A stretch of 64,000 nt of DNA, taken from contig CAXRHT010000002.1 in assembly GCA_964230645.1 (NCBI GenBank), forward strand, positions 160,001 to 224,000, in the 5' to 3' direction. A program made the translations under genes and the position numbers. This document shows positions 1 through 64,000 of the stretch, one piece after another. Every line of letters begins with the position of its first letter. Within the stretch, counting starts at the first letter, position 1. This DNA comes from Bdellovibrionales bacterium (GTDB lineage: Bacteria; Bdellovibrionota; Bdellovibrionia; Bdellovibrionales; JAGQZY01). The notes under the pieces were generated by a model. That model was not told the origin of the DNA and searched no databases. It saw nothing but the letters and a program-made list of their open reading frames with translations.

Positions 1-2139
1 AGTTTCGGTCTCAATCCTTCGGGAAAACAGCTTTGCACGACAATGTTTTCTTCAAACGAAATCCTTGATGGAAGCGATGGCAAGGGGAGACTGTGCGGGG
101 CCGTTAGTAGCAATGAGTGTTCTCGCTGGCTGACCTGGGGTGAAATTTTAGCCTCCAGCACCCACCTTTCAGGAGAGACTGATAGCTGCTCGCCCGATTC
201 TAGCTTTCAGCCAGTGAACTTGACCTATGTGACCGAAAACCACCTTACAAATAGCCTTGGATTTTTTGGCCCCTTCTCCAGTGCTCCTGAACAAGGGCTC
301 GTCTCCGTTTTTAATTTCAATCAAGGGGAATTGACTTGGAAAATTGACGATCACGTGAGGCTTCCTCAGGGTGTGGATCTTTTTGTTCTTCCCAATGGAG
401 AGGACTTTAATGACGACGCTATTCGAGCTCCCAATTCAGACGGTATTCTCTGTGAGAAGCTCACTTCAAACGGTTTTCAATTTGTTAGGAATCTACCCGC
501 CAATCCTGGTCAAATTTCTCGCAGTTCCATCAGTTTGCAAGCCGATACGGGATACCCAGTGGTCGCTTTGTGTTTGAAAAAAAGTGCCACGGAATATTAC
601 AAGACGGCTTTGATGCCTTATGAAAGAGGAGAGTATCAGGGAGGCGAGCCTACAAGACTAAGAATTTCAAAAGTTGGAGCCTTTGATGGAGGTACTGGAC
701 AAACCTACGCTGATGTCTGCACCCCTTTATTAGTTGAAGCTCTCGATGAGGAGGGGGCTCTCGCTCATCTTCACCAGGACCTCAATCTTCAAATAGACTC
801 GACTGGGGATATGAATGAAGTCTTTTTCCTCAATCAAGCCGATTGCGAGGCGGAAGATAATGCTCACAGTGCCGGTTCGTCTTGGACCGTTTCTAAAGCC
901 AAAAAACTGATTTGGCTGAGAAGCACATCCTCTGCCGATTATTCATTAACGGTTCATGAACCTGAGGGCGCAGGGGAGATTGCAAGCGGAAGTGTTACTT
1001 TCTCAAATTTGCTAGCAGACCTCCCTCTGTCGTCGATTAAACTCTCCGCTGATTTTAATCGAAATCCTGCCCTGGAAATAGCGGTTACAGAAGAGTGTGT
1101 TCCTTTCTTGATCTCCGCCCACGGGTCTAATGGAGAGCTCACCAATTTCGATGTTAGCACCACAGCGAACCTTCATGCAGTCCAAGACTCTAACAGCAAT
1201 CTTGTTCCCTTTTATGCCAGCAGTGGCGACTGCCAAAACGAATTCCCCACAATAGGAAACGTCTTCCCTTTACCCGATGGGGAGAGCATGGTGCGAGTTT
1301 ATCTTAGAGGGACAGATCTTACGGCTGGGCAGCATATCCCTCAGGCTTTAACTTCCAGCAATGTTGCAGTAAGTGGCTCTTCTTATATTGGTGTAGTCAA
1401 TCCAGGCCCTTTTCATCACTATCACGCTCAAGCCCACGGTAGCTCTGAGGCTGGATCTTGTCGACGCATCCAAGTGGGTGCTTACGACAACCATAAACCT
1501 AACAGTTATCCTGTTTATTTTCCCGCGAGTGAGAGTATCTCTGTCAGTGACAGCAGTTCTGGTGTGGGTCATTTTTTCATGAGCAATCTTGATATCGATC
1601 ACTCATCCGGCTATCCCTGTGATTACGATTACGCAAACTCTGAGGCCTTATCTCTTGAGGCTTTAGAAACTGACCTCAATTCCAATATCATTGGCGAAAC
1701 AGCCGCTATTTTTTATTACCAACCCATCACCTATGGCACAAGTAACGAGCTGACTCTAAATTTTGAACATGGAGACTCTCAGTATTTGAGTGTACAGAAT
1801 ACCCAGCCCACAAGCCCTTTTTTGCAGATCATCGAAGGGCCAAGCTTTGAATTTGACGATCAGTCGGGAATGATCGAGCCCGTTCATATGTTTACAGTTG
1901 TAAACCTCGGTCAGGGGACCACGACGGTTACAAGTGCTCAAGCCTTTCCTCCTTCCCAGTTCACTGCCAGCAATTTCTGTACTGGTTTGGGGCCCGGAGA
2001 CGATTGTAACATTAGCGTCACTATGGAAGATGACGGATTCGACAACGTCACTTATGACGGCTACCTTCGAGTCACCTACAGTGTTGGCGGCGAGGATCGA
2101 GTAAGTCATGTCAATCTCAAAGGGCGGCGGCTTCCATAA
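1..2139 (+). CDS. Large secreted/surface protein, 5'-truncated; repeated Ig-like units and a C-terminal ASH/choice-of-anchor-D-like domain
   Basis: Frame open from base 1; three similar Cys-containing units (DVCTPLLVEA, EECVPFLISA, GSCRRIQVGA); C-terminal FTVVNLG...CTGLGPGDDCNISVT. Confidence 0.55.
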   Translation, partial: SFGLNPSGKQLCTTMFSSNEILDGSDGKGRLCGAVSSNECSRWLTWGEILASSTHLSGETDSCSPDSSFQPVNLTYVTENHLTNSLGFFGPFSSAPEQGLVSVFNFNQGELTWKIDDHVRLPQGVDLFVLPNGEDFNDDAIRAPNSDGILCEKLTSNGFQFVRNLPANPGQISRSSISLQADTGYPVVALCLKKSATEYYKTALMPYERGEYQGGEPTRLRISKVGAFDGGTGQTYADVCTPLLVEALDEEGALAHLHQDLNLQIDSTGDMNEVFFLNQADCEAEDNAHSAGSSWTVSKAKKLIWLRSTSSADYSLTVHEPEGAGEIASGSVTFSNLLADLPLSSIKLSADFNRNPALEIAVTEECVPFLISAHGSNGELTNFDVSTTANLHAVQDSNSNLVPFYASSGDCQNEFPTIGNVFPLPDGESMVRVYLRGTDLTAGQHIPQALTSSNVAVSGSSYIGVVNPGPFHHYHAQAHGSSEAGSCRRIQVGAYDNHKPNSYPVYFPASESISVSDSSSGVGHFFMSNLDIDHSSGYPCDYDYANSEALSLEALETDLNSNIIGETAAIFYYQPITYGTSNELTLNFEHGDSQYLSVQNTQPTSPFLQIIEGPSFEFDDQSGMIEPVHMFTVVNLGQGTTTVTSAQAFPPSQFTASNFCTGLGPGDDCNISVTMEDDGFDNVTYDGYLRVTYSVGGEDRVSHVNLKGRRLP

Positions 2140-2288
2140 TTTTTCCTTATGAAGCCTGTTTAATTTGATTCATAAGATCGGCTCCCTAAGGGGTAAGCCG
2201 TGGTTTTTTCCTTGCAAACAATAAGTTCTTTTTATTAAGGTGTGCGCTCACGATGACGCTATATTTCTCTTAGCGCGGGAGGCTCACT

Positions 2289-3401
2289 ATGGTTTTTGAA
2301 AATATTCAGAAATGCGGAAATCACGAACAGGTTATTTTTTGTCATGACAAAGCCACAGGCTTAAAAGGAATCATTGCCATCCATAATACCACTCTCGGCC
2401 CTGCTCTCGGGGGAACTCGTATGTGGAACTATAAAAATGAAGAAGAAGCCCTTGTCGACGTTTTAAGGCTCTCTGAGGGGATGACCTATAAAGCCGCCGC
2501 AGCAGGCCTCAACCTCGGTGGCGGGAAAGCCGTGATTATTGGAGACCCTAAAAAAGACAAATCAGAGGGTATGTTCCGAGCCTTCGGTATGTATATTAAC
2601 GCTCTAAATGGTCGCTACATCACGGCCGAAGACGTCGGAACCACAGTCAAAGATATGGAACATATCTATATGGAAACATCTTGGGTGACTGGAATTCCTA
2701 AAGGGCTTGGGGGATCTGGAGATCCTTCTCCCTATACGGCTCACGGAGTTTGTATGGGTATTAAAGCGGCCTGTAAAGAAAAGCTGGGCTCAGATAACCT
2801 CAGCGGAATTAAGATTGCCGTACAAGGTCTTGGTAATGTGGGCTCTAATCTCCTCAACTACTTAAGTGAGGAAGGGGCTGAACTCGTAATTGCTGACATC
2901 GATAAAGAAAAAGTGGAGCAATTGGCTGAAAAATACGGAACCGAAGTGGCTGACCCAGATAGAATCCATGCCGCTGAGTGTGATGTATTCGCTCCCTGTG
3001 CTCTTGGAGCCATCATAAATGACAAAACAATCCCTGAGCTAAAATGTAAGATTGTTGCCGGTGGGGCCAATAATATTTTGGCTGAAACTCGTCATGCGGA
3101 TGCCTTAAGAGAGGTCGGGATTCTCTATGCCCCTGATTTTGTTGCTAACGCAGGGGGCCTTATGAATGTTTTCGCTGAGCTTGAAGGCTACTCCGTGGAA
3201 AGAGCCCTTGAGAGAACCACTTCTGTTTATGAAAACATGACGAAAGTCTTTACAGTGGCCAAAAGAGACAATTGCTCGACTTATGATGCGGCATTTAAGA
3301 TGGCGGGTGAGCGCTTAAACATTATTGGTGACCTTAAGCGTAAACATCAGGGGGGGACTTCAAGGCCCTTCACCACTCTAAAAGAGGTTTACAACCGCTA
3401 G
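2289..3401 (+). CDS. ldh: Leucine dehydrogenase (Glu/Leu/Phe/Val dehydrogenase family)
   Basis: [46 protein letters not shown]. Confidence 0.93.
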
Positions 3402-3440
3402 GTTTACTGGTTTTCTGTAAACTTCAATAAGGAGTGCTAA

Positions 3441-4292
3441 GTGAGCGAAGACAAAAAAGAATTCGACTCCCTGGAGTTCGTTTCACAAGTTGGCCAAGTC
3501 ATCGAGAAAAATTTTAAATGGGTTCTAGGACTCTTTGTTGCCATTGTGGTGGCAAGCAGTGTCTGGGCCTATATGGATAGTGCTGAAGAGGCCAACCAAA
3601 GGGAAGCCTTTGCAGAACTTTTTAAGATCACAAAAATCTACGATGAAAAAATGGCCGAGTTTGAAGAGGCTAAAATAGCCAAAGAAGACAAGGCCAATAA
3701 AGAAACTCCCGAAGAAAAAGAAAAAGTCGCTGAGGCTCCCGGAGTTGAAGCCACCGGGGTTTTAGAAAAAGACTTCCCCGAAGTGGTGCCAAAGCTTGAA
3801 GCTTTTATTGATGAGCATCTTGGTACTAAAGCCTCAGGTGAAGCCGCTCTGACTCTTTCAGAAATTTACGCCGAGTATGACCAGTATGATAAAGCCGTCG
3901 CTGCTCTTAAAAAGACCATTGATAACTGGGGCAGTGAAGACCTTCTTTATAATGTGATGCAAATGAGAGCCGGAGATCTGCTGGCCAGCCAAAATCAATG
4001 TGAAAAAGCTTTGAGTTTTTGGGAGCCTATTTCTGAGAGTTCAAGTTTTATCTCCTCTCAAGCGAAACTCAAAAGAGGTGTTTGTTTGCAAGAAGTGGGT
4101 CGTTTAGAAGAAGCGAAAAATGTTTTTCAAGAAATCAAAGACTCCACCGGTCAAGATGAGCGCGGAATGAACCCCGAGGCTTTCAGTGCCACGCGCTACT
4201 TGCGTTATATCCAATTCAAAATGAAGAACTCCGACATACCTCCTTCAGGGAAAGCTCAACAAAATGAAAAGGATAGTGAAAAAGCCTCATGA
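3441..4292 (+). CDS. yfgM: YfgM-like membrane-anchored TPR protein
   Basis: N-terminal TM then TPR-like helices; directly upstream of the bamB-like gene. Confidence 0.7.
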   Translation: MSEDKKEFDSLEFVSQVGQVIEKNFKWVLGLFVAIVVASSVWAYMDSAEEANQREAFAELFKITKIYDEKMAEFEEAKIAKEDKANKETPEEKEKVAEAPGVEATGVLEKDFPEVVPKLEAFIDEHLGTKASGEAALTLSEIYAEYDQYDKAVAALKKTIDNWGSEDLLYNVMQMRAGDLLASQNQCEKALSFWEPISESSSFISSQAKLKRGVCLQEVGRLEEAKNVFQEIKDSTGQDERGMNPEAFSATRYLRYIQFKMKNSDIPPSGKAQQNEKDSEKAS

Positions 4293-5407
4293 TATGGTTT
4301 TTAAGTGCTTTCCTTTCATTTTCAACCCTCACAGCGTACGGGCAACCTGATTTCGAAAGACAGTGGTCTCGCTCCACTCTGGCCTCCACTCATTTAGGCT
4401 TTAGGTACCTCAACCGCATGTCGCCCCTTGTGGCTGCTGACCTTGTGGTGCAAGGCAATGCTGTCGACAGTATCTCCGCCTATAACCGTAAGACAGGGCA
4501 TCAGCAGTGGGTGCTAACCTTCAAAGATGGTGTTGAAGGCGGAGCCACTCTCGATGAAAATCGTCTTTATTTTGGTTCAAACAATGGAAACTTCTACTGT
4601 GTGGATGTTTTATCTGGGAGAATTCTCTGGCAGTTTGAACTTAACTCCGAGTCTCTCACTCGCCCCACAGTCCAAGGCCCAGCGGTGTACCATGTGACCG
4701 GTAATAACACTCTCTACGCTTTAAATAAAAAAACCGGGGAAACCATTTGGGTAAAAACGAATTCCGCCAAATCCAATATGACCGTGCGTGGTCAAACCCA
4801 ACCCGTTTACGACAAAGGTCTTCTCTACGTTGGCTTTAGTGACGGAAACTTCGCAGCCTTCAACGCTCAAAACGGACGCCAACTCTGGAGCAAAAGAATT
4901 GGGGATGATAAAAAATTTAACGATGTCGATGCCAAGGCGGTCCTTGCAGGGGACTGTCTTCTGGTTTCAAGTTATGCCAATGCCCTTTACTGCCTAGACC
5001 CTAATAACGGAACCATTAGTTGGCGCCATGAAGAGGGAGGCTATTTCCCAGTCACTGTTGATGGAGACCGAATTTTCTATCCCACAGTTTCAGGAGAGAT
5101 TCATTTACTTGATGTGGGTTCAGGAAAACTTTTAAAGAAGGTTATTAACATTAAGGGTCTTCCTACTGAGGTCGTAAGCTTTGATAACTATATCGCTTAC
5201 GGGGAAAGTCAGGGGGCCATCGTTGTGCGTGATAAATCCACACTTTCAAAAGTGGCCGACTATCAAACAGGGCTTGGTATTTTTGCTAAACCGACCATTG
5301 AACCTGAAACCGGCCATGTTTTTGTCATGAGTAACGATGCGAACCTTTACCGTTTGGATTTTACAGACAAGGTTTCAAATGCCTTTCTATGGAGTCGAAA
5401 AAACTAA
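4289..5407 (+). CDS. bamB: BamB-like PQQ-repeat beta-propeller
   Basis: Repeated A(L/F)xxxxG..W PQQ motifs, signal peptide, yfgM context. Confidence 0.75.
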   Translation: MIWFLSAFLSFSTLTAYGQPDFERQWSRSTLASTHLGFRYLNRMSPLVAADLVVQGNAVDSISAYNRKTGHQQWVLTFKDGVEGGATLDENRLYFGSNNGNFYCVDVLSGRILWQFELNSESLTRPTVQGPAVYHVTGNNTLYALNKKTGETIWVKTNSAKSNMTVRGQTQPVYDKGLLYVGFSDGNFAAFNAQNGRQLWSKRIGDDKKFNDVDAKAVLAGDCLLVSSYANALYCLDPNNGTISWRHEEGGYFPVTVDGDRIFYPTVSGEIHLLDVGSGKLLKKVINIKGLPTEVVSFDNYIAYGESQGAIVVRDKSTLSKVADYQTGLGIFAKPTIEPETGHVFVMSNDANLYRLDFTDKVSNAFLWSRKN

Positions 5408-5811
5408 TGAAATTTAAGTCTTCACTCAAATTTATTTTATGGTCCTGCACTCTGATTATTGTGGCTTGTTCAACCGGGCATTGCCGAAGAGGGGAGAAGG
5501 ACGTTTTAAAGCCTCTTGATCCAAAACCTCCCACCGGATACGAAGAAGAAGACCTCGGCAGTATTTTTGTGGGAAAATCCGATGGCAGCCTTCAGTGTGG
5601 AATGCGTGAAGGGATCCCACTTAAAGAGATGGCCAAAAACGATCTCCCCGACGTAAAGATTCTCTCCTCAGAGAAAAAAAACGATGGCCTAATGAGGATT
5701 CAATCCTGTGGGGCTGCAACAGGTATGCTTAATGTCTACGAGATCAAACACCAAGATCTGATGAAAGCTCAAAGAAACGGCTTCACCGTCATTAAAAAGA
5801 AAGAAAAATAA
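5407..5811 (+). CDS. Hypothetical lipoprotein
   Basis: Lipobox IVAC; ATG overlaps the bamB stop (TAATG); DGSLQC and CGAATG Cys pair. Confidence 0.7.
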   Translation: MKFKSSLKFILWSCTLIIVACSTGHCRRGEKDVLKPLDPKPPTGYEEEDLGSIFVGKSDGSLQCGMREGIPLKEMAKNDLPDVKILSSEKKNDGLMRIQSCGAATGMLNVYEIKHQDLMKAQRNGFTVIKKKEK

Positions 5812-5931
5812 GTTTTTAGAAGGCCAGAGACGCCTTTCAAGAAAATCAGTGTGTCCAAATCCTTAAAAAGGCTCGACCTCTATCCAGCATAGACTGTTCT
5901 TTGCTTTTAAGCCAATGATAGAATTTTCTTT

Positions 5932-7248
5932 ATGGGGCGATTAGAAAACTTTATTCCAAAACTCGTAAAAAATACCAAAATCACCGGAGGCGGCGGAGTT
6001 TCCATTCTGCAAATTCCAGGTGAGGATTCCATTCCTGTGGAAGACGAAGTGACCCCCTTCATCAAGCAGATCAATGGTCATATGTCCTTGCGAGAGATTT
6101 TTCTCTTTCTTAATGAAAAAGGTATGACCTTCAGTATTGACAAGTCGCTCACCATGCTTCGCCATTTAGCAAGCCTTAAAATCTTGATGAATTCCGAGGA
6201 CTTTTACGAAATTCTTAATGGATCTGTGGCGGGAAGAGTGCATCACCCGCAATCCAGCCGTTGGGATGAGAGTTATTTTTCCAATGAGCGTCTCATCGCT
6301 CTTATTCAAAAAACCACCCTGTTTTTAAAGTGTGATCGCTCGGTCGCTCAAAACATCGTGGACGTTTCGGAATTGATCCATGTGGAAGAGGGTGAAAAAC
6401 TAATCAAAGAAGGTACTAAAAGTGAGGACTTTTTTGTTCTCCTTTCAGGGGAAGTGGGTGTTTTTAAAGATAAAGACTTTTTAGCCAGTCTTTCTCCCTT
6501 AGCTGTCTTCGGGGAGAGTGCCGCGATTTTCAACAAGGTTCGCAATGCCGATGTTTTAGCGAGCGAGCCCTCATGGCTTTTAAAAATTAAAGCCCCAAAG
6601 ATCGTGGATACATCGAGCCCTGAGTCTTTTGAAGCTTTCAAAGGACTTAAGTCTCGTCTTATTCTTAACCAGACTCTTGCTGCCAATCCACTTTTTCGAA
6701 GTCTCCCCACGGATGTTATGCAGTTTTTTATTTCCAAATGTCGCATTGAAAAGTACGGACGTGAACAGCTTGTAATTGAGCAAGGCGAGCGCAGTGGTGA
6801 CTTTTACTTTGTCTTGCAAGGTTCTGTTTCCATTATTAAAGACTCAATGCCTGTGACAAGTCTCGGTGAGGGCAATCATTTTGGTGAAGTGGCGGCCATG
6901 TTCAATCAGCCTCGCACAGCCAGTGTTCTCACAGAGACAGCCTGCACTTTTTTGGTCCTCAATCAAAAAGCCCTTTTTGAAGTTCTCGCTAGCCACTTTC
7001 GCTTGGCTATTGATATTGAAAAAACAGCCAGGAGGCGACGCAACTCAAAAGGGAATCTTCTACAGATCTTCGAAGAGGACTACGAGCCTGAGGAGACAAC
7101 AGTGGTTTCGGCCGAAGAGCTGAGCCAATCCAATATCGCCGTCGATGAGGATTTCTTAGAGGCCTCTCAGAGCAATTTTGAGCTCGAACTGGTGGATTTC
7201 TCTAAAGAAGGCCATGACGACCCTCCCACTGATGAAGACGCTTCATAG
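5932..7248 (+). CDS. Tandem cyclic-nucleotide-binding domain protein with N-terminal wHTH/PqqD-like domain and acidic tail
   Basis: Two CNB cassettes FGESA...RNADV and FGEVA...RTASV. Confidence 0.85.
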   Translation: MGRLENFIPKLVKNTKITGGGGVSILQIPGEDSIPVEDEVTPFIKQINGHMSLREIFLFLNEKGMTFSIDKSLTMLRHLASLKILMNSEDFYEILNGSVAGRVHHPQSSRWDESYFSNERLIALIQKTTLFLKCDRSVAQNIVDVSELIHVEEGEKLIKEGTKSEDFFVLLSGEVGVFKDKDFLASLSPLAVFGESAAIFNKVRNADVLASEPSWLLKIKAPKIVDTSSPESFEAFKGLKSRLILNQTLAANPLFRSLPTDVMQFFISKCRIEKYGREQLVIEQGERSGDFYFVLQGSVSIIKDSMPVTSLGEGNHFGEVAAMFNQPRTASVLTETACTFLVLNQKALFEVLASHFRLAIDIEKTARRRRNSKGNLLQIFEEDYEPEETTVVSAEELSQSNIAVDEDFLEASQSNFELELVDFSKEGHDDPPTDEDAS

Positions 7249-7317
7249 CAAGGCCCTCTAGCCACCCTTTTGCAGCAGTGATAAGCTCTTATCCATTATA
7301 GAAATGTGAGGTTATCT

Positions 7318-8730
7318 ATGGCAGGAATTAATTTTAATAAGCAGGTGGAAGAGAACTTTCAAGCCGCGAGTCAATATTTAGATTTGAGCGAAGACTTACT
7401 CAATCAAATCAAAGAAAATAACACCATTGTTCATTTTAAATTTCCCATCAGAAGGGATGACGGGCGCATTGAAGTGATTGAGGCCTGGAGAGCCCAGCAC
7501 TCCCACCATCGTAAACCCTGTAAGGGAGGAATCCGCTTTGCTGAGATCGCCAATGAAGATGAGGTTAAAGCTCTAGCAGCACTGATGACCTACAAATGTG
7601 CCATCGTTGAGGTTCCCTTCGGAGGAGCCAAGGGTGCGGTTAAAATAGACTCTAAAAAATATTCCATGGCTGAAAGAGAGAGAATCTGCCGACGCCTGAC
7701 CTTTGAACTTCACAATAAAAACTTTATTGGTCCTGGTATTGATGTTCCTGCTCCTGACTATGGCTCAGGAGAGCAAGAAATGGCCTGGATCTCTGATACT
7801 TATAGTTCTCTTACCCATGAACTCAATGCCCCGGCCTGTGTGACAGGAAAACCGGTTGCTATGGGTGGAGTCAGAGGCCGAACGGAAGCCACGGGAATGG
7901 GTGTGGCATTTGGATTAAGGGAGATTTGTAAAAATCAAAAACTCATGGACCAGGTGAGTCTCTCTGCTGACATCAATGGGAAAAGGGTCGCTATTCAAGG
8001 CTTTGGTAATGTGGGTTACCACACCGCTCGCTACCTTTCCGAAATGGGAGCCAAGGTGACTCATGTGTCTGAGTTTGAGGGCATGATCTCAAACCCTGAA
8101 GGACTCGATATAAAAGAGCTCAACGAATTCCGTAGTAAAAACGGAAGCTTTGCAAAATTCTCTAAAGGCGAGTTCACAGAAAAAAGAGACGATGTCTTTG
8201 GGGTGGACTGTGACATTCTTGTACCGGCCGCTTTAGAAAACCAAATTCGTGAAGACAACTACGACCAAATCAAAGCGGGAATCATTGGCGAGGCCGCCAA
8301 TGGTCCAGTGACTTCAGAGGCCAGCAAAAAGCTTTTTGAAAAAGGCAAAGTCATTGTGCCCGACATATACCTCAATGCCGGTGGTGTGACGGTTTCCTAT
8401 TTCGAGTGGGTTAAAAACCTAAGTCACATTCGCTTTGGAAGAATTGATAAACGCTTTGATGCTGGGCAGTTTCAAGATATGGCCTCGCTGTTGTCGGAAG
8501 TGACTGAAAAAGACATCAGCAAAAACCTCGTGGATAAATTCCAGCGCCAAGGTGATGAAGCTCAACTTGTGGCCTCAGGTCTTGAGGAAACAATGATTGA
8601 GGCCCTTCGCCAGATCATAGAAGTGATGGAAGAGCACGATTACAAAATGGATTTACGCACAGCTACCTTTGTCTTAGCTATAACAAAAGTGGCTAAATCC
8701 TATGAACTCGCTGGGATTTTTCCAGGCTAA
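7318..8730 (+). CDS. gdhA: NAD(P)-dependent glutamate dehydrogenase, GLUD-like
   Basis: KGGIRF, MTYKCA, GGAKG, DVPAPD, GFGNVG, SYFEW. Confidence 0.93.
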   Translation: MAGINFNKQVEENFQAASQYLDLSEDLLNQIKENNTIVHFKFPIRRDDGRIEVIEAWRAQHSHHRKPCKGGIRFAEIANEDEVKALAALMTYKCAIVEVPFGGAKGAVKIDSKKYSMAERERICRRLTFELHNKNFIGPGIDVPAPDYGSGEQEMAWISDTYSSLTHELNAPACVTGKPVAMGGVRGRTEATGMGVAFGLREICKNQKLMDQVSLSADINGKRVAIQGFGNVGYHTARYLSEMGAKVTHVSEFEGMISNPEGLDIKELNEFRSKNGSFAKFSKGEFTEKRDDVFGVDCDILVPAALENQIREDNYDQIKAGIIGEAANGPVTSEASKKLFEKGKVIVPDIYLNAGGVTVSYFEWVKNLSHIRFGRIDKRFDAGQFQDMASLLSEVTEKDISKNLVDKFQRQGDEAQLVASGLEETMIEALRQIIEVMEEHDYKMDLRTATFVLAITKVAKSYELAGIFPG

Positions 8731-8776
8731 ACTAGGCTGACTTGAGTCTAAAATCTGTCGTCTTGATTCTAAAATA

Positions 8777-8868
8777 TGTCGTCTTGAGCGAAGCGAAAGA
8801 CCTTAGATCCTTCGCTTCGCTCAGGACGACAAGTTTCGCTCAGGATGACAAGTTTCGCTCAGGATGAC
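8777..8868. repeat. REP-like palindrome cluster 1
   Basis: TGTCGTCTTGAGCGAAGCGAAAGACCT / AGATCCTTCGCTTCGCTCAGGACGACA plus two tandem half-units. Confidence 0.9.
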
Positions 8869-8896
8869 CGGCTACTCAGGGAGCCCCTAGAGAGGG

Positions 8897-9619
8897 CTAC
8901 TGACGCAGTCTCAGACCGAGCATTTCTATAAACATGCTCAATCCATGGGTCACGAGTCGAACTTGTGAGCTCGTGGTTTCAGTCTTTCTTAATTGCACGG
9001 GAAGTTTGAAAATTTTAAGCTTTCGTTTCTTTGCTTTAAGTAAAAGCTCTAAATCAAATGAAAAGCCATTGTGGTGAACTTGGGTGAAAAGGCTTTTGGC
9101 GATCTCTTTTTTAAAAGCTTTAAGTCCACACTGGGTATCTCCATAGAGGGAACCAAACAAAAGTCTTACAAAAACTATGTAGGTGTAGCTAGCCCATTTT
9201 CTTCTTATGGAAATTTTTTGAAAATAGACCGAGTCTTTCTGTATCCGATCACCAATAACAATATCGGCTCCCTGCTGTAGCTTCTCAACCATCTCGTTTA
9301 AGTTTTTAATTTCAAAGGGTAAATCAATATCAGTGAATAAAATAAAATCCCCGCAGGCTTCTATCACCCCTCTCTTAACAGCGCCCCCTTTTCCTTGATG
9401 TTGATTAAGGGAGACGAGTTTAAAAAGTCTTGATTCTTTTTGAAGAGTCTTGAGGTGTTCGATTTCTTCCTGGCCGTCGGAGATCACAAGAAACTCCCAG
9501 TGGTAATCCTGATTCTTTTGAATCTCTTCGATGATGGGAAGGCTTTGCTCTAAAAGAGATGCGCCAAAGTAGCAAGGTAGAACAATACTAATTTTCAGGT
9601 GCTGTTTTTGAGAAGACAT
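8897..9619 (-). CDS. GT2 glycosyltransferase (dolichyl-phosphate glucosyltransferase-like)
   Basis: SIVLPC, GKGGAV, FTDID, DTQCGLK, FSFDLELL. Confidence 0.88.
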   Translation of the reverse strand: MSSQKQHLKISIVLPCYFGASLLEQSLPIIEEIQKNQDYHWEFLVISDGQEEIEHLKTLQKESRLFKLVSLNQHQGKGGAVKRGVIEACGDFILFTDIDLPFEIKNLNEMVEKLQQGADIVIGDRIQKDSVYFQKISIRRKWASYTYIVFVRLLFGSLYGDTQCGLKAFKKEIAKSLFTQVHHNGFSFDLELLLKAKKRKLKIFKLPVQLRKTETTSSQVRLVTHGLSMFIEMLGLRLRQ

Positions 9620-9639
9620 CTGATTATTGAATAATTCTC

Positions 9640-10521
9640 CTAATTTACAATTTTTCGTTCAGGAAGAAGTTCACCCGCGTTTACTTTCACTTCTAATTTT
9701 TTCTGCAGTCCCACTGGACAATGCCAGAACGGGGAGTGGGCACAAAAGAAATTCATACTGCGATTAAAGTCCAGAGTGATCTCTTGATTCTGATGAATTC
9801 CAGCGGGAGTTTCAATCACAAGCTCACGACCTCCAGCATAAGTCTCAACCCCAGCGCCTTCATCAGAGAACACAAGGGCAATATAAGTGATCTTTTCTCC
9901 CTTTTTTTGCCAATTGTAAGCGGGTAGGAAAAAATCTTTACCAAAGAGATGAAAGCTCACATTTCCCACTTGATTCACTTTCGTCGCGTCACCTTGAACG
10001 GTTTTATAACTTACGAAACGGGGAGGGTGAATTTTGAGTGAGCCCTTTACCACGGCCTGTGGATTAAAATCATAAAAACGAAAACCTGAAAATCTTTTGA
10101 TTTGATCGGGATCATAAAGATAGGTCCACATTTTTTGGGAACGCTTACCGAAAACAACCTCGGCGATCGCGCCGTTGGGAAGGGTGATTTTCTTTCGCCT
10201 TTTGTCTGGCTTGTCCACTAAATATCCAAGGGTTTTACCTCGCTTTTTGACTCGAATCTTTTTCCCTAAGTGCTCAGCATGAATGTAGAATTTGTCTGGT
10301 TTTTTCTTCACCCACTTGGTGTTGCCTCGGCTATCGGCGAGTATAAGGTAAAGCGATTCTCCTTTACCGGTTTGACTGAGAGCGTAGGCATTTAAAAAAG
10401 AAGTGGGTGAGGAGAGGGCCCGTTTGTAGTTCTCCTTTTTCCAGTCCTGCCAGTCGCTTTTATTAAAGGATTCCGCCCACGCAAAGCTCAGTATTAAAGA
10501 AAGAATCAAAGTCATTTTCAC
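9640..10521 (-). CDS. DUF1684 family secreted protein
   Basis: ETYAGGR, LDFNRSMNFFCAHSPFWHCP, AGE. Confidence 0.82.
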   Translation of the reverse strand: MKMTLILSLILSFAWAESFNKSDWQDWKKENYKRALSSPTSFLNAYALSQTGKGESLYLILADSRGNTKWVKKKPDKFYIHAEHLGKKIRVKKRGKTLGYLVDKPDKRRKKITLPNGAIAEVVFGKRSQKMWTYLYDPDQIKRFSGFRFYDFNPQAVVKGSLKIHPPRFVSYKTVQGDATKVNQVGNVSFHLFGKDFFLPAYNWQKKGEKITYIALVFSDEGAGVETYAGGRELVIETPAGIHQNQEITLDFNRSMNFFCAHSPFWHCPVGLQKKLEVKVNAGELLPERKIVN

Positions 10522-10632
10522 CCCTTAAAAAAGCTCTCTTTGTGGGTTTTCCCAAGGCCGAGCTTGCAGGCCCATCTTCCTTTATGCATGATAGAAGATC
10601 AACAGTCATAAAACAATGTTTGAGGGACTCTA

Positions 10633-11652
10633 ATGAGACGTGAGCAAGAATGGATCCTAGGAGAGCTTGAAAAGACTTTAAAAGAATTACTTTCAACTTC
10701 TTCAGGCAGAAGAAGCTTTTTAAAAGCCATGCCTTTGCTATTAGCGGCTTGCTCAACTGGCCCAAAGACTCGCTACCGTGAAGGTGATAACACTGGGCAG
10801 GCCACCAATCTCTCGGTAGCCGATGAACGTCGCATGACCGCCGAAGTTCTTCCACAAATGAAAAAGGACTACCCCCCTTTAAGAGACCCTCAAATGCAAA
10901 GCTACATTCGTGGTCTTGGTAACAAGATTGTTCGCTCCAATAACCTTAGCGGAAATCCCTACAGATACAATTTCACCGTGGTGGATGTAAATTACGTCAA
11001 CGCTTTTGCTTTGCCGGCAGGAACCGTTTTTGTAACCACCCCACTCATCGCTATGGCTGACTCAGAAGCGGAACTTGCCGGAGTCATAGGACATGAAGTG
11101 GGCCATATCAAAGCTCGTCATTCAGCCGAACGCATTTATGCTGCAGAAAAATCTCAAAAAAAGAGTTGGCTTTACGCTCTTGGCGGAGGTCTTGCAGGGG
11201 CCGCCCTTGGATTTGGAGTTGGAAAACTGGTTTGTCCCCCTCGTGATAAGGAGTGCCTCGCACGGGCAGCCACCTACGGAGGGGCTGCTGGAGTCGGGGG
11301 TGGACTTTTGATTCAAAAATACGGCTTTATGGCCAATTCTAGAGAGGATGAGATGGAGGCCGACCGCATCGGTTTTATCACATCCACAAAAGCGGGCTAC
11401 GATAAAAATCATGTGGGACGCTTTTACTCAAAGCTCCTAGAAATGGAAAGGCAGAGAAAAAACGGGGGTGGGATTCTCGCTTCATTTGCTGACGCACTAA
11501 GCACTCATCCTCCCAGCCAGGATCGTGTGGTGCAAATGAGGCAAATGGCGCGTCAAACACCTTTGGGACAGGGACAAGTGACTTCAAGCGCCTTTTCTAA
11601 GGTCCAGCAAAAAGCTAAAACCATTGCCAGACGCAAAGGGGCAAAAGTTTAG
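10633..11652 (+). CDS. M48 zinc metalloprotease, probable Tat lipoprotein
   Basis: RRSFL, LAAC lipobox, NAFALPAG, HEVGH, EMEAD, STHP. Confidence 0.9.
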   Translation: MRREQEWILGELEKTLKELLSTSSGRRSFLKAMPLLLAACSTGPKTRYREGDNTGQATNLSVADERRMTAEVLPQMKKDYPPLRDPQMQSYIRGLGNKIVRSNNLSGNPYRYNFTVVDVNYVNAFALPAGTVFVTTPLIAMADSEAELAGVIGHEVGHIKARHSAERIYAAEKSQKKSWLYALGGGLAGAALGFGVGKLVCPPRDKECLARAATYGGAAGVGGGLLIQKYGFMANSREDEMEADRIGFITSTKAGYDKNHVGRFYSKLLEMERQRKNGGGILASFADALSTHPPSQDRVVQMRQMARQTPLGQGQVTSSAFSKVQQKAKTIARRKGAKV

Positions 11653-11710
11653 GGAAAGGGACGAGCCGTTTTCCTTCTTAGGCCCTTTTATCTTAAAAGA
11701 AAGGCCCAAT

Positions 11711-12223
11711 ATGAATTTGGAAAAGGCATTAAGAGTGGTTCCTAACTTCCCGAAACAAGGGGTGGATTTTCTTGATATCTCACCGATCATCGAAGACCCC
11801 AAAAACTTTGATTTTCTCATCAAAAGTTTAAGCGAAGTGGCGAATAAATATGAGTTTAATAAAATTGTGGCCATCGAATCCCGAGGTTTTATTTTAGGAA
11901 GTGCGCTGGCGCAAGCCATGGGAAAAGGTATGGTCATGGTGAGAAAAAAAGGCAAGCTTCCCGGTAAAACTGTGAGCCACACCTACGACCTCGAGTACGG
12001 TACTGACACCATTGAAATGCTCCCCTCTTCTCTTGAAAAAGAGGAAAAGGTTTTGCTTCTCGATGATGTTCTGGCCACCGGAGGAACAGCTCAAGCTGCT
12101 GAAAAACTTATTGCTGAATTGGGTGCAAAGGTGAGTGCCAACTTATTTTTTATTGAATTGGATTTTTTAAAAGGGCGCGAGAAGCTCTCTGCCCCCGTGG
12201 AAGCTCTTGTTCATCGTGGGTAA
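11711..12223 (+). CDS. apt: Adenine phosphoribosyltransferase
   Basis: PNFPKQGVDFLDI, IESRGF, RKKGKLP, LEYG, LLDDVLATGGT. Confidence 0.95.
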   Translation: MNLEKALRVVPNFPKQGVDFLDISPIIEDPKNFDFLIKSLSEVANKYEFNKIVAIESRGFILGSALAQAMGKGMVMVRKKGKLPGKTVSHTYDLEYGTDTIEMLPSSLEKEEKVLLLDDVLATGGTAQAAEKLIAELGAKVSANLFFIELDFLKGREKLSAPVEALVHRG

Positions 12224-12279
12224 AGTGGAATTTTTAACACTGCTGTGTCCGGTGGATTTTCCGCCACTGGCCATAAACA

Positions 12280-12334
12280 TGTCGTCTTGAGCGAAGCGAA
12301 AGACCTAAGATCCTTCGCTACGCTCAGGATGACA
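12280..12334. repeat. REP-like palindrome cluster 2 (55-bp doublet)
   Basis: Exact reverse complement of 16218-16272. Confidence 0.9.
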
Positions 12335-12403
12335 TTGGTGTTCAGGAGGACACTGGACAATCGGACGAACAGCAGTAATTTCAAAACAAAAAGGTTATTA
12401 ATT

Positions 12404-12976
12404 ATGTTGCATATTTTAGTGGGTACAAATCGCGAGGGTTCAAGATCAGCCGAGGTGGCCGAGTTTATTAAGCCTTTTTACGAAAAAGAAGGCATGGAAA
12501 CCAGGATCATGAACATCAAGGACGTGGGACTTGGAGAACTTAATCGAGAAAGCTATGGGGATGAAAAGCCCAAAGCCTTAACGGACGCAGTGGACGAACT
12601 TTTAGAAACAGACGGCCTTGTTGTTATAGTCCCTGAGTACAACGGCTCGATGCCAGGGGCTCTGAAGTACTTCATTGATCATTGGCGCTATCCTGAATCT
12701 TTTGAACACCGCCCTGTGGCCTTTATCGGTCTTGGAGGTCGTTTTGGTGGACTCAGGCCCGTTGAACACCTCCAGCAGGTGTTTGGCTATCGTAACTCTT
12801 TTATTTATCCTGACCGAGTGTTTTTACACAACGTCTGGGGCCTGATCAAAGACGCCACTATAGAGGATGACCTGATTTGTAAGCTTCTAAAGAGCCAAGC
12901 CCAAGGCTTTTGTCGGTTTATCAAGGCCCTAAAGTCTGAAAAGCTCCATGGGGGGGATTACAAACCCAAAAATTAA
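12404..12976 (+). CDS. NADPH-dependent FMN reductase family
   Basis: GTNREGS, PEYNGSMPGALKYFID, GGLRPVEHL. Confidence 0.9.
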   Translation: MLHILVGTNREGSRSAEVAEFIKPFYEKEGMETRIMNIKDVGLGELNRESYGDEKPKALTDAVDELLETDGLVVIVPEYNGSMPGALKYFIDHWRYPESFEHRPVAFIGLGGRFGGLRPVEHLQQVFGYRNSFIYPDRVFLHNVWGLIKDATIEDDLICKLLKSQAQGFCRFIKALKSEKLHGGDYKPKN

Positions 12977-12991
12977 GTTAGACTAAGGAGT

Positions 12992-13762
12992 ATGAAGAAA
13001 ATCCTGTTTATACTCCTACCCCTAGTCGTTGCAAGCTGTGCTCATAACAAAGAAACTGAAGCAGAGCGTGCGGAAGTGAATGAAAAATACCCTGTGGTTT
13101 CCATAGAAACATCCGGTGACCTTTATTTCGAAGAAGGTGGCTCCAATATCCAAATGGATCTCTTTGGTAACTGTGCTCCTGGGCAAAAGGTCATCTACGT
13201 TCAAGTGGACCAAAAAAAACAAGCCACAAATTGTAAAAAAGGTCGTTATCGCTACTCGATGAATCTGCCTAAAAGCTTCTTTGATTCTGGAAGAGACGGA
13301 CGAACGCCTTCTTCAAAATATGTGATGAAAGAGGTTATGGCCTATCACCATGGGCATAAGAAGTTAAAAGCCACCTCCTATATCCTTATTGATAGAAAGC
13401 GTAGAGAAGTGAAATCTGTGATTAACAAACAAGTGAAATTCGAAAAAATCCCAACGGGTGAGTACGAGCCTATCACGCAGTACAACGCTTTTGGTGGTTG
13501 CTCAACGGGTTCCATTTTAAAACTTGATATCACAGCTCCCGATCGTTTTGGGCATGAGCGCTCAAAGTATGACGAGAAGAAAATCTGTGAAAAGGCCGGT
13601 GGCTACTACTTCTTAAGCCAAGTCCATGGTTTCCCCAAAAAAGGAACCAAGGTGTATATCTACGAAGATAAAAAAGTGAAGAGCAAAAGAACACCTGCCA
13701 GCAGTGGTAAGTCGACTCCTCGCTACAAAAATCTTTTCAAGTGGGCATTGCCAGTTAACTAA
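12992..13762 (+). CDS. Hypothetical lipoprotein with two similar domains
   Basis: VASC lipobox; FGNC...C and FGGC...C halves, each followed by RTP(S/A)S. Confidence 0.75.
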   Translation: MKKILFILLPLVVASCAHNKETEAERAEVNEKYPVVSIETSGDLYFEEGGSNIQMDLFGNCAPGQKVIYVQVDQKKQATNCKKGRYRYSMNLPKSFFDSGRDGRTPSSKYVMKEVMAYHHGHKKLKATSYILIDRKRREVKSVINKQVKFEKIPTGEYEPITQYNAFGGCSTGSILKLDITAPDRFGHERSKYDEKKICEKAGGYYFLSQVHGFPKKGTKVYIYEDKKVKSKRTPASSGKSTPRYKNLFKWALPVN

Positions 13763-13789
13763 TCTAGATTTTAAATAAGTAAAATTTTG

Positions 13790-13821
13790 AAGCCTCTCTT
13801 TTTTTGGAGAGGCTTTTTTTT
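13790..13821 (+). terminator. Rho-independent terminator
   Basis: AAGCCTCTC-loop-GAGAGGCTT followed by a T run. Confidence 0.8.
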
Positions 13822-13841
13822 GCTATTTAAACCTTTCATAT

Positions 13842-14039
13842 TGTCGTTTTAAGCGTAGCTTGTCGTCTTGTCGCCCTGAGTACAGCTTGTCGTCCTGAGC
13901 GCAGCGAAGGACCTTTTCCGAGGACCATGGTTGATAATGCGAACTTAGTGGTGGAAGATTCTTCGCTACGCTCAGAATGACAAGCTGCGCTCAGAATGAC
14001 AAGCTGCGCTCAGAATGACAAGCTGCGCTCAGAATGACA
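13842..14039. repeat. REP/REPIN-like cluster 3
   Basis: Inverted REP halves around a ~40-nt spacer, then 3 tandem AGCTGCGCTCAGAATGACA. Confidence 0.9.
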
Positions 14040-14100
14040 GTAGGCTCGAGCACTTTCTTCCTGAGCGCACCAGAGTCTTAACTCAAAAAATATCTAACCA

Positions 14101-15099
14101 TTATTGTTTTTTTAAAGATTTAATTCTTTCGTTAGTACCTGGGTGGGTGGAGATCCATGAAGGTATTTCCAGTTTCTTTTTCTTTTTACGCTCGTCTTCC
14201 ATTTTCTCAAGCGCTCGTCCCAGCAGTAGGGGCTCTAATCCTCGAGCTTTAAGCTCTTTAGCCGCAAATTCGTCGGCCTCTCTTTCCATATCGCGACTGT
14301 AGGAGGATGATAGAAGGACCAGGGACAAGGTGCTCCAGTCGCCAAGCCCCACCACAAAAGATAAAAAGAAATAAAGCCCGGCTTGTTGCACGGCCGCTTT
14401 TAGTCCATGTTTGTGAACCACATGCCCCATTTCGTGTAGAAGAACGGCCTGAATCTCTCCAGGATTTTCTTTAAGGAGCTCGTAAAGACTGTCGGTGAAA
14501 TAGATTCGACCCGCTGGCAGAGCGAAAGCGTTGGGTCCCATTTTTTCAGTGGCCGCCATTTTTAACTCAAAATCAATGGACTCGTAGTTAGCAGTCAGGT
14601 CCTCAAATAGCTTTTTCATCCTCTCTTTTTCAGAAGGCTTTAATTGGGTTTTCTGCAGAAAGTCCTCTCGCTCAAGAAGAGTTAAAGTGGAATCTTGCAT
14701 ATATTCCGAGACTTTACCAGGCAACCTTTGAGCCATTTGTTCAGCCATGACAGGCAGCAAAGATTGGTAAACAAGATAACAAACCACTGCACTAAAACAG
14801 AGAGCGGGAACAATAAAAGCCCAGCGATCCTCAATAGCATGGAGGAGTTTCTTCCAATTTTCGTGGGGATGAATCTTTAAAACTTTGTCGTACTCTTTGG
14901 TTTCAAAAAGAGCTTGATCAAAAAAGCGTAAGGTTTGAGGAAGATTAGCAATTCTTCCTTCAACTTGGACCTCAGACTTAGGGTAGGAAAGGGTTGCTTC
15001 TCCCTCACGGTGAACCTCGATGACGTCCCCTTGAACCCAGAGAGTGGCCTTGTGTCTTTTTGAAGTTTTGCCGTCGTAAAAGTAACCTTTTATTTTCAT
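14101..15099 (-). CDS. M48 family metallopeptidase (DUF898-associated)
   Basis: GYFYDG N-terminus, NAFALPAG, HEMGH, YSRDMEREAD, STHP. Confidence 0.9.
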   Translation of the reverse strand: MKIKGYFYDGKTSKRHKATLWVQGDVIEVHREGEATLSYPKSEVQVEGRIANLPQTLRFFDQALFETKEYDKVLKIHPHENWKKLLHAIEDRWAFIVPALCFSAVVCYLVYQSLLPVMAEQMAQRLPGKVSEYMQDSTLTLLEREDFLQKTQLKPSEKERMKKLFEDLTANYESIDFELKMAATEKMGPNAFALPAGRIYFTDSLYELLKENPGEIQAVLLHEMGHVVHKHGLKAAVQQAGLYFFLSFVVGLGDWSTLSLVLLSSSYSRDMEREADEFAAKELKARGLEPLLLGRALEKMEDERKKKKKLEIPSWISTHPGTNERIKSLKKQ

Positions 15100-16133
15100 C
15101 AGAACCCGATATCAAAATCCCAAAAGTCCAAAGCGGCATCGGCCGCACTGCCGTCGCCTTTTCGGGCTTCCTGAATGAACTCATCAAAGTGCTTAGAATC
15201 ATCGGCAATCAACTGGATATTATTGCATTTATAAAGATGAAGGCGAATGAGAGCCCAGGGGGTCAGTAGGCCAAGGCTAAAAATAATGGCCAAAGCATTG
15301 GTAAAGAGTATTTTAAAATACTCCTGTGTCTCAAGCCTGGCACGAAAGTCAATGCCTTCAAGGGAGCTGCTATTGACCACTAGGTTTATGATTTTCGTCT
15401 TGTGAAATGCGGTGATATAAACAATTCCAGCACCTAAAAACACATAAGTAAGGGCCATGCCCACAAAAGGAGTGGCCTCTTTACTGATATTTCCTGTTAA
15501 CAAATAGGCCGCACCTCCCACAATCAGGGCAAGACAAACAACGATGAGGAGGTAGATAAGGCCCATCATAAAGAAAATGGTGAAAAAGTCCGTGCCTGTC
15601 GCATTGAACCTGAACTTTTTCTGCCCGTAATAACTATTGGATATTGTAAAGTGTTTGTGGCGACAGTAGGCCCAAGCCCAAGCTAGACCCAGACTACAAA
15701 GTGTGATTAATCCGGCGATAGAATAGTTTTTATAACTCGCTTTAAGGTCTCTTGTGAAATCAAAGCGCACATTCTTATAAGTGGTATTGGTGAGATTGAA
15801 AATAGAACCTTTAACAATGATCCACGGAAACAGCACAATAAAACAGACAATAGCAAAAAGACCGATGGAGTAGTGCAAAAGAGGGCCATAAAGGTAACAT
15901 AAGAAAAAGAAGCCAAGAATCAGGCGGCCTACAAGAATCTTTTTTGGATCAGCGGTATAATCAAATCGCCCTTCATTTATCAGAGTGTTGCCATAAAGGT
16001 ATTTCCTATTTCTAACTTTAGCCCAGGCTGAGTAAATTCCTAGGGTCACAATTGTGAGTAGAGTATTTACAATCCATATTTTAAAATACTCATTGGCGTT
16101 GCCTTCAAAACGCACCTTAAAATTTTCCCGCAT
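15099..16133 (-). CDS. YjgN/DUF898 family inner membrane protein
   Basis: FEGNANEYFKIWIVNTLLTIVTLGIYSAWAKVR signature. Confidence 0.9.
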   Translation of the reverse strand: MRENFKVRFEGNANEYFKIWIVNTLLTIVTLGIYSAWAKVRNRKYLYGNTLINEGRFDYTADPKKILVGRLILGFFFLCYLYGPLLHYSIGLFAIVCFIVLFPWIIVKGSIFNLTNTTYKNVRFDFTRDLKASYKNYSIAGLITLCSLGLAWAWAYCRHKHFTISNSYYGQKKFRFNATGTDFFTIFFMMGLIYLLIVVCLALIVGGAAYLLTGNISKEATPFVGMALTYVFLGAGIVYITAFHKTKIINLVVNSSSLEGIDFRARLETQEYFKILFTNALAIIFSLGLLTPWALIRLHLYKCNNIQLIADDSKHFDEFIQEARKGDGSAADAALDFWDFDIGF

Positions 16134-16159
16134 GCCCTTAGCCCTCCGCGCCCAAAGCC

Positions 16160-16272
16160 ATCTTGAGCGTAGTTCATAGTCATTCAGAGCCCAGCAATGT
16201 CATCCAGAGCCCAGCAATGTCATCCTGAGCGTAGCGAAGGATCTTAGGTCTTTCGCTTCGCTCAAGACGACA
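16160..16272. repeat. REP-like cluster 4
   Basis: Two degenerate GTCAT(T/C)CAGAGCCCAGCAAT units then the 55-bp doublet. Confidence 0.9.
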
Positions 16273-16458
16273 CAACTCCACTCGAGACGACAGGCCTTTC
16301 CTCAAAACACCACGTCTTCGTTCAACTCAAATTTTGCATGTAAGACCACTTTACTCAACGGGCTTTTGCCAGTCGGTCCCATTTTTTTAGATTTGAACGC
16401 ATTTTTTTAAAATTTTGAGCAATTCTCAAGGCTTTTAATCGGTGTAGAACCTCGATCT

Positions 16459-17001
16459 ATGGAATGGATTCGCTTGGTTCTTGATATTTTAATACTAGGG
16501 GTTTGGCTTCTTTATGCCCAGCTCTTTTATAAGAGCTGGAAAAGTAGTCGCACGCCACGCCTTCTAATTGGTGTGAGTAGTGACAGTAAAGGAGAAGATG
16601 TCGTCTACCTAACCAATTTGAGTGAAAAGACCATCCACGTCGACGAGATTCAGGTGCGTGATAGCAAAAACTCCTGCACAAATATCACAGCCCTTAAAAA
16701 TGAATTAGAAAATCGGGAGAAAAGTGAGTCTCTAATGGAAAACTCCTACCAAGGACCTTTAGCTCCTGGCAGCCTCCGTGAGATTCGAGGCGTAGGTCCG
16801 TTCATTGATCGCTTCAGTGAAAATCAAGGCGAGATTACACTGTGTGCCCTCGGAGTATATTCCGAGGAATTCAGGCATGTGGGTTTTAAACGGAAACTCT
16901 CCTATGAAAAAAAAGAGGGCAAGATTCGTCTACAAGCAAAAAATCCCACTCAAACCATTGAAGCTCAGTTTAAATCTGGAATCTGGGAGTCGAAACTTTA
17001 G
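16459..17001 (+). CDS. Hypothetical membrane-anchored protein
   Basis: N-terminal TM helix, 180-aa ORF. Confidence 0.65.
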   Translation: MEWIRLVLDILILGVWLLYAQLFYKSWKSSRTPRLLIGVSSDSKGEDVVYLTNLSEKTIHVDEIQVRDSKNSCTNITALKNELENREKSESLMENSYQGPLAPGSLREIRGVGPFIDRFSENQGEITLCALGVYSEEFRHVGFKRKLSYEKKEGKIRLQAKNPTQTIEAQFKSGIWESKL

Positions 17002-17070
17002 AAGGGTATAGGCGCAATACTAAGAAACCACACCCCTAAAAAAATCACTGAAAATATAATAATTAATCAG
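16998..17070 (-). pseudogene. Degenerate copy of the small membrane-protein gene at 18674-18850
   Basis: Encodes LIIIFSVIFLGVWFLSIAPIPF* but is preceded by an in-frame TGA and has no start; 48/55 nt identical to 18687-18741. Confidence 0.55.
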
Positions 17071-17351
17071 ATGTTGATCCTGTTGCGCGGAGTGTTGAGG
17101 TTGGAGCCGTTTCTCTGCCGGGTTTACTTAATTTTGTCTGTAAACGAAGGCTATGCATTAAAGTTTGAAAAAAGAGGTAAGGGTTTTTGAACTCAAATGA
17201 TGTGTTCTTTTTTTTGTAAGACCAGAAGTAAAAATCTTCTTGTTTTCGATAATATCCAAGCCATAGAATTAAAGTTCACTGATTGATAAACTCAAACTAT
17301 AGTAAGATCAAATGTTTAAATACTAGATCTAAAGATCTTCGAGAGGTGATT

Positions 17352-18596
17352 TTGTTTGATTTTTTAAAAAAACGATCTTCAGATATCACTCCTTGCAGCC
17401 GCCTATGGAATCAAATTTATATTAAATCTGGAAGTCGTTCCATCAGCAATTGTTGTTTTAGACCAGAAATAGAGGTTTCTCTGGATACCATTAACGAAAT
17501 GGGTCCTAATATTTTTAGTTTTCATCCAAAATCTGTTGCTGATAGAAAGCATTTTTTATCCAAAACCGATCTTCCTTCGGACTGCTCTACTTGTAAAATA
17601 AATTGGAATTCAAGTAAGAAGGTCATCCATAATGAATGGAGAAATCAGACCTTCTCCAAGAAGCAATTAAAAAGCTTAGAAAAAAAAGATTTGCTCAACT
17701 ATTTTGAATTTCATGTTGGTAGAACATGCAACCTCTCTTGTATTTATTGCAGTCCAACCCACAGCACAAAATGGCAAAAACTTTTAGGTCAAAAAATTGA
17801 AGACACCAGTGAATGGGATCAAGCAATCATTAAAAATTTTTATTTATATTTAGAGAATCGTTTAAAACATTCTACTCCAGAACCAATCCTCTTCAGTTTC
17901 GGTGGCGGGGAACCGTTCTTAAATGACAGCTTTTTTGAAATGATCGACAGAATAATTTTCATATACCGAAAGCACAACATGTTGGAAATCGAAAATAGAG
18001 TTCAAGTTATAAGCAATTTGAGCCTGCCAGAGAAAAAAATTGAACCTTTCATAAAAATTGCTCAGAAACATCCTAATTGGCACTGGATTGTCACTGGGAG
18101 TCTCGATGCTGTCAGCAGTGTTGGTGAGGGAATTCGACCAGGGCTTAGTGTTAAAAAGTTCCAAGATAATTTGCATCGACTGGCTTCGAGTCCTCCCGTT
18201 AAGACCTGGGTTCTTCCCTCGATAACTTCAATAAGTTTACCGGAGACTCCTGAACTACTTCGTTGGTCTCTAGATTTTATAGACGAACATAAACTTGAGG
18301 GCGAAGATTTCTCTTATTGTGCCAATTTGGTGACCACGCCACAGGAATTACACATTTCTACTCTTCCTCAACATTTTAAATCTGTTCTGGATGAATGCAT
18401 AGACACCATAAAAGGAACATCTTTAGAGAGAGATTCTTATTTTTTCGAAAGCTTGTATCCAATTATTGGGACTCGGCGATCTCCAGAAGACCTAACTCGA
18501 GTCACTAGATTCTTCAGGCATATGAGCCTAAAACAAAACAAAGACTATTTTGAACTCTTTCCTATACTCGATACAATACTGGACCCCAGACAATAA
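17352..18596 (+). CDS. Radical SAM protein with N-terminal twitch-like Cys cluster
   Basis: CNLSCIYC, GGGEP, N-terminal C...CC...CxxC; SD GAGGTG before TTG (ORF open from 17283); AT-rich. Confidence 0.85.
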   Translation: MFDFLKKRSSDITPCSRLWNQIYIKSGSRSISNCCFRPEIEVSLDTINEMGPNIFSFHPKSVADRKHFLSKTDLPSDCSTCKINWNSSKKVIHNEWRNQTFSKKQLKSLEKKDLLNYFEFHVGRTCNLSCIYCSPTHSTKWQKLLGQKIEDTSEWDQAIIKNFYLYLENRLKHSTPEPILFSFGGGEPFLNDSFFEMIDRIIFIYRKHNMLEIENRVQVISNLSLPEKKIEPFIKIAQKHPNWHWIVTGSLDAVSSVGEGIRPGLSVKKFQDNLHRLASSPPVKTWVLPSITSISLPETPELLRWSLDFIDEHKLEGEDFSYCANLVTTPQELHISTLPQHFKSVLDECIDTIKGTSLERDSYFFESLYPIIGTRRSPEDLTRVTRFFRHMSLKQNKDYFELFPILDTILDPRQ

Positions 18597-18673
18597 GTGG
18601 CATCTAACACCCATGAACACTTCGACTATGAAAAGTAGTAGCTATACCAATAAGGGTTTTGTCACAACGTAGT

Positions 18674-18850
18674 TCAGGACTGCATGGGCGCAAAGCTAAG
18701 AAACCACACCCCAAGAACAATCACTGAGAATATAAAAATTAGACCTAGGGGACTCATTTTGGTTTGGCTTCTTTTTGGATTCACATGGTGATTATCTTCA
18801 TCAGGAATTTGTTGAGCTTGTTCTTGTCTTGGTTTGTCTGTGCTTGGCAT
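18674..18850 (-). CDS. Unannotated 58-aa small membrane protein
   Basis: SD AAGGAGG; MPSTDKPRQEQAQQIPDEDNHHVNPKRSQTKMSPLGLIFIFSVIVLGVWFLSFAPMQS with C-terminal TM. Confidence 0.7.
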   Translation of the reverse strand: MPSTDKPRQEQAQQIPDEDNHHVNPKRSQTKMSPLGLIFIFSVIVLGVWFLSFAPMQS

Positions 18851-18928
18851 TTTTCTATCTCCTCCTTAAATGGTAGGGGAGAAATGAAACATAAAATTCA
18901 ATCTTTTACCTAAACTTTATGTACAAAA

Positions 18929-19897
18929 TTACAAACTAAAATCATCGAGAGCAAAATAGGTGAAGATCACGTCAGCACCGGCTCGTTTAATGCTTAGAAG
19001 CATCTCTCCCACCGCTTTTTTCTCATCCAGCCAGCCTTTTTCACTAGCCGCTTTGATCATGGCGTACTCACCACTCACATTGTAAGCGGCAATGGGGAGT
19101 TGGGAATGATTTTTAAGGTCTGTGATTATATCTAAGTAGGGAAGAGCTGGCTTCACCATTAAAATGTCTGCGCCCTCTTGCTCATCAAGGCTGGCCTCCA
19201 GTAAGGCTTCTTTTTTACTGGCAGGATCCATTTGATAGGTTTTCTTGTCTCCTCCTCTAGGAGCTGAGTCGAGCGCCTCTCTAAAGGGACCATAAAAAGA
19301 AGAGGCGTATTTTGCTGTGTATGAAATGATTGAGGTATTGGTAAGCCCTACTTCATCAAGACCCTGTCTAATCTTAAGAACGCGGCCGTCCATCATGTCA
19401 GACGGAGCCACCACATCGGCTCCATTCATGGCGTGTAAGCAGGCCATTTTTTCTAGTATTTCAAGGGTTTCATCATTCAGGATTTCCCCCTCTTTTACCA
19501 ACCCATCGTGACCGTCACTGGAGTAGGGATCAAGAGCCACATCAGAGATCAAAAGGAGCTCAGGGAATTGTTTTTTGACCTCTCTTAAAGCGCGGCAGAG
19601 CAGATTGTCTGGATTAAGTGACTCACTGGCCTTGGAATCCTTTAAAGAGTCCTCAATAGCTGGAAATAGGGCGATCGCTCCCACACCTTTTTTAAGAGCC
19701 TTTTCGCAAAGGGGGAGAAGCTCATCAACAGAGTGACGAAACTGTCCTGGCATGGCGCCAATTTCTTGCTTTTGTTTTTTACCATCGACAATAAAAACGG
19801 GATAAACGAAGTCTTTATGGCTCAGAGTGGTTTCTTTTCTCCAGTGTCTAAAGGTTTCGTTTTTACGGTTGCGCCGAGGTCTTTTTAATAAATTCAC
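18929..19897 (-). CDS. hemB: Porphobilinogen synthase
   Basis: RPRRNR, DVALDPYSSDGHDG (Asp-rich, non-Zn type), SDMMDGR, FYGPFREA, MVKPA. Confidence 0.96.
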   Translation of the reverse strand: MNLLKRPRRNRKNETFRHWRKETTLSHKDFVYPVFIVDGKKQKQEIGAMPGQFRHSVDELLPLCEKALKKGVGAIALFPAIEDSLKDSKASESLNPDNLLCRALREVKKQFPELLLISDVALDPYSSDGHDGLVKEGEILNDETLEILEKMACLHAMNGADVVAPSDMMDGRVLKIRQGLDEVGLTNTSIISYTAKYASSFYGPFREALDSAPRGGDKKTYQMDPASKKEALLEASLDEQEGADILMVKPALPYLDIITDLKNHSQLPIAAYNVSGEYAMIKAASEKGWLDEKKAVGEMLLSIKRAGADVIFTYFALDDFSL

Positions 19898-19900
19898 TTT

Positions 19901-20275
19901 TCAAGAGTCCTTTTCTGCAGGAGGAATTTTTTCCACCAATCCATGTTTTAATCGGCATTCTTTCAAATGTTTTTTACCCACATGACCAGCCGCTAAAACA
20001 GCTGAGAGCATCATCGATAAGTCATCGGCATAGCCTCCTGGCAGAAAGTCGGGGAGTGCGTCAACTGGAGTGAGCAAATAGACCAGAGCTCCGAGAATGA
20101 CACTCTTATGGCGCCAGGAAACCTCAGGATCGTTGAGTGTTAAATAGGCGGCCTCAGCCATTGCCAGGACCTCTTTCCCAGCCCTTTGGGCATATTTTTT
20201 AATAATAGACCAGCGAAGGGATTCTTTTACACTCATTCGAGGTTCAAAAGTAGAGGAGAGCTTTGCTTGACTCAA
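19901..20275 (-). CDS. YkvA/DUF1232 family protein
   Basis: GALVYLLTPVDALPDFLPGGYADD. Confidence 0.85.
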   Translation of the reverse strand: MSQAKLSSTFEPRMSVKESLRWSIIKKYAQRAGKEVLAMAEAAYLTLNDPEVSWRHKSVILGALVYLLTPVDALPDFLPGGYADDLSMMLSAVLAAGHVGKKHLKECRLKHGLVEKIPPAEKDS

Positions 20276-20308
20276 GTATAAAGAGTAAACTATTCATAAG
20301 GACGCACC

Positions 20309-21601
20309 ATGACAAGCACCACTATTCTGACTGTCTTACTTGTTTTCAGTTTCCTCATCGGTCGATTTCTTCGACGCTTTGAAACGCCCCACTTTGTCTT
20401 CTCAGGTGTGATTTATCTTATCATAGGTTTACTAGCCGGTTCTTATATGGGCCTTGGCTTACTTTCCGAACATCTGCTTTATCGCATGGACCCCCTCATT
20501 GATTTGCTCACAGGTTTTGCGGGTTTTCTTTTAGGGCTTCGAGTGAAGTTTCTTTTGCAAAACACTAAAACTTTTTCCAGTGGTGTGATCAACGGTCTTT
20601 TGGTTTTTGTAGCTATGTCCTTCACCCTTTACTTTCTCTCACCCTTGGCTGTGCAGTTTGAAAACATCGGCCTTGATATTGGTGATATGAATTTTTTCTC
20701 AGAAGAGCAGGCCGATCGCTTCTGGCTTTTTGGTTTTATCCAAGAGATCAATCGTCGTCAGTTTTGGTTCGCTCTGGGAGCCAGTGCCACCGCATGCTCA
20801 GCTTCACTTCTATCTTTAGGGATGATCTCTAAATTTAATAAATCACGCTCTGAAATCACTCGTGTGTTAAGTATTCTTGCACCCACCGGACAGGTCATTG
20901 CAGTCACTCTTCTAGGAATTGTTCTCGCTATGGCCAGTGGTGACACCACTGCCACCTCACTTCATATTTCAGTCACCGAATGGCTTCTTGCAACGATCAC
21001 CTCAGGGCTTTTGTGTGGAATCCTTTTCTCCCTTTTTATCGGCAAACAGTCTGATGAAAAGCGTATTATGCTCGCCGCCCTCGGCGCGATTATTTTTGCC
21101 GCAGGTCTTGGAACCCTATTAAGTGTTTCCTCAATGTTTGTTTGCTTTCTAACGGGCCTTACAATCAGTTTATTTTCCACCTATTCCGATGTGTTAAAGG
21201 AGAACCTGGTAAGAATCGAGGAGCCCATTTTCGTCCTTCTGCTTATTTTTGGAGGAGCCACTTGGCAGCCTGAAATCAACCGCTCTTGGCTTCTGCCAGC
21301 GGCTTATTTCGTTGTGCGCGCTATATTTCTTTCTGGACTTACCCATAGAATCCACCGCGTGCTCGGGCGACGAAAACTCTCTCGTCTTGGACAGGGACTA
21401 CTCGGACAAGACTTGATTGCTGTGGCCATAGCTTTAAGCTTAACCAAAGAATTTCCAGAGCTCGCCCAATTGTTTTTGACCACTATTTTGGGAAGTATCT
21501 TTTTAAACGACGCTGTGGCCAACTCACTGCTTAAAAAAGTAATATTGGATAATGAACAGGTCATAGAAGTAAAACCCATAGAAAAAGAAGGTGCATCGTG
21601 A
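20309..21601 (+). CDS. Cation:proton antiporter (CPA)-fold membrane protein, divergent
   Basis: About 12 TM helices with NhaP/KefB-like layout; first gene of the trk operon. Confidence 0.6.
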   Translation: MTSTTILTVLLVFSFLIGRFLRRFETPHFVFSGVIYLIIGLLAGSYMGLGLLSEHLLYRMDPLIDLLTGFAGFLLGLRVKFLLQNTKTFSSGVINGLLVFVAMSFTLYFLSPLAVQFENIGLDIGDMNFFSEEQADRFWLFGFIQEINRRQFWFALGASATACSASLLSLGMISKFNKSRSEITRVLSILAPTGQVIAVTLLGIVLAMASGDTTATSLHISVTEWLLATITSGLLCGILFSLFIGKQSDEKRIMLAALGAIIFAAGLGTLLSVSSMFVCFLTGLTISLFSTYSDVLKENLVRIEEPIFVLLLIFGGATWQPEINRSWLLPAAYFVVRAIFLSGLTHRIHRVLGRRKLSRLGQGLLGQDLIAVAIALSLTKEFPELAQLFLTTILGSIFLNDAVANSLLKKVILDNEQVIEVKPIEKEGAS

Positions 21602-22935
21602 AAATTGTGATTGTAGGAGCCGGCGATGTGGGAAGTTTCTTGGCCAAAGAGCTCTCCCAACGCTCTGAGGACGTAATTATCGTCGACACCAATGAACGCG
21701 CTCTGGAGAGAGTCGAAGAAAAAACAGATGTCATGACCTTTCGAGGCAATGGAACCTTTCGTAAAACTCTTAACGAAGTCGGCGTGGGTTCAGCGGATCT
21801 TGTCGTAGGTGTTACAAGCCACGATGACACCAATCTTGTTATCACCTCACTTGCCAATTCTCTAGGGGCAAAAAGAACGGTGGCTCGAGTCGACGCTCCA
21901 GAATTTTTTATGACCACAGGAGGAATCGAGAGGGGAGTGCTGGGTAGTTTTGCTATTGTGTGTGCCGCTCGTCTTGTGAGTGCCGAGCTTTTAAGACTTG
22001 TCAGGCAAACCGACCTTCCCTTTGTTGAGAACTTCTCATCAAATTCCATTTCCGTAGCCATGGTTGAAGTGACGGAAAACTGTCGTTACATAGAAAAATC
22101 AGGCTCTGATGTGGACCTTGGAAAAAGTGCTAAAGTCATTGGTGTGTTTCGTGACGGGGAGCTTCGGCGCTGTGCAGATCTTGCCCACCTTTATAATGGC
22201 GATAAAATTCTCTTTGCCTCAAAACTCGATAAACTACCCATTGCCATGAGACGCTTGGTGCAAATTCCCGGAAAAAAAGCGGTGATCATTGGCGGAGGGG
22301 ATGTGGGCTACCAATTGGCTAAATCCTTACAAGAGGTTGAAAACAGGCTCACCCTTATTGATGTGGATCGAAGGCGCTGTGAGTTCTTGGCTGATAAACT
22401 GGATCACGCCACCATCGTTCACGGCGATGGTACAAGCCTTCCCCTTCTTCAGGATGAGCACGTAGAAATGGCCGACTACACCTTGGCTGTAACTAAAGCC
22501 GATGAAGTGAATTTGATGTCCTCGTTGGTGAGCCAGGAGATCGGAGTGAAAAACTCCTACACCCTTGTGCATAGGCCGGGATACGCCCATGTGTACGAAC
22601 ATTTAGGGGTTAAGGGAACGGCCAGTGCGCACGAGTTGATCTCAAAAGCCGTAAACAAATACTTTCCCAATCAAACTTTGCTCACCGATGCGCCCATTCC
22701 AGACACTGAGTATTTAGTTGGAGAGTTTCAGTTGCCCCAGGAAATCAAAAATTCGACTCTTAAAATAAGAGATCTCTCCATTCCACCAGGGTGTTACTTG
22801 GTGGGGATTTCTCGCAAAGAGGAATTTGCTTTTAGCGACGGGGACTCTGAAATTTATCCCGGTGACATTGTCATCATTGTGTTGAAAAGAAGTGAACTCA
22901 AGGGACTTGAGAATATGTTCCGTAAACTAAAGTAG
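21598..22935 (+). CDS. trkA: Trk system K+ uptake regulator TrkA
   Basis: Two RCK domains, GAGDVG and GGGDVG. Confidence 0.92.
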   Translation: MKIVIVGAGDVGSFLAKELSQRSEDVIIVDTNERALERVEEKTDVMTFRGNGTFRKTLNEVGVGSADLVVGVTSHDDTNLVITSLANSLGAKRTVARVDAPEFFMTTGGIERGVLGSFAIVCAARLVSAELLRLVRQTDLPFVENFSSNSISVAMVEVTENCRYIEKSGSDVDLGKSAKVIGVFRDGELRRCADLAHLYNGDKILFASKLDKLPIAMRRLVQIPGKKAVIIGGGDVGYQLAKSLQEVENRLTLIDVDRRRCEFLADKLDHATIVHGDGTSLPLLQDEHVEMADYTLAVTKADEVNLMSSLVSQEIGVKNSYTLVHRPGYAHVYEHLGVKGTASAHELISKAVNKYFPNQTLLTDAPIPDTEYLVGEFQLPQEIKNSTLKIRDLSIPPGCYLVGISRKEEFAFSDGDSEIYPGDIVIIVLKRSELKGLENMFRKLK

Positions 22936-22941
22936 GTCTTA

Positions 22942-24402
22942 TTGCATAAAACGATCGTCGCCTACTATGTGGGGCAGCTTTTTATTGTACTTGCCTTTTT
23001 TATGATGGCACCCCTGGCTTTGGCCTATGTGGATAGCTCTCAAAAATCGCTACTGGCCTATTCTATCTCCAGCGGCCTTTCGATGGGCATTGGACTTTTT
23101 CTTCGATACGCCTGTCATCGCATGAAAGTAGACATTCGCATGGTCTCTCGCAAAGAAGCTTTTGGAATTGTGGCCATTGGATGGGTGGGCTCCGGTTTTA
23201 TCGCGGGCCTTCCTTTCTATCTAGAAGGAAGTATTCTTTCGATCAGCTCCTCAACCTTTGAGGCCATTTCGGGTTTAACCACTACAGGTGCGACTGTAAT
23301 CAGTGAGATAAACACTCTCTCTCGAGCCACTCATTTGTGGCGCGTTCTTTTGCATTGGATTGGCGGCATGGGGATTGTCGTTTTATTTGTGGCGATCTTT
23401 CCCCAGTTAGGACTTGGAGGAAAGCATCTTTTTAAAACAGAGGTAGCCGGACCCATTACCGAAGGTTTAAAACCTCGCATTAAACAAACCGCTTTGAGAC
23501 TTTGGTATGTTTATATGCTCTTCACTGCCACCTGTACGGGTCTTTTGTTTTTATCAGGCTTAAGCCTTTTTGATGCGATCTGCCACGCTTTCTCAACCCT
23601 GTCGACAGGAGGATTTTCTACTAAGGCTGCAAGCCTTGGAGCTTTTGATAATCCATTTGCGGAATGGGTAGTGATCTTCTTTATGCTCGCTGGAGGGATC
23701 AACTTTGGCCTGTACTACGGCCTTTTTCGTGGCCAGTTTAATAGACTTTTTACAAGTGCTGAGGTTCGATTTTTTGTGGCTCTTAATCTCGTCGTCGCGG
23801 TCATTATCTTTTTTGCGACCACTAGTCTTAACAGTGGCAACTGGCACGAAGAATTTCGAGACGCCCTTTTCCAAACTGTCGCTGTGACAACCACCACAGG
23901 GCTTATGACGGCTGACTTTGATATCTATCCCTTAGTGAGCAAATACCTTCTCTTTATATGTATGTTCATTGGCGGCTGTGCGGGCTCAACGGCGGGCGGG
24001 CTTAAAGTTTCAAGGGTTCTCATTGTGTTTAAACGCTGTATCCAGGAGTTAAGACTCACTCTGCATCCCCAAGAGGTCGTTAGCACCAAGCTTGGCAAGC
24101 AAACCGTTTCAAGACGAGTTCTCTCCTCTGTTTTTATTTTCTTTTGTTCTTATTTTCTTCTCTACGCCTTTGGAGTTTTTCTCATGTTCGTTCTCGGTAT
24201 GGACTGGGTGGGGGCTGCCTCCAGTGTGGTGGCATGTCTTTCCAGTGTGGGTCCAGGTTTTGGCTCAGTGGGTCCGACTCAGAATTATGAGTTCATCCAT
24301 CCTCTTGGAAAGTTTATCCTGTGTTTTTATATGATCGCCGGACGTTTGGAGATCTTTGTTTTACTGACTCTGTTCACCCCCTCGTTCTGGAGAAAAGGAT
24401 AG
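22942..24402 (+). CDS. trkH: Trk system K+ channel TrkH
   Basis: SGLTTTGAT, GGMGIVV, STGGFS, GGCAGSTAGGLK, GRLE. Confidence 0.94.
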   Translation: MHKTIVAYYVGQLFIVLAFFMMAPLALAYVDSSQKSLLAYSISSGLSMGIGLFLRYACHRMKVDIRMVSRKEAFGIVAIGWVGSGFIAGLPFYLEGSILSISSSTFEAISGLTTTGATVISEINTLSRATHLWRVLLHWIGGMGIVVLFVAIFPQLGLGGKHLFKTEVAGPITEGLKPRIKQTALRLWYVYMLFTATCTGLLFLSGLSLFDAICHAFSTLSTGGFSTKAASLGAFDNPFAEWVVIFFMLAGGINFGLYYGLFRGQFNRLFTSAEVRFFVALNLVVAVIIFFATTSLNSGNWHEEFRDALFQTVAVTTTTGLMTADFDIYPLVSKYLLFICMFIGGCAGSTAGGLKVSRVLIVFKRCIQELRLTLHPQEVVSTKLGKQTVSRRVLSSVFIFFCSYFLLYAFGVFLMFVLGMDWVGAASSVVACLSSVGPGFGSVGPTQNYEFIHPLGKFILCFYMIAGRLEIFVLLTLFTPSFWRKG

Positions 24403-27400
24403 ATGAGAAAGATATTTATACTCTTTATTCTCTTTTCAATCTGCATTGCCCTAAAGCAATTTGGGATTCTGAGTGATTCGCATAGCTCCGTTCTCCTAGC
24501 CATTGGCTTAGTGATTCTCTCAGCTTACACTCTTTCCGAGGTAGGCTCTTCTTTAAAACTGCCTCGTGTGACCGGTTATATTTTAACGGGATTGCTGCTC
24601 GGGCCCTATGCTCTAAAAATTCTTTCAACCAATGTGGTCAAAGAAATTGAGATGTTCAATACTCTTGCTATTGGACTTATTGCGATCACAGCAGGTCTTG
24701 AGCTTCACTTTAGTTCCCTTAAAAAAGTCATAGCCCCGATACTATCGACCACGGCCCTTAAGGTGATCCTTCTGGGCGTTACTTTTGTTGGCGGCACCTA
24801 TATTGCGAATCAATATGTCTATGATTTCAACCTTGGAATGGGGCTTCCCCTTATTTCTCTGGCTCTCATATTCGCGGCTCTTTCTGTAGGAACTTCTCCC
24901 GCAATTTCCATCGCTGTCATCTCAGAAATGAAGGCCAAGAGTCGTATGAGCCAAATGGTCATCGGTTCAGCCATCGTAAAAGATGTTGTGATGGTCATCA
25001 CTCTTGCTGTCGCTCTTTCCTTTGCCAAATCGGTTGCAAGTGGTGGTGGCGATATGGCCGGAAGCTTTATCCATCTTATGGAAGAGTTGGGACTGTCACT
25101 GGTAGCAGGGGTCATTTTAGGGACGATATTTCTTCTCTATATCCGCTTTATTAGACAAGAAATGTTTTTATTTATCGCTGCCATGATCCTGGGAACCGCC
25201 GAGATCAGTGAAGCTATTCATCTTGAATTACTGTTAGTTTTTATTGTGGCTGGTATTTTAGTCCGAAACTTTTCAAAAGACTCCCACTTTCTCCATGAAT
25301 CTTTAGAGAAGGTATCATTACCAGTCTTTGTGGTCTTTTTCACCAACGTTGGTGCAGGCCTTAATTTAGAAACAACCTGGCAATTTCTCCCAGTAGCAGG
25401 CATTTATTTTGGTGCAAGAGCCATCTCCTTTCTTCTAGGCTCGTGGACGGCTGGTAGTTTACACGGGGAGAGCTCAGGGATTAAGAAAAAAATCTGGCTC
25501 GGCTATCTACCACAAGCCGGAGTCACACTGGGACTCATCCAAATTGCAAGCCGAGACTTCCCTGAACAGGGCGAGCTTATCACCAATATCGGAATTGGGT
25601 TAGTCACAATAAATCTTCTCATTGGACCTATTTTTCTCCGAATGGTTTTAAAAGGGGAAGAACCCAAACAAGAAGAGTCTCCAGAGGAGGACAGTATGTC
25701 CGTAGAGCCAACCAAAGAGGTGAATGAAGACAATGTCGAGTCTGAAGCACCGAAAGCTTATGAAGAAGAGTTTCAACTAATGCTTCACTCGAAAACAGAA
25801 GTTTTCGAAGATGAATTTTTGGAAAAACATTTTCATGAGTTGGCGGGCAAATACTTTGAGATTTTTCGTAAACATCAAATTCTCCCACAAAAAAACATTC
25901 TAAAAACTTTTGTGAATGACCTGGATCAGATGAGTAACCTCAGTGAGAGGGAAATTGTCGCAAAAATTGACGATCATTTCCGTCGTATGGGAGCTAAGGG
26001 ACGAGATATCTACAATGCCATGAGCGAGTTGCAAAAAGAAATCGACTCGGTTCTGGTCTTAAAAAGTCGACCCATGCCTAAATCAGCCATCTATATACAA
26101 AAAGGCGATGGTTATTGGGTACGACTAAAAAAGATTTTTTCCCGTCCTCTTTATTGGTTCAACAAGAATCCCGAAAGAGATATTCCGCTAAGAAAACTGA
26201 CAAAATACAATCTTGAGCCACTGATTGGCTCCTTCACGGTGCAATTGATCAATTCCTGGTATCACCTTCTTGGAAAACATATCGAGATTTTTCAGCGCTC
26301 CCTTGAAACTCAAAACTTTGAAAATCATGAGATCGTAGCTAAAATTAAAAAAGAAAACGAGTTTTGGTTGAGAGCCATTCAATCCGACTTCAATAAGGAG
26401 TTTGGAAGACAAGCGACAAGCTGGGCCTCTCAGCTCGCCAAAGTGAACACCGCCTATATGTCTGACGGGCAGATCCGCTACTCACAAGTAGAGCCAAAAA
26501 TTACCGAAATGTTCGATCAGGCTAAAAACGACTCGCTAGCTTGGGAAGAAAAATTTGTTTACTGCCGAAATCGACTCAAAGTGATCGTACAATCAGCACT
26601 CCTTTCTCAAGCAGTTGAAAAACTCCTTGAAGAAAAGTTTTTCCAACCAGTGGAGGTGGCTCAAGACAACGCCGACACTCTTGTTTCAGAAGTTTTTGAC
26701 TACTTTAAAACCATTGAGAAAAAGATCAATGAAACCGAACAAGGAGACGAAGAGGCTTTTAAAAAGCTTTTGGATGAGACTCAAGCCTTTGCAAAAGAAA
26801 ATATCCAAGCCGATTTAAAATCAAAATACGTTAGAGGAAGCTTTCGTCTTCTCAATCGCGATATCTCTATTAATTTAAAGAAAAGTCTTCCCAAAGAAGA
26901 AGGGACTTTCCAAATTGCCTCCGAGAACACTTCACCGCATCAAGTGCAGAGCCCCTCTGAGATTGTGGTTAAAAAAATCAACCTGCATGAACTCTTTGAG
27001 CAAAGTATTTTAATAAACTTTCTTCCAGTCATTGAAGAGCGTATAGAAGGAGTGTCTAATTATCTTGAATCTCTTTTAATGGAAATGGAGCAGGCTTTTT
27101 CGATCATCACTTATAGTCTAGAGTCTCAGATCGGGGGAGAGGATTCCGAAGTCGACCCTGATGAGATGACTGAAAGTTTGCAGTCCTCTATTAGTGCCGA
27201 AAAAGAAAAGATTCAGGAGCTTTACGACGGCCTAATCGAATACATTCGCTCTTCGAATGAGTCGACAGAGAAACTCCTAGAAGAGTGCCAAATGGAAGTT
27301 CGCCAAGGAATCGAACGCTTTTCAGTGGTGCACACGGCTAAAAATCAGTTTCGCCAGAGAATTCAGTCCACTGTACAGAGCATTCGGGATCGTAAAGAAG

Positions 27401-28629
27401 TGGTCGATGGGGTTATTACGCGCTACTACCGTAAATTGAAAAAACTCGCTCTTCAGAAAAGCGAAAGGGATATCGATCGCACCTTGAAGAAGAAATTGGC
27501 CTCCCACACTCTTGATACGGCTACCGTGCGAGAGTTTATTAAACAGACCTATGATTTCAATCATCAGATTCAAGACCTTCCGAGGCTCTATTATAGGCTT
27601 TTCAGCCTTGATCCCATCCAAGATCGCCGCTTTTTTGTGGCCTATAAAAAGCGTGAAAAACATTTCAAAAATTTCGCTGGCAAAGAATCAAAAAGTGAAA
27701 GCCAAAAGATTCTAATCATCGGTGACCGAGGTATGGGTAAATCCTCGATGATCAATGTGGCTCAGATGGACATTGAAACGGAAAGACTGATTCGTATAGA
27801 AGGGGACGATTATCGCGGACCTTTGGCTGTGTTATCGCGAGCTATCAATGCGAAAAACTCTGCCACTTCCATTCTCTCAACTCTTAGAAAAACCCCGGCC
27901 ACGGTTATTATCGACAACGCTGACCAAATGCTCAATAGACACAACCTGAGTCAGTTTGAAGGGCTTTTTGAGGTGATTAGTAAGTCGCCTCAGAACACCC
28001 ACTGGATTCTTTCTATTACCAAGTTTAACTTAGAGTCTCTCGACCGGGCTTTTAAGATTCGTAGCCTTTTTAGTAAGATTATTGATCTTCATGAGATTAA
28101 TTTAGAAACGGCGAAAGAAGTTATTTTGACAAGACATCGTCTCAGTGGACTTGAAGTGGAATTCCCGAAAACTTTTGTGAGTGAATTTGCGCAGAGAGCG
28201 GGCCTGTCCACGGAGGATGAAATGTTTTTTCGTGTTTTATTTGAGCGCTCCCATGGTCATCTACGTCATTTGATTTATTTGTGGCTTAGAAGCCTTGAGA
28301 GCTCTGATGGGAAAACGATTCACTTGTCTATGAGTAAGTCTGTGGATCGAGGATTGCCAATGCTGCATGAATTCTCATTTCTACAAAAGCATATCCTCGC
28401 CCAGCTTTACTGCACCCATAGTGCCAGTGTACAGAAAATCAGTCACACCCTTGGTGTCTCCTATTCCGTTATCGATAACGAAACTCAGTATTTGGAGCAT
28501 TGCCACTTGATTCAGTCAAAAGGCATTGATCGCAGTGTGTTTGAAATCCCTAACCCCTTGGTTTTACCTGTGGGCGCTGAACTGAAAAAGGAGGGCATTC
28601 TCAATGCAGGATTCTACAACTTCCGCTAA
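24403..28629 (+). CDS. CPA2-type antiporter fused to a helical region, P-loop NTPase and C-terminal wHTH-like region
   Basis: N-terminal ~415 aa LPRVTGY, TSPA, KDV, PQAGV; Walker A GDRGMGKS at 27721; Walker B-like VIIDNAD. Confidence 0.8.
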   Translation: MRKIFILFILFSICIALKQFGILSDSHSSVLLAIGLVILSAYTLSEVGSSLKLPRVTGYILTGLLLGPYALKILSTNVVKEIEMFNTLAIGLIAITAGLELHFSSLKKVIAPILSTTALKVILLGVTFVGGTYIANQYVYDFNLGMGLPLISLALIFAALSVGTSPAISIAVISEMKAKSRMSQMVIGSAIVKDVVMVITLAVALSFAKSVASGGGDMAGSFIHLMEELGLSLVAGVILGTIFLLYIRFIRQEMFLFIAAMILGTAEISEAIHLELLLVFIVAGILVRNFSKDSHFLHESLEKVSLPVFVVFFTNVGAGLNLETTWQFLPVAGIYFGARAISFLLGSWTAGSLHGESSGIKKKIWLGYLPQAGVTLGLIQIASRDFPEQGELITNIGIGLVTINLLIGPIFLRMVLKGEEPKQEESPEEDSMSVEPTKEVNEDNVESEAPKAYEEEFQLMLHSKTEVFEDEFLEKHFHELAGKYFEIFRKHQILPQKNILKTFVNDLDQMSNLSEREIVAKIDDHFRRMGAKGRDIYNAMSELQKEIDSVLVLKSRPMPKSAIYIQKGDGYWVRLKKIFSRPLYWFNKNPERDIPLRKLTKYNLEPLIGSFTVQLINSWYHLLGKHIEIFQRSLETQNFENHEIVAKIKKENEFWLRAIQSDFNKEFGRQATSWASQLAKVNTAYMSDGQIRYSQVEPKITEMFDQAKNDSLAWEEKFVYCRNRLKVIVQSALLSQAVEKLLEEKFFQPVEVAQDNADTLVSEVFDYFKTIEKKINETEQGDEEAFKKLLDETQAFAKENIQADLKSKYVRGSFRLLNRDISINLKKSLPKEEGTFQIASENTSPHQVQSPSEIVVKKINLHELFEQSILINFLPVIEERIEGVSNYLESLLMEMEQAFSIITYSLESQIGGEDSEVDPDEMTESLQSSISAEKEKIQELYDGLIEYIRSSNESTEKLLEECQMEVRQGIERFSVVHTAKNQFRQRIQSTVQSIRDRKEVVDGVITRYYRKLKKLALQKSERDIDRTLKKKLASHTLDTATVREFIKQTYDFNHQIQDLPRLYYRLFSLDPIQDRRFFVAYKKREKHFKNFAGKESKSESQKILIIGDRGMGKSSMINVAQMDIETERLIRIEGDDYRGPLAVLSRAINAKNSATSILSTLRKTPATVIIDNADQMLNRHNLSQFEGLFEVISKSPQNTHWILSITKFNLESLDRAFKIRSLFSKIIDLHEINLETAKEVILTRHRLSGLEVEFPKTFVSEFAQRAGLSTEDEMFFRVLFERSHGHLRHLIYLWLRSLESSDGKTIHLSMSKSVDRGLPMLHEFSFLQKHILAQLYCTHSASVQKISHTLGVSYSVIDNETQYLEHCHLIQSKGIDRSVFEIPNPLVLPVGAELKKEGILNAGFYNFR

Positions 28630-29344
28630 TCAATTAGGAATGGAGTTCCCTGAACTGTCCATTCAGGTGGTCTCTTTTTTCCAAATCGGCTTTTTCGTGG
28701 TTATGGCCATTTTGGCCTACTATTTGAGTCGACGTTTCATGCAGATTCTTTCAAGCTCTGGAGTGATTGAAAAACGCTCTCTGACCTATCAAATTCTTAA
28801 CATCTCAACCTTTGCTTTTCCTGGAATTATCTTCCTCATTGGTCTGACCCGCGTTTCCCAAAACTCCCTTTTCGTTTCCCTTTTATTCTTTGTGATTTTT
28901 AGCATTATTTTCGGCTTTTCTTTGATTCAGCCGGCTAGAAACATCCTTGCCTCTCTTTTCATTACTCTAAGAGGGGAATTAAGAGTGGGCGATTACATTA
29001 GTCTTGCACAGGTGGAAGGAGAGGTTTTAGCGGTCGGCGCTTTTAACGTACAGATCCAATCAAAGACGGGATCTAAAACCTTTATTCCCAACTACCATAT
29101 TCTACAAAGCCCCTTTGAAATCCATGCGAAAAAAGGCGGGCCTTCAATAATGATAAATATTCCCTCAGACAAAATTTCTAAAAAAAATCTCGAGCGATTG
29201 GCTCATCTATGTCCTTTTAAAAGAAGAGGTTCGGATATTCGTATCTCAACTATTGATGGCAATCATAAGTTAACAATAGAAATCGTGAACAGACAGTGTC
29301 GCCCCTGGGTTAATAAATACTTTTCCAAACACTCACACAATTAA
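28604..29344 (+). CDS. Short MscS-family mechanosensitive channel protein
   Basis: 3 TMs, NILAS, LRVGDYI, EGEV, FIPN; reduced C-terminal domain. Confidence 0.75.
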   Translation: MQDSTTSANQLGMEFPELSIQVVSFFQIGFFVVMAILAYYLSRRFMQILSSSGVIEKRSLTYQILNISTFAFPGIIFLIGLTRVSQNSLFVSLLFFVIFSIIFGFSLIQPARNILASLFITLRGELRVGDYISLAQVEGEVLAVGAFNVQIQSKTGSKTFIPNYHILQSPFEIHAKKGGPSIMINIPSDKISKKNLERLAHLCPFKRRGSDIRISTIDGNHKLTIEIVNRQCRPWVNKYFSKHSHN

Positions 29345-29536
29345 AAGTGGTTCTCTCCGAACATTTTAAAATTGAGTCTTATTGTTTTAAAAAGTGTTCA
29401 TTTTTTTGACTACTTTTGATTTTTCCCAAAATAGTGTCAAAATTCTAGAATCTTAAATGTAGATAAATCATTAAAATTCGGGCCTTTTTTCGATTTTGGT
29501 CCTAGCATTAAGTATAGATTGATTGTGGAGGTCACT

Positions 29537-30700
29537 ATGCTTAAACAATACACGAAGACGACAGGAAAAGTTGGTTTTGCCCTGTTTTTCGCATTGTTTT
29601 TTACAGCTTGCTCGGACGGAATGCTCGAAGGACAAGAAGAGTCCAACTCAAATGCGACAGCACAGGATGCGAATATGCATCCCTATGATGTCAATAAACA
29701 CGCCCTTAATAAGGTAGTTTGTGATCCCATGGGTGGTGGCAGTAATGGTGGAAGTCAATCCGGTCTTAAAGCCGAGCTTTTTTATCTCGATAGTAGCCAA
29801 CCTGACTACAATCGAGTAGGGGACTATTTCCAGCACGGAACAAAGTCGACTCAAGAGCTCTTTTTTACAGATCTCTATGTCCCCACTCGAATGTTTGACA
29901 CGGGTTTTCCTTCTCAAACCGGTGAGATGATCAAAGACGATCAAAACAATGAGCTTATTGAATACTTTGCTCTTAAATTTCGATCAGTCCTTAAGCTTAA
30001 TCCCACTGATCTTGAAGGGGATTATGAGTTAGCTCTTTTGTCTGATGATGGAACCATTATGAGGTTTACTGATATCGATGGAGAGCAACAGGTTGTGGTT
30101 AATAATGATGGTGATCACCCCACCAAAATGGGCTGTGGTGAAGTCGTTCACTTTGATCACGACACGACAGTCGATGTGGAAATTGACTACTATCAAGGGC
30201 CAAGACATCATATCTCTTTAATCCCTCTATGGAGAAAAGTAGACGCTAATACAAGAGCCGAAAAGGAATGTGGCAAGCTTGGAAACCATCGCTTCTTTGA
30301 TCCCAATAATAACTCAAAAGAAAAGCAAACCTATCTTGATATGCTGTTAAGAGGATGGCAGCCTATTCATGCTTCAAACTGGCACCTGCCAATCCAAGAG
30401 ATTTATAACCCTTGTGTTGAGGGTACAAACCCTAGAATCAGTGACTTCAGTGTTCAAGATATTGGAGAAGGTGTGGCTATTGTCACTTGGACAACGGACA
30501 TTCCTGCCACCTCACAAGTTCTTGTGAAAAGAGCCGATGGCTCTGAGTTTGTGACGACCAGTGATAACGTGCTAAGAACCTCACATCGAGTGGTGATCGA
30601 TTCTGAAATTGATTTTGGTGAAACCTATATTTTCCAAGGGATATCAATCTCCGCGGACATGGGTAAAACTCTCAGTCGAGTCATTCAAGAGACATTCTAA
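29537..30700 (+). CDS. PA14-like plus FN3-like lipoprotein
   Basis: FTAC lipobox; ALLSDDG, NNDGDH, YYQGP; VTWTTDIPATSQV. Confidence 0.8.
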   Translation: MLKQYTKTTGKVGFALFFALFFTACSDGMLEGQEESNSNATAQDANMHPYDVNKHALNKVVCDPMGGGSNGGSQSGLKAELFYLDSSQPDYNRVGDYFQHGTKSTQELFFTDLYVPTRMFDTGFPSQTGEMIKDDQNNELIEYFALKFRSVLKLNPTDLEGDYELALLSDDGTIMRFTDIDGEQQVVVNNDGDHPTKMGCGEVVHFDHDTTVDVEIDYYQGPRHHISLIPLWRKVDANTRAEKECGKLGNHRFFDPNNNSKEKQTYLDMLLRGWQPIHASNWHLPIQEIYNPCVEGTNPRISDFSVQDIGEGVAIVTWTTDIPATSQVLVKRADGSEFVTTSDNVLRTSHRVVIDSEIDFGETYIFQGISISADMGKTLSRVIQETF

Positions 30701-30716
30701 CCTCTTAAACAAAATT

Positions 30717-30750
30717 CCTCGGGCTTTCCATTTATGAAATCCCGAGGTTT
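30717..30750. terminator. Hairpin between convergent genes
   Basis: CCTCGGG...CCCGAGG. Confidence 0.55.
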
Positions 30751-31419
30751 CTATTTCCAATTGGGAACATGGAAAATTCGCAAGCATTGTCTTAAATTCT
30801 CATCGACGGCCGCTGTGTTTTCTCTAAGACCCCATTCGGGAGGCTCAGGCCAACGGGGGTCGTGACTGGGTAAAAAATAATTGATCGAGTCCGAGGAAAG
30901 CTCACCCGAACTATCGTTGCTATTTTGCAAAAACTCATTGGCTTTTTCTATAGCCTGATTCCAAAGCGCTGAATTTTTAGGGCAGAGAAAATCTTTGTAT
31001 CGAGACGAACTATATATATTTAATGAAGAAGCAAACTGATCCCTTTGAAAAACCACACTTCTTACATCACCATTACGTCGACGAATCCTATTAACAATAA
31101 CATTGGTAATAAGGGGGACGAGTTTTCCATTTTGAGTAGAACAGTTGGCGCCGAGAGTTTCCGCATAAACAAGGCGGGCTAAGAGTTCGCTATCAGAATC
31201 ACTTTGTAAAAGTTGTCGGTAAATAAGGTACTTAGAGTCGTTTCTTCGATTGTTGCGTTGATGATTTGTAATCCTATCGATGTCACTTTGAGAGTCGATG
31301 CACTGGGGGAGGTTTTGTTGTTCTTGTCGAGCTTGAGGGCGTAGAGTGGGGAGTGTCACCTCGGCTAAAATGAGGGAGCTAGTAAGCGAAAATAATAAAA
31401 GAAGTGTTTTCCAAAGCAT
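30751..31419 (-). CDS. SleB/Hydrolase_2-like cell wall hydrolase, secreted
   Basis: LARLVYAE, VIVNR, VVFQRDQF. Confidence 0.8.
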   Translation of the reverse strand: MLWKTLLLLFSLTSSLILAEVTLPTLRPQARQEQQNLPQCIDSQSDIDRITNHQRNNRRNDSKYLIYRQLLQSDSDSELLARLVYAETLGANCSTQNGKLVPLITNVIVNRIRRRNGDVRSVVFQRDQFASSLNIYSSSRYKDFLCPKNSALWNQAIEKANEFLQNSNDSSGELSSDSINYFLPSHDPRWPEPPEWGLRENTAAVDENLRQCLRIFHVPNWK

Positions 31420-31495
31420 TCTTCAACATTATAGATCAGCTTCCTCTTTTTGCGAACACCCGACCAAGGACTGTGAAAACTCTTTACTCATCGTT

Positions 31496-31688
31496 TTGTC
31501 ATTCTGAGTGCGATTGTCATTCTGAGCGAATTTGTCATTCTGAGCGCAGCGAAGAATCTAACGCCACTAAGCTCTGTTATCATTTAAAGTTTTCGGTGAC
31601 AGGTCCTTCGCTGCGCTCAGGACGACAGTGTTAAAATCGCTCAGAATGACAGTCGCACTCAGAATGACAACTGCGCTCAGTATGACAC
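31496..31688. repeat. REP/REPIN-like cluster 5
   Basis: Three TGTCATTCTGAG units, spacer, then four inverted CTCAG(A/G/T)A(T/C)GACA units. Confidence 0.9.
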
Positions 31689-31707
31689 TATGATGGAAGT
31701 TTCAATT

Positions 31708-32874
31708 TCATCGAATCGCTTCGATTCCAGTCACTTGCAAACCAATCACAAGGCGATGAATGTCTTCAGTTCCCTCGTAGGTATTAACTGTCTCCAGATT
31801 CATCATATGGCGAATCACAGGATATTCATCGATAATTCCGTTTCCACCCAACATATCGCGAGCGTCACGAGCGACATCAAGAGCCATGCGGCAGTTATTC
31901 ATCTTTGCTAGCGACACATGGTGAGGATGCATCTCGCCTTTTTCTTTCACTCGTCCAAGTTGCAGAGCCAAAAGCTGTCCCTTGGTGATCTCTTGTACCA
32001 TTTTAACAAGCTTTGCCTGAGCCAATTGGTAACCAGCCAAAGGTTTAGTGAAAATAACTCGCTCTTTGGCGTAGTTAAGCGCCTCATGATAGCAAGTGTT
32101 TGCCGCCCCAAGAACTCCCCAGGCAATCCCATAGCGAGCCTGTGTAAGGCAGCTAAGTGGGCCCTTTAGACCTTCCACTCCTGGCAGAATGGCATCTTCA
32201 GGAACCACACAGTCCTGCATATGTAGCTCACTGGTGGTACTCACACGAAGGGAGAATTTTCCTTTCATCGTGGAGGTGCTAAATCCATCGGTTTTGGTTT
32301 CAACAATAAAGCCACGCACCTTGCCATCAAGTTTGGCCCACACAATGGCGACATCGGAAACACAACCATTTGTGATCCACATTTTATTTCCGTTGAGTTT
32401 GTAGCCACCATCGACTTTTTCAGCCGTTGTTAGCATTCCTCCTGGGTTAGATCCGGCGTCCGGCTCAGTGAGTCCAAAACAACCGATCATTTCTCCTTTG
32501 GCAAGACGGGGAAGGTACTTATTTTTTTGCTCTTCAGAGCCAAAAGCATAAATAGGGTACATCACAAGAGAGCCCTGCACGGAGCAAAAAGAACGCACCC
32601 CAGAATCTGCTCGTTCAAGCTCTTGCATCATGAGTCCATAGGAAACATCTCCTAATCCCGGGCAGTCGTAGCCTTTGATGGTGGGACCAAAGAGTCCAAG
32701 TTCAGCAAACTGTGGAACAAGGTCCATAGGAAACTTTTCATCTCGGTGACATTCCTGAAGACGAGGAATGATCTCTTTTCCGGCGAATTCACGCACGGTG
32801 TTTCGAACCATTAGCTCTTCTTCCGTTAGTAAGCTGTCAAAATCCATATAATTGAGCGATTCGTAAGCGGCCAT
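31708..32874 (-). CDS. gcdH: Glutaryl-CoA dehydrogenase-like acyl-CoA dehydrogenase
   Basis: ELERADSGVRS, SVQGSLVM, GCFGLTEPDAGS, ARYGIAWG, YEGTEDIH; SD AGGAG before ATG 32874. Confidence 0.88.
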   Translation of the reverse strand: MAAYESLNYMDFDSLLTEEELMVRNTVREFAGKEIIPRLQECHRDEKFPMDLVPQFAELGLFGPTIKGYDCPGLGDVSYGLMMQELERADSGVRSFCSVQGSLVMYPIYAFGSEEQKNKYLPRLAKGEMIGCFGLTEPDAGSNPGGMLTTAEKVDGGYKLNGNKMWITNGCVSDVAIVWAKLDGKVRGFIVETKTDGFSTSTMKGKFSLRVSTTSELHMQDCVVPEDAILPGVEGLKGPLSCLTQARYGIAWGVLGAANTCYHEALNYAKERVIFTKPLAGYQLAQAKLVKMVQEITKGQLLALQLGRVKEKGEMHPHHVSLAKMNNCRMALDVARDARDMLGGNGIIDEYPVIRHMMNLETVNTYEGTEDIHRLVIGLQVTGIEAIR

Positions 32875-33006
32875 CAGAACTCCTTTTTGTGAGCATCGAT
32901 CACATATTGCCATCTTACCAGAGATTTGAAAAAATAACGTGCTAGGCCCCTTTTGAGTATGCAGTGCAGTACGAAAAGGAGCCAGGCACCTAAGAGAGGA
33001 GTCGCT

Positions 33007-35217
33007 GTGAGTGCATTTAATCGCGCCGAGGTTGTAGACAAGAATTTTTTGAAGTCCGTTAAAGATCGGCATTTCCCAGAGGCCAAAACTCACTGGGAGT
33101 TTTCAGGCTCCTCACTCACGGGACCTGAACTGATTGACTTGTTTGAGACCCAAGTGATGAGTCGGCTCCTTGATCTTCGCGCTAGAGAACTTAAAAAAGA
33201 CAACCTTTGCTACTACACCATCGGCAGTGCTGGACATGAGGGCAATGCCGCTTTTGCCAAAGCCTTCAATCTCACTGACATGGCGTTTCTCCATTACCGC
33301 AGTGGAGCCTTTTATCTTCAGCGCGCCAAACAAAAAGGGGGGAGCACGCCTCTCTACGATATGCTCCTTTCTTTTATGGCCTCAAAAGAAGACCCCATCT
33401 CAGGGGGGCGTCATAAAGTTATTGGCCACAAAGACCTTTTTATCCCCCCTCAGACAAGTACGATTGCCTCGCATTTGCCAAAAGCTTTAGGAGCCGCACT
33501 TTCCATAAGTAAATCAAAAGATCTGGGACTTGAGCCTTATCTCCCACACGACAGCGTGGCTCTTTGTAGTTTCGGTGATGCTTCAGCCAATCATTCAACC
33601 GCCCTCGGTGCGATCAACACGGCCTCCTGGGTGGCCTACCAAAACATAAAACTTCCCCTGGTTTATTTTTGCGAAGACAATGGCCTTGGGATTTCTGTCA
33701 AAACTCCCAACGATTGGATTAAAAGAAATTTCTCCGATCGTCCAAGCCTTCTCTATTTAGAGTGTGACGGCTTGAACCTTATTGATGTTTACCAGACCTG
33801 TCGGCAGGCGGCCTCTTACGCTCGTAACCGCAAAAAGCCTGTTTTTATCCGCATGCGAACCATCCGCTTATTAGGGCATGCGGGCTCGGATGTGGAATCC
33901 AATTACCACAGTCTGACATTTATCAAGGACACCGAAAAAGACGATCCTCTTTTACATAGCGCGAGACTCCTTATTGAAAACAATCTTCTCTCCGCTGAGG
34001 AAATACTCAATCTTTATAAAAACATGAAAGCGCGTATTAAGCATGTCTCCGAGGAGGTGACTACCAGGAAACCTCTCAGTGACATCACTGAAATAGAGGC
34101 GAGCATCACCGCTTGTGATCACCCAAAAGAGCCCATGCCAGAATCAAGTCATGGGGATAGAGAAAAAATCTTTGATCGTGAATTCTCTAAGCTTGAAACC
34201 CCACAGCATATGGCAAAACTCATCAATTGGGGTCTAACGGACATCATGTTGCAGTACCCTCAGACCGTGGTTTTTGGTGAAGATGTGGCTCAAAAAGGCG
34301 GGGTTTATCACGTCACCGACAATTTAAAAAACCGCTTTCGCTCAAGAAGAGTTTTCAATTCCCCCCTTGATGAGCAGTCGATCCTTGGCACAGCGATTGG
34401 CTTAGCCCATAACAACTTCCTACCCATTCCTGAAATTCAATTCTTAGCTTACGTTCACAATGCCGAAGATCAGATAAGAGGGGAGGCGGCCACTCTCGCT
34501 TTCTTTTCTAAGGGACAATACACCAATCCCATGGTGATTCGTATAGCCGGTCTTGCTTACCAAAAAGGCTTTGGGGGTCATTTTCATAACGATAATTCAT
34601 TGGCTGTTTTTAGAGACATTCCAGGTCTTATTATCGCCGTTCCAAGCCACGGGGCCGACGCGGTAAAGATGCTACGCACCTGTGTGAAAATGGCCCACGA
34701 GCAGGGAAGAGTTTGTGTTTTTATTGAGCCCATTGCACTTTATATGACAAGAGACCTGCATGAAGAAGGCGATAAACTTTGGACTTTCGAGTATCCAAAG
34801 CCAGGCGAGGTGAGTGAATTAGGAGAATTTGAAGTCTATGGGAAAGGGGAGGTGGCTTTGATCACCTATGGAAACGGCACCTATTATTCCCTTCAGGCTC
34901 AAAAAGTATTAAAGGATCAACATAAGATTGATTGCGAAGTGATTGATCTTAAATGGATTGCACCGATTGATTATGAAAAATTAAAAGAGCAACTTAGAGG
35001 CAAAAAGAAAGTTCTGTTTGTCGAAGAGTGCCGAACCACCGGCTCACTGGCGGAATCGGTAGTGGCTCGATTAGCCGTTCTTAACACAGGGAGCGAGTTT
35101 AGAATCCACGGCGCCGCAGATTGTTTTATCCCACTGGGGCCTGCTGCCACAGCAGGCCTTCCCTCCAAAGAATCAATCGTTAAGGAAGTCTTAGATTTTA
35201 CCGGGAGTTCGAAATGA
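33007..35217 (+). CDS. Fused alpha/beta E1 2-oxoacid dehydrogenase (ThDP-dependent)
   Basis: GDASANH...EDNG, GHAGSD, FGEDV, EIQFLAY, GGHFHN; SD GAGGAG before GTG. Confidence 0.9.
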   Translation: MSAFNRAEVVDKNFLKSVKDRHFPEAKTHWEFSGSSLTGPELIDLFETQVMSRLLDLRARELKKDNLCYYTIGSAGHEGNAAFAKAFNLTDMAFLHYRSGAFYLQRAKQKGGSTPLYDMLLSFMASKEDPISGGRHKVIGHKDLFIPPQTSTIASHLPKALGAALSISKSKDLGLEPYLPHDSVALCSFGDASANHSTALGAINTASWVAYQNIKLPLVYFCEDNGLGISVKTPNDWIKRNFSDRPSLLYLECDGLNLIDVYQTCRQAASYARNRKKPVFIRMRTIRLLGHAGSDVESNYHSLTFIKDTEKDDPLLHSARLLIENNLLSAEEILNLYKNMKARIKHVSEEVTTRKPLSDITEIEASITACDHPKEPMPESSHGDREKIFDREFSKLETPQHMAKLINWGLTDIMLQYPQTVVFGEDVAQKGGVYHVTDNLKNRFRSRRVFNSPLDEQSILGTAIGLAHNNFLPIPEIQFLAYVHNAEDQIRGEAATLAFFSKGQYTNPMVIRIAGLAYQKGFGGHFHNDNSLAVFRDIPGLIIAVPSHGADAVKMLRTCVKMAHEQGRVCVFIEPIALYMTRDLHEEGDKLWTFEYPKPGEVSELGEFEVYGKGEVALITYGNGTYYSLQAQKVLKDQHKIDCEVIDLKWIAPIDYEKLKEQLRGKKKVLFVEECRTTGSLAESVVARLAVLNTGSEFRIHGAADCFIPLGPAATAGLPSKESIVKEVLDFTGSSK

Positions 35218-36221
35218 GTAAAAAAAGAATCGTCGTAGTCTGTCCTGGAAGAGGTTCATACACCAAAGAAAATCTAGGCACCCTCATTGATAGAACGTCC
35301 ATGAAAGAAGAACTTAGACTTCTTGATGAAGAAAGAACAAGGCTCAATTATCCCTCACTGAGTGAACTCGATGGGGCCGAAAAGTTTAAAACTTCAGTAC
35401 ACACAAAAGGGGAGCATGCCTCTCCTCTAATTTATGCTTGCAGTAAAGCCGACTTTTTAGAGATCAATCGAGAGGATTACGAAGTGGTCGCCATCGCCGG
35501 AAACTCCATGGGATGGTATTTAACTCTAGCTTTCTCAGGCGTCCTTGATGAACTCGACTCCTATCGCTTAATACAAACTATGGGCTCAATGATGGAAGAG
35601 GGACTCATTGGCGGACAAGTCATTTACCCAATTATCGATAAAACCTGGAACATTGACCCTAAAAAAGAAAAGCTTATTAGCAATATTTTAAAAGAAATCA
35701 ATGAAAGACAGGAGTGCGAGGTTTTTGTCTCCATCCACTTAGGAGGCTATAAAGTTCTTGCAGGTAACAAAGAGGGCGTAAAACAACTTCTAGAAAAACT
35801 CCCCAAACAAGAAAACTACCCCTTCCAACTGGTCAACCACGGCGCTTTTCACACCCCTCTATTAAAGGACATCTCAGAAAAAGCCGAACACGGCCTATAC
35901 CAATTAAAATTCAGCAAACCTAAAGTTCCCATAATTGATGGCGAAGGAAAAATCTGGCAACCCTATTCCACTGATCTAAAAAACCTTTACGATTACACCT
36001 TAAAAACCCAGGTCCTTGAAACCTACAATTTCACTAAATCCATAGAAGTCGCCCTAAAAGAATTCGCCCCCGACCACCTGGTCCTATTAGGCCCCGGCAA
36101 TTCTTTAGGAGGAGCCATCGGCCAAATCATGGTCCAAAACCAATGGAAAGGAATAAAAACAAAAGAGGACTTCTCAAACCTACAGCTAAAAAAACCTTTT
36201 CTTATCTCACTGGGGTTATAA
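35214..36221 (+). CDS. FabD-like acyltransferase, atypical
   Basis: CPGRG, GNSMG nucleophile elbow, AFHTP, LGPG; ATGA overlap with E1. Confidence 0.85.
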   Translation: MSKKRIVVVCPGRGSYTKENLGTLIDRTSMKEELRLLDEERTRLNYPSLSELDGAEKFKTSVHTKGEHASPLIYACSKADFLEINREDYEVVAIAGNSMGWYLTLAFSGVLDELDSYRLIQTMGSMMEEGLIGGQVIYPIIDKTWNIDPKKEKLISNILKEINERQECEVFVSIHLGGYKVLAGNKEGVKQLLEKLPKQENYPFQLVNHGAFHTPLLKDISEKAEHGLYQLKFSKPKVPIIDGEGKIWQPYSTDLKNLYDYTLKTQVLETYNFTKSIEVALKEFAPDHLVLLGPGNSLGGAIGQIMVQNQWKGIKTKEDFSNLQLKKPFLISLGL

Positions 36222-36254
36222 ACAAGAACAAAGACAAACCTAAGAAATCTTCTA

Positions 36255-36440
36255 GAATCATTTTGTCATCTTTTGAAATCTTGGATATGGGAAAGTTATA
36301 CCGCAGGCTCGAGCAACGAGCGCTGCGTATCTTGGGTTGCAGCACGAAGTGATGCAATCCGGGAGACGAAGTGCACCCGCTTGCATGCCTGAGGGATAGC
36401 TTTCCCATATCCAAGATTTCAAAAGATGACAAAATGATTC
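36255..36440. repeat. 186-bp hairpin element with perfect 41-bp inverted arms (MITE/REPIN-like)
   Basis: 36255-36295 is the reverse complement of 36400-36440; nested inner stem. Confidence 0.9.
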
Positions 36441-36443
36441 GGG

Positions 36444-36800
36444 TTACTTGCACCCAGGCAGGTCAAAGCGCTCGATACGCTTTTTCGTGCAGTAGCCTCT
36501 AGGATCTTTGGAGTTGTAATCAAGAAACATGACTTCCAATTTACCAGCCACGACCTTCATATAATTGATCCCGCAGTATTTCTTAGAAAACACAGCCACC
36601 TTGTTATTTTTAGAGCAAATAAGGTGAGCTTTCACATTATTAGGACGTTGAATGGGCTCTCCGAGGTATTTAGACTCAGCTTTAATCATTTTGCCTTGAG
36701 GGGCCTTCACACTCCATTGACGATCCTTGAAAAAACCATTGGGATCATCTTCAAGAGTAAAAATAAAAGGAAAAAGAATTAAGAGGATTATTTGCATCAT
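36444..36800 (-). CDS. Small secreted Cys-containing protein
   Basis: Hydrophobic N-terminus, 4 Cys; overlaps the stop of the upstream gene. Confidence 0.7.
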   Translation of the reverse strand: MMQIILLILFPFIFTLEDDPNGFFKDRQWSVKAPQGKMIKAESKYLGEPIQRPNNVKAHLICSKNNKVAVFSKKYCGINYMKVVAGKLEVMFLDYNSKDPRGYCTKKRIERFDLPGCK

Positions 36801-37519
36801 GTTCCTCCTGTGTTACCGCGAGGGGAGGGGCAAGATAAGTGTAAATGGTCATTATGAAGATGATTGTTCGGCTCTTCAGACCCCTGACAGGAGATCATCC
36901 CCTTACAGGTGGGATCTTTAGGTCCCTCGTATTCTTTCACTTTGTCTCTCCAACAGGCGACAAACTTATCATAGGCTTCACGATTATTGGCACGCCCCTG
37001 TTTGGATAAATCCATACTCAACTGCGAACCATCACTTTTGCGACATTTAATACCAAAAAGATCGAGAGCATCTCCTGAGCTATGACGGCTCGGAGAGCCT
37101 GGTCCATCCGGGGTATTTTTCTTTCTTTTCGCATGTCCACCCACACCACAGAATCTCACAGCACTGTGACAACCCATCTCTTCCACACATTCCCTGATCC
37201 ATGCATCAATAAAATTGGCGCACTCCTGGGAGACCCGTGGGCCATTACTTTCTGGGGTAGGAGTTTCATCGCATCCATCTTCACAGAAGGCAATTTTCCG
37301 CTGAGCGGGATCATTATCATGGCATTGTAGTTCAAATCCTGGCAGAGGAGCTCCCTCATAACTATCCAACCTTACAAACGCGTTGGTACCGATATTTTCA
37401 AAATCACGATTGGTAAAGTCGATTCTTTCAGAAGAGGAGTTTCCCTGAGTGGTTTCAGCCATCCCTATGTAGGAGTAACCAAGGCCTAGAATTATCAATA
37501 AAGGGAATAAATATCTCAC
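36797..37519 (-). CDS. Secreted M15/extensin-like zinc peptidase (LAS fold)
   Basis: SRHSSGDALD (Hx6D) and HNDHLH motifs; signal peptide. Confidence 0.75.
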   Translation of the reverse strand: MRYLFPLLIILGLGYSYIGMAETTQGNSSSERIDFTNRDFENIGTNAFVRLDSYEGAPLPGFELQCHDNDPAQRKIAFCEDGCDETPTPESNGPRVSQECANFIDAWIRECVEEMGCHSAVRFCGVGGHAKRKKNTPDGPGSPSRHSSGDALDLFGIKCRKSDGSQLSMDLSKQGRANNREAYDKFVACWRDKVKEYEGPKDPTCKGMISCQGSEEPNNHLHNDHLHLSCPSPRGNTGGT

Positions 37520-37739
37520 AACCTCAACAATATCGCCTTAGGGGCTGTTTTGTAACGGTTTCCTTCTATTTTTTCATTTTTATGTTTCAAATAGAGATCA
37601 AGGTCTAGTTAGGTTTTGATCAATTCGCACTTATTTCATGTAAGTTCTTACAAAGGCTCGCCACTGGCCTGACAGAAAAGGTCCAATTTGTTAATGCCAG
37701 TGGTGGACAAGTGTTCTTAAGCTGTTACCCTTTTGCTCT

Positions 37740-38354
37740 ATGGAAACAGCACATTTTACATCCATTCAAACAGAAAAAGACCTCTCCCTCTTCAAGCATC
37801 TGGCAGGGCATTATGTAGGCGTTGATCTTCCGATGAGTTACCTCGAGGATGCTCTCGTAATCGCTTTAAAGGACAAATTTGATGACCGCCTTTATGGTGG
37901 CTTTGTTATGTCTTATAACGGCAATATACGTTGCCTAGAGCAGCTTCCTGAGACCATTCAAAAGCATCATGATTTGATCCGTAAAAACAGAGATCATTGC
38001 TTTGAAATCAATGGTCTATGGCTTGATAAAAAGGCCGCCCCTCAGGGCTCACGCCTTCAGCTTTATCTTGAATGCATGAAGCAATCCATTCGATTAGGCC
38101 TTAAGGGAAAGCACAAATACGTTTACGCCTACAGTTCTGATAATCATAAGTTGCGCCAGTTTTACAAAAACTTTAACTCTTGGAAGATTTACGAAGGGCC
38201 GGTAAGACCACTGCCTGGCTGTGAAAATCCGGGTTCAGAAGTGGTGGAAATGGGCTGTATGAAACGTCTGCCTCTAACAGTTCTTAGAAACCCAAACTTT
38301 TTGGTGGACCGTGCCTTTAATCGCACCAGCCGAAAACTCAAATGGATCAGCTAA
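37740..38354 (+). CDS. Putative GNAT-fold acyltransferase
   Basis: FEINGLWL strand and KLRQFY motif-B-like segment. Confidence 0.5.
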   Translation: METAHFTSIQTEKDLSLFKHLAGHYVGVDLPMSYLEDALVIALKDKFDDRLYGGFVMSYNGNIRCLEQLPETIQKHHDLIRKNRDHCFEINGLWLDKKAAPQGSRLQLYLECMKQSIRLGLKGKHKYVYAYSSDNHKLRQFYKNFNSWKIYEGPVRPLPGCENPGSEVVEMGCMKRLPLTVLRNPNFLVDRAFNRTSRKLKWIS

Positions 38355-38358
38355 AACC

Positions 38359-39528
38359 ATGACTCAAACACTCAATGATCTTCTGACAAACTTTTCAAGA
38401 ATCACTCAGGCCACCCCTGTGGATAGCCAAGAGATTTTAGATCTTAGTGCACGAGTGCAAATGCTGACAGAATCAGGAGGTCTAAAATTTGACCGCAATC
38501 CTGACTTTTTTGCTCTGTCTAAAATTCAAGGGGAGCGCAGCTACACCTTCCTTTTTCGAAACTCCGATGGCAGCCTCAAGGGTTATGGCTGCATCTCTAT
38601 TACTCCAATGCTGGTCAAAGGTAAAAAACAGTATTTGGGATATACGAGTGATTTGCGTTTTTCTCCAGATATGGAGAAAGAGACGAAAATTCAGTTCTAT
38701 CAATTTTACGAAACCTTGATTAGGGAATTTAAAAATATCAAGGAGCTTAACTCCTGCGAGTACATTATCTCTAGTATTCTTGACGGCAATGCGGCCGCAA
38801 AAAGTGTTATGGTGAAGAAAAAGGGGCAAAACAAAGGACAACTCATCCATCGTCCCTTCTACTCCTATACTAGCATTAATGTGATCGGAGCCCTTCCTCT
38901 AAGCTCCACGAAAACTTTTGTGCAAAAGGGTAGTGAGAGTGTTAAAGACGAAATTCTCGATTTTTTAACTGCCTCTGAGGGGCAGGAAATCACTTGGACG
39001 AAAGATGAAATCCTACGTCGACAGAAAAATCATGATTTTTCATGGGAAGATTTCTTGCTGATCAGAAACTCCAGAGGAGAGATTAAGGCTTGTTGCACAG
39101 TTCTTAGTGATTTTCGCTACCGCAAGGCTAATGTCGCAAACCTCACCCCAAGTATTCGCTTAAGCCAGTGGGTGGCTTCCGCTCTTGGACGGCCGAAAAT
39201 AAAAGAAAACAAACCCCTTCGCCTAGGTTATGTGAGTTTCTTAAAGATTAAGGAAAAAGACTTAAGCCGACGGGCCGAAATTCTCAAACAATTCTTTAAA
39301 GCTATCTATAAAGAAGAGTCCCGATTACCAAAATCCGAAAGGTTTCATTCTATCACTGTGCATGAGCCCACAAGCTTTAATATGGGAAGGCGTCTGTTAA
39401 AAAAAGGATTTTTAAATGTGGAGCTTCCCGCCACTCTTTATCAAGTGATCCACGAGACTGAACTTAAAGACGAAAATAAAATCAAAAAAAGTGCTAAAAG
39501 ACCCGACTTTGACATCGTCTTTCATTGA
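38359..39528 (+). CDS. Putative tandem-GNAT-fold protein
   Basis: FDRNPDFF, GYTSDLRF, ILDGN; two-lobed size. Confidence 0.5.
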   Translation: MTQTLNDLLTNFSRITQATPVDSQEILDLSARVQMLTESGGLKFDRNPDFFALSKIQGERSYTFLFRNSDGSLKGYGCISITPMLVKGKKQYLGYTSDLRFSPDMEKETKIQFYQFYETLIREFKNIKELNSCEYIISSILDGNAAAKSVMVKKKGQNKGQLIHRPFYSYTSINVIGALPLSSTKTFVQKGSESVKDEILDFLTASEGQEITWTKDEILRRQKNHDFSWEDFLLIRNSRGEIKACCTVLSDFRYRKANVANLTPSIRLSQWVASALGRPKIKENKPLRLGYVSFLKIKEKDLSRRAEILKQFFKAIYKEESRLPKSERFHSITVHEPTSFNMGRRLLKKGFLNVELPATLYQVIHETELKDENKIKKSAKRPDFDIVFH

Positions 39529-39719
39529 CGTTTATTGTTACTCTGCCTTGTAAAAGGCGTTTTTTCTCAGCTTGAGACAGACCCCAAAATCTTTAATTAA
39601 TTTTAAGACCTTACGAGAGTCTTATCCCGTAAAAGTCTTTGCAGTAGAGTCTCCTAAGCATTGTTTCATTCTGAATCAATGTTTTTTAACCTCCTCTTTT
39701 TATTCATAAAAAAAGCCGC

Positions 39720-39735
39720 TGGCACAGCCCTTGCT
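39720..39735 (+). promoter_or_regulatory. Sigma54 (-24/-12) promoter
   Basis: TGGCACAGCCCTTGCT matches TGGCAC-N5-TTGC, ~47 nt before ATG 39782. Confidence 0.8.
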
Positions 39736-39781
39736 CTTTAAAGGGGTGTTGAGAGAAATTTTTATCCCTAAGGGGGGAATT

Positions 39782-41209
39782 ATGAAAAACATAGCAGGAA
39801 AGCTTAAAAACATTGTTTTATTTATCAGTTTTGGAACCATGTCAGGTTGTGGAGCTCTTTTTGAAGGACTCAGCCAGGACGCCAATTTCGCCACTTATAA
39901 TGCGATTCACTCCGAAGCCGAAAATCAATTTATAGGTAACGACTCTGTTGACGGTGGACTTTTCGGTGACGAATCGGAAAGAAATATCGACGCTCCGAAA
40001 ATTGATGACCAATCAGAAACTAACAATGGTCAACCTCGAGTGACTGTGGATATTCCGCCCATTCGAGAGCCTGAGCTCTTACCCGAAACTCTTGAAATCA
40101 GCATGACCCCAAAGTCAATTTGCCAGGCCGGAGAGGTCGATGCCATTCGACTCTCTATGCATTGCTACCCGGATTTTCCATTAATTTTAACTAGAAAAGA
40201 TAGCACTGGTGAAACTATTATTGAAAACTTTGGTTCACAAGCTAGTAATGGTGAAGGTGGCCGTGAAGAGGCCATCCGCAGACTACGCAGTAACGACTGG
40301 ACAAGTGAAATCACTGGTTATGAATTTGATCTTTTTCTTTGCTTAGACAGTAATGGTGATAACAGCTGTATGGATGAGCAAGTGATGGATCTGAACCAAA
40401 TGAACGCGGATTTACTTTTATCTATCTTGAACTTTAATAAAATCAATAAAGGCAACAAAGTGGCTGAGAGAAGACAGTCTCTGAACCAAATTTGCTCTAA
40501 TGAAGTGATGAAAAAGGTAGAAAACGGTCTTGTTTTTTATCACCAGAGTTTTCTAGACTCCACTCAGGAAGATGTCATCAGTGCGGCTCGTTTGAATATT
40601 CATGACTTGACCGCTGACCGCATGGCTGAGTTCGTTAAAAACTTTAATGAAGAAACGCAAGTCATGGAATTCGAAACAGGGACCTCGGTTTCTTTTTCTC
40701 TAGTAGAAGCTGACAAAAACGCTTGTGATAAAATCGACAAAAGAATCCATGGTTGTTATGTCTCCGGAACAACGGTCCATATCTCTGAAGAAAACACTAT
40801 GCCGATTGAAGAGCTTCAGGTCGGATACCCAATCCTTCGAGCTAACGGAACGGTAACCAAGATCGCTAAGGTTGTGAAAGGTCCTGAGGAGAAAAAAGTC
40901 ATAAAACTAAAACTGGCATCCGATGAAACTGTAACCTTAACCGAAAATCACCCAGTTCACACTAAAACAGGAATCGTGCTCGCTAAAGACCTTGAAGAAG
41001 GACAAAGACTTCTCAACAAAAAAGGGGAGTGGCAAATTCTAACCAGTCTCACTAAAGAGAGTTACCATGGACTTGTTTACAATATTGAACTTGAGGGAAG
41101 CTCCAAAGTTGAGGACCATCTTCTCTACAGTGGTGGTATTGTTACTGGAGACCTTTACCTGCAAAATAAAGACAATTCAGAAAAAAAGAACTTAGCTTTG
41201 ACGAAATAA
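39782..41209 (+). CDS. Lipoprotein with C-terminal Hint domain
   Basis: MSGC lipobox; GCYVSGT (block A), LTENHP (block B), VYNIEL...HLLYSGGIVTGD (block F). Confidence 0.85.
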   Translation: MKNIAGKLKNIVLFISFGTMSGCGALFEGLSQDANFATYNAIHSEAENQFIGNDSVDGGLFGDESERNIDAPKIDDQSETNNGQPRVTVDIPPIREPELLPETLEISMTPKSICQAGEVDAIRLSMHCYPDFPLILTRKDSTGETIIENFGSQASNGEGGREEAIRRLRSNDWTSEITGYEFDLFLCLDSNGDNSCMDEQVMDLNQMNADLLLSILNFNKINKGNKVAERRQSLNQICSNEVMKKVENGLVFYHQSFLDSTQEDVISAARLNIHDLTADRMAEFVKNFNEETQVMEFETGTSVSFSLVEADKNACDKIDKRIHGCYVSGTTVHISEENTMPIEELQVGYPILRANGTVTKIAKVVKGPEEKKVIKLKLASDETVTLTENHPVHTKTGIVLAKDLEEGQRLLNKKGEWQILTSLTKESYHGLVYNIELEGSSKVEDHLLYSGGIVTGDLYLQNKDNSEKKNLALTK

Positions 41210-41236
41210 ATTCTTTGAACTAACAGAAGAGTTGAA

Positions 41237-41266
41237 GAGCCCGTTTTTTAAATCGGGCTTTTTTTT
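41237..41266. terminator. Terminator between convergent genes
   Basis: GCCCG-loop-CGGGC followed by a T run. Confidence 0.75.
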
Positions 41267-43052
41267 ATTCGACTTTCTTTTTCACAAATTCAGGTTGTAG
41301 AGCCACAGAGCGGAACATATCATAAATGCTCCCTTGGCTCTCTAGCCTTCCGGCCTCAAAAAGCTCTAAGGGTGCACAGTCATCCTCTCCAAATTTTGAA
41401 TTCTCAGCTGTAGCAAATTTCCAAACAGTTTTAGCAAAACAGGCTTCTGCCTGAATGTTCGAGGCCACATTTCGAGCCAAATCCACCCCATCGCCAAAGC
41501 TTGCACTCTCACCATAGGGTAAGGTCGCCTGAGTCTGAGAATCGATGGGTTTGGTGGTTAAAACTTCTCCAGCCGAGCCACTGCCTTCTGGATGATAAAC
41601 TTGAGCTTGGCTACGAAAACGCCCGAAGGAATCAAAGTTCTCGAAAGCAAAGCCAATGGGATTAATCACTGTTTTGTGACATTGTACACATGTGGAATCG
41701 GGCTGTTCGGTGATGGCCTTAGTGCGCTCTCTTTCAGTAAAATGATCCTCTAAAACCACACCATCAGGGGTGTTGTTGTCTGCAGGAGAGGGGAGCTCTC
41801 CACACATGAAACGTTTATAGACATGCACACCCCTCATGATAGGGCGGGTACTTTCAAGACCCGTAAAAAGAAAGTGGGCTTGAGTTAAAAGACCGGCCCG
41901 CTCATCCCTAGGGGCCTCGATAAGGCTATTAAGGTCATAACTGCCATTCCATTTTTCCGTGCTGTAGATTTCTGCTAGATCATCGGTTCTTGGGAAAACA
42001 AGGTTACTTGTCATAAGCTCACTAAAGTTGGCATGCTGTTCCCAGATCAAGTAATCAAAATAGTCGTAAACTTCTTGAATAAGGTTGCTTCTTTGCTGAG
42101 AGTAAGAAAGACCGTGATTAAATCCTAACAGAATATCTTTCATAGCCTCTGTGGAGTCATTAATGGAAGGCGTTTCGTCGAGTTTAAGCCACTGATTGGC
42201 AAAGGCTTTGGTTAGTCTTTGCCGAACCTTAGGAAGTGATAAAAGACGATCGACTTGTTTTTTAACGCCCTGCTGAGTGGAAAGCTCACCTTTTTGTGCT
42301 GCCTGAAGAAGTTCGTCGTCGGGGAGACTGCGCAAATAAAAATAGGAAAGTTTAGAGGCGATTTCGTAATTTGAGAGCCGCACAAAGCCGTCTTGATCCG
42401 GACTGCTGCCATCCCCGAATTCGACCAATTGAGTAAAGGATGGCGAGCTTAGAATGAGTACTATTAAATTCCTGTAGCCTTCTGATTCCCGAGCTTGATA
42501 GGCATTGAGAAAAAAACTCACCTGCTCATCAGACAAGGGACGTCTAAAAGCCCTTTGACCAAAAGATCTAATAAAAGAAGTCGTGCAGGTATAATCACTG
42601 GCATCACTTGAACAACTTCCCGCTATTTTCGCTAACAATGCAGGGTTTGCAATTATAAAGTCAGCTAAACTTTCTGATAATTCCATATATTTTTCAATAT
42701 GAGTTTGAGTAAGAGAGCGATCATAAAGGTTCATTTCTTCGTGATGCTCTTCTGGCAGATTAGCAATTTCTTCACTCGCATCACTCAAGAGACTACCCAC
42801 CTCTGTGGAGGTTAGGTAGTTGCTAAACAAATCTTCAATGGAATAAACGAGCTGTTCATGGGTGATTCTTTTTGTCTGGGAGGAAAGGGGATTGCGTTTG
42901 TCACTGGGCTGACAACTTAAAACTTTATTAGCCGGACTTAAACTAGGAAGGAAATTATCGTTCACGGCAAAATTACCGTCAAAACATCCCGATAACATTA
43001 AGAGGATCAAAGTAAATCCAATAGAAAACACAATGCGACTCAACTGCTTCAT
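41265..43052 (-). CDS. DUF1587/1595/1592/1588-type lipoprotein with heme-c motif
   Basis: LSGC lipobox; RAFRRPL, YEIASKLSYF...PDDELL, RAGLLTQ, RPIMRG, CVQCH, GFAFENFD. Confidence 0.88.
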   Translation of the reverse strand: MKQLSRIVFSIGFTLILLMLSGCFDGNFAVNDNFLPSLSPANKVLSCQPSDKRNPLSSQTKRITHEQLVYSIEDLFSNYLTSTEVGSLLSDASEEIANLPEEHHEEMNLYDRSLTQTHIEKYMELSESLADFIIANPALLAKIAGSCSSDASDYTCTTSFIRSFGQRAFRRPLSDEQVSFFLNAYQARESEGYRNLIVLILSSPSFTQLVEFGDGSSPDQDGFVRLSNYEIASKLSYFYLRSLPDDELLQAAQKGELSTQQGVKKQVDRLLSLPKVRQRLTKAFANQWLKLDETPSINDSTEAMKDILLGFNHGLSYSQQRSNLIQEVYDYFDYLIWEQHANFSELMTSNLVFPRTDDLAEIYSTEKWNGSYDLNSLIEAPRDERAGLLTQAHFLFTGLESTRPIMRGVHVYKRFMCGELPSPADNNTPDGVVLEDHFTERERTKAITEQPDSTCVQCHKTVINPIGFAFENFDSFGRFRSQAQVYHPEGSGSAGEVLTTKPIDSQTQATLPYGESASFGDGVDLARNVASNIQAEACFAKTVWKFATAENSKFGEDDCAPLELFEAGRLESQGSIYDMFRSVALQPEFVKKKVE

Positions 43053-43100
43053 AACCCAAAACTCATTTCGTGAAATTCTCTATTATTTTACAATGATACT

Positions 43101-43128
43101 TATTCGGCGGAAAGTGAGCGTCGCTTAA
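43101..43128 (-). promoter_or_regulatory. Sigma28 (FliA)-like promoter
   Basis: Minus strand TTAAG-N15-GCCGAATA. Confidence 0.65.
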
Positions 43129-43227
43129 GTGCCTCAACCTTTAACGATGAGTGTTTCAAAAAGAGAAGGCTTTAGTTTTTCCATAAAAAGTCGATTAAAA
43201 TAGGGTGATTACGGAACTCGGGTGGAT

Positions 43228-44787
43228 ATGAAGTACAACAAGCTGACAAGACGTTATTTTTTACAAGGATTGGGAGGCACAATGGTGGCCCTTCCTATTT
43301 TGCCATCACTGCTACCAAAGGCCCACGCACAAGTGCCTTCACCTAGTAATCTCATTATTATAGGTTCCGAGCACGGGGGAACAGGGTACCGAGATTGGTA
43401 TCCGCAAGCTTTGCGCGACCCTTTAAATCCTCTGGCAAGTCTTACGGAACAGCAACTCTTTACCGGTTCTGCTGCTGACGGGATGGATCACAAGATTAGA
43501 CACGCAAGGCTCAATACGCTCCTCACTGCTGAACCAGGACACCCTGGAGGGGATGTGGACTCTGGGCAAGCTCGCCTTTCTTATGTGCTTAACAGCCAGT
43601 TCAATCCCTACATTGATAAAATGAACCTTTACCAGGGCATTGATATTGGCCCTGAGTACCAAGGACACGGTGTGGGTGTTATCTCAGGCAATATCTCAGG
43701 TGTGTCCAATTCTGCAACTTACCGTAATTTACAAGCAACTCCTTCTTTGGATCAATTTCTCGCGGCTCATCCCAATTTTTACGGTGGAGCGAGTGATCAC
43801 TCCGTGGGTTCTATTATTATTGCCGGGCGTTCGCTTTCTTGGGACCCCAGTTTTCAAAGACTTCCCTCCAACGGCGGCAGTGCCAACGGATTGTTTAACA
43901 ATGTGTTTAGTAAGTACGATCAAGACCCTCAAGCCATAGCCAAAAGACAACAAAAGAAGTTTTTAGTCGATAAGGTGCTTGAGGACTACAACAATCTAAT
44001 GAGTGGTGCCTATGGACTTGGAAGGAAAATATCCAGTGAGGATCGTCACAAAGTCGAAGGGCAAATCGAAAGTCTCTTTAATATTCAAAAGAAAGTCACA
44101 GGCGCCTCCAATAATTGCAGTCTTGTGGGTGCTCCAGCCTCCAACGATTGGGACACTCGACTTGATTTAATTGTGGCTGCTATGAACTGTGGAGCGACCA
44201 GACTTGCCACTCTCTGGAGTCCGGTGATGTCGAATATCCCTAACTATCATCAGGATGTGGCTCACCAGGCAGGAAGTGATGCGGGGAGAAGACTGGATCA
44301 CTCCAATAATTTCCGCAGTCAAACCAATACGATTGTTGCTAAGCTTATTGAGAAAATGGATGCCGTCGACGTAGGAGGAGGTAAGACTCTTCTCGATCAA
44401 TCCCTTGTCTACTGGCAACATGAGAGTGGCGTGACCACTCACAGTGGTTATAGTGTGAACTTGGTCTCTTTTGGTTCCGCCAATGGCTTTTTAAACACAG
44501 GCTATTTCGTAGATTACAGAAACCTTTCGAATTACGGTTTAGCGAATAATAAAAAATTTGAAACAAAACCAGGTTTGTTGGTAAACCAGTGGTGGACCAC
44601 AATTTGCCAGGCCATGGGAATGAGACCTCAGGATTATGAAAGTGGTGGTGAGCCAGGCTATGGAACTTTTCACCGTAGTACTCGCTATCCTTATGGAAGT
44701 GCCGGCTGGCATGGGCATCGAGATCATCTCCCTTATCCAGAAAGAATCTACCAAGCCACAGGTAATACTCTTCCTATCATCACTTGA
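43228..44787 (+). CDS. DUF1552-like Tat-exported protein
   Basis: TRRYFLQGLGG..VALP.LPSL Tat signal; SLDQ, GRKISSEDRHKV, YHQDVAH, TLLDQS. Confidence 0.85.
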   Translation: MKYNKLTRRYFLQGLGGTMVALPILPSLLPKAHAQVPSPSNLIIIGSEHGGTGYRDWYPQALRDPLNPLASLTEQQLFTGSAADGMDHKIRHARLNTLLTAEPGHPGGDVDSGQARLSYVLNSQFNPYIDKMNLYQGIDIGPEYQGHGVGVISGNISGVSNSATYRNLQATPSLDQFLAAHPNFYGGASDHSVGSIIIAGRSLSWDPSFQRLPSNGGSANGLFNNVFSKYDQDPQAIAKRQQKKFLVDKVLEDYNNLMSGAYGLGRKISSEDRHKVEGQIESLFNIQKKVTGASNNCSLVGAPASNDWDTRLDLIVAAMNCGATRLATLWSPVMSNIPNYHQDVAHQAGSDAGRRLDHSNNFRSQTNTIVAKLIEKMDAVDVGGGKTLLDQSLVYWQHESGVTTHSGYSVNLVSFGSANGFLNTGYFVDYRNLSNYGLANNKKFETKPGLLVNQWWTTICQAMGMRPQDYESGGEPGYGTFHRSTRYPYGSAGWHGHRDHLPYPERIYQATGNTLPIIT

Positions 44788-45409
44788 TATCGTACTGCCA
44801 ACCAATGGACCAACGGGCTGTGCCGATGTTGTGTTGGTAGGCCGCCGAGATCACGATGGCATTTTTAAGGTTGTAGCGCGTGATCATTGTTAAACCATAC
44901 CCATAGTAAAATAAATTCTCATCTTCGGCAGAAATATCTCTTTGTACGGGAGGCTGCCAGAAGGTCATACGGTACCCCACGGGAAAATAAAGTCCAAGCT
45001 CAGTTCTGAGACTTGAACGATAAAGAACCGTCGGGGAGAATTGAAAGTCGGTAAAATTTTGGTTACCGAAATCCTCGTTAATAGCCCCTTGTGCAAGGCC
45101 TTTTGCTTGACCGAAAGTCACTTTTGCGTTCAAGCCGTAAATCCAATGAATGTTTTTTCGGCTGGGCTTTACGTAATTGGCGTTAAGTTCCACTCCTTTA
45201 TAGGAGACATTCATTTTTTCAGTGGCACCACGTTGGTAAAGCCCCACTTCCTGCTGCCAAAAACCAACCCCCATTCCCACTTGAAAGGACTTTTTGGTGA
45301 GGTAGCGGTAGAGACGCTTTTTACTGGCATTCCCTTTGGCTTGGGCTTGCAAGCTCAATGCCCCCGTAAAGAAAATGAGCAAAATCATTTTTAAAAATTT
45401 GAATCTCAT
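44780..45409 (-). CDS. Putative small outer-membrane beta-barrel
   Basis: Signal peptide, amphipathic strands, terminal WSIGWQY. Confidence 0.6.
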   Translation of the reverse strand: MRFKFLKMILLIFFTGALSLQAQAKGNASKKRLYRYLTKKSFQVGMGVGFWQQEVGLYQRGATEKMNVSYKGVELNANYVKPSRKNIHWIYGLNAKVTFGQAKGLAQGAINEDFGNQNFTDFQFSPTVLYRSSLRTELGLYFPVGYRMTFWQPPVQRDISAEDENLFYYGYGLTMITRYNLKNAIVISAAYQHNIGTARWSIGWQYDIK

Positions 45410-45419
45410 AAATCCATCC

Positions 45420-46574
45420 TTAGAGAGATAAATGCACTTGCATCAACAGGGCCCAGAAGTCATTGGGTGATTGACTTGAACTTAAGATTTGTCTGGTATT
45501 TTGTGCTTCCACACGAAATTCATAACGCGATCGAGGAAAAGCAAGCAGCCCAATACCCGTTCGAATGGTATCTGGCTGCTGACTTGAAAGTTCGGATTTA
45601 AAGGCCTCGCCAGTAAAGAAGAGGTGATATCCCCGCGCAAACTTTTGCATCACCTCAGAGAAGAGATAATAACCCAACTGCTCACTGATCGGGGTGGTGT
45701 CTTCAATTAAGCCCACTTCAAAAAGGATGGAGGAGCCATGCCCCAAACCATTGCGTGAGTGTATAGCAAGACGCTTCCAATCGACAAACTCATTGGAGGA
45801 AACAAGAGAAGAAAAACCCACCCGCCAAGCTTCGGCCACGTCAAATTCCATGAGTGTTGAAAAGCCTTGATGGCGAAGCTCCGCTTCCTGAAACATATTT
45901 CCAAGATAAGTGTGTAAGGTAAATTCGAAGCCTTCATCCACCCAGTGGGCCATCACCCCGTGGGTTTGATCGTTTTGCCCGTTGCCGGTCATGGCTCGGC
46001 TAAAAGCCGTGTGATCGACAATACGAATGCCGTAGGCTTTGTCCATCATCCCAACGAAAAGAAAAAGTTTCTCCATGGCCTGCCAGCGAAAATAGTGAGA
46101 GCGTGAAATCCAGTTTTCGATATCATCAGCTGTGGGCTGTCCTTGAAACCTTCTCGGTGTGGGAGCATATCCAAAAGACCCAACAAACATAAACTCATAA
46201 GATTGATCGAAGATTAAAGCGAGGTTTGCTTCAGCCTGCATTAAGACGTCGTCACTGGTTTCTGAGCTGCTCCCTGGATTGGATTGAAACCATAAGTATC
46301 TCGCTTTGAGACCCGGCTTCAGCCAGTAGGGGAGCTCCGTTTTTCCTAAAAAACCTGAGGACTCACCAAGCTCCTCGCTCGACTTATCTCCAGCCCACAA
46401 TCTCCCACCTATTTCAGCGGCCCACAAAGCTCGACCATAGTCGTTGATCGCTCCATTTCCTTGGCTGTTGTAGTGGCAGGTTAAACAGGAAGTGTATTTG
46501 TAACCTATAAATTCCGGATAAGCTTGGGATAAAGGCCCAGAAAGGATTAGAAACAGGAAGCAAAAGAGTCTCAC
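45420..46574 (-). CDS. Outer-membrane beta-barrel with N-terminal heme-c motif
   Basis: CLTCH about 11 aa after the signal peptide; porin-like strands ending LMQVHLSL. Confidence 0.7.
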   Translation of the reverse strand: MRLFCFLFLILSGPLSQAYPEFIGYKYTSCLTCHYNSQGNGAINDYGRALWAAEIGGRLWAGDKSSEELGESSGFLGKTELPYWLKPGLKARYLWFQSNPGSSSETSDDVLMQAEANLALIFDQSYEFMFVGSFGYAPTPRRFQGQPTADDIENWISRSHYFRWQAMEKLFLFVGMMDKAYGIRIVDHTAFSRAMTGNGQNDQTHGVMAHWVDEGFEFTLHTYLGNMFQEAELRHQGFSTLMEFDVAEAWRVGFSSLVSSNEFVDWKRLAIHSRNGLGHGSSILFEVGLIEDTTPISEQLGYYLFSEVMQKFARGYHLFFTGEAFKSELSSQQPDTIRTGIGLLAFPRSRYEFRVEAQNTRQILSSSQSPNDFWALLMQVHLSL

Positions 46575-46671
46575 GTGCAGAATACCTCGAAGAAATATTT
46601 CATATTAGCTCCAGATTATACTAAAATAAAAACTGATGAAAAGTAACTATTTAATACAAAGTGGGAACCCA

Positions 46672-47211
46672 ATGAAAAACTCTTATAAAATCGCTCTTTC
46701 TTTTTTAATCCTTTTAGTTTCCTTTCAAATCAATGCCGCTGAACTCAAAGTGGATGTGGATTTAAGCCCGGCGGGAGACTTTGTTGCTAAAACCTCCAGT
46801 GTAAAAGGTAAAGCTTTTCTTAAAAAATCAGGTGGTAAGGAGTTACTCGCAGCTAAGGGCATTGTTATTGATTTACGAACTATTAAAACGGGCGTCAGTC
46901 TCAGAGACAAGCATTTGAAAAAATATTTAGAAGTGGATAAGTACCCCACTGCAACTTTACTTAAAGCCAAAGGTGGTAACGGTAAAGGTATTGCTTTAAT
47001 CAAAATCAGAGGAAAAAAAATAAAAGTAAAAGGGGATTATGAAATCAACGGCAGTGAGCTTACGGCTAACTTCCCTGTTAAACTCTCTCAACTCGGCATC
47101 ACAGGCGTTCGCTATATGGGTGTGGGCGTTAAGGACGAATTAAAAGTTCATGTGACAGTTCCAGTGGCTCCCATGGCTGAAATGAGAAAGCCGGCAAGCA
47201 AAGGAAAATAA
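46672..47211 (+). CDS. YceI family protein
   Basis: IKTGVSLRDKHL, KLSQLGI; signal peptide. Confidence 0.8.
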   Translation: MKNSYKIALSFLILLVSFQINAAELKVDVDLSPAGDFVAKTSSVKGKAFLKKSGGKELLAAKGIVIDLRTIKTGVSLRDKHLKKYLEVDKYPTATLLKAKGGNGKGIALIKIRGKKIKVKGDYEINGSELTANFPVKLSQLGITGVRYMGVGVKDELKVHVTVPVAPMAEMRKPASKGK

Positions 47212-47217
47212 AATTCC

Positions 47218-47589
47218 ATGAAACGATTTTATATTTTTCTAATGACAGGCCCTTTTGTTTTTTTGTTAAGCGCCTGTTTACAAACTCAAAATTCAAGCTC
47301 CCAGGACGGAGAGCAGTTTGAAGAGCAACCGACAGGGAATCCTGCCTTTCTAGCCGCACGAACGGTGATTGCAAACAACTGTGCGGATTGCCACGGTTAT
47401 CATAACCAAAGTGAAGAACAATTGATTGCTACCAACTTTGTGATTCCTGGAGACCCTGAGGCCTCAATGATATTTTATCGCATAAAAAACAGTTCAGGGT
47501 CGCAAGGCCCTAAAAATATGCCTCAAACCGGGGAACTCTCCGAAGCCGAATTGCAAATTATTTTTGATTGGATTGACGGAATTGAGTGA
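47218..47589 (+). CDS. Monoheme cytochrome c lipoprotein (planctomycete-type)
   Basis: LSAC lipobox, CADCH, VIPGDPEAS, MP, WIDG. Confidence 0.85.
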   Translation: MKRFYIFLMTGPFVFLLSACLQTQNSSSQDGEQFEEQPTGNPAFLAARTVIANNCADCHGYHNQSEEQLIATNFVIPGDPEASMIFYRIKNSSGSQGPKNMPQTGELSEAELQIIFDWIDGIE

Positions 47590-47750
47590 TTTCTGTGAAC
47601 GATCTTAAATAATCACTGTTAAAAAGATTACATTTTAGTTTCTTAAACCCCTCAAAACCTCTTTAACGTTGTTTTTTAGCCATTCAGTGTGCTAGACCCC
47701 TAGGCAATCTAAGCTCGCTTGAAAGAGTTTAAATACAATTAGGGGGAATT

Positions 47751-49304
47751 TTGCGGACCATAATCTTTTTCATTGTCTTTTCAAGTATACAGGCCTCGGC
47801 CCAAAGCGACGTCCAAGCCGACTACAACGATCTTTACACCCAAATCTTAATAGAAAAGCCACAGTGGCCAAAACAACTGAACTCCCTTGAAAATCAAGTG
47901 AATCAAAGCGAGCAAGTCTACAGCGAGTCTCAAGTTACATTGCAAATTGAGAAGCGACAAATCACAGAGCTTTCGCGAGACCTAGAGTCTCAAAAACTTC
48001 ATCTTGAGTTTCTCAAACGGGTGGAGCCCCTTTCTTTAAATGAAAAGCAAAAGATAAAACAAAATGTGGTTCAATCAGGTGAATTTAGTGCTGTCAGTCA
48101 GGTGAGCCAATCCTCTTTGCAACAAAAGGCCTCCCAAATTTCAGGTCAAGCTCAAGCCAAGCAAGACCAGATCGATCAAAACAATCAGAAGATCTCAGAT
48201 CTTAAACAAACCTCTGAGTACCAAGGGTATTTAGCTCGCAGGGCTGATCTTCGCCGCCAAAAGGATCAAAAAAATTCTAAAGTAAACAGCGTCCGCCAAC
48301 AAATTCGTGATCAACAGAGTAAAAAACGTCAATTGGAATTTGATCTTTCTAATTCTGAGCAAAGAGAAGAAAGAGCCAGGATTCAAGTCGTTGGCATCAA
48401 TCAAAGAGAAATTCCAGCACTGCGTCGAGAAAATCAAAGTCTACAATCTACAATCAGAAACTTACGTCAAGACATTCAACAAAAAAGACAAACAAGACAG
48501 CAAGTAGAAAGACGCCGCGACCAAACCAAGCGAGACATTCAACAAAAACAAAATCAATTAAATAAACCTGACGCCAATAAGCCAGCCATTCAAGCGGAGA
48601 TTCAACAGTTACGGCAGCAACTGAGACGACAAAACAGGAGAATAGAAAACCTGACTCGTCAGATCCAAGACAGCCGCCAAAAAATAGCTCAAGCTGAACG
48701 AGAGCAGGAGCGTAACGAGAGAAGGATCTCACAACTGCAAAATGAAGTGATTCGCCTCGAAAGACAGATTGCCAATGAAGACATTTTACAAATCCGTTTA
48801 GATGGAGATATTAGAGAGGCGACTCGCGAAATTGCCAATCTTCAAAGAAGAGAATCTCAACTTATTAGTGACATCAGCCTTATCAATAGCCAGATTTCCT
48901 CCGTTCAAGCTCAAATCAATCAGTACCACAGCACAAATATTGCACCCATTGAACAGGTTATTGGTGGTCTTGAAAGTGACAAAGAAGGACTTGAGCGTCG
49001 ACAAAGGGCTCTTTTGAAGGCGAGAGAAAATTTAATAACTCAAGATCAGAATATCTCCTCTGCTAAAAATAAAATTCCTGATCAAGAGAGCTTGATCCAA
49101 GAGAAGCAGAACTTTTTAGATACGAAAAAACAAAGTGTCGGGAACCTTGAAAAGAAGACCCAGGATCTCAAAGATAAAAGAGACCAAAACATCAAATCTT
49201 ATAACAGTCTCATCGCCAGCATTGATCAAAAAAGAAAGAAGTTAGTCCTACTTAAAGAACAATTAATTAAAAATATCGAATCACTAAAAAATGGGGGAAA
49301 CTAA
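47751..49304 (+). CDS. Secreted long coiled-coil protein
   Basis: Signal peptide; Q/R/E/I heptads over ~450 aa. Confidence 0.75.
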   Translation: MRTIIFFIVFSSIQASAQSDVQADYNDLYTQILIEKPQWPKQLNSLENQVNQSEQVYSESQVTLQIEKRQITELSRDLESQKLHLEFLKRVEPLSLNEKQKIKQNVVQSGEFSAVSQVSQSSLQQKASQISGQAQAKQDQIDQNNQKISDLKQTSEYQGYLARRADLRRQKDQKNSKVNSVRQQIRDQQSKKRQLEFDLSNSEQREERARIQVVGINQREIPALRRENQSLQSTIRNLRQDIQQKRQTRQQVERRRDQTKRDIQQKQNQLNKPDANKPAIQAEIQQLRQQLRRQNRRIENLTRQIQDSRQKIAQAEREQERNERRISQLQNEVIRLERQIANEDILQIRLDGDIREATREIANLQRRESQLISDISLINSQISSVQAQINQYHSTNIAPIEQVIGGLESDKEGLERRQRALLKARENLITQDQNISSAKNKIPDQESLIQEKQNFLDTKKQSVGNLEKKTQDLKDKRDQNIKSYNSLIASIDQKRKKLVLLKEQLIKNIESLKNGGN

Positions 49305-49305
49305 A

Positions 49306-49881
49306 ATGAAGAAGCTATTATTGACTCTTGCTCTCTTGGTAACAAGTCTTACAGCTAAGGCACAAATCACTGATGAAATTATTGTTGATGCCAACGAGAC
49401 AGGAAAAGCCTGGAATGCCGAAACGACTGTGGATCATGAAATTTGGAACAAGCCAGCCTGTTCCGCCTACACCATGAGTGAAGACCGACAGTCCACACTC
49501 GAAGTGGTGGCCTTTTACGATCAAAACACTGACACTTTCTCAGAGCCTGAAGTGAATGTTATCACAAACGCCAACTTTAGCTTTTTAGATGTGGTTGTTT
49601 CAACCGATGGAACTTCTAGGCAGTTCCAACTTCTCCCTATCCAGCCATCCAATCAAAGTCTTGTTGGAGCAAGAGTGCTTTTTGAAGATCGGGAAGACCT
49701 AGTCTCAGCGATCCGCCGTCATTTAACTTTAACGGCTCGCTATCTCGATACTGCGGGTGAAGTGAAGACGGTGAGCTTTTCTCTGAGAGGTTCCAGTGAT
49801 GCGGTTTCTGCCCAATTTGATTATTGTGAGCTTGAGTTTTTACCTGAGCTTGAACTGCCATCTCCTCTCAGCCTAAACTAG
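49306..49881 (+). CDS. Secreted protein, possibly IalB-like
   Basis: Signal AKA; W...C near N-terminus and C-terminal FSLRGSSDA...C. Confidence 0.55.
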   Translation: MKKLLLTLALLVTSLTAKAQITDEIIVDANETGKAWNAETTVDHEIWNKPACSAYTMSEDRQSTLEVVAFYDQNTDTFSEPEVNVITNANFSFLDVVVSTDGTSRQFQLLPIQPSNQSLVGARVLFEDREDLVSAIRRHLTLTARYLDTAGEVKTVSFSLRGSSDAVSAQFDYCELEFLPELELPSPLSLN

Positions 49882-49885
49882 TCCA

Positions 49886-50263
49886 ATGAAACGTGTTCTA
49901 GTTTTTATTTTTCTGGTCAGCACTTCTTATGCCCATGCTTGCAAGAGTCCGTCAAAGGACTTTGCTCGTGACTTCTTTGACAATGAAAGCCATTGGATTG
50001 AAGTTCAAAAAGGCAACCTTGAAGAGATTGAGCCTAATAAGACCATCGAAGTGATGATTGATTTCAATCAATTCTCAAGAAGTAAAGCCTACACGGGGGG
50101 CGAGCTTTTAGGACACCTCGAAGAGGTCTGCCACACAAGTAACCCTAATGAACTCTTAGTTAAGGCAAAAAACTATAGCTTTAAAGTTCGGCAAAAAAGC
50201 TTTGGACTTGAAATCAAAGTTCTCTTTTTTACTTACTACCTAAGACCACTCTCTGTTCTTTAG
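49886..50263 (+). CDS. Hypothetical secreted protein
   Basis: Signal AHA; operonic spacing. Confidence 0.65.
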   Translation: MKRVLVFIFLVSTSYAHACKSPSKDFARDFFDNESHWIEVQKGNLEEIEPNKTIEVMIDFNQFSRSKAYTGGELLGHLEEVCHTSNPNELLVKAKNYSFKVRQKSFGLEIKVLFFTYYLRPLSVL

Positions 50264-51069
50264 TAATTGGTAATTTCACGCTCGCCCAGGGGTTGTCTTG
50301 GGCGATTGTTCTCCTGATATTTCGCTCGAAAACGCTCAATCTGCTCTTTACTAAGTTGTAAAGGGGTATTGAAAACAAACCACTGCACGCCCTCTAGGCA
50401 AGGTGGGTGAGTGAGTGAGCCTTCATAATGATAAAAGGTTTTACGAGGAGGAATCAATTGCTCGGGATTGAAGCGAAAGGCACTTGAGGATTGATAATTG
50501 GGGAGATTGTTGGTTTTTTGCCAAAGATCATCAAACCAAGCACTCCCTCTGCCTTCGACCACAAAAAGGCTTATAATGGCCTGTCTTAAGCCATTGGAAG
50601 AGCGGTGATAAAATTGCAATTCCATGGGCAGTTGGTTACCTGACAAGCTGTGCTCGCTGGGAGAGCGTACTTCAATTTTTTCAAGGAGAAAATCTCTACC
50701 TTGATAGCTGATTTGACTTTGGGGAGTTAAATCCACTCTCAAGGTGTAACCGGCATCAATGATCGTAGCATTCCCCGGTTTATAATCGATGGTCAATGGA
50801 TTGGGTTTTTGAGGGCGATGCCAAACGAGATTGACTGGTGACTGCTGCTCACCTGAGGAACACATATCGTATTGTTTATTAAGATTCGCCCAATTCTGAG
50901 GCCCTCTTTTTCCCTCACTGTAGTCCCAACTCCAAATATCTTTTTTACCTTGATTGGCTCCAGGTGGTGGTTGAGGAGCTTGTGGTTTTACCTCCTCTAC
51001 GGGAGGTCTTGATGAACAAGAAACAGTTAATAAGGCAAAACAGAAGAATCCTAGTAAAGCTGCACGCAT
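50260..51069 (-). CDS. Alpha-carbonic anhydrase-like lipoprotein lacking the Zn-binding histidines
   Basis: WDYS..GPQNW, QQSPVN, SEH, YEGSLTHPPCLEGVQW, NNRPRQPL; EVR and MELQ at ligand positions. Confidence 0.85.
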   Translation of the reverse strand: MRAALLGFFCFALLTVSCSSRPPVEEVKPQAPQPPPGANQGKKDIWSWDYSEGKRGPQNWANLNKQYDMCSSGEQQSPVNLVWHRPQKPNPLTIDYKPGNATIIDAGYTLRVDLTPQSQISYQGRDFLLEKIEVRSPSEHSLSGNQLPMELQFYHRSSNGLRQAIISLFVVEGRGSAWFDDLWQKTNNLPNYQSSSAFRFNPEQLIPPRKTFYHYEGSLTHPPCLEGVQWFVFNTPLQLSKEQIERFRAKYQENNRPRQPLGEREITNY

Positions 51070-51144
51070 GTTTGTGGCCCCTTTTGGTATAACTCTATTA
51101 TGACTGAAGAAATTAAAAAGCAAAAGTGAGGCTCAAGACTTAGG

Positions 51145-51882
51145 TCAAGCCTCATCCTCGTCGACAGGACCAATTTTGGGCTGAAGCCAGGCGACGAGAC
51201 CATAAAGTGGGAGGGTGTCTAGTAATGCCACTGTCCATTTGAAAAGATAATTACTAAGGAGAAGGGTCACAAAGGCATTGATTGTGATTCCACCATTTAA
51301 GAGGCTCTGCCCAAAGGTGACACCAATCACAACCACCGAATCGAGCAACTGGGAAACCATAGTGCTTAAATTGTTTCTTAACCACAAGGCTCTGCCTCCG
51401 GTTTTCTTTTTGATGAAATGAAAGATTTGAACGTCTACGAATTGAGCTAGGATATAGGCCATCATTGAGGCAAAGACGGCTCCGGCTGAGCAGGAAAATA
51501 GAATATCAAACATTTCTACTCGTCCCTCTATAACTTTGCCAGTGGCTAAGAGAATGGGGTCTTTAAGACTCAAGGTCTGCCAAGGAGGTTGTGCTTCAGG
51601 GGAGACGGCCGGGAATTGCGAGGCTAAATAAAGAAAACCAAAGATAAAAAAGTTTAGACCCAGTCCCACCCACACCACAAAGTTTGCTCGTTTTTTTCCG
51701 TAGAGCTCACTGATCAAATCCGTGACCAAAAATGTGAGCGGGTAGGGAAGCACACCCACAGCAAGTGTAAAGGGCCCCAGCTCTACAAAACGAGTGATCC
51801 CCACAATATTGAGTAATGTCATAAAGCAAAAGAAAAGAGCACTAAGGATAATAAATATTTTTTCTCTCTGGGGAAATTCCAT
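51145..51882 (-). CDS. yhhQ: Queuosine precursor transporter (VUT/YhhQ family)
   Basis: YPLTFLVTDLISELYG, AQFVDV, LWLRNNLSTMVSQLLDS, LLDT. Confidence 0.9.
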   Translation of the reverse strand: MEFPQREKIFIILSALFFCFMTLLNIVGITRFVELGPFTLAVGVLPYPLTFLVTDLISELYGKKRANFVVWVGLGLNFFIFGFLYLASQFPAVSPEAQPPWQTLSLKDPILLATGKVIEGRVEMFDILFSCSAGAVFASMMAYILAQFVDVQIFHFIKKKTGGRALWLRNNLSTMVSQLLDSVVVIGVTFGQSLLNGGITINAFVTLLLSNYLFKWTVALLDTLPLYGLVAWLQPKIGPVDEDEA

Positions 51883-52114
51883 TTATCAACTCCGCTCTCG
51901 ACTTTCAAAAGTCACTCGGAAATTTAACCGAAAGCCAATACATTCGTGTCTATTTATGAGACGTCTGTTTGTACTTTTTACCAGTTTTAGTAGTTTATGG
52001 AAGGATTTTTACTTAAAAATGATTCAAAAGTGGACCCAAAGACTAGGTTTTGCTAAATTTAAGAAGGATCGCGTAAGAGCCTTAATGGGGGACTCTTTTA
52101 TTCCGATACAGGAT

Positions 52115-52438
52115 ATGATGAAACAGTTTTCAATACTTCTATTTGTCTTTTTATTTTCGACCACTCTGTGGGCACAGTCTTCTGATGAAAAGAAGCAAGA
52201 AAACCCTTGTGATGTCGAATCCAATGATCCGAATCTCAATCGCATTGGCTGTGAGGACGGAACTTCCGTAAACGAAATGCAAGTTCTCTACAATGGTTTC
52301 CAACCTTATGCTGTTGTTGGCGATGCCGTAACTCTTGGAGGGCCAACGGAAACTCCTTTTCGCCCTGAAGGCAGTAACGGTATTAGTAACTCTCAAAGTG
52401 GTAACACCTCTCCCTCTGGAGACGGCTCTTCCCAATAA
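52115..52438 (+). CDS. Small secreted protein
   Basis: Signal peptide MMKQFSILL...LWA; preceded by TTAAT-N16-CCGATA. Confidence 0.65.
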   Translation: MMKQFSILLFVFLFSTTLWAQSSDEKKQENPCDVESNDPNLNRIGCEDGTSVNEMQVLYNGFQPYAVVGDAVTLGGPTETPFRPEGSNGISNSQSGNTSPSGDGSSQ

Positions 52439-52548
52439 AAAATTAGGGACCAAGGTTTCATTGCCAAGGTCCCCATTCTGTCTTTCCAGGTGTTTTCTTT
52501 GCTGAATATTCCAGTTGATTCTACAGTGTTTTCCTGGCTGGTCTGATG

Positions 52549-53100
52549 TTAGTCACGTTGCTGTTGTTGCCTTCTTGCCTCTCGCTCCGCTTTGTTTTTA
52601 TCGTAGGCTTGTTCATCCCACATTTTTCCAAAGCGAAGACTGGCTAATTGTACGCAGCCCCTTCCGTAGGTCACATTTCCAATACCCGCTGAAACTCCCA
52701 CACTGTCGAAGTCAGCCTGTACAGAAACAGCCAGTGAACTGTGTCCCGGAACAACGGGTCCCACTTCTGCAAGAGCAATCAGTTGTTGAACATTCTTTCG
52801 GGTAAGATCAAATCCTAGATCAGCTGACACCAAAGAGAGATCAATTTCCATAGCACAGTGACCGATTCCAATATTAGCCCCAAACATTGGGATGACAATG
52901 TTAGAAGCATATCGTTTTCCGTCGGTTCCATTACAGGTAATTGTTCCCCTAGTCTCTGAACCCCCAATAAGAACCAGTGATGTATTGGTTCCGGCAGTGT
53001 TAACAGAGCAAGAGCTAAATTTAGGTCCACTCGCTTGAGCCTCGAAGCTCACAATTAGAGCCACAAATAGAGCAGCGGCTGTCGTAAAAATGTTTTTCAT
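52549..53100 (-). CDS. Hypothetical secreted beta-rich protein
   Basis: SD AAGGAGG; signal AQA; 4 Cys. Confidence 0.75.
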   Translation of the reverse strand: MKNIFTTAAALFVALIVSFEAQASGPKFSSCSVNTAGTNTSLVLIGGSETRGTITCNGTDGKRYASNIVIPMFGANIGIGHCAMEIDLSLVSADLGFDLTRKNVQQLIALAEVGPVVPGHSSLAVSVQADFDSVGVSAGIGNVTYGRGCVQLASLRFGKMWDEQAYDKNKAEREARRQQQQRD

Positions 53101-53459
53101 AATGTCCTCCTTCTCAGTTGGTAAACTGAGTTCTATTGTTTGGCTTTTAAATAGGGCCCATATCCAAAAGCATTCCCTTGACCCGATCCGTCTTGGTTTG
53201 AAACCTCACTTATCGAGTCAGGGGCATCATGCAATTTTGATTTGTGTTTTTGAACCCAAAGTTTGAATTGCAGTAAATGTTCAATGATTCCAAATTGGAA
53301 CCAGGCTTAAGTGGCTAAAAATCCGCAAAAAATTTATGACATTTTTTCCTGTCTAACATTTGACGGCTGACTCAAAGAATGTGCCAAGGTCGAGTCGAGG
53401 CTCAATTTTTTACTTTATTCTACCTCCACACGAAAAAGAACAATCTGTCGGGATCAGGC

Positions 53460-53488
53460 TTAAGTACTTTCCCTTAATTTCCGAAAAT
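53460..53488 (+). promoter_or_regulatory. Sigma28 (FliA)-like promoter
   Basis: TTAAG-N16-CCGAAAAT. Confidence 0.6.
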
Positions 53489-53513
53489 AAATAAAGAGAA
53501 CAAGAGGTCTTTT

Positions 53514-53945
53514 ATGAACCAAAATGACAAAGTTAAAACGATCACCTACCTTCCAGGAGAATTTATCCTCAGAGAAGGAGCCAAGTGTGACTCTCTATTC
53601 ATCGTTAAAACAGGTCAGGTTCAAATCTACCGCCTTGATTCACGTAAAAATAAAATCGTTATGGGAATGGTTCAGTCCGGTGAGTACCTAGGGGAAATGG
53701 CTCTTCTATCGTCAAAACCTCATTCCGCCAACGCCGTTGCATTAACAAGAACCGAGTGTGTGAAACTTTCAAGTCATGTATTAGAAGAAGAACTCAAGAA
53801 AGTTCCCAAATGGCTTTCCGCTCTCACAAGAGGCCTCGTGTTTAAACTCAACAGAACCAATGAAGTTCTACGCAGAAACGGTATCAACGACGAATCCCTC
53901 ACAACCGCAATCCGCGCCATCCAAGACAAAGAAAAAGCCGCCTAA
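53514..53945 (+). CDS. Stand-alone cyclic-nucleotide-binding domain protein
   Basis: GEYLGEMALL, HSANAVA; no HTH. Confidence 0.85.
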   Translation: MNQNDKVKTITYLPGEFILREGAKCDSLFIVKTGQVQIYRLDSRKNKIVMGMVQSGEYLGEMALLSSKPHSANAVALTRTECVKLSSHVLEEELKKVPKWLSALTRGLVFKLNRTNEVLRRNGINDESLTTAIRAIQDKEKAA

Positions 53946-53959
53946 CCGCATCACCCCAG

Positions 53960-54086
53960 GGTACCTGCTTCCCATTGGTAGCAATGGGGCGTCAGAATAA
54001 GGTGAAGGCGATACTTTCAAAACGCAAAAAACTCCAGGTAGATCGTCAAATTAACGCAATAGCGCTACCAATGGGAAGCAGGTACC
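53960..54086. repeat. Inverted-repeat element with perfect 23-bp arms
   Basis: GGTACCTGCTTCCCATTGGTAGC ... GCTACCAATGGGAAGCAGGTACC. Confidence 0.88.
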
Positions 54087-54105
54087 TTTTGGTGAAGTGG
54101 GGGAG

Positions 54106-55509
54106 TTACTTTTGGGACATTGGGACCTTTAGTTTTTTTGAAAAGTAGGGGGAGGTCTTTTTTACTCCCTTGGAGATTACCTGGATATTGAGGTTTTCGT
54201 CTAAACTGGAATCAACCACGAGGTAGTTGTGCTCTTTTGTTGAAACGATCCTTCTTGGATTGTCGAGCCAACTTTCTTTTTCTGAGTCCGAACGAAAAAT
54301 GAAACTATGGATGGGACTTGAGGTAATCTCAAACGTTTCGTAGCCGAGGAGATCTTTTTCAATTTTAGCAATCTCTGAGTAGTGGATATCTCCTGACAAA
54401 AATACCACAGGTTGTTTAATGTTTTTCAAGTCTTTGAGGAGTTTTTGAAAATGTTTGGGATGATCAGCGATAAAGGTTTCATTGAGCTGCTTTTTTGAGC
54501 CGTCATCTCTTGTTACTACTGTGGCTTTGGTAAAAAACTGGCCACCATTGGCTAACCAAATAGGGCCCTTTGCTTCTTTGATCTCTCTTTCAAACCACTG
54601 ATGCTGAGCCTTTCCCCATTGTCCGAAAAGCGCTGTTTTGGATGGGTCCCTAAAATAACGGTTATCCATAAAGATAAATTTCTGACCAAAACCTTGGAAA
54701 CTAAACGAGACCCCATTTTTTGAAATATCAATGGATCCTTTTACAGGCTCGCCTCCAAAAAATGCGGTGTAGATTTTTTTAGCAGCCACTTTGCTTTTAA
54801 AGTTTTTATCCGAATTATTGGTTCCGAAGTCATGATCATCCCAAACTGAAAAAATAGGAATGAGTTCTCTGTTTTGAAAAAGAGGAATTTTGCGAAAAGC
54901 ATCGATATAACGTGTCCATATGTCGAACTCACTGGCCTCTTCTCGTTTTACAAAGTCGAAGTCATCGACATAGACCTGATCTCCGAGTAGCACCATGAAG
55001 TCGGCTTCTTGCTCCATCATTTGATCCCAAATGCGAGACCGTACATGTTCGTAGGCATGGGAATCAGACATACAGGAACCAAGGATAAAACGAGTTTTTT
55101 TATTTTTAAGTGGAAGAGTTTTAAAAGTGCGCCAGTCAATAGCGTAGCGACGAAATTTATTCACCATACTAATTTGGTAGGTTTTACCTGGATCTAAATC
55201 TTTAATAAAAACTCGGTCCACCTCCCAATGAATTCTAGGCCCTTTAGTGGTTTTAATGACCTTTAACTCACGCCCTTTTTTCCAGCTATCTACCTGACCC
55301 TTTTGGTATTCAGAAACATAGTAGGTGAGCCTGGAATAACGGGGTCGTAGAATATTAATGCTGGTCTCTTTATCAGTTGTCATGGTTTGAAAGACAGAGA
55401 CCCAGCCTGGGGCCTTGGTACGATCACCTTCTACACTGGTGAAACTACTGACTGTATTAGACTGACAATGGGTCAGGACTAGGAAGACAAGGGGAAGTAA
55501 CGATCGCAT
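54106..55509 (-). CDS. phoD: Alkaline phosphatase D family
   Basis: GSC, LGDQVYVD, WDDHD, DNRYFR, SGDIH; LTHC lipobox-like. Confidence 0.9.
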   Translation of the reverse strand: MRSLLPLVFLVLTHCQSNTVSSFTSVEGDRTKAPGWVSVFQTMTTDKETSINILRPRYSRLTYYVSEYQKGQVDSWKKGRELKVIKTTKGPRIHWEVDRVFIKDLDPGKTYQISMVNKFRRYAIDWRTFKTLPLKNKKTRFILGSCMSDSHAYEHVRSRIWDQMMEQEADFMVLLGDQVYVDDFDFVKREEASEFDIWTRYIDAFRKIPLFQNRELIPIFSVWDDHDFGTNNSDKNFKSKVAAKKIYTAFFGGEPVKGSIDISKNGVSFSFQGFGQKFIFMDNRYFRDPSKTALFGQWGKAQHQWFEREIKEAKGPIWLANGGQFFTKATVVTRDDGSKKQLNETFIADHPKHFQKLLKDLKNIKQPVVFLSGDIHYSEIAKIEKDLLGYETFEITSSPIHSFIFRSDSEKESWLDNPRRIVSTKEHNYLVVDSSLDENLNIQVISKGVKKTSPYFSKKLKVPMSQK

Positions 55510-55602
55510 ATAGACTCCTTTAAACTAAAAGGAGTCTTTTATAACGAAAGCCCTTTGAAGACAAAAGTCTCTCAGGGTATTTCCCTTAAAAAATGAGTAG
55601 GT

Positions 55603-56190
55603 TCACTGACAGACTGTTTTTTGGCCTAAGAGACCTTCTTTGAGAGAATCGTCTGATGCGTCGGGTCCAAAGAGACTGTTCTGCACAATGCGCGAGTACT
55701 CCGCACTATAGATGGGAGGATAAGTCTCATTGCCGTTAACTTCGAATTCAAAGCGGTTCGGAAAGGCAATAATGTAAAGAGATTCATTCTTTTTAACATC
55801 GCGAAAATAACTCAAAAATTGCTTGTGGAAACTGTCAAGGGCTGCACAGCGCTGGCCACAAAGACGATGAAACTCATCATCCCAAGCATCCACCAAAGTT
55901 TTCTTACTGGCATTTCTTAAAACGTGAACTATGCCTACCTTGTGTTGGTTGGACTTTACAATTGCAGCTCCGTTTTGAGAGGGGCGCTCCAGGTAAAGAG
56001 CGCCATAAAAAGCCTTGAAGAATAAAACCTTTTTTAGTCCAACCCCATTAAGAAACAAACGTCGGTACTGACCGGAATCATCTTTCACTTGGGTTTCCTC
56101 TAAAAAGGCGATTCCTCCGTCGCAATAAACCTTGGCTTGAGATTGAAAACTGAAAAACAAGACACTCACGAAAAAAAGTTTTAACACCAC
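55603..56190 (-). CDS. Chalcone-isomerase-like secreted protein
   Basis: LNGVGLK..FF..Y.GALYL, FGPDA...LKEGLLG. Confidence 0.8.
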   Translation of the reverse strand: MVLKLFFVSVLFFSFQSQAKVYCDGGIAFLEETQVKDDSGQYRRLFLNGVGLKKVLFFKAFYGALYLERPSQNGAAIVKSNQHKVGIVHVLRNASKKTLVDAWDDEFHRLCGQRCAALDSFHKQFLSYFRDVKKNESLYIIAFPNRFEFEVNGNETYPPIYSAEYSRIVQNSLFGPDASDDSLKEGLLGQKTVCQ

Positions 56191-56471
56191 ACCCCTCCCT
56201 GGATACTTTTTGGTTATTTCACCACGAAAATAAAGGCCAGACAAGGCTCCTTTGATTCAGGTTAAGACACAAGCGTTACAAAATAGTACAGCTGATCACT
56301 CTCTTTTAAATTTATTAAAAAAATTATTAAACTCGCCGATTTTTCTTTAATAAATCGTTTCAAAACATTGAAAAATGTTGGTTTTTCTTAAATTGATACG
56401 TCTAAATCTTAGGGGGCTGTAAATGGACTTGGCGCTAAAAAAAATTTTAGATAGCCGTATTAGATCTGAGT

Positions 56472-56488
56472 TCGGCACGGGACCTGCA
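56472..56488 (+). promoter_or_regulatory. Sigma54-like promoter
   Basis: CGGCACGGGACCTGCA, GG-N10-GC spacing. Confidence 0.6.
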
Positions 56489-56578
56489 ATATCTAAGAAT
56501 GGGTCGCCTTGTGGTGGGAATAAGAAAAACTAAATAAAATGAAACCATAAGAGCAAGAATTAATGCAAAGGGGTATTA

Positions 56579-58240
56579 ATGATTTGGGTGCGTTCTGTTT
56601 TTTTAAACAGTCAAAAATCTAAAATATTGTTGTCGCTAATGGCAATCTTCATGACCTTTCCATCACTAGCTCAAGTTTCTGTAAACCCATCGACAACAAC
56701 AGGCAGTATGTCTTTTAATCTCAACTCAGATCAAATCCTTTCAGTGCGCCTGCAAGTTACTGATGCGGATTACACCAATGAGGGACAGCTATTTGTAAAC
56801 GGGCAGGGACCTATTGAACTCTTTGATGGTGTCGATTCTGCCAACAATGACAAAACGATCTATTTTAATGTCAACATCGGCAACAATCAGGCCGATTGGT
56901 TTAATTATAATGGGGCGAGAAACGATTTAGAGTTTCGCTTTTTTGATGACCCTCAAAACGCGGGTGTTAACGATGGTTTTACTATTATATCAGTAAAGCC
57001 CATCACCGAGCTTCCTAAGAAAGTCTATGACGCTGTTCCTGTAAGAACCGACGGTGAAATTTCACAAGCTCGCTTCAAAGCACTTGATATTTATAAAAGA
57101 CTTGTCGGTGTGCGTGTTCCCATCGACCACCCAATATTAGTCGAAATGGAAGAATTAGTTGCAAGGGGAGACCTTACGGGTGCTGCTCAGATCGCCACGA
57201 ACGAGCCCGGGTTTTATAACCTTGTGGTCAGAGACTTCGCTGCGCGAATGTCGACAAGAGATCAAAGTATTAATGAAGAATTTAATGATTTTATAGCGAC
57301 CTTTATTGGTGTGACCAGAGATGATATTGATGCAAGACAGCTATTGACCGGGAGCTTTTATTATAAAGGTTCTATTGATGCCCCAGTAGACGCAGATATT
57401 ATGGACGACATTCTCGGCTCCAATGATCACTATCAGCAACTCGCTGGGCAAAACTACGATTTTGCTACCGTTCTTGAAAGAGAGAACACCCAATATATAA
57501 GAACAAATAACGATGACAATTATATCGAGCATCCCGATGCTGCGGGAGTGATTACCTCTCGAGCCTTCATGGGCGCTCATGCCATTGATGGAACGAACCG
57601 TCGTCTGGTTGAATACACTGTGAAGCAATTTGCCTGTTTTGATCTTGAGGAATGGGCTGATGCCACAGCTCCAGACACTCGCGTGGGACCCGATATTGAT
57701 CGTTTCCCTGGGGGAGAGGGATCGAAGTATTTGACGACCTGTAAAGCCTGTCACTCAGTGATGGATGGTTTCCGTGGAGCTTTTGCAAAATATGATTTTG
57801 ATAACAACTATGTACGCTACCGCACCGATGGACGAGATAGAAACACCAATGGAAATAACCTTGGTCAGAGAATCGAAATTTCAGGAATCGATAATAAGAT
57901 GAACCAAAACCATTCGACTTTTAGCAATGGTTACATCACTCGTGACAATAGTTGGATTAACAACGCTCGAAGTCCTGCGAACGTTCAGAAGTTTGGATGG
58001 CGGGGAGTGGTTTCTGCTGGTAACGGTGTAAAACAGTTTGGTCGTGCCATTGCCAATTCAAAAGCCTTTTCACGATGTATGACCAAAAAGGTTTACCGTG
58101 AACTCTGTCGTAGGCCTGTTGCTTCCTTTGAAACTTCAATGGTGGAGTCGATGGCTCAATCTTTTGAAAGCAGCGGTTATAAATTGAAAAAACTCTTTGA
58201 AGATATAGCAGTCAGACCGGAATGTTTGGGGGTCAGATAA
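56579..58240 (+). CDS. Secreted DUF1585-like protein with heme-c motif
   Basis: AAGVITSRAF, GTNRR, CKACH, C-terminal AFSRCMTKKVY...YKLKKLF. Confidence 0.75.
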   Translation: MIWVRSVFLNSQKSKILLSLMAIFMTFPSLAQVSVNPSTTTGSMSFNLNSDQILSVRLQVTDADYTNEGQLFVNGQGPIELFDGVDSANNDKTIYFNVNIGNNQADWFNYNGARNDLEFRFFDDPQNAGVNDGFTIISVKPITELPKKVYDAVPVRTDGEISQARFKALDIYKRLVGVRVPIDHPILVEMEELVARGDLTGAAQIATNEPGFYNLVVRDFAARMSTRDQSINEEFNDFIATFIGVTRDDIDARQLLTGSFYYKGSIDAPVDADIMDDILGSNDHYQQLAGQNYDFATVLERENTQYIRTNNDDNYIEHPDAAGVITSRAFMGAHAIDGTNRRLVEYTVKQFACFDLEEWADATAPDTRVGPDIDRFPGGEGSKYLTTCKACHSVMDGFRGAFAKYDFDNNYVRYRTDGRDRNTNGNNLGQRIEISGIDNKMNQNHSTFSNGYITRDNSWINNARSPANVQKFGWRGVVSAGNGVKQFGRAIANSKAFSRCMTKKVYRELCRRPVASFETSMVESMAQSFESSGYKLKKLFEDIAVRPECLGVR

Positions 58241-58241
58241 T

Positions 58242-58880
58242 ATGAACTTAAAAAAGTCTTTAATCAAACTTACAAGTTTTTGCTTGGCCTTTGGGATGAT
58301 CTCAGTGACATACCAGAACTGTGGGTCTCCGGATGCCAACAACGGTGGTGCGGTGAGTTCATCAGCAGACAATGGTGATATCATCCCTATCCCAAATACA
58401 AAAACAGCTTCCATCCAGAGAGCCTCACGAGTTCTTGACAATTTGGTGTCCTGTCTTGGAACCGGAGAGCCCAGTAACGACGCTAGGGATGCTTGGCAGA
58501 ACAACCGAGGCACTATTTCAGAGGAAGGTTTAGCGAACTCGATGACTCAGCCTATGGCCAAAGCCTTGGTGTCTATTTCAGCGGAGGTTTGTGATGACCT
58601 TATGAATCAAGAAAGATCACTGGATGTGGATCAGAGACGTATCTTTCTTGAAATTGACTTTGATAACGGTGGAGTGGCTCGCTCGGATTTAGGATTAGCA
58701 GCCAAACGTCTGGCCAGATCTTGCTGGGGACGCAATGCTACTGATGATGAGCTGGGAATGATTATTTCGAATATCGACTCAAATTTTTCATCCGGAGAGG
58801 ACAATCGCGACACAACTCGCTTGAAAGCTGTTTACTTATGTACAGCAATGGCGGCTTCCTTTTCCACTTTTGAAATGTAA
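58242..58880 (+). CDS. YQNC lipoprotein, DUF1595-like helical
   Basis: TYQNC lipobox; WGRNATDDE, CTAMAAS. Confidence 0.7.
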   Translation: MNLKKSLIKLTSFCLAFGMISVTYQNCGSPDANNGGAVSSSADNGDIIPIPNTKTASIQRASRVLDNLVSCLGTGEPSNDARDAWQNNRGTISEEGLANSMTQPMAKALVSISAEVCDDLMNQERSLDVDQRRIFLEIDFDNGGVARSDLGLAAKRLARSCWGRNATDDELGMIISNIDSNFSSGEDNRDTTRLKAVYLCTAMAASFSTFEM

Positions 58881-58890
58881 CGGGGTAACA

Positions 58891-60381
58891 ATGAGTGATA
58901 AAAAGATAAAAAAAGAAATGATGGCCGAACAACAAGAGGCCAAACGCAAAGAGCTAGAGAAGAATTACAAGGACTACTGTCTCTCCCACAATAAGCGGCC
59001 TATGACCCGCAGGGATTTACTCAGTGCTGGTGTCTATAGTTTTGCAGCCTCAATGACATTACCCACTTTGGCTGGAATGATGGCGCCTCGAACCGCTTTC
59101 GCTCAGGCAGCCAACTGTCCTTCGGCCAGCAGTGGCTCGAGCATGATTCCCTTTGTCACTTTAAACCTTTCAGGAGGAGCGGGCTTAGCGGCCAATTATG
59201 TTCCCACCGATGCTGGTGGAAACCTTCTTCCTACTTATAACAAACTCGGAATGGGGAATAGCTCCTTAAACATCGAAACTGAGTTTGGCAATGTGCCTTT
59301 TGCTGGAGATGACGGAACGGGAGTTTTGATTTCAAAACTTCTCACAGAGTTAAGAAACAATTCGACTCCCGCAACACTTGCCAATACGGCTTTTGTAGCG
59401 ATTCCGGTTCGCTCGCGCGATGACTCTAGCATGAATCCTTTTGACGCCTCAGGTATGGTCGCTAAAGCTGGTCTTGTGGGATCGGATCTTCCAAATCTTG
59501 GAAGGAGAGCCAGTGACACAGGAACTCGCCAAATGTATGCGAAGATAAAACCGCCCACACCTCTTATCGTCGGAAACTATGATGATATTGCCAGTGCCTT
59601 GGCTCTAGGAGCCACGGGCCCTCTATCTAATCTAAACGATGAAAAAAAGGTTTCACTAGTGAAATTGGTTAATAACCTGAGTGATTCTCAGGTTCAAAAA
59701 GTGAATGCGGATGCGGGTGGACGAATGCTCGCCAACCTTGTGCGCTGTTCAACTGGTAAAAACGTGGAACTTTCACAAAAACCCCAACCCACAGTGGATG
59801 TAAGACAAGACGCCTCTCTGGCTTCCGTTTGGGGAGTCGACGGTGGCACAAACTCTCGTGACGAGAGTGTGGTTTTTGGTTCTATGGTGAATGCCGGTCT
59901 TTTAGGCTATGCAGGAACTGTAAACTTAGAAAGGGGTGGTTACGACTACCATAATGGAACTCGTACCACAGGAGATGACCGAGATGGTCGTGCCGGTGCC
60001 GTTATTGGAAGAATTTTAGAAAGTGCCGCTGCTTTAAATAAAAAAGTTTTTATCTACGTGACCTCTGATGGAGCTGTCGTGTCACCAGAAAGTGACGACC
60101 GAGCTGCACCTTGGAGAAGTGACCGAGGATCCGCAGGAATGGCTTATATTCTTGCCTATGATCCATCCGGACGCCCTCAAACCAGCGGACACCAAATTGG
60201 TCAATTTACCGCAGCACAAGCGGCTGATGACAAGTTTGTAACAGGAAACAATCCAGAGCTGGCCGCGTCGGCCGCTGTGGCTAATTATTTAAAATTTAAC
60301 AACCGAATGGATTTAATAGAACCGGTGTTAGGAAGTACGTTTACTTCAGCTCAGTTAGCTCAAATTTTAAAATTTGGCTAA
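58891..60381 (+). CDS. Tat-exported DUF1501-like protein
   Basis: RPMTRRDLL signal; LSGGA, GGYDYH, YVTSDG. Confidence 0.7.
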   Translation: MSDKKIKKEMMAEQQEAKRKELEKNYKDYCLSHNKRPMTRRDLLSAGVYSFAASMTLPTLAGMMAPRTAFAQAANCPSASSGSSMIPFVTLNLSGGAGLAANYVPTDAGGNLLPTYNKLGMGNSSLNIETEFGNVPFAGDDGTGVLISKLLTELRNNSTPATLANTAFVAIPVRSRDDSSMNPFDASGMVAKAGLVGSDLPNLGRRASDTGTRQMYAKIKPPTPLIVGNYDDIASALALGATGPLSNLNDEKKVSLVKLVNNLSDSQVQKVNADAGGRMLANLVRCSTGKNVELSQKPQPTVDVRQDASLASVWGVDGGTNSRDESVVFGSMVNAGLLGYAGTVNLERGGYDYHNGTRTTGDDRDGRAGAVIGRILESAAALNKKVFIYVTSDGAVVSPESDDRAAPWRSDRGSAGMAYILAYDPSGRPQTSGHQIGQFTAAQAADDKFVTGNNPELAASAAVANYLKFNNRMDLIEPVLGSTFTSAQLAQILKFG

Positions 60382-60413
60382 TCGAAAGCAGAAGCTAGAG
60401 GGGCAAAAATAAA

Positions 60414-61568
60414 ATGAGTACGTCGATGGTTAAATATTTTATTGCGGCTGTGGTTTTGGTCACACTTTTCCAAAACTGTTCGGCCACCCATGAAAGTAGC
60501 TCCACACTGAGCTCGTTTCAAGCTTGTAATTTAATCTTGAAAGATGAGTTCGTGAAAGGCTATCAAAAGTTTCTTCAAACAAATTGTAACAGTTGCCACG
60601 TCTCCAATGGCTCTGGGAACGGAGCCTTTGCTGACTCGAGTGTCGATACAGCTTTTGACGCTTTTATTTTTCGTGGCTACGAACTTGTGGGTGCAAGAGC
60701 GCTGGACCCCAACCATCAACCTCCTTTTACCGGAAGCCAACACCAAAGTGCACTCAGTGAGCTTGAGGGCACCTGGAGTAGCGCGCAAGCTCAAGTGGAT
60801 GTTTGTGTGGCAAATTCAGGTGGCGGTATAGGCGGTGGTATTGATGATGGACTCGTGCCGGAAGACCCCACACCCACTCAAGGTAATATTACCACTTTTA
60901 TAAAAGCCTTAGAGGCTGATAAAGACGAGAAAACTTTAAGCTGGAATCTTGAAAACGAAATTGCCGATCCAAGTGACCTCTCCTTCCCAGGAGCGACTCT
61001 AGAAATTGATGTGCGTGCGATCACCTCATCAACGGGAGACAAGAGTTATGTGATTTCAAACCCAAGACTCACAGCCGGTAGTGAAGCTCTTCATATCACT
61101 TTTATTGAATTTTCGATCAATAATAAGGTTGTTACTAATGCCACCAGCTACCACACAGTGAACCGAAGAGTTCCCGCAGGGGAGACTCGTGATCTTGGAG
61201 TTGGGGGAACGATTTTTAGCTATAATATACGTGCAACCGATGTGCTTGCACTTAAAATTGGCCGGCTTGAGACCATCGAGTTTGATCCTCCGACCTTCGA
61301 TGAGCTTATCGCTCCTACCGGTGTGCTTGGAGCCAATTGTTTGTCCTGTCATGATGGGAGTAACGGCAATTCCACTCCTCAAGGAGGTTTTGATATCTCC
61401 TCTCGTGACGCTATTATCAGTCAGTTAATGGTGTCACCTTATAGTCCTAATAATTCTGAAATCTATAAAAGGATGAACGATTTACAAAGGCCCATGCCTC
61501 AAGGAGGACTATTGCCTGTAGACCAAGTGGATCAAGTTCTCTGGTGGATTCAAGACGGAGCAAGGTAA
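60414..61568 (+). CDS. Diheme cytochrome c lipoprotein
   Basis: LFQNC lipobox; CNSCH and CLSCH; MP...WIQDGA. Confidence 0.85.
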   Translation: MSTSMVKYFIAAVVLVTLFQNCSATHESSSTLSSFQACNLILKDEFVKGYQKFLQTNCNSCHVSNGSGNGAFADSSVDTAFDAFIFRGYELVGARALDPNHQPPFTGSQHQSALSELEGTWSSAQAQVDVCVANSGGGIGGGIDDGLVPEDPTPTQGNITTFIKALEADKDEKTLSWNLENEIADPSDLSFPGATLEIDVRAITSSTGDKSYVISNPRLTAGSEALHITFIEFSINNKVVTNATSYHTVNRRVPAGETRDLGVGGTIFSYNIRATDVLALKIGRLETIEFDPPTFDELIAPTGVLGANCLSCHDGSNGNSTPQGGFDISSRDAIISQLMVSPYSPNNSEIYKRMNDLQRPMPQGGLLPVDQVDQVLWWIQDGAR

Positions 61569-61686
61569 TAAGTATATATAATTTACTCGGAATCATTTAA
61601 ATAATTTGCCTAATAGGCTATTTCTTCCTAAAACCCCGGTCATCGAAGCACTCAAGCTTCTCAAGACAGCAAAACCGGGGGAACCT

Positions 61687-62193
61687 ATGAAACATTTAAT
61701 TTTAACGGCCACACTTTTAATGGCGAGCTTTAATCTTCAAGCTTATGCTGACGTCAGTGAAGGCAAAAATTTTGGAGCCGAACTCACTTACTTTCAAATC
61801 AACCACGACCATCTTTGGGGAATAAACGAGGGATCGATTTTGATTAGTGAGCCAGCAGGAACAATCACTCTTTCACTCAATCAAGATCTAGGCTGTAAAC
61901 CAAATCAACCCTGTATCACTCTTATGCCAAACTCTTATGACGTTGAACTAGAGATCATTTCCGAAGAGTTTGATTCCTGTAACGCCAAAAAAATCACGGC
62001 GATCAACGACAACACCCCTGTCGATGGCCTTTATGAGGAGGTTGTAGTTTACGATTATTCAACAGCCACCTGTGAGTATTTTATTCAGAATATGACTCAA
62101 GTGACCTACACCACTATCGCACCTAGAACTCAGGAAATGCAAGAGTCTTACCTCCATGGCGAACCCTTAAGAGAGCTACCTATTTCCTTCTAA
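61687..62193 (+). CDS. Hypothetical secreted protein
   Basis: Signal AYA; CKPNQPC, DSC, PVDG motifs. Confidence 0.7.
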   Translation: MKHLILTATLLMASFNLQAYADVSEGKNFGAELTYFQINHDHLWGINEGSILISEPAGTITLSLNQDLGCKPNQPCITLMPNSYDVELEIISEEFDSCNAKKITAINDNTPVDGLYEEVVVYDYSTATCEYFIQNMTQVTYTTIAPRTQEMQESYLHGEPLRELPISF

Positions 62194-62221
62194 AATTAGT
62201 TTAAGATGTTGTTTGTTTGCA

Positions 62222-62260
62222 AAAAAAAGCCCCAGGCCAGATAATGACTTGGGGCTTTTT
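62222..62260. terminator. Bidirectional terminator
   Basis: A run-GCCCCAGG...CTTGGGGC-T run. Confidence 0.75.
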
Positions 62261-62283
62261 ACTTTCAGAACTTATTTATAAAA

Positions 62284-62619
62284 TCATCCACCAAACTGAA
62301 TGCCACCATCGTCTTTCTTCCAGCACTCAATTGTTAAGGCGTGACCTTCAATCATAGCCTCTAAGATCTCTCTCTTTTCTTTGCACTTGTTGAGAACTTC
62401 ATTAACGTTGGCCGTTTCAATAGCGTTTAAAATCAAAGCGTTGAGTTGTGTGTGAGCGGTTCTTTGACAAGAGTAGAACTCAGCACAAGTGTTAAACTGA
62501 TTCACACTAGGGTCACACATATCATAGTTGGCTTCACAGGCTTTATAATCTAGACCCGCAGCGAAAGCTGTATTGAAAATAGCAAAGCTAATTAGAATTA
62601 TCGATAATACTTTTTTCAT
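62284..62619 (-). CDS. Small secreted six-Cys protein
   Basis: SD AAGGAG; signal AFA. Confidence 0.7.
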   Translation of the reverse strand: MKKVLSIILISFAIFNTAFAAGLDYKACEANYDMCDPSVNQFNTCAEFYSCQRTAHTQLNALILNAIETANVNEVLNKCKEKREILEAMIEGHALTIECWKKDDGGIQFGG

Positions 62620-62819
62620 GACAAAGCTCCTTTAAAGTTTGACCCAATTTATGCTTATTTTATGTTTAATCCTAATTTTAAAATAGAAGGCTATAAGAAG
62701 TTCACAAATGTCAAAAAATTAGAGAAAACATCCCCTCTTTCTACCTTTCGTTGCAAAAACCAAATCAAAAAAAGCCATTCAAGGGGGAGTTTTTTTAAAA
62801 GGTCTGTTCAAGCCACGAT

Positions 62820-62951
62820 CCCCATGGTTCCATTTATAATAATTCTCTAAAGGGCTCTTGTGAGCGTGACGCGTTTTCGCCCGCAGGGCGAAACACAAGC
62901 AAGGCATGGATGCCGGCCCTGTAGAGATTTATTATAAATGGAAGCATGGGG
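62820..62951. repeat. Long imperfect hairpin element
   Basis: CCCCATGGTTCCATTTATAATAA / TTATTATAAATGGAAGCATGGGG arms with inner hairpins. Confidence 0.8.
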
Positions 62952-62978
62952 AAACGAGGACTTCGATCGAGCTCTCAC

Positions 62979-63085
62979 AGATCCTTCGGCTTCGCCTCAG
63001 GATGACAATGGAGGTTTGCCTCAGGACGACAATAGGAGGGGAGTCTTAGGACGACAATAGGAGGAGGGGGGCCTCAGGGCGACAT
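62979..63085. repeat. REP-like cluster 6 (variant)
   Basis: AGATCCTTCGGCTTCGCCTCAGGATGACA plus three degenerate tandem units. Confidence 0.8.
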
Positions 63086-63106
63086 TTCGACGACGTCGGG
63101 CGAGAC

Positions 63107-63844
63107 CTATCGACTCACCTTAAAATCATGCTGAAAATGGGTCTTCTCCTGAGAGCTTAGGATTTCGTACATTTGTTTTTTCGAGAATTTTTCAGGTTTC
63201 AACCAGTCACTGATTTTAGTTTCCTCGAGAAAAATGGGGCAGCGGTCGTGTCCCATTTCATCGATTTCTTTGGGAGGATCGTTGGTGATGATTGCAAAAG
63301 ACGAAAACTCGATTTCTCCACTTTCAGAGCGCCATGTATCATAAATCATTGGAGCCCACATGAGATCATGGTCGTCAGGATAAAAAGTGATTAACTTTTT
63401 TTTGCCTTTGACCTCGACCCATTCGAAAAAACGAATAAAAGGAAATAATCCATGATTCTGTAAGAAAATGGAGTTCCAGGTTTTTCTTTTTTCAAGGGAG
63501 TCAATGCGAGCATTGAATACGTTGTATTTTGATGGAATCTCTTCATCGGAAAAAGAAGGACGCACACGGTAGCGCATAGGTTTGATGACACGTTCGCCTT
63601 CTTCCATAACAATCACGGGGGCAAAATAATTGGGGTAAACTCTTCCGTTCTCACCCACTTCTTTAAAGACCGATGAGCTGGGCTTTCGTTTAAGACCCAT
63701 GATTTTTTTTATTTCTTCGGGTGTTTTTTGACTCTCTTTTTCCTGCAGACCGTGGAGATCTTCAAAAGCCTTGTGACTGATGGTCGCGTCAAAACGTCCA
63801 GCCAGTTTTTCAAGATTTCTTTCGACTTGCACTGAAAAACAAAT
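63107..63844 (-). CDS. SOS response-associated peptidase (SRAP/YedK/HMCES family)
   Basis: FNARID, FFEW, GHDRCP; in-frame ATT-TGT-TTT-TCA gives (M)CFSVQV after SD GGAGG. Confidence 0.88.
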   Translation of the reverse strand: MCFSVQVERNLEKLAGRFDATISHKAFEDLHGLQEKESQKTPEEIKKIMGLKRKPSSSVFKEVGENGRVYPNYFAPVIVMEEGERVIKPMRYRVRPSFSDEEIPSKYNVFNARIDSLEKRKTWNSIFLQNHGLFPFIRFFEWVEVKGKKKLITFYPDDHDLMWAPMIYDTWRSESGEIEFSSFAIITNDPPKEIDEMGHDRCPIFLEETKISDWLKPEKFSKKQMYEILSSQEKTHFQHDFKVSR

Positions 63845-64000
63845 AAATCCTCCCTCGGAGCTTTTTTTATACGCAATCTTTATAAACTAGTAAATGACGC
63901 TCGCTGTTTTTCAAGGGTTTTGAACAAACTTGCACGAACTTTCAAAAACTCAAGCAACTCTCCTCTCAATAGCCACTGTAAGCTTGATACTTACCTAAGA

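Follow-up and report, generated by a model that had tools for sequence, protein, structure and literature searches.

The locus analysed here, positions 20309..29344 of the window (the whole stretch of 64,000 nucleotides from a Bdellovibrionales bacterium), raises the question of what purpose is served by a 1408-aa protein that joins an antiporter-like membrane domain to a nucleotide-binding module and is encoded in one row with a second antiporter-like protein, Trk and an MscS-like protein. All five ORFs were confirmed on the + strand, and the junctions from the first gene to the fifth were a 4-nt overlap, a 6-nt gap, a 0-nt gap and a 26-nt overlap, the last being that of the MscS-like gene start with the fusion stop. 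The tight arrangement described in the sequence-only reading (overlapping or 0-6 nt junctions) was thus borne out. The features are as follows.

20309..21601, + strand: CPA-fold partner gene, 430 aa (profile alignment, motif columns)
21598..22935, + strand: trkA, 445 aa, two RCK domains (NCBIfam NF007039 above cut-off)
22942..24402, + strand: trkH, 486 aa (PF02386)
24403..28629, + strand: fusion gene, 1408 aa, whole (ORF)
24403..25662, + strand: fusion aa 1-420, CPA2-type membrane domain (PF00999, motif G163-T-S-P166 / K193-D194 / R339)
25663..27570, + strand: fusion aa 421-1056, acidic linker and helical arm of about 600 residues (structure model, fold search)
27571..28347, + strand: fusion aa ~1057-1315, AAA+ core and lid, Cdc6/ORC-like fold (model, fold search, motifs)
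28360..28629, + strand: fusion aa ~1320-1408, winged helix (structure model, fold search)
28604..29344, + strand: MscS-like gene, 246 aa (PF00924, hydropathy)

A promoter scan remained at chance level (15 vs 12.9), and no plasmid match was found. No metagenome loci were found for one distant homologue, a viral fold search returned generic AAA+ matches only, and neither of two sequences was present in the protein atlas searched.

The fusion might have been a missed stop or a peculiarity of this assembly. In 7 of 12 other genomes of the same genus, however, it formed one open frame of 1404-1423 codons; the remaining five comprised two cut by contig ends, one without the CPA part and two with no match. 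Contigs of four runs from one study, two of which are possibly the window's own source, contained no indel and an identical fusion gene. In addition, 67 loci were retrieved from GTDB with two peptide patterns, both taken from the CPA domain alone, so that links to the ATPase, the partner and the MscS-like gene were not built in. The ATPase was fused to the CPA domain in 54 of these loci, mostly in Myxococcota, and the other 13 were cut by contig ends (10), interrupted (2) or CPA-only (1). Since the loci are mutually related, such counts overstate independence. An artefact of assembly or read-through, already refuted by these observations, has a negligible probability as the explanation of the fusion. 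The gene cluster is real and widely conserved; a literature search, beyond whose reach most subscription papers lay, found no description of it.

The N-terminal part of the fusion was recognised as the CPA2-like membrane domain that had been proposed. Residues 40-417 matched PF00999 (E 1e-30, 107 bits vs cut-off 26.2), and with the motif register set by alignment to NHE9, the domain possessed the features assigned to the CPA2 branch in PMC6181914, namely D at position 7, R/K at position 8 and no E at position 5 (never E, n = 63). Both D194 and R339 were retained in 63/63 fusions, and the K193-D194 codons were located at 24979-24984. The electrogenic signature, which combines D/E at position 6 and K at position 8, was absent, as shown by K193 (62/63) and R339, and motif positions 1-4 read G-T-S-P, not the K+-type L-S-S-T. 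The motif aspartate is described as essential and as found in 94% of CPAs, and the variants given in the accessible text of the same source do not include lysine beside aspartate together with arginine at position 8 (PMC6181914); transport by the fused subunit itself is therefore uncertain. In operon L203, no acid occupied the aspartate position. The TIGR00932 match of the fusion was below the cut-off, and no TrkA_N (KTN/RCK) match was obtained on it, its C-terminus being the AAA+-winged-helix module.

CPA exchangers are regarded as homodimers under the control of KTN/RCK or similar domains. In the present locus, the first gene gave no match in the Pfam and NCBIfam searches, and just 2/59 of its homologues matched PF00999, but profile alignment with the fused CPA domain showed it to be a full-length homologue (hhalign 99.4%, 382 columns), a paralogue lacking the first helix. 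G194-Q195 (20888-20893) occupied the place of K193-D194, and R337 was retained. The ion-binding position, Q195 in the window, carried D in 2/59 and E in 7/59 homologues. Among more distant operons, the aspartate was kept in 8/8 (L133-L140) and in 2/17 (L189-L205), and the term "pseudo-antiporter" is thus true of this branch only. The partner lay upstream in 53/53 loci with at least 4.5 kb of upstream sequence; among all 61 loci, it was directly adjacent in 31 and separated by trkAH in 29. Furthermore, in genome G011 the partner gene and the CPA domain had been lost together from the operon, with the arm-ATPase and MscS retained. What genomic context supports in the earlier suggestion of a heteromer of two CPA-fold subunits is the joint occurrence of the two genes and their joint loss in G011; the first subunit here has no essential aspartate.

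The trkA and trkH genes themselves were ordinary. The two-RCK TrkA, encoded beside TrkH, scored 333.7 bits against NF007039 (cut-off 293), and TrkH matched PF02386 with E 3e-69. In the genome, trkH was the sole PF02386 gene, and a search for Kup or KdpA found neither. They differ from the known TrkAH system in their insertion between the two CPA genes, where they always lay when present, in about half of the loci (29/53 with at least 4.5 kb upstream). At least eight gains or losses were forced on the tree. A connection of the ATPase with Trk, as envisaged at first, was not supported, trkAH being optional.

Residues ~450-1050 of the fusion were helical in a confident structure model (mean pLDDT 86.5), of which the pTM of 0.52 left the arm-to-ATPase geometry undefined. 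The helical arm supposed to comprise about 650 residues was accordingly present, though nearer 600. A single-sequence structure model (pLDDT 36) was of no use. In the fold search, the arm gave matches to generic or designed bundles alone and to no named family, and an internal duplication was weakly hinted at (probability 6.4% vs 0.8% for the reversed control). The arm was long and conserved across two phyla.

In the C-terminal module, the predicted elements of a P-loop NTPase were all located: Walker A GDRGMGKSS at aa 1107-1115 (27721-27747), the Walker B-like IIDN without the second acidic residue at aa 1169-1172 (ending at 27918), and the wHTH-like end as a winged helix in the model; R1288 was identified as a sensor-2-like arginine. 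An AAA+ core followed by a lid and a winged helix at the C-terminus gives the module the build of Cdc6/ORC proteins, which gave the best fold matches (Cdc6/Orc1 2qby_A, Z 15.3, rmsd 7.3, 274 aligned; ORC4, E 5e-9). It differs from them in its low identity (13-19%), its membrane tether, its acidic putative recognition helix, the lack of a replication context and the lack of the Walker B glutamate. Cdc6/ORC initiators carry a D-E catalytic pair in Walker B. Among the 63 fusions, the second Walker B residue was D in 33, N in 25, G in 4 and E in 1, the catalytic glutamate thus being missing in 62/63, and the Walker A lysine position held K in 37, R in 25 and M in 1. The "ATPase" is probably, as judged from these residues, a binding switch and not a motor. 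The eight Bdellovibrionales fusions all retained the Walker A lysine together with the box-VII-like and sensor-2-like arginines, and may thus be capable of real hydrolysis.

STAND NTPases are switches with G-x-P in the helical domain and, after the winged helix, sensor repeats at the C-terminus. The module resembles them (MalT, NB-ARC, archaeal ATPases 2fna/2qen) in the order nucleotide-binding domain, helical domain, winged helix (Z 13.1, 13.0, 11.8) and in its D-D/D-N Walker B; its stand-alone relatives, moreover, carry G-x-P (144/147). It differs in that the fusion protein ends after the winged helix with no sensor repeats, the G-x-P proline is mostly lost in the fusions (12/63; G-H-L in the window), the NACHT, NB-ARC, nSTAND and AAA_16 matches of the window protein were weak and below cut-off, and the partner gene is MscS-like.

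Bacterial MscS channels are regarded as autonomous valves. The only Pfam match of the last gene was the MscS beta-domain PF00924 (E 8e-13), and hydropathy peaks at 20, 64 and 90 indicated three hydrophobic helices. The protein aligned with solved MscS, MscK and MscM (E 1e-20 to 1e-18), with which it shares the three helices and the beta-domain, while departing from the family in its short C-terminal domain, its bulky pore helix and its overlap with an NTPase gene. P162 is followed by 84 residues, and the C-terminal alpha/beta domain PF21082 was matched (E<=1e-3) by 1/30 family members. The pore helix was not rich in Gly/Ala, as only 2/8 positions were small in the window protein; the mean number of small residues in these eight positions was 2.1 in 8 Bdellovibrionales fusion partners, 3.5 in 36 other fusion partners and 5.3 in 25 stand-alone partners. 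The protein had been taken for a truncated MscS, but these observations indicated a short type that is conserved and has a bulky pore helix, not a broken fragment.

The anticipated linkage between the ATPase and MscS proved almost inseparable in the neighbourhood survey. An MscS-like gene lay directly behind the fusion in 50/50 evaluable loci (46 by a first profile, 4 by a more sensitive one), and it lay directly behind the module whatever its N-terminus, even without an antiporter, in 30/30 and 35/36 loci. The gene of the NTPase family almost always overlapped the MscS-like gene. The conserved core is therefore the CPA-like partner, the fusion and the MscS-like gene. The ATPase and MscS trees (unrooted) had 38/66 splits in common with a distance rho of 0.81, an agreement expected of linked genes and no evidence of contact. 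Complex predictions that combined the ATPase module and a pair of MscS-like chains (0.52, 0.48 and 0.53; one control 0.35) were not used as evidence.

Taken as a whole, the cluster likely ties salt exchange to energy state or membrane tension. The mechanism that we tentatively prefer, at somewhat less than an even chance, assigns control of a heterodimeric cation/H+ exchanger to a nucleotide switch that is bound to a dedicated MscS-like partner. It is drawn from gene order, conservation, folds and motif residues, all of them genomic or predicted data. The two CPA proteins would pair as a heterodimer: transport, probably electroneutral, would fall to the fused subunit with its invariant D194, and the partner, aspartate-free here, would be structural or regulatory. 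The AAA+ module would bind ATP/ADP, hydrolysing it slowly or not at all, and serve as a conformational switch whose primary partner is the MscS-like protein, on whose oligomer it may be docked. With its bulky pore helix, the MscS-like protein of this branch would serve less as an open pore than as a scaffold or a sensor of tension. The 600-residue arm could convey the signal between channel and exchanger, and the switch might raise or lower exchange according to energy state or membrane tension. TrkAH would be a co-expressed, optional K+ uptake passenger and alone hints at K+ as the cation. If true, the heteromeric CPA pair and the MscS-overlapping NTPase family would represent a new mode of regulation for both exchanger and channel types. 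A wider version of this proposal, which we consider rather unlikely as a whole, holds that the Cdc6/STAND-like switch family is a dedicated cytoplasmic partner of MscS-type channels, and that here it physically couples a tension-sensing MscS-like protein to an antiporter heterodimer, one subunit of which transports while the other does not, giving a new kind of mechano-/energy-gated secondary transporter that is common in myxobacteria.

The strongest competitor, though unlikely, is that what the ATPase controls is an MscS-like channel that conducts, with the CPA pair only as membrane anchor and co-expressed exchanger and no signal passing along the arm. The stand-alone modules speak for it: they carry an unrelated anchor, in that their N-terminus was signal-like with a coiled region and mostly 3-6 predicted membrane helices (124/130 long representatives), and was combined with a retained Walker A lysine (142/147) and with MscS partners whose pore helix keeps its small residues. 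This N-terminal part matched neither MscK/MscM nor the fusion arm. Genome G011 likewise has ATPase and MscS without any CPA. On the other hand, so long an arm conserved in two phyla and the degenerate pore helix of fusion-linked MscS partners fit poorly, and CPA pairs without ATPase are likewise preceded by an MscS-like gene (L209-L211, and adjacent in 4/12 pairs: L143, L148, L150, L151). Against this explanation and also against the preferred mechanism stand 3/16 evaluable operons (L189, L192, L194) in which the CPA pair and ATPase had no MscS-like gene behind them.

These last operons, together with the gain and loss of trkAH, would suit ordinary co-regulation of independent transporters, in which the nucleotide module gates its own CPA domain in cis like KTN in KefC. 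Precedent exists in KefC/KefB (glutathione-gated K+/H+) and plant KEA3, where, according to PMC7349511, a CPA2 domain is likewise fused to a cytoplasmic nucleotide-binding regulator. That regulator is, however, KTN/RCK, in contrast to the AAA+-winged-helix module carried here by a 600-residue arm; the Kef motif is LSST in place of GTSP/KD/R, and a conserved divergent second CPA gene and an MscS-like gene beside the fusion distinguish the present locus from Kef/KEA3. As this explanation leaves unaccounted for the order of module before MscS in CPA-less proteins, the CPA-less form of G011 and the aspartate-free partner, we judged it improbable.

Slightly less probability was given to a signalling device built of transporter parts, in which the exchanger and channel folds would serve as ion or tension sensors and the STAND-like module would oligomerise and signal to another protein or, by its winged helix, to DNA. 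All three membrane parts indeed deviate at functional positions (K193 beside D194, the aspartate-free partner and the bulky pore helix), and AAA+-lid-winged-helix is the STAND/Cdc6 architecture, with G-x-P in the stand-alone family. The invariance of D194 and R339, the missing sensor repeats and the scarcity of the G-x-P proline in fusions argue against it, as does the putative recognition helix, whose mean net charge, a charge count only, was -2.4 in 8 Bdellovibrionales fusions and -0.3 in 36 others. A PADLOC defence-system scan gave no system match, only a weak HTH match.

Within the window's phylum, the fusion was restricted to one genus among the genomes sampled. Such a restriction suggested transfer from myxobacteria, which is not claimed here in view of the long branch and the lack of a root in the trees. 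The ATPase-winged-helix module belonged to a large unnamed family of 1552 representatives at E<=1e-30; it was present in 51/301 genomes of the window's phylum, in 108/251 sampled genomes of Myxococcota (the phylum of G340), and in 6/201 and 1/101 genomes of two other phyla. Halobacteriovorax marinus was found to be a cultured, named host of the stand-alone form.

The operon was found to consist of five ORFs arranged head to tail, with junctions of -4, +6, 0, and -26 nt. Its setting is as follows.

20309-29344, + strand: operon of gene 1 (CPA-fold partner), trkA, trkH, gene 4 (fusion), and gene 5 (MscS-like)
19901-20275, - strand: DUF1232 gene
18929-19897, - strand: hemB-like gene
16459-18596: lower GC (0.386 for 16001-18000), containing an unassigned ORF of 180 aa as well as a radical SAM gene product

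The two - strand genes diverge from the operon, only 33 nt separating the DUF1232 gene from gene 1, and the pair is kept beside it in several same-genus genomes. Family profile searches identified genes 2 and 3 as ordinary trkA and trkH, the latter being the sole PF02386 match in the genome, where neither Kup nor KdpA was found. The 1408-aa gene 4 product matched PF00999 at aa 40-417 and, weakly, AAA families at 1097-1228; the MscS beta-domain was the only family match of gene 5, and no family match was obtained for gene 1 in the profile search. PF00999 matches in this 3.8-Mb genome were confined to two genes.

The antiporter-ATPase fusion proposed by the sequence-only reading was confirmed to be real and not a missed stop, since it was encoded in a single frame of 1404-1423 codons in 7/12 other same-genus genomes; of the other five, two were cut by contig ends, one was devoid of the CPA part, and two gave no match. 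No indels were found in the contigs of four runs, two of which are possibly the source of the window's DNA. GTDB genomes were searched for two peptide patterns, both from the CPA domain, and 67 loci were obtained (nine Bdellovibrionales at 57-78%, the others mostly Myxococcota). The ATPase was fused in 54 of them; 10 loci stopped at a contig end, two were interrupted, and one was a CPA alone. Close homologues carry Bdellovibrionales names, and marine metagenomes from one study are listed as holding most of the window's DNA.

Among these loci, which are mutually related so that linkage counts are not independent trials, a gene 1 homologue was located upstream in all 53 with at least 4.5 kb of upstream sequence and in 61/67 overall, the remaining six having less than 1.6 kb. 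The two CPA genes were immediate neighbours in 31 loci, and trkA-trkH intervened in 29; where present, trkAH invariably lay between both CPA genes. Based on nine trkAH gains or losses on a 60-row tree, at least eight of them forced by supported branches, trkAH was considered optional. Behind the fusion, an MscS-like gene was present in 50/50 loci offering 1.2 kb or more of downstream sequence (46 by the first profile, four added by a more sensitive one). In genome G011 (96% complete), the operon ran from trkA-trkH through a 969-aa arm-ATPase gene to MscS; it contained neither gene 1 nor the CPA domain, and no close copy of either was found elsewhere in that genome. Arm-ATPase proteins lacking the CPA part, 955-969 aa long and with no membrane helix predicted, were observed (P0026, P0027, P0028; L026 2830-5739), their gene context being seen in G011 only.

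Gene 1 showed full-length homology to the fused CPA domain (hhalign 99.4%). When the eight-position CPA motif, as given in PMC6181914, was transferred by alignment through NHE9, the fused domain displayed G-T-S-P, no glutamate at position 5, K193, D194, and R339, with the last three conserved in 62/63, 63/63, and 63/63 sequences, respectively. Judged by these residues, the domain is of the CPA2 type, not Kef-like, with an unusual lysine, and by the rule in PMC6181914 it would not be electrogenic. Gene 1 has G194-Q195 at the corresponding site; its 59 homologues carry aspartate there in two cases and glutamate in seven, and R337 in all. The partner had the aspartate in 8/8 operons of one group (L133-L140) and in 2/17 of another selected for linkage (L189-L205), in which the fused subunit retained an acid in 16/17; an aspartate-less partner is thus not a general rule. 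The partner profile matched 103/251 genomes in the Myxococcota. CPA pairs without the ATPase also occur (L141-L152), preceded by an adjacent MscS-like gene in 4/12, and likewise in L209-L211 from the window's genus. Such ATPase-less units run from a long MscS-like protein (~560-590 aa, with an N-terminal extension) through a divergent CPA to a CPA with aspartate (L209 906-5102, L210 539-4769, L211 892-4993; L143, L148, L150, L151).

A predicted model of aa 450-1408 (63 aligned sequences; mean pLDDT 86.5, pTM 0.52) placed ~600 residues of long helices before an AAA+ core, a lid, and a winged helix, the putative recognition helix of which is acidic. In fold comparison, Cdc6/Orc1 (Z 15.3, rmsd 7.3, 274 aligned) and ORC subunits (ORC4, E 5e-9) matched best. 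Because archaeal STAND-like ATPases, MalT, RuvB, and NSF followed closely, the model makes the fold class clear but not the family; the module resembles both Cdc6/ORC and STAND proteins, and the motif tests of both assign it to neither. The Walker B glutamate was present in 1/63 fusions and the Walker A lysine was replaced by arginine in 25/63, which, in light of AAA+ chemistry, points to nucleotide binding rather than motor activity. The eight Bdellovibrionales fusions kept the lysine together with the box-VII-like and the sensor-2-like arginine.

The module profile matched 1552 representatives at E<=1e-30 (3240 at 1e-10); in genome surveys it was found in 51/301 genomes of the window's phylum and 108/251 of the Myxococcota. 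Most non-fusion members, annotated at source only as AAA or ATP-binding proteins, begin with a signal-like sequence and carry several membrane helices along with a coiled region; no relationship was found between this N-terminal part and the fusion arm. The MscS-like gene started 4-44 nt upstream of the ATPase stop in 30/30 loci and lay behind the ATPase in 35/36 further loci selected by ATPase score, and none was found behind 3/16 evaluable fusion operons. Taken with the fusion loci, this neighbourhood survey upheld the ATPase-MscS linkage suspected earlier.

In gene order, the ATPase-MscS link is the most stable and the CPA-CPA link the second, and the fusion unites both. The core was therefore read as one complex, a tentative reading, somewhat short of an even chance, that goes beyond gene order, fold, and motifs: the two CPA proteins would form a heterodimeric cation/H+ exchanger, probably electroneutral, whose arm would bear a nucleotide switch; this switch would dock on an oligomer of the MscS-like protein, which may have drifted from pore towards sensor or scaffold. 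Of eight pore-helix positions, small residues averaged 5.3 in stand-alone partners, and 3.5 and 2.1 in fusion partners. A channel under ATPase regulation, with the CPA part as a mere anchor, is an unlikely alternative. Plain co-regulation of these genes, with gating in cis, is improbable, and a signalling device is the least probable. For the exchanger complex, K+ may be the substrate, the sole basis being the optional trkAH. In its proposed working, the operon's system would come closest to KefC and KEA3, which are CPA2 exchangers fused to a regulator that binds nucleotides (PMC7349511), but it lacks the defining features of these two. The system is real and conserved, and apparently undescribed, no description having been found in a search of largely open-access literature; it would be categorically new if the contacts hold.

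The window's genome harbors twelve PF00924 (MscS beta-domain) genes and a second ATPase-MscS pair of stand-alone type (L031 8521-10932 and 7710-8534; G000:C3 ~79700-82900), whose Walker A is devoid of its lysine. As in L032 and L035, this pair lies directly behind genes resembling an NADH dehydrogenase (nuo) operon by sequence. Some MscS-like partners (L079, L093, L105, L083) carry long His/Ala/Pro-rich, lipoprotein-like N-terminal extensions.

Follow-up and report, generated by a model that had tools for sequence, protein, structure and literature searches.

The window analysed here, a stretch of 64,000 nucleotides, contains a gene for a fused E1 2-oxoacid dehydrogenase followed by a gene for a FabD-fold protein (AT), with a glutaryl-CoA dehydrogenase gene (gcdH) on the other strand (Table 1). 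E1 starts at a GTG (33007) preceded by an AGAGGAG ribosome site, its stop codon shares the overlap ATGA (35214-35217) with the AT start, and no repeats were found in the 132 nt that separate the starts of the divergent gcdH and E1. A domain search found no lipoyl domain within the window, and the two E2 genes, two E3 genes and GcvH gene of the genome all lie outside it. The coordinates and the domain search thus bear out what an earlier note on this DNA had claimed, namely the ATGA-overlapping E1 and FabD-fold genes with gcdH divergent at 132 nt and the absence of lipoyl, E2 and E3 genes from the window.

Table 1. Features of the locus and their positions in the window.
Feature	Position	Strand	Basis or remark
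gcdH, glutaryl-CoA dehydrogenase, P0003, 388 aa	31708..32874	minus	start ATG 32874; PDB matches
Divergent intergenic region, 132 nt	32875..33006		ribosome-binding motifs ahead of both starts
Fused E1 alpha/beta ThDP-dependent 2-oxoacid dehydrogenase, P0001, 736 aa	33007..35217	plus	Pfam, PDB alignments, conservation, model
FabD-fold serine acyltransferase/hydrolase (AT), P0002, 335 aa	35214..36221	plus	predicted activity; profile, alignment, structure model

In the PDB the gcdH product matches glutaryl-CoA dehydrogenases best (E 2e-132), the next family following at 4e-79. Aligned to human GCDH (E 2e-132), it conserves the DSG.RS and TYEGT motifs, which identifies it as the ortholog. It is the sole match at E<=1e-60 in its own genome.

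E1 combines the Pfam domains E1_dh, Transket_pyr and Transketolase_C in a single chain (model pLDDT 89.1) and carries the GDA...DN ThDP motif, the activating Glu456, His291 and His527; by these domains and its PDB alignments it is an alpha/beta-type E1. Both histidines are invariant in 53/53 E1s and align to the histidine pair of alpha/beta E1s to which the accessible text of PMC8146983 ascribes proton donation to the lipoyl group. Their retention suggests that the chemistry would be a reductive acylation of the lipoyl group. Equally invariant is the pocket loop Arg135-His136-Lys137 (Arg-His-Lys in 53/53 E1s), which is hydrophobic in the Thermus branched-chain E1. By sequence its nearest relatives of solved structure are subunits of pyruvate and branched-chain E1s, and E1 falls below every NCBIfam PDH cut-off. 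It is not SucA-like by sequence, with only 19.3 bits against the SucA model and no SucA or DHTKD1 chain among its 39 PDB sequence matches; its Foldseek matches include DHTKD1 at 15% identity. The genome also encodes SucA and, as a split pair, a separate alpha/beta E1.

AT scores 67.6 bits on the TIGR00128 FabD model (cut-off 260.9), and a canonical FabD with 297.8 bits is located elsewhere in the genome. Its AlphaFold model (pLDDT 96.7) gave a FabD-like fold (Z 31-33, rmsd 2.2-2.6) in the structural alignment that the earlier note had proposed as a check. The Ser-His dyad of the fold is formed by Ser98 (codon 35505-35507) and His213 (35850-35852), each present in 160/160 rows of the family alignment. 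The reading of PGRG, GNSMG and a Met (Met123) for FabD Arg117 held in the alignment to E. coli FabD and family-wide, with Arg13 in 159/160 rows, Asn97 in 158/160 and Met123 in 149/160, the last position being Arg or Lys in 0/160. AT lacks the GHS.G motif and malonate-binding Arg117 of FabD. Gene context and the FabD elsewhere in the genome support the view that it is not a malonyl transferase, and its annotation as such in public records is mistaken. The positions of FabD Arg190 and Arg287, residues with a role in CoA binding, are non-basic in AT (Gln at the latter in 152/160 rows); further conserved basic residues are Lys18, Arg41, Lys282 and Lys317.

The co-occurrence of the three genes, which the earlier note had wished to see checked, extends to distant bacteria. 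The sample comprised 111 loci, 80 of them the best 80 of 588 metagenome loci and partly redundant; a scan of named genomes with a single protein as query gave 6 loci. With those best 80 included, AT stood directly after E1 in 106/106 loci with at least 300 nt upstream (108/111 overall), and a gcdH-like gene was nearby in 76/111 loci (47/58 of the long ones) in five arrangements. AT had E1 in front in 17/17 genomes and usually began no more than tens of bases from where E1 stops. The gcdH gene was present in 27/27 AT genomes versus 52/151 genomes of the organism's own phylum, and it also adjoins 9/16 E1s that have no AT.

Other neighbours recur around the pair. The order is aminotransferase-E1-AT-amaB-amaA-like in genome G318 (amaB 817 bits, cut-off 730) and aminotransferase-gcdH-E1-AT in Ruegeria sp. 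AD91A, and in G396 amaB lies immediately downstream of AT. A homocitrate-synthase-like gene follows AT in 18 marine loci, a birA-like gene lies on the opposite strand in 12 marine loci, and the slot between oppC and gcdH is filled by an HglS-family gene in G078 and by E1-AT in G122 and G014. No lipoyl gene travels with the pair: lipoyl domains occur in 2/127 loci, both about 8 kb off as parts of separate E2 genes, a linked GcvH was never seen at E1-AT loci, and E1 is not encoded with a cognate E2 as in canonical complexes. The only full-length E1/AT fusion, one match among 4505 longer candidates (P0273), was rejected as a probable frameshift artefact because its residues ~577-741 show no homology to the C-terminal domain of E1.

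The linkage to gcdH, to pipecolate/aminoadipate genes and to the homocitrate-synthase-like gene, together with the HglS-family swap, points to 2-oxoadipate, which would derive from tryptophan or lysine, and we consider it probable that E1 acts on this substrate and that the product reaches glutaryl-CoA. The supply of 2-oxoadipate stays putative, since neither amaB nor the kynurenine-linked SDR, and so no source, was found in 14/27 AT genomes, and amaB, kynureninase and homocitrate synthase were not found in the own genome. There, tryptophan ring cleavage would be the most plausible source: the genome has TDO-like, KynB-like, 2-aminophenol dioxygenase, aminomuconate-semialdehyde-dehydrogenase-like, Rid and SDR genes. 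A search for 3-HAO found no match in the own genome, nor in any control. The kynurenine-linked SDR was discarded as a marker of the trio, being found (E<1e-55) in 8/27 AT, 6/16 AT-less and 11/37 other genomes. A pipecolate route has been shown in Phaeobacter, and the accessible part of PMC5653290 does not name the gene for its 2-oxoadipate step.

We then compared E1 genomes with and without AT. The E1 family occurs in 33/401 sampled Pseudomonadota genomes and, in the organism's own phylum, in at least the 10 AT genomes among 151. An AT-subfamily gene was not found in 16 of the 33. On a quick, midpoint-rooted IQ-TREE phylogeny of E1 the AT label changes at least 4 times, with AT-less E1s nested among AT-linked ones; their active-site residues are the same, and no E1 alignment column tracks AT presence save in one 10-genome clade. 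Each of 43/43 E1 genomes has 2-5 E2 genes, with no additional E2 in those without AT. As a general rule, these observations do not support the earlier claim that AT replaces E2; the pathway part of that claim is supported by gene context. GcvH is present in 27/27 AT genomes. A second GcvH-like gene of the order was rejected as a dedicated carrier: it has no lipoyl lysine motif, lies beside glnA and was not found in the own genome. Long-form HglS was found in 0/17 AT genomes versus 49/401 overall (Fisher p 0.24) and in 5/16 AT-less E1 genomes (p 0.018; all five from one clade). Short DUF1338 genes co-occur in 8/17 AT genomes, so the pair is no clean substitute for HglS.

Our preferred reading, to which we give a probability of roughly 45%, is that the fused E1 serves bacteria as a 2-oxoadipate E1 relying on a borrowed lipoyl carrier and a borrowed E3, and that AT is an accessory unloader of glutaryl to CoA. 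The lipoyl domain that E1 would charge with glutaryl would be one encoded elsewhere in the genome. By analogy with human E1a, which borrows E2o and E3 (accessible text of PMC8146983), the SucB lipoyl domain is the favoured candidate, and the E2o lipoyl domain of E. coli accepts glutaryl (PMC5986005); the second E2 may also serve, as may GcvH, a possible carrier that nothing singles out among the others. AT is predicted to pass glutaryl via Ser98 to CoA and so to supply the glutaryl-CoA dehydrogenase encoded alongside, and one of the two E3 would putatively reoxidize the lipoyl group. As about half of the sampled E1-carrying proteobacteria have no AT, it is probably an optional helper; its dispensability would fit a borrowed E2 that is able to complete the reaction, and where AT is absent the borrowed E2 core would putatively do the unloading. 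The putative supply of 2-oxoadipate and the co-occurring short DUF1338 genes count against this reading, as do further points. Canonical SucA already accepts 2-oxoadipate in vitro (22 versus 99 per s; PMC5986005), which means that a dedicated E1 would be no strict requirement, and the acyl-hydrolase marks of AT and its non-basic Arg190 and Arg287 positions weigh against CoA transfer. A complex prediction restricted to AT and two E1 beta halves (residues 398-732) scored 0.00 in two runs and returned no verdict on their association.

It appears doubtful that the pair makes up a 2-oxoacid dehydrogenase lacking an E2 core, in which a FabD-fold serine transferase from fatty-acid synthesis, with its carboxylate-anchoring Arg shifted from position 117 to 11, makes glutaryl-CoA from a free-standing or borrowed glutaryl-lipoyl domain. 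Strict replacement of E2 wherever AT is present, with a free carrier such as GcvH shuttling glutaryl from E1 to AT and AT-less lineages having switched to an ordinary E2, we regard as unlikely. AT never being found without E1 in front, the ubiquity of GcvH in AT genomes and one apparently in-frame, partial fusion of the E1 C-terminus to AT without a lipoyl domain (P0260, of little weight) would fit it, but the E1 tree, the E1 columns, the E2 genes in every E1 genome, the unlinked GcvH and the artefactual look of P0273 speak against it. The main rival acceptor to CoA is water. AT would then be a housekeeping hydrolase clearing lipoyl carriers loaded by E1 of stalled or incorrect acyl groups, glutaryl for example, much as the AT-like PksD/PedC acyl hydrolases of trans-AT polyketide synthases act on polyketide carrier proteins. 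According to the accessible text of PMC11775670, such acyl hydrolases are marked by a missing Arg117 and by a residue other than His ahead of Ser; AT shares both, as well as the fold and the accessory character, and its dispensability and the Gln at Arg287 agree. The same text gives Gln/His at 117 (Q124A inactivates PksD) and in the first, oxyanion loop, whereas AT has Met123 and Arg13. PksD is also more distant than the FabDs (profile E 5e-10 versus 9e-20; 50th in Foldseek), no PKS or ACP neighbour is seen, with no PKS among recurrent neighbours of the 111 loci (best 80 of 588 metagenome loci included), and AT conserves other basic residues. No family III CoA-transferase was found in 6/6 AT genomes searched, which would make it difficult to recover free glutarate. 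We judge hydrolysis rather improbable.

That E1 uses another 2-oxoacid, branched-chain or other, and that gcdH reflects general amino-acid catabolism is suggested by its nearest solved relatives and by the AT genomes in which no 2-oxoadipate source was found; the recurrent catabolic neighbours, the basic pocket loop, the split E1 pair elsewhere and the scores below PDH cut-offs make it quite improbable. Loading of glutaryl onto an acyl carrier protein, as a primer for making pimelate (biotin) or other fatty acids, is more improbable still. ACP is the usual partner of the FabD fold, alphaproteobacteria are known to have a route to pimelate primed by glutaryl (BioZ), and bioB-bioF-bioD/A are present in the own genome; against this, bioB was not found in 10/27 AT genomes (8 of these are 99-100% complete), the neighbour families present in at least 3 loci include neither a ketosynthase nor a biotin-synthesis gene, the birA-like gene is on the other strand, and gcdH linkage points to catabolism.

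Our preferred reading of a 2-oxoadipate E1 with a borrowed carrier has its closest parallel in human DHTKD1 (E1a; accessible text of PMC8146983), likewise an orphan ThDP-dependent E1 without cognate E2, upstream of glutaryl-CoA dehydrogenase and using DLST (E2o) and E3; fold and the two histidines for lipoyl acylation are shared. DHTKD1 is, however, a SucA-type chain with no FabD-like partner, whereas E1 has fused alpha/beta-type subunits and is closest in sequence to pyruvate/branched-chain E1s, so it is probably an independent solution. With the alpha2beta2 E1s of those complexes (PDB 1um9, 1w85, 1qs0) it shares the ThDP motif, activating Glu, both histidines and domain order; it differs in its single chain, its operon without E2/E3, Arg-His-Lys for the hydrophobic loop and scores far below the PDH cut-offs. 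AT shares fold, Ser-His dyad and the PG.G and G.S.G motifs with FabD and differs in Gln11 to Arg, His91 to Asn, Arg117 to Met and the lack of a fatty-acid operon. The HglS (DUF1338) route, in the accessible text of bioRxiv 10.1101/450254, has the same proposed substrate, and its Fe(II) enzyme gives D-2-hydroxyglutarate, whereas the E1-AT route would give glutaryl-CoA and NADH.

A search of openly available article texts turned up no characterisation of the pair. The E1 family offers a concrete, testable candidate for the bacterial 2-oxoadipate step, apparently of ancestry other than DHTKD1. Should AT take over acyl groups from lipoyl domains, it would connect lipoyl-based with pantetheine-based acyl carriers and provide a new acyl-unloading tool; if the reading without an E2 core were true, the pair would show that the E2 step has a second chemistry, unrelated to the first, and would be the bacterial route from 2-oxoadipate to glutaryl-CoA that has been missing.

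The three genes lie where the earlier note had placed them, with 132 nt between the divergent starts of the glutaryl-CoA dehydrogenase gene (gcdH) and of the fused alpha/beta, ThDP-dependent 2-oxoacid dehydrogenase gene (E1), the latter overlapping the gene for a FabD-fold transferase-like protein (AT). None of the NCBIfam cut-offs was reached by the fused E1 of the window, and the closest named relatives of AT belong to Bdellovibrionales. Long inverted-repeat elements flank the trio on both sides, the one beyond AT having a folding energy of -121.9 kcal/mol (z -16.7). As both are dispersed over the genome (40 copies of the element on the gcdH side, 27 of the other), they are REP-like and not operon-specific. 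A separate group of putative ion-transport genes, labeled by eye from the sequence, is found elsewhere in the window.

Features of the window discussed in the text
Feature	Position	Strand	Description
gcdH	31708-32874	minus	acyl-CoA dehydrogenase identified as GcdH
Fused E1, 736 aa	33007 (GTG start)-35217	plus	E1_dh, Transket_pyr, Transketolase_C domains
FabD-fold AT, 335 aa	35214-36221	plus	ATG start overlaps E1 stop
Inverted-repeat element, gcdH side	31489-31695
Inverted-repeat element, AT side	36255-36440
Ion-transport-like group (by eye)	20309-29344		cation/proton-antiporter-like, TrkA-like and TrkH-like genes, then a 1408-aa protein (N-terminus antiporter-like; Walker A motif in its long tail), followed by a mechanosensitive-channel-like gene

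AT represents a compact subfamily (121 representatives among 1.84 billion at E<=1e-30). In an alignment of 160 rows (111 loci, 48 rows of the AT alignment A1 and the query), Ser98 and His213 are present in every row, and the departures from the FabD motifs noticed earlier hold throughout: Arg13 occupies the position of FabD Gln11 in 159 rows, Asn97 that of His91 in 158, and Met123 that of the malonate-binding Arg117 in 149, with neither Arg nor Lys at this last position in any row. The predicted AT model retains the FabD fold from end to end. Judging by these residues, relocation of a positive charge from position 117 to position 11 would be well matched to a dicarboxylic acyl group of greater length. 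The true fabD of the same genome sits in the fatty-acid operon (297.8 bits), and the AT of the window is thus not its malonyl transferase.

The linkage of AT to its neighbors was examined in 111 AT loci, of which 6 were named, 9 came from the same phylum, 16 from Pseudomonadota, and 80 were the top-ranking ones of 588 metagenome matches, with some redundancy among these 80. In 108 of the 111 loci the end of E1 lies immediately 5' of AT, and the remaining three have 54-273 nt of upstream sequence; where at least 300 nt were available, E1 was found in 106 of 106. A gcdH-like gene is present in 76 of the 111 loci (47 of 58 long ones), placed upstream and co-directional in 26, upstream and divergent in 13, directly downstream in 20, with one gene between in 16, and further away in 1. 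All 27 AT genomes carry gcdH, and in the 151 genomes of the phylum AT occurs in 10 and gcdH in 52. Lipoyl domains were encoded in 2 of 127 loci, both in distant genes for E2, the lipoyl/binding/catalytic component.

No variation was seen across 53 aligned E1s in the ThDP motif, Glu456, His291, His527 or the basic stretch Arg135-His136-Lys137. In the Thermus branched-chain E1, this stretch corresponds to the Met128-His131 loop, which lines the side-chain pocket; basic residues here are what one would expect if the substrate carries a carboxylate at its far end. The counterparts of His291 and His527 in solved E1s are the alpha and beta histidines, to which PMC8146983 assigns proton donation to the sulfurs of the lipoyl group; because of this match, lipoyl chemistry is expected for E1 as well.

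It had been proposed in the earlier note that AT replaces E2, moving a glutaryl group from a lipoyl carrier such as the stand-alone GcvH to CoA. The distribution of E1 does not bear out the replacement of E2 as a general rule. Among 401 Pseudomonadota genomes, E1 orthologues were found in 33 and AT in 17 of these; the other 16 have no AT adjoining E1, and a profile search of these 16 recovered no gene of the AT subfamily (best 80 bits versus 402.8 for the positive control), with gcdH adjoining E1 in nine of them. The E1 active-site residues are identical in the two groups, and three E2 genes are the usual number both with AT (14 of 17 genomes) and without it (14 of 16), so that E2 number does not compensate for the absence of AT. 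In a quick version of the E1 tree, AT-less E1s are nested among AT-linked ones, and the AT label changes at least four times, as forced by the starred branches. AT is dispensable: it depends on E1, whereas E1 does not depend on AT. Since AT-less genomes keep the same E1 active site without an extra E2, E1 is apparently able to work with the general machinery, much like human E1a (DHTKD1), which according to PMC8146983 works with E2o (DLST) and E3. Glutaryl is accepted by the E. coli E2o lipoyl domain at 22 per s (PMC5986005).

Two further features were seen among the AT-less loci. In three of them (L139, L150, L153), a glutathione S-transferase is encoded immediately 5' of E1 or gcdH. Long-form HglS occurs in five of the genomes (loci L143, L144, L148, L151, L153), all from one clade, and in these gcdH does not adjoin E1.

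Lipoyl carriers and E3 (the lpd product) are not scarce in the cell from which the window comes, as its genome has two E2 genes (in sucA-sucB-lpd and lipA-E2-lpd-lipB) and a GcvH gene adjoining gcvT, in addition to gcvP and a separate split E1 alpha/beta pair. A further gene resembling GcvH, which carries an acidic tail but lacks the lipoyl-lysine motif, occurs as a second copy at sampled loci L132-L134 and L136-L138 (genomes G118, G043, G122, G069, G014 and G086), directly 3' of glnA in four of them; it was not found in the window's own genome.

Loss of Arg117 is called diagnostic of acyl hydrolases in PMC11775670, and a housekeeping acyl hydrolase is a live alternative; however, the hydrolases described there have Gln/His at 117 and Gln/His in the first loop, and the AT subfamily differs at both. 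Transfer to CoA is favored over hydrolysis on two grounds: GcdH requires glutaryl-CoA, and a search of six AT genomes recovered a family III CoA-transferase in none of the six (controls positive in 6 of 14); other activating enzymes may be present. Loading of glutaryl on ACP for biotin is disfavored, as a search of the 27 AT genomes left 10 with no bioB found. Around the observed genes, folds, residues and linkage of E1, AT and gcdH, the CoA-transfer reading would run as follows: E1 with ThDP would decarboxylate 2-oxoadipate, the presumed substrate; glutaryl-dihydrolipoyl would form on a borrowed carrier and pass to a Ser98 acyl-enzyme on AT, or to an E2 core where AT is absent; glutaryl-CoA would be released, CoA being the putative acceptor, and converted by GcdH to crotonyl-CoA, while E3 would reoxidize the lipoyl carrier. 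That the E1-AT pair performs real chemistry free of an E2 core is unlikely, at roughly one chance in four.

Gene neighborhoods bear on the substrate. One sampled genome (G318) has the order aminotransferase-E1-AT-amaB-amaA-like, another (G396) has amaB immediately 3' of AT, and Ruegeria sp. AD91A carries a related aminotransferase (66%), gcdH, E1 and AT consecutively. A homocitrate-synthase-like gene lies 3' of AT in 18 marine loci (411.7 bits, just under the cut-off of 413.55), and the slot between oppC and gcdH holds an HglS-family gene in genome G078 and AT-E1 in G122 and G014. For each of these neighbors, 2-oxoadipate or one of its precursors is the product or the substrate. In the marine loci (L087:9002-10129 and 17 others) the homocitrate-synthase-like gene is wedged between AT and gcdH, a biosynthetic entry enzyme inside a catabolic operon. 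The HglS-family gene of G078 (L156:6557-7384), directly upstream of gcdH, is of the short DUF1338 form. The HglS enzymes characterized so far do not pass through glutaryl-CoA, and the product of the short form in bacteria may be a different one.

Our literature search, with most subscription journals outside its coverage, found no study of the E1-AT pair, and bioRxiv 10.1101/450254 describes the route from 2-oxoadipate to glutaryl-CoA as not observed in bacteria as of 2019. Neither amaB nor the short-chain dehydrogenase-type SDR gene described below was found in 14 of the 27 AT genomes. The window's own genome (completeness 99.6%) contains TDO-like and KynB-like genes, named by reading the query sequences and not by a family scan, and neither kynureninase nor amaB was found in it. 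Outside the window, it has a cluster (G000:C2:756284-767879, locus L179) of SDR, luciferase-like monooxygenase, aminomuconate-semialdehyde-dehydrogenase-like, 2-aminophenol 1,6-dioxygenase beta/alpha, asparaginase-II-like and Rid genes, whose SDR-monooxygenase adjacency recurs in L181, L182, L185, L186, L192, L196 and L200. Going by its gene content, this cluster could end in 2-oxoadipate, and together with the TDO-like and KynB-like genes it possibly constitutes an undescribed, kynureninase-free route of tryptophan.
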